Source: Cyanobacteria bacterium P01_A01_bin.123 (GTDB lineage: Bacteria; Cyanobacteriota; Cyanobacteriia; Phormidesmidales; Phormidesmidaceae). Taken from it: a stretch of 10,956 nt of DNA. A program made the position numbers and the translations under genes. Positions 1 to 10,956 of the stretch are shown piece by piece (position 1 is the stretch's first letter; each line of letters opens with the position of its first letter). The stretch covers positions 1 through 10,956 of the forward strand of contig JBCBZT010000105.1 of assembly GCA_039815185.1 (NCBI GenBank), written 5' to 3'. Below the pieces are notes generated by a model. The model was given only the letters and a program-made list of their open reading frames with translations. It did no database searches and had not been told where the DNA came from.

Positions 1-135
1 CCCTCCCTCGCGGGAACGCCCTTGCCTTAAGCTAGTCGTTGTTGTCTCTCGGCTCCTATGATTTTCGAGCATTTGGACACTGGTTCTCCGACAGGGGACT
101 TGCACCCCATTAGTTCACGCCCGTGCCGGGCGTAC
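1..135 (-). mobile_element. 5' end (part of domain I) of a group II intron, IIC-like; continues beyond the left edge of the window
   Basis: The minus strand from 135 reads GTACGCCCGGCACGGGCGTGAACTAATGGGGTGCAAGTCCCC...AACGACTAGCTTAAGGCAAGGGCGTTCCCGCGAGGGAGGG. This parallels the group IIC 5' region as I recall it (GTGYGCCCGGCATGGG...GGGTGAGAGTCCC...AGCCTAACGCAAGGGTGT...GCGA loop). Hairpins: GGGG-TGCAAGT-CCCC (94-108) and TCCC-GCGA-GGGA (4-15). Similarity to TPR-CHAT proteins stops at this point. The boundary could be 137 (GTGTACG) instead of 135. Confidence 0.85.
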
Positions 136-1757
136 ACAAAGGCCCGGGCCCGACCCCGCTCGGCGACGACCAACGCTTCGTCAGGACGATTTTGAGCGAC
201 TAAAATCTGCTGCAATAGGCCGTAGAGGTTACGTTGGGTATCAAATAGTGCAACTTTGAGCGTGTCGCGATCGCCCAAGTTGGCTCGAATCGACTCAAGG
301 ACTTCAATCCCTTGCTGCAGATAAGCCTCGGCGGCAAGTAAATCGCCTTGGAGCAGTGTTGCTATCCCTAGTGCTGCCAAAGCATTGCCTTCGCCATAGC
401 GTTCTTCATCCGCTCGGGAAATATTGAGGCGTTGCTGAAAGGCCGCGATCGCCCGGTCATAGTCACCCAATCGCAGGTAGTTGACACCGATACCTTCTAG
501 GGCAGACCCTTCGTTATAGCGACTGCCAAGGGCTCGATAGAGGGCCAAACTTTGTTCTTGCTGGGCCAACGCAGTGCGATAGTCGCCTTGGCGGGTATGA
601 TACGCCGATAAGCCAATTAGGGCATTGGCTTGACCGTTACGATCCCCCGTTGATTGGGTCATGGCTAGTGCCTCTGCATAAGCAGCCCGCCCGCCCTCTT
701 CATCGTTTAAGGAGTACAGCGCTCCTCCCAAACTTTTGAGCACCTGACCGATGCGATCGCGATCGTCAATCCGCCGCGCGATCGCTAAACTTTGCTGATG
801 GTAATCCACTGCTCGGCGATAGTCCCCAACGAAAATATAAACCTCGCCCAGGGGATACAGCAGTTGGGCTTCATTCGCCGGGGATTGGCCATCCTGTCGC
901 GCAATCGCCAGACTTTGCTGGTAATAATCAATGGCTGGGGCATATTCGTTCAGCCAGTAGTGGTTGAAGCCGATGTTATACAGGGCGCTCCCCTGCCATT
1001 CTGAATCGTCCAAGGCTTGCGCAATCGCCAGGCTAGCCTGATGACGCTCAATGGCTTGGCGATAGTCTCCCAAAATATGCGAGGTATTTCCCATCGAGCT
1101 GAGGATAAAGACTTGCTGGCGTAAATCGTCAGCCCCTTCTGCCATCATTAGCGCTTGCTCATAGTGCATCAGGGCTGTGGTGTAGTCCCTTTGCCAATAG
1201 GCAGTGAATCCGAGGCGGGTCAACACTTCTGCGATCACCACTGGATTGGCTTGGGATTGGGCGATCGCCAGACTGGCTTCAAACGCGGCGATTGCCTCCT
1301 CAAAATCCTCTCGATTGCTGTAACCGACCCCTAACCAGTAGAGCCCTTCTTGTTCAGCTTCAGGGTCGGCGATCGATTGGGCAATCTCAACGCTGTGTTG
1401 AAATGCCGCGATCGCTTGATCCCAATTTTCCAATCGCGTCTCAGCAAACCCAATATGCCTCCACCCGTTCAGCACAGCAGTAAAATCGCCAAGCTGCTCA
1501 TAAATCGCGATCGCCTGCTGCCAAGCTTCCACTGCCAGTGCGAACTGATCCTGCTGAAAGGCAGCATTCCCTTCCAAAACTAGCTGGTTAGCCCTTTGTG
1601 AATTATCTTCTGGGGTCTGGGCCAACGCTAAATAGAAACTGTTGTTGCCTTCAATGAACCACAGCAGCGGTGAGCAGATTGAACTGACGAACGCGATCGC
1701 CAATACACCCACCAGCTTTAGCATTCTCCACCCCAATAATGATTGATTGCGCTCCAT
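136..1757 (-). CDS. TPR-repeat protein, N-terminal part (5' exon) of a probable TPR-CHAT caspase-like protease, interrupted by the intron
   Basis: Roughly 11 TPR-like repeats (e.g. ALYNIGFNHYWLNEYAPAIDYYQQSLAIAR, ALEGIGVNYLRLGDYDRAIAAFQQRLNISR). They are followed by GIEVLESIRANLG..LFDTQ..Y..LQQILVAQNRPDEALVVAERGRARAFV, the usual linker before a CHAT domain in cyanobacteria. The N-terminus is hydrophobic and signal-like, ending ALAQ. AGGAGG lies 9 nt upstream of the ATG at 1757, preferred over TTG 1778. The last 35 aa of the track ORF (to the stop at 27-29) are intron-derived. The CHAT domain itself is not in the window. Confidence 0.85.
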
Positions 1758-1903
1758 TACCGTTAGCCTCCTAATCAAGCCTGACAGTTAGAAGCCAGAA
1801 GCCAGTTGAGCATTTTTTCAGTCCCTTGCTTGAGCGACCCTTCATGGTTTTACGACGACAAAGGGTGAGGCTGTAAGTCCCCTGGGTGAAGACATCTGTA
1901 GTC

Positions 1904-1931
1904 TAAAATCGTAAATCCAAAACCCAAAATC
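1904..1931 (+). repeat. Degenerate heptamer short tandem repeat (STRR-like)
   Basis: taaaatc gtaaatc caaaacc caaaatc; also agaagcc x2 at 1790-1803. Typical of filamentous cyanobacterial intergenic DNA. Confidence 0.6.
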
Positions 1932-1999
1932 GATAGTTGCCAAGCCCGATCAATCGGCACACAGACAAAAGACTTATGACACCTAACGCCTGACCCAAT

Positions 2000-2097
2000 C
2001 TGAGAAACCGCTGAGAATTCTTAGACGCGCCACTCAGCAACCTCTTACCTTGCTCTCATTTATTCGTCAGGAAATGCTCAGATAGAAACAGCATAAT
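2000..2097 (+). promoter_or_regulatory. Putative promoter of the 2162 gene with 11-bp-phased direct repeats (OmpR/PhoB-type boxes)
   Basis: CTGAGAA at 2000 and 2011. Opposite-orientation half-sites actcag/tcttac/tctcat/cgtcag/gctcag start at 2032, 2043, 2054, 2065 and 2076, an exact 11-bp period. Candidate -10 CATAAT at 2092-2097. Confidence 0.5.
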
Positions 2098-2161
2098 TGT
2101 ATTTAAGGATACAAAAAGCCCAAATCTCGACCATCAGTCAAGATTTATAAGGAGTTGAATT

Positions 2162-2503
2162 ATGAAACGCATTGCCCTCTCTTTACTCACTGCTGCGATT
2201 GCTGCCGCAACCATTACACCAATCGCCTACGCTTCACCCAACTTCGATCAACTACGTCGGGACAATCTAGATAAAGGCCAATCCAACCTAGAGACGCTCC
2301 AAGCAGAGCATCTGCAAAAGGAGGAAACCAAGTTAGACCGGCTACGCCGAGAAAACCTAGATAAAGACCAAAACAACCTAGATACCATCCGCGATGAAAA
2401 CCTGACAAAGGAAGAAACCAAGTTAGATCGGCTACGCCGAGAAAACCTAGATAAAGACCAAAACAACCTAGATCAGGTTCGCGGCGACATCTTAGATCGT
2501 TAG
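2162..2503 (+). CDS. Small exported protein of unknown function built from six 15-aa repeats
   Basis: AAGGAG RBS just upstream; Sec-type signal MKRIALSLLTAAIAAATITPIAYA (AxA site). Repeats: FDQLRRDNLDKGQSN / LETLQAEHLQKEETK / LDRLRRENLDKDQNN / LDTIRDENLTKEETK / LDRLRRENLDKDQNN / LDQVRGDILDR. Followed by a terminator. Confidence 0.85.
   Translation: MKRIALSLLTAAIAAATITPIAYASPNFDQLRRDNLDKGQSNLETLQAEHLQKEETKLDRLRRENLDKDQNNLDTIRDENLTKEETKLDRLRRENLDKDQNNLDQVRGDILDR
2317..2473 (+). repeat. Intragenic direct repeat with a 90-nt period (2317-2383 vs 2407-2473)
   Basis: The 67-nt copies differ at only 2 positions (2323/2413 GAG/GAA; 2338/2428 GAC/GAT), both synonymous in the + frame of the 2162 gene. 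Confidence 0.95.
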
Positions 2504-2543
2504 GATTCAATATTCGACCGATACCACACCCCGTGAAATTAAT

Positions 2544-2574
2544 AGCCTCCTAAGATTAACTTAGGAGGTTTTTT
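2544..2574 (+). terminator. Rho-independent terminator between convergent genes
   Basis: CCTCCTAAG (2546-2554), 5-nt loop, CTTAGGAGG (2560-2568), then TTTTTT. Confidence 0.85.
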
Positions 2575-2586
2575 GATCAGCACCGT

Positions 2587-2802
2587 CTACAGAGAAGCCC
2601 CAATCGGATACCCAAACAAGCTGTCGAGATAGATGCGACTGACCTGGGGGGTTTGTGAGCCATTCTGCATCAAAAATAGCGACAGGGCCGCACAAAATAG
2701 CCGATCTTGCCCCCAGGTGTTATGAGTCTCCAAATAGTTTGCCAACGAACCATGCAACTCTTCTGGAATCTCAACCGTCAAACTCACCATCGGCTTCATC
2801 AT
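2587..2802 (-). CDS. DUF2811 family small cyanobacterial protein
   Basis: VSLTVEIPEELHGSLANYLETHNTWGQDRLFCAALSLFLMQNG...SRIYLDSLF fits the DUF2811 pattern (EIPExLH..L..YL..HP.WDQ.R.F.AALS.FL.QNG). GAAGGAG RBS upstream of the ATG at 2802, preferred over the track start at 2835. Confidence 0.85.
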   Translation of the reverse strand: MMKPMVSLTVEIPEELHGSLANYLETHNTWGQDRLFCAALSLFLMQNGSQTPQVSRIYLDSLFGYPIGASL

Positions 2803-3002
2803 ATCGACTCCTTCCACAAAAAATTGAGACAACAAAACCAGCTCCTGCTGGCCGTTCTAGGCTTCATGAGCCATCCAGGTGCTTAAGTCAGTGGTGCTTA
2901 TTGTGGGCTAAGGTTCCAGAAAATGCAATGTTGCAAAACATTGAGAATCTCTTCCGACAAACTTCTGATTTACGAGTGAATGCCCCTTACAGCCCCTTTT
3001 TC

Positions 3003-3020
3003 TTTACGTTACTTTACAAA
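3003..3020 (+). promoter_or_regulatory. HLR1-like (RpaB-binding) direct repeat
   Basis: TTTACGTT-AC-TTTACAAA vs consensus (G/T)TTACA(T/A)(T/A)-N2-(G/T)TTACA(T/A)(T/A): one mismatch over 16 specified positions. Confidence 0.55.
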
Positions 3021-3057
3021 GAACTCGTGGGGATCGCAACTCGCAAAAACAACAGAG

Positions 3058-3152
3058 AAATCCACAGAATCGATAAAAACGACCAAATGTCGTTCAAAGC
3101 TGTGGAAAAGTTGCCCGAACCTGGGGATAACCTGGGGAAAGGTAGGGGAAAA
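3058..3152. promoter_or_regulatory. Cluster of DnaA-box-like 9-mers
   Basis: Minus strand: TTTTCCACA (3101-3109, cyanobacterial consensus), TTATCCCCA (3122-3130), CTTTCCCCA (3133-3141), TTTTCCCCT (3144-3152). Plus strand: AAATCCACA (3058-3066). Confidence 0.55.
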
Positions 3153-3789
3153 AGCAGTCCGTTAGCTTAAGAATCATTAAGTTGGCATTAGGGCTAATTT
3201 TTTGTGCAGATACTCATCTGAAGATCGGGCTTTCAGGATCATACTGATTGGTCAAACCGACCTCTGGGAGAGCAATCTGGCTGCCCAGCAGTTCGCAAAT
3301 AGTTTTGATGGCGTCGATCTAGAGCTGGAAGTGCGTAGTTATTTGAGACTGCTTCTGGGCGGCATATGTAACAAACAGTCACGAAAAATAAAGAGGACGA
3401 AATAATTTCAGGCTTATCATTTGGGAGGGGCAAGGTGCTGGGAATCAAGGCTGCGATCGCTCAAGACTGGCCCTGGAAAAATCTGCCCTAACAGACAATT
3501 TTATTGATTGGCTAAAACCTTTCGGAATCGACACCTATGGCCTTGAGGTTATAGCTACATCGACTTAAGGCCACGGGTGTGGATTGCCCTTATCCCGATC
3601 TAGAAATATAGGGTTTTCTTTAGTTTTCCCTAGGAAAAGCACCCGGTTTTGCCTTGAACTGAAGCGATCGCTGAAATAGCTGTTGCTAAGCGGATCAACT
3701 CCGTCCTGCCGCTAAAGAGTCGTGCTAAAAATTTAGAACTACAGAAATAAAATATAGTCCCACCTATTCCCTCTAAGTCCTTACTCGCT

Positions 3790-4758
3790 ATGTTTAAGAA
3801 GTTCAAACTCAGACAAAAGTTTACGATTTCCCTAGTTCTAATTTTGTTACTGGGGGTTGCCCTCAGCGGTATTACGTTATCGACTGCGCTCAGACGCAAC
3901 GCTCAAAGGGAAGTCGCCTCAACCGCTTTGATCTTGATGGAGACCATGAACTCGGTTCGAGAATACACCAATTCCCAGGTCAAACCCGAATTAGCCGATA
4001 AGCTCGAAACGCAGTTTCTGCCTGAAACCATACCCGCTTATTCAGCTCGAGAAGTGTTTGAACACCTACGCACCAGTTCAAACTACGGCGACTTCTTTTA
4101 TAAGGAAGCGACCCTGAACCCCACTAACCTGCGAGACAAAGCCGATGAATTTGAAGCTGGGATTGTCGAGCAGTTCAAAACAAATTCCAATCGCTCTGAG
4201 ATGGATGGCTATCGGACTGCCCAGGGACGCCGAATTTTTTACATTGCCCGTCCGATTCAAATCAAGAACCCTGCCTGTTTAGAGTGCCACAGCACCCCTG
4301 AAAGAGCTCCGGCTAGCATGATCGACTACTACGGCCCAAACAATGGGTTTGGCTGGTCAGAGGGTGAAATCGTGGGGGCACAAATCATTTCTGTTCCGGC
4401 TAGCACCGTGATTGCTAAGGCCAATCGGGCTACGTTCTTGCTATTGGGTATTGTGACCGGCATTTTTGCGTTGATCATTCTTTTGATTAACTATTTGCTG
4501 AGCCAACAGGTGGTTAAACCGATTAAGCGCATGGCTAAGGTTGCCGAAGAAGTCAGCCGGGGCAACATGGGAGTTGAGTTTAAACAAGATACCCAAGATG
4601 AGATGGGCACGCTGGCCCAAGCTTTTACCCGCATGCAGCGCAGCTTAATGATGGCAATGGATCGGATTGGCCGCAACTCTGGCCGTAACAGCGGCGGTAA
4701 CAGTAGCAGCAGTAATGCCCCTAGATCTTCCCAGGGCAAGACCGGAGATTACAACTAA
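3790..4758 (+). CDS. DUF3365 (Tll0287-like) c-type heme domain + HAMP membrane protein
   Basis: TM1 (ISLVLILLLGVALSGI); periplasmic domain with PAYSAREVF, YKEATLNPTNLRDKAD.FE, FYIARP, CLECH heme motif and GEIVGAQIISVP; TM2; HAMP (VVKPIKRMAKVAEEVSRGNM...DEMGTLAQAFTRM); short Gly/Ser/Asn tail. Confidence 0.9.
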   Translation: MFKKFKLRQKFTISLVLILLLGVALSGITLSTALRRNAQREVASTALILMETMNSVREYTNSQVKPELADKLETQFLPETIPAYSAREVFEHLRTSSNYGDFFYKEATLNPTNLRDKADEFEAGIVEQFKTNSNRSEMDGYRTAQGRRIFYIARPIQIKNPACLECHSTPERAPASMIDYYGPNNGFGWSEGEIVGAQIISVPASTVIAKANRATFLLLGIVTGIFALIILLINYLLSQQVVKPIKRMAKVAEEVSRGNMGVEFKQDTQDEMGTLAQAFTRMQRSLMMAMDRIGRNSGRNSGGNSSSSNAPRSSQGKTGDYN

Positions 4759-4778
4759 ACCCCATCCGAGTTGACCTC

Positions 4779-5771
4779 TCAAACATCGACTTCGCCTTCA
4801 AACAGCGTTTTAAGCGGTTGGGCGTCAATCGTGTGGTGCTCTCGCAAATAACGAGACAACACTTCATTTTGTCCATGGGTTACGTACACCTTGCTTGCCC
4901 CAGTTTGCACAATGGTGTTGATTAATCCATGCCAATCGGCATGGTCAGATAATACAAATCCACGTTCATAGCCCCGGCGACGCCTTGCACCGCGCACTGC
5001 CATCCAGCCTGAAGCAAAGGCAGTTTGGGGATGTTTGAAGCGTTTCATCCAGCTAGCGCGATGGCCGGAGGGGGGTGACAAAATTAGGTCACCCGTGTAC
5101 TTATGGTCGCGAGGCACTTCAGAGGTCGCAAGCGTCTCTATCATAGGGATACCCTGAGCCCGGTACACCTCGTTAAGGTTTTGAATTGCGCCATGGACAT
5201 ACACTGGGCGGTCGGTAAATTGAGTCAGCTCGCTCAAGACTCGCTGGGCTTTACCAAAAGCGTAGCAAAACAAAATTGAAGGGCGGCTGGTGTCACTTTG
5301 CCACCAGTCGTAGATGCGGTGAGCAATGTCGTGACCACTGTCCCAGTTGTAGATGGGTAGGGCGAATGTCGCTTCGGTGATAAACGTATCGCAAGGCAAA
5401 ACTTCAAAGGTCTCGCAGGTGGGATCTTTGCCCCGCTTATAGTCACCAGAGACCACCCAGACCTCGCCTTTGTGTTCGACTCGAATTTGAGCTGAGCCTA
5501 GCACATGCCCCGCTGGATGAAAGGATACCCAGGTCTCTCCTAACTTGAGTTTTTCGCCATAGGTGATTCTTTGTAAGTGGATGTCTTGACCCAGGCGTTT
5601 GGTCAACACCCCCTCAGACGAGGCTGTCGCAATGTAATGGGCCGAACCTGACCGAGCATGATCAGAATGGGCGTGCGTGATCAGCGCCGTATCGACCCCG
5701 CGCCAAGGGTCGATGTAGAAGTTCCCGGCTTCGCAGTAGAGTCCTTCGGGACGGACGGTGATTAGGGACAT
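4779..5771 (-). CDS. Ligase-associated DNA damage response exonuclease (metallo-beta-lactamase/beta-CASP)
   Basis: GLYC..G.FYIDPW, ITHAHSDH, AGHVLGSAQ, SGDYK, FITEATFALP.Y.W, YAFGKAQR, ASGWMAVRG..RRR, LSDHADW and VTHG, the characteristic motif series of this family. Confidence 0.92.
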   Translation of the reverse strand: MSLITVRPEGLYCEAGNFYIDPWRGVDTALITHAHSDHARSGSAHYIATASSEGVLTKRLGQDIHLQRITYGEKLKLGETWVSFHPAGHVLGSAQIRVEHKGEVWVVSGDYKRGKDPTCETFEVLPCDTFITEATFALPIYNWDSGHDIAHRIYDWWQSDTSRPSILFCYAFGKAQRVLSELTQFTDRPVYVHGAIQNLNEVYRAQGIPMIETLATSEVPRDHKYTGDLILSPPSGHRASWMKRFKHPQTAFASGWMAVRGARRRRGYERGFVLSDHADWHGLINTIVQTGASKVYVTHGQNEVLSRYLREHHTIDAQPLKTLFEGEVDV

Positions 5772-5775
5772 GGGG

Positions 5776-7299
5776 TCAGGTCAGATATAGGCCATACATA
5801 ACGCGAGCCAGATCACGACGGCTGAGGGATTCTGAGTCGACCGGGGTTTGAGCAAAGACCAGATCGACGGCGGTGGGGGCAATGCGCTGTAGGATTTGGT
5901 AGCACTGGTGGCGGTTGAGGACACGGCTGGGTAAAAATTCTTTGGGTGTGTTGCCTTGCATCCAACCGTTGGCATAGGCGGTTTCAACGGCTGTGTAGGC
6001 CCAGTGGTGGTGGGTTACGTCTGCAAAGGTGGCGGTTTTGGGGTTGAGGTGATCGCCGTCCCAAAAATTCACCAGGGCTGTGGCTAACACAGCACGACTG
6101 ACTAGATTTTCGGGACGGAAGTGCAAATCGCGATCGCTGGCGGTACGCACAATACATTTTATGGCCATGAACTGGATGGCTTCAAAATCAGGGTCGTTGT
6201 GGCTCACGTCATCAAACCAATAGAGGGGAACGCCGTGGCGGACTAGCTGCCGCTGAAGACGATGAATGGCACTGGCATCTTGGCCAAAATCAAGCAAGTC
6301 TATATTTTGATCGATCGCGATCGCGGCTAGATGTCCTGCAGCTTCTCCCCAAGCCCACTGGATCGGTTGGTATTGGCCTAGACCCGTGAGGCCCTCGGTG
6401 ATGCCTAACGTTGCTGGGGATAAAATTAGCCCTTCGATCTGCGGGGTGATCAAAGCGCCTAGGGGCAAAGTAAACGGGAGGGGATGTTCACTGCTGGAGA
6501 AGAGCGCTTTGAGTAGATTTTGCAGGGCATTGCCTGTCGACTGACCTGGCGATCGCTGCAGCCCTAAATCGTCAACGTAGGCAATGCCGACGCTGTGGGC
6601 AAATAAGGTGCCCCGTGCCTGCCGTGACAATAAGGAAGATTGGGCTAAATGAAAGGGGTTTAGTGGGGTGATGCATTGGGTTTTGGACGACAATTGGGCT
6701 AGTTTGGGTAGGCCCGCAGCAGGGGTACCATCTAGGGTCAGTTTGCTGTGAACCGTGAAGCGAGCTTTAGTTTTGGTATTGCGAAAAATCACCTGCACGA
6801 GATGCTGAGGCTTGCCGTGGGATGCGGCAGTCAACACCATGACCGGAACTGCATTAGGAATCAGCATTAACTTGCCGCTGTTGAGATAGGGCAGCAAAGC
6901 TTCGTTAAGGGCTGTGGCAAGCGCAACGGTGAGGGGTTTGGCAATTGCCTTGGATTGAGTTTGTAATCTTTGAGCCAGGCTCCGGTGGCGATCGCGCAAC
7001 TGTTTGTAACGACGAGAAATGGCAAAGTCTTCGCCGGTAATCTGCTTCCAAAAGCTGGGGCGTTTAATCAGCCGATTATCATCGGCCGTTAGATTTGCTT
7101 GGGTAACCCACGGCTTTGCCACAATTTTTGAGGACTGCACCAGGCATACACTAGCTCCCGCCTGCAACGCACTTAAGGTCGCTGCATAGGCGGCTACCGA
7201 TTCTCCCACCACGAGAAAGTGACAGAAGACTGTCTCCCGGTGATTGGGACGAGTAAACGCGGCTTTTTCCAACAGACCGTTGTGCTGCTGAATCTGCAT
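5776..7299 (-). CDS. Divergent FAD-dependent oxidoreductase-like protein with C-terminal S-layer homology (SLH)-like repeats
   Basis: N-terminal Rossmann-like strand-helix FLVVGESVAAYAATLSALQAGASVCLV; TLDGT; SVGI; LPFTLPLGALI; QPIQWAWGEAAG.LAA; LQRQLV..GVPLYWFDDV. SLH-like segments FRPENLVSRA and FADV..HHWAY.AVE......WMQG....F.P...L.R. ATG at 7299 preferred (track start 7311 is TTG). Confidence 0.75.
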   Translation of the reverse strand: MQIQQHNGLLEKAAFTRPNHRETVFCHFLVVGESVAAYAATLSALQAGASVCLVQSSKIVAKPWVTQANLTADDNRLIKRPSFWKQITGEDFAISRRYKQLRDRHRSLAQRLQTQSKAIAKPLTVALATALNEALLPYLNSGKLMLIPNAVPVMVLTAASHGKPQHLVQVIFRNTKTKARFTVHSKLTLDGTPAAGLPKLAQLSSKTQCITPLNPFHLAQSSLLSRQARGTLFAHSVGIAYVDDLGLQRSPGQSTGNALQNLLKALFSSSEHPLPFTLPLGALITPQIEGLILSPATLGITEGLTGLGQYQPIQWAWGEAAGHLAAIAIDQNIDLLDFGQDASAIHRLQRQLVRHGVPLYWFDDVSHNDPDFEAIQFMAIKCIVRTASDRDLHFRPENLVSRAVLATALVNFWDGDHLNPKTATFADVTHHHWAYTAVETAYANGWMQGNTPKEFLPSRVLNRHQCYQILQRIAPTAVDLVFAQTPVDSESLSRRDLARVMYGLYLT

Positions 7300-7440
7300 G
7301 GGCAATGGCAAAAAAAGGGGCGCTGCCGTGCATTCTATCGTTTTCCACTGTGAATCTTTTGAGAATCCCTGGATTCGTTCGATTTATGTGAAGATCAAGG
7401 AAATCTATTGAATTAAGTGGACTGACAACAGTCTTTGCTG

Positions 7441-7869
7441 ATGGAAACTTTTAATCTCTTGCTTTGGATCGGCGTTATTGGGGGGCTGTTTGCCTTTGCG
7501 ACCTGGGCCATGATTACGGCCTATGTCCGACCACCCAAGCAAGCGATCGCGTTTTTGGCCCCGATCGAGGCCCTTACTCTGCCCCTTAGCGGGGATGCTC
7601 ATCAAGCATTCCAAGCAGGATGTGAAGCTTTTCGCGGGCGGCAATATCGCAACGCCATCGACGACTTCACGACCGCGATCGCCCAAGCACCCGACTGCGG
7701 AGAAGCCTACCACAACCGAGGCCGAGTCCAAGCCAATCTAAAACAGGACAACTTAGCGGTCAAAGATTTGCTCGATGCGGGCGATCGCTACGATCAGCAA
7801 GGGACTAAAGCTGCCTTAGATCAGGTCAAGCAGGATTTAGAGCTGATTGCTAGCAGATCGAGAAAGTAA
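7441..7869 (+). CDS. Membrane-anchored TPR protein
   Basis: N-terminal hydrophobic helix LLLWIGVIGGLFAFATWAMI; TPRs AFQAGCEAFRGRQYRNAIDDFTTAIAQAP and GEAYHNRGRVQANLKQDNLAVKDLLDA. ATG at 7441. Confidence 0.85.
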   Translation: METFNLLLWIGVIGGLFAFATWAMITAYVRPPKQAIAFLAPIEALTLPLSGDAHQAFQAGCEAFRGRQYRNAIDDFTTAIAQAPDCGEAYHNRGRVQANLKQDNLAVKDLLDAGDRYDQQGTKAALDQVKQDLELIASRSRK

Positions 7870-8061
7870 AGGCGGAACTTGCAGCTAACCGCCCCATCGA
7901 TAAGAATGGAAAGGGGAAACAGAAGACAACTGTCGTATGATTAACCAGGAGCTTTCTAATTCCCCTAGGTTGGTGGATTCAGGCAAAATAGCCTTTTCCT
8001 GATTTGGGCTGACTGTGAGTCCCAAAATCTACGCTAAAAACAAGCAAACTTGAGAGTGATT

Positions 8062-8535
8062 ATGCTGAACCAAGCAATTGCCAAGCTACAAGAAATTTTC
8101 CCTGCCCCTGAGGTTCACGCTCACTGCGATGGCCCCTGTGGTGTATATGATCCCTCTGCTGCCAGAATCACGGCTGAAGCAGTGCTCTCGATGACCAAGA
8201 AAATCCTGGCACTAGAAGCACCTAATGCTAGCGACAAAGCGGCTTATATCGCTTACGAAAATACGCTGTCTCGATACATCGCTATCAAGGAAGAGCAGGC
8301 TCAGAAAACTAAAGACGATCTGCTGATCCTTTGGACGGACTACTTCAAGCCCGTGCACCTTGAGAAGTACCCCGATTTGCACGACACCTTTTGGAAGGCT
8401 GCGAAGCTTTGCTCGGCGTGTAAGGTTGAAGTTAGCGTTGAGCATTCCCAAGAACTGATGGCTGCGGTGCAAAAGATCCACACCATGTTCTGGGCAACCA
8501 AAGAACGTGATGTGGCTTGGTATACCGCTAGCTAG
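8062..8535 (+). CDS. sodN: Nickel superoxide dismutase precursor
   Basis: Ni-hook HCDGPCGVYDP begins at 8122 after a leader ending EVHA; IKEEQA, ILWTDYFKP.HLEKYPDLH, SACK and MFWATK. ATG at 8062 preceded by GAGAG. Confidence 0.98.
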   Translation: MLNQAIAKLQEIFPAPEVHAHCDGPCGVYDPSAARITAEAVLSMTKKILALEAPNASDKAAYIAYENTLSRYIAIKEEQAQKTKDDLLILWTDYFKPVHLEKYPDLHDTFWKAAKLCSACKVEVSVEHSQELMAAVQKIHTMFWATKERDVAWYTAS

Positions 8536-8590
8536 TGAGCTGTCGATTTCCCCTTTGGCGGTTTGCTTGAGGGATAATTTTGAATCTAAT

Positions 8591-8630
8591 GGAGGTAGGG
8601 ATCTAGGTTTAGGTCTCTACCTTTGTTATT
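8591..8630 (+). terminator. Stem-loop after sodN (terminator or 3'-stabilising hairpin)
   Basis: AGGTAGGGATCTA (8593-8605), GGTT loop, TAGGTCTCTACCT (8610-8622): 13 bp including 2 G-U pairs, followed by TTGTTATT. Confidence 0.7.
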
Positions 8631-8672
8631 AATTAGGCTTTGTTATTAATTAGGGCTTTGTTAGTGATTAGG
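8621..8672 (+). repeat. Three tandem 17-nt repeats between sodN and sodX
   Basis: CTTTGTTATTAATTAGG (8621-8637), identical copy (8638-8654), CTTTGTTAGTGATTAGG (8656-8672). Confidence 0.9.
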
Positions 8673-8683
8673 GAGATGGATGG

Positions 8684-9085
8684 ATGAAATGGCAGCTGAG
8701 GCATAAGCACTTGGGGGATTTATTGTTGTTCCTCATCCGCCGTCGCCAGCGATTTCGGATAACCGGGACTTCCATGCTGCCGTTGCTGAAACCAGGCGAA
8801 GAAGTGCTGGTCGCGCCCGTCCAATGGCGGAGAAATCAGCAGGATGGTATCGCCCCCACTGGCCAGTCTTCGGGCATCACCTTAGATACGGGCGATCTGG
8901 TTGTAGCCTGTCACCCCTTCCGACCCAACTTACGACTAATTAAACGGGTGATTGCCGTGCGCGATGACCAGACTTATTTGTTGATGGGGGATAATCCAGA
9001 AGCGGGGGCAAGCACTGACAGCCGCAGCTTTGGCGCAGTCCCTCCTTCCCACATCTTGGGCAAAGTCATCTGTCGATTTCCCTAA
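8684..9085 (+). CDS. sodX: Nickel-type SOD maturation protease (peptidase S26-like)
   Basis: ITGTSMLPLL.PG (catalytic Ser), GDLVVACHP, LIKRV (catalytic Lys), GDNP...STDSRSFG.V; immediately downstream of sodN. Confidence 0.95.
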   Translation: MKWQLRHKHLGDLLLFLIRRRQRFRITGTSMLPLLKPGEEVLVAPVQWRRNQQDGIAPTGQSSGITLDTGDLVVACHPFRPNLRLIKRVIAVRDDQTYLLMGDNPEAGASTDSRSFGAVPPSHILGKVICRFP

Positions 9086-9089
9086 CCCT

Positions 9090-9590
9090 ATGATCCAGTC
9101 TCAATCCCGCCCCCCCGTTGATATTCAACCTGCAACGCCAGCAGACGTGCCGACTTTATTCGCGCTGGTACAAGCCTTAGCGGACTATGAAAAACTAGCC
9201 CATGAAGTGACCGGGACACCCGCAGCCCTGCATCAAAATCTATTTGGCGATCGCCCCTATGCCGAAGCTATTCTGGCCCGCATTGAAGGCGAAGTGGCTG
9301 GGTTTGCCTTGTTTTTCCACAACTTCTCTACATTTTTGATGCAGCCCGGTCTTTATCTAGAGGATCTGTTTGTCCTCCCGGACTTTCGCCGATATGGGGT
9401 CGGCACAGCGTTGCTGACCCACTTAGCCGAGTTGGCCTTAGCGCGGGGATGTGGTCGGTTTGAATGGAGCGTACTGGATTGGAATCAACCGGCGATCGCG
9501 TTTTATCAGCGTATGGGAGCTGAGATTAAGTCGGAATGGCAGGTGTGTCGCGTGAGTGGTGAAGCCTTAACCCAGTTCGGCCAGCATTAA
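9090..9590 (+). CDS. GNAT N-acetyltransferase, spermidine/spermine acetyltransferase (SSAT)-like
   Basis: LADYEKL, GFALFFHNFSTF..PGLYLEDLFV.P.FRRYGVG..LL, GCGRFEWSVLDWNQPAIAFY. ATG at 9090, 4 nt after the sodX stop, preferred over TTG 9030, which lies inside sodX. Confidence 0.92.
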   Translation: MIQSQSRPPVDIQPATPADVPTLFALVQALADYEKLAHEVTGTPAALHQNLFGDRPYAEAILARIEGEVAGFALFFHNFSTFLMQPGLYLEDLFVLPDFRRYGVGTALLTHLAELALARGCGRFEWSVLDWNQPAIAFYQRMGAEIKSEWQVCRVSGEALTQFGQH

Positions 9591-10956
9591 GACAAATTCA
9601 ATGCATCCACATCAATGGTGAGGCTGACCCCTTTAGGGCAGCGATCGCGCAGTTGGGTCAAATCGGGCAGTCGGTCCGCAATCTGTTCAGGATTTTGCGC
9701 TGGCGTTTGCGGGAGCTTGAGCAAAATATGCCAGCGATATCGCTGCGCAACACGCAAATTGGGGGCGGGGGCGGGCCCCAGCAGATCGTAGGTCAACCGT
9801 GAATTCTGATTGAGTAGCTGGGTAAGATCAGCGGCGATCGCAGTGGCGGTTTGCTCCACCCGAGCCGCCTCTAGACCGCTAAAGCGCAACAGCACGATCT
9901 GTCCCCAGGGCGGATAGGCTAACGCCTGTCGCTGCTCCAGTTCTTCAGCCACAAACTTAGCGTAGTCTTGCTGTTTGAGCGCTTCAATGACCGGATGATC
10001 AGGGGTATAAGTTTGCATAATTACCTGCCCTGGGTGATCACCCCGCCCCGCTCGTCCAGCAACTTGAGTCAGCGTTTGATAAGCCCGCTCACTCGCCCAG
10101 TAGTCATTCATGTATAGCAAGCCATCAGCAGCCAAGATGCCCACTACCGTCACTTGGGGTAAGTCCAACCCTTTAGTCAACATTTGGGTGCCCACGAGTA
10201 AATCAGCCTCCCCCCGGGCAAAGCGATCAATCAACGCCCGATGGGCCCCCTTAGTTCGCGTCGTGTCGCTATCAAACCGAATACAGCGCAAATCAGGAAA
10301 CTGGTCTGCCAGCTCATTCACCACCCGTTGAGTGCCGCTACCAAAATGTTTGAGATAGGGGGAGCCACAAGCTGGACAGTGCAACGGCTGCGCTTGACCA
10401 TAGCCACAGTAATGACAGCGTAGCGTCGGCATCGCAGCCGCGTAGGGCTTGTGATGCGACAGCGACACATCACAGTGAGGGCAGTCCATCACATGGCCAC
10501 AGCTACGACAAGACACAAAACTACTGTGCCCCCGCCGATGAATAAACAGCAACCCCTGATTACCCGACGCTTTCATCTCCATCAAAGCAGCACTCAACCG
10601 CCGACTAAAAATCGATCGATTCCCCCCATGCAGCTCCTGCCGCATATCCACCACTTGAATCACAGGCATTGGCCGAGCATTGATCCGATCTGGTAGAGAA
10701 AGGTAGAAATTTTGGACAGCAGCCCCAGCGCTAGGGGATTTTGAATTTTGAACAGCACTCTGTGCCGCTGCGCTAGAGGATTTTGAATTTTGGGGATTGA
10801 TAGCCAGCTTGGCAGCAGATTGCAAATCTATTGCAGTGGGCACACGCCGTGACGCCCCTACAGTATTTCCATCTTCCTGACTCCCCATCTCCCCATCTCC
10901 CCATCTCCCCATCTCCCCATCTCCTCCCTCCCGACTCCAAATCCAACTCTCCAACG
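9587..10956 (-). CDS. priA: Primosomal protein N' (replication restart helicase), 3' part; 5' end outside the window
   Basis: Enters the window at ..LESW (end of the SATPSLESW motif); VVDMR.EL, LFIHRRG; four CxxC pairs (CRSC, CPHC, CHYC, CPAC); GSGTQR, RFDSDTT, VGTQMLTKGLD, QVAGRAGRG, QTY.P.HP, YPP, LGPAPA and IDVD. Confidence 0.97.
   Translation of the reverse strand, partial: LESWIWSREGGDGEMGRWGDGEMGSQEDGNTVGASRRVPTAIDLQSAAKLAINPQNSKSSSAAAQSAVQNSKSPSAGAAVQNFYLSLPDRINARPMPVIQVVDMRQELHGGNRSIFSRRLSAALMEMKASGNQGLLFIHRRGHSSFVSCRSCGHVMDCPHCDVSLSHHKPYAAAMPTLRCHYCGYGQAQPLHCPACGSPYLKHFGSGTQRVVNELADQFPDLRCIRFDSDTTRTKGAHRALIDRFARGEADLLVGTQMLTKGLDLPQVTVVGILAADGLLYMNDYWASERAYQTLTQVAGRAGRGDHPGQVIMQTYTPDHPVIEALKQQDYAKFVAEELEQRQALAYPPWGQIVLLRFSGLEAARVEQTATAIAADLTQLLNQNSRLTYDLLGPAPAPNLRVAQRYRWHILLKLPQTPAQNPEQIADRLPDLTQLRDRCPKGVSLTIDVDALNLS
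10836..10861 (-). repeat. GTAG-type REP-like imperfect palindrome inside priA
   Basis: Minus strand GTAGGGGCGTCACGGCGTGTGCCCAC resembles the cyanobacterial GTAGGGGCG...CGCCCCTAC repeat; translated as VGASRRVP(T). Confidence 0.65.
10881..10924 (+). repeat. Perfect octamer tandem repeat (CTCCCCAT)x5.5 inside priA
   Basis: Five exact copies at 10881-10920 plus CTCC; encodes GDGEMGRWGDGEMG. Confidence 0.97.

Follow-up and report, generated by a model that had tools for sequence, protein, structure and literature searches.

Sense-strand insertion of a group IIC-attC intron in a predicted TPR-CHAT protease gene of a cyanobacterium, probably a recent off-target event

INTRODUCTION

Group IIC-attC introns, the lineage of S.ma.I2, are already well described (PMC3001079, PMC7923331, PMC4424553), and TTGT/T has been given as their target consensus (PMC7923331). 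The terminator-targeting introns B.h.I1 and GsI-IIC (PMC1702495, PMC8919778) are of the same IIC RNA class and share the recognition of a short IBS1 and a stem-loop, to which the choice of the 5' exon has been tied (PMC1702495). According to PMC8919778, class C introns leave coding sequences unbroken. A group II intron within a protein gene is known from Ll.LtrB, located in the ltrB relaxase gene, where splicing is needed for the product and host mRNA is lowered (PMC6003770, PMC7293003). Group II introns are reported to lower host mRNA, and the IIC intron BhI1 was 25% spliced in E. coli (PMC6003770).

The DNA analyzed here, referred to as the window, comprises the first 10,956 bases of contig C103 in the assembly of Cyanobacteria bacterium P01_A01_bin.123. 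Because the window begins at the contig start, the DNA to its left is not on this contig. The original prediction, made from the letters of the window, placed a group IIC-like intron inside a TPR-CHAT protease gene at the left edge.

RESULTS AND DISCUSSION

Structure of the interrupted gene

The minus-strand open reading frame at 1778-27 encodes 583 amino acids with Pfam matches to TPR families only. Gene sequence gives way to intron sequence at window position 135, following the AERGRARAF codons and the first two bases (GT) of Val548, and the frame continues for 35 residues beyond Val548 to a stop codon at 29-27. The original prediction had noted both this frame and its stop, and the three intron segments that it quoted on the minus strand after AERGRARAFV are all present. 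Of the interval that it gave, 1 to 165, positions 1-135 are intron and 136-165 are exon. The window ends inside the intron because the assembly breaks in the repeat. The features of the junction region are as follows.

1 to 135, minus strand: 5' end of a group IIC-attC intron (135 nt, beginning of domain I), truncated where the contig stops; identity of 95% to the corresponding end of a full-length, 1940-nt relative that has an RT/maturase gene
27 to 135, minus strand: read-through tail of 35 residues with its stop codon, both within the intron, the predicted product of unspliced RNA, seen as an open reading frame; tail in none of 120 listed homologues
136 to 139, minus strand: IBS1 (TTGT), the final four bases of the 5' exon; its complement ACAA lies in the EBS1 loop of sister copies on contigs C21 and C123, and the consensus is TTGT/T (PMC7923331)
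136 to 1778, minus strand: 5' exon of the TPR-CHAT protease gene, 547 codons and two bases of Val548, from the open reading frame, domain search, exon join and orthologues
145 to 158, minus strand: small GC hairpin in the minimum-energy fold, its end 9 nt upstream of the insertion point; a candidate for the stem-loop signal of IIC introns, not significant against shuffled sequences
192 to 198, minus (coding) strand: 7-nt stretch that can pair with the bases across the insertion point, a possible attC R-box-like stem; criteria partly post hoc, folding energy no better than shuffles

The true start of the TPR-CHAT gene may be a few codons downstream of 1778. The read-through tail and the stop within the intron are the cause of a false call of an intact 583-aa TPR protein, which an annotation pipeline would make, as had been foreseen. 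No homologue that truly ends in the tail was present among those listed, and 118 of the 120 carry PF12770. Elsewhere in the window, 2162-2503 on the plus strand encodes a 113-aa open reading frame with a signal-like start, repeated "RRENLDK" units and no Pfam match; 8050-9085 on the plus strand encodes a nickel superoxide dismutase followed by its S26-family maturation peptidase, an ordinary arrangement; and 9587-10954 on the minus strand encodes the C-terminal part of the PriA helicase, cut by the other contig end.

The window exon was joined in silico to each of the eight exons that follow an intron 3' end at a contig end. Only the exon on contig C127 gave a 957-aa protein, the other seven joins yielding 551-592 aa. 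CHAT (PF12770) was detected on the C127 exon at 246 bits, and the His818 and Cys870 motifs, which we take to be the CHAT protease dyad, are intact in the rejoined protein. The interrupted TPR-CHAT gene, the restored frame and the His/Cys motifs of the original prediction were therefore all recovered. The continuation predicted as AFV-(E/D)-L was correct in its first residue, since Glu-Arg-Ile follows Ala-Phe-Val, which is close to but not E/D-L. The insertion is about 115 residues before the Pfam CHAT match, which starts at residue about 665, within the conserved helix that follows the TPR array. Neither exon contains a stop or a frameshift, which is compatible with a young insertion and equally with rescue by splicing.

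From its domains, the rejoined gene is predicted to encode a protease with a TPR array and a CHAT domain with His and Cys motifs, the same order as in cyanobacterial TPR-CHAT proteases (PF12770; HetF-related, PMC9457339). HetF itself is described as CHAT, a membrane segment and periplasmic TPRs (PMC9457339), whereas in the family of the window the TPR array precedes CHAT. A search by sequence for a solved structure matching the CHAT half returned none. There are 42 CHAT matches in the genome (∼40 paralogues). Two further TPR-CHAT genes are located within 8 kb downstream of the C127 3' exon (L200:3241-9000).

Intron ends and copy number

The same 135-nt intron 5' end begins at eight places in the genome, each preceded by TTGT, so the junction is not due to chance. 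Seven of these 5' ends are at contig ends and one is within contig C129; five of the seven are identical to that of the window over 135 nt (differences, 0, 0, 0, 0, 0, 1, and 3). Eight contig ends carry one identical intron 3' end, and all eight match RF00029 at 41.2 bits (cut-off, 40). At least nine near-identical copies of the intron are thus present. In run X1, the depth of the intron was roughly 385 compared to 35-44 for the TPR-CHAT gene.

We infer that the first 139 nt of contig C127 are the 3' end (domains V-VI) of the window's copy. The continuity from C103 through the intron to C127 rests on the exon match, because the intron body of this copy is absent from the assembly. The 3' end on C127 folds into a domain V with a CGC triad and a domain VI with a bulged A, followed by a terminal AU (fold z = -4.3; -42.7 kcal/mol for domains V and VI together). 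Rfam gave no match on the window alone because domains V/VI are on other contigs. The intron starts with GUACG, one base off GUGYG, and the same variant is found in the integron-borne plasmid introns L205-L207. The insertion is precise, with the exons rejoining without duplication or loss. T (IBS3) begins the exon after all nine intron 3' ends, including the 3' exon on C127. The complement of IBS1 was seen in the sister copies, the EBS region of the window's own copy being in the unassembled part, and the pairing is that of group IIC: short IBS1-EBS1 and IBS3-EBS3 and no IBS2, with EBS1 supplied by the sister copies.

The 3' end of this copy encodes the maturase C terminus, which is also retained by ORF-less relatives. 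A body or maturase of this intron family was not found in the genome (best RT match 33%, another class), and the intron body had no matches in the metagenome scan. The RNA-family search suggested with the original prediction thus recovered domain V/VI on the 3' ends, while the RT/maturase ORF of this intron was missing from the assembly. A simple sigma-70 scan of 1-135 (135 nt only) detected no outward promoter.

ORF-less copies were also observed. The IIC copy at C129:7811-8501 on the minus strand (L004) is complete at 691 nt and lacks an ORF; its domain V/VI is different, and it is located beside a CHAT-bearing gene on the opposite strand. ORF-less copies of 707-785 nt are present in L046, L049, L050, L053, L061, and L096. 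ORF-less introns of this sort are described as rare in bacteria (PMC4424553).

Lineage of the intron

The intron 5' end was matched in 31 of 173 genomes of the order, its own genome included. The closest full-length relative, L047, is 1940 nt long and is 95% and 94% identical at its two ends. Its RT/maturase (445 aa; TIGR04416, 394 bits) has RVT_1 and GIIM only, with no endonuclease, and its best match among solved structures is the GsI-IIC RT. The middle of the window's copy is unassembled, and the L047 maturase stands in for it as a proxy in the lineage placement. In a tree of 18 rows, from which candidates without a full RT frame were dropped and in which S.ma.I2 itself is absent, L047 fell in an 11-row clade (support, 100/99) with introns beside or between integron cassettes on plasmids (L207, L208). 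The proteins of terminator-type IIC introns fell outside this attC clade.

The element is a IIC-attC intron. It has in common with the S.ma.I2 lineage (PMC3001079, PMC7923331) the TTGT/T target, the type of 5' end, a short domain V with the CGC triad, an endonuclease-less RT/maturase in the closest full-length relative, a maturase clade of integron-borne plasmid introns, and the attC-like sites of most sister copies. The terminator-targeting introns differ both in falling outside the attC clade and in their site, since no terminator-like site is present at the window's insertion point. The IIC intron 5' end proposed at the window edge is therefore placed more precisely, in the IIC-attC lineage.

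At the surveyed sites of relatives, 75 of 139 had a TTGT end, nearly all of them attC-like palindromes by eye. The genome encodes an intact integron integrase (C36). Contigs C14 and C5 also carry broken integrase pieces, at distances of about 1 kb and 3 kb from the intron 3' ends there. In L055, a spacing of 101 nt separates two intron 5' ends, the second intron having inserted into the first in a twintron-like arrangement. In L153, around position 2600, an intron of the IIC-attC family is located inside a CRISPR repeat of a Desulfobacterium metagenome-assembled genome and splits the array.

Insertion site

Described IIC-attC copies are located in the attC bottom strand, opposite to cassette transcription, or after terminators, whereas the window's copy is in chromosomal coding sequence in sense orientation and is therefore transcribed with the host gene. 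It is not in a true attC bottom strand but in coding sequence with only an R-box-like stem. The genome's intron 5' flanks were attC-like in six of eight cases, judged by eye and with no attC model. The non-attC position of the window's copy identifies its location as ectopic and does not set it apart from the lineage.

The insertion site has the sequence TTGT/T, the bases spanning it match the attC core GTTRRRY, and a 7-bp pairing with 192-198 is possible. The GTTRRRY fit and the pairing occur together at only 18 of 18,841 genomic TTGT/T sites, a count that depends on criteria partly chosen after the site was seen. The stem can be drawn, with an energy equal to that of shuffled sequences (z, -0.09 and +2.2), and no canonical L box was seen at the insertion site. 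A test for a perfect 6-bp R box is a weak discriminator, because most true attC-like sites were not picked out by it.

The ERGRARAF motif was considered as a hot spot of the family and rejected: TTGT/T was found at the homologous codon in none of 19 paralogues, the junction pattern (TPR-CHAT with the intron) occurred in none of 400 other genomes (1 of 401, its own genome), and it was not detected in the metagenome scan. Among the matches listed in relatives, a sense frame of at least 140 codons was present upstream at 3 of 98 sites, two of them attC-like by eye and one a CRISPR array. At sites of relatives with both exons visible, a frame continued across in 0 of 10; antisense insertions cannot be scored from one side.

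Intron-free alleles

The TPR-CHAT gene was found without the intron in close relatives, as the original prediction had proposed to compare. In run X6, from another study, a 4221-nt contig matches 136-1770 with 85 differences (∼95% identity), and where it runs on past 136 it agrees with the C127 exon at 29 of 30 bases. This intron-free contig therefore confirms the pairing of C103 with C127 and demonstrates an intron-free allele in a close strain. Run X6 also has a contig with the intron 5' end behind a different flank. The intron-free orthologue L035, from the same genus, is colinear over 890 aa at 64% identity with upstream synteny, and the orthologue P0002 is 75% identical over 940 aa with no gaps and has the same residues after the junction. 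In run X8, a contig from exactly 136 with 226 further letters is probably intron free and was left out of the allele count. Among the matches listed from run X1, there was no loose end at 136, in contigs that drop rare variants and with a junction contig that has only 24 letters on the intron side. Run X3 had no cover at about 200-438. Neither X1 nor X3 entered the evidence on the intron-free allele.

A second gene interrupted in antisense

Of 56 possible exon joins, three had long frames on both sides. Joining contigs C106 and C11 rebuilt a 542-aa flavin amine oxidase (PF01593) on the strand opposite to the intron (L197:138-1145, L198:1785-2399), the only other credible interrupted gene among the 56 joins. 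The join of C11 with C121 was rejected in favor of C11 with C106, in which both halves match PF01593. No intact close orthologue of the amine oxidase was found in five genomes (best matches, 29-31%), and the R-box mimic is absent at this site. Splicing of the amine oxidase mRNA cannot remove the intron because the intron is antisense to the gene. Two interrupted genes, one in each orientation, are as expected from a burst of mobility with off-target landings.

Origin and consequences of the insertion

The best explanation, to which we give a probability of roughly 0.8, is a recent off-target insertion from a mobility burst that knocked down or knocked out one of ∼40 CHAT paralogues and was tolerated rather than selected. 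In this reading, a group IIC-attC retroelement spread recently through the genome to at least nine copies, with the intron RNA presumably reverse-splicing into single-stranded DNA at TTGT/T beside a stem-loop, guided by EBS1 and EBS3 as in the known mechanism. Most copies landed in attC-like sites and two off target in genes. The window's copy entered the TPR-CHAT coding strand at a TTGT/T that in sequence also mimics an attC R box, a mimicry that may have had a causal role.

With its sense orientation and intact ends, the copy could in principle be removed by splicing, with the 957-aa protease as the product; the frame for it is in place, and maturase from this copy or a sister may allow partial splicing. 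Judging from sequence, splicing of the TPR-CHAT intron at some level is rather probable. Unspliced RNA would yield the TPR-only 583-aa product, and we infer that the intron lowers expression of the protease. The net effect would be that the cell loses, in part or entirely, one CHAT paralogue out of about 40, a loss presumably tolerated through the others; losing one CHAT gene is likely to be cheap because the genome has 42 CHAT matches. Ll.LtrB is comparable as a group II intron in a protein gene (PMC6003770, PMC7293003), and the need for splicing and the lowered mRNA described for it would apply to the TPR-CHAT gene by analogy. It differs in its class, IIA, and in homing to a conserved mobile-element site, whereas the present case is a single event at the level of a strain, in a chromosomal gene that is redundant.

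The original prediction left a choice between a recent knockout and a splicing-dependent gate on the protease. That the host retains the intron so that the protease depends on splicing, for example under stress, would be in keeping with the sense orientation, the intact ends (including the domain V/VI fold), the in-frame exons and the intact dyad, and condition-sensitive splicing of Ll.LtrB (PMC7293003) and the exon-fusing C.te.I1 (PMC4024640) offer precedents. However, the insertion is missing from the 95%-identical strain and from orthologues, the window copy is identical to mobile sister copies, the antisense sister insertion indicates that genes are struck regardless of spliceability, the insertion did not recur in 400 other genomes, and there was no sign of selection for it. 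An evolved gate is therefore very unlikely, and the recent insertion is favored. Efficient splicing, with the intron as a near-neutral passenger and full protease at a near-normal level, would also leave the exons intact, and 25 of the 33 listed differences from the X6 strain are at third codon positions, which indicates that purifying selection acted during most of the period after the two strains separated. All of it may have preceded the insertion, and IIC splicing measured in vivo was low and lowered mRNA (PMC6003770), so that this outcome is unlikely too.

A split protein, composed of the TPR-only chain and a TPR-less CHAT chain initiated at a GTG inside intron domain VI, is suggested by a GGAGG 8 nt before the GTG, which is in frame with the 3' exon (C127 position 117; L011:104-119), and by the report that the CHAT part of HetF is active on its own and can complement a HetF deletion (PMC9457339). 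Yet the GTG is within the stable domain VI stem, and since every intron copy carries the motif, a GTG in frame with the 3' exon has a 1-in-3 chance; such a protein is quite improbable. An assembly artefact, with a repeat glued to the gene, comes to mind since the junction is at a contig end in an assembly of 133 contigs with 6% contamination, but the sequence breaks off on one contig and picks up on another at an identical base, nothing is duplicated or lost, and the position has the target consensus of the family, so that an artefact is hardly credible. A further possibility, improbable in our estimate, is that the IIC-attC intron was captured by a cryptic attC-like fold and is now a true mRNA intron controlling the protease, possibly with a TPR-less protease from domain VI. 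Full-length protease would then require splicing and a maturase that about nine copies share, and the locus would show in nature how a class C intron, of a class thought to avoid genes, can join gene control.

Implications

The sense, in-frame insertion in a chromosomal gene is an atypical site for a known kind of intron. No IIC-attC intron inside a protein gene was apparent by title or abstract opening in a limited library, which is not proof of absence. In contrast to the statement in PMC8919778, two copies interrupt genes in this genome, one of them in an orientation that could be spliced and the other not. The locus also holds a lesson for annotation: when a collapsed repeat divides a gene, what is annotated is an apparently intact TPR protein of 583 aa and an orphan CHAT fragment. 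The probably recent, off-target insertion provides a natural setting in which to ask whether a IIC-attC intron is spliced out of an mRNA in the host where it resides, and whether an R-box-like fold suffices to attract it.
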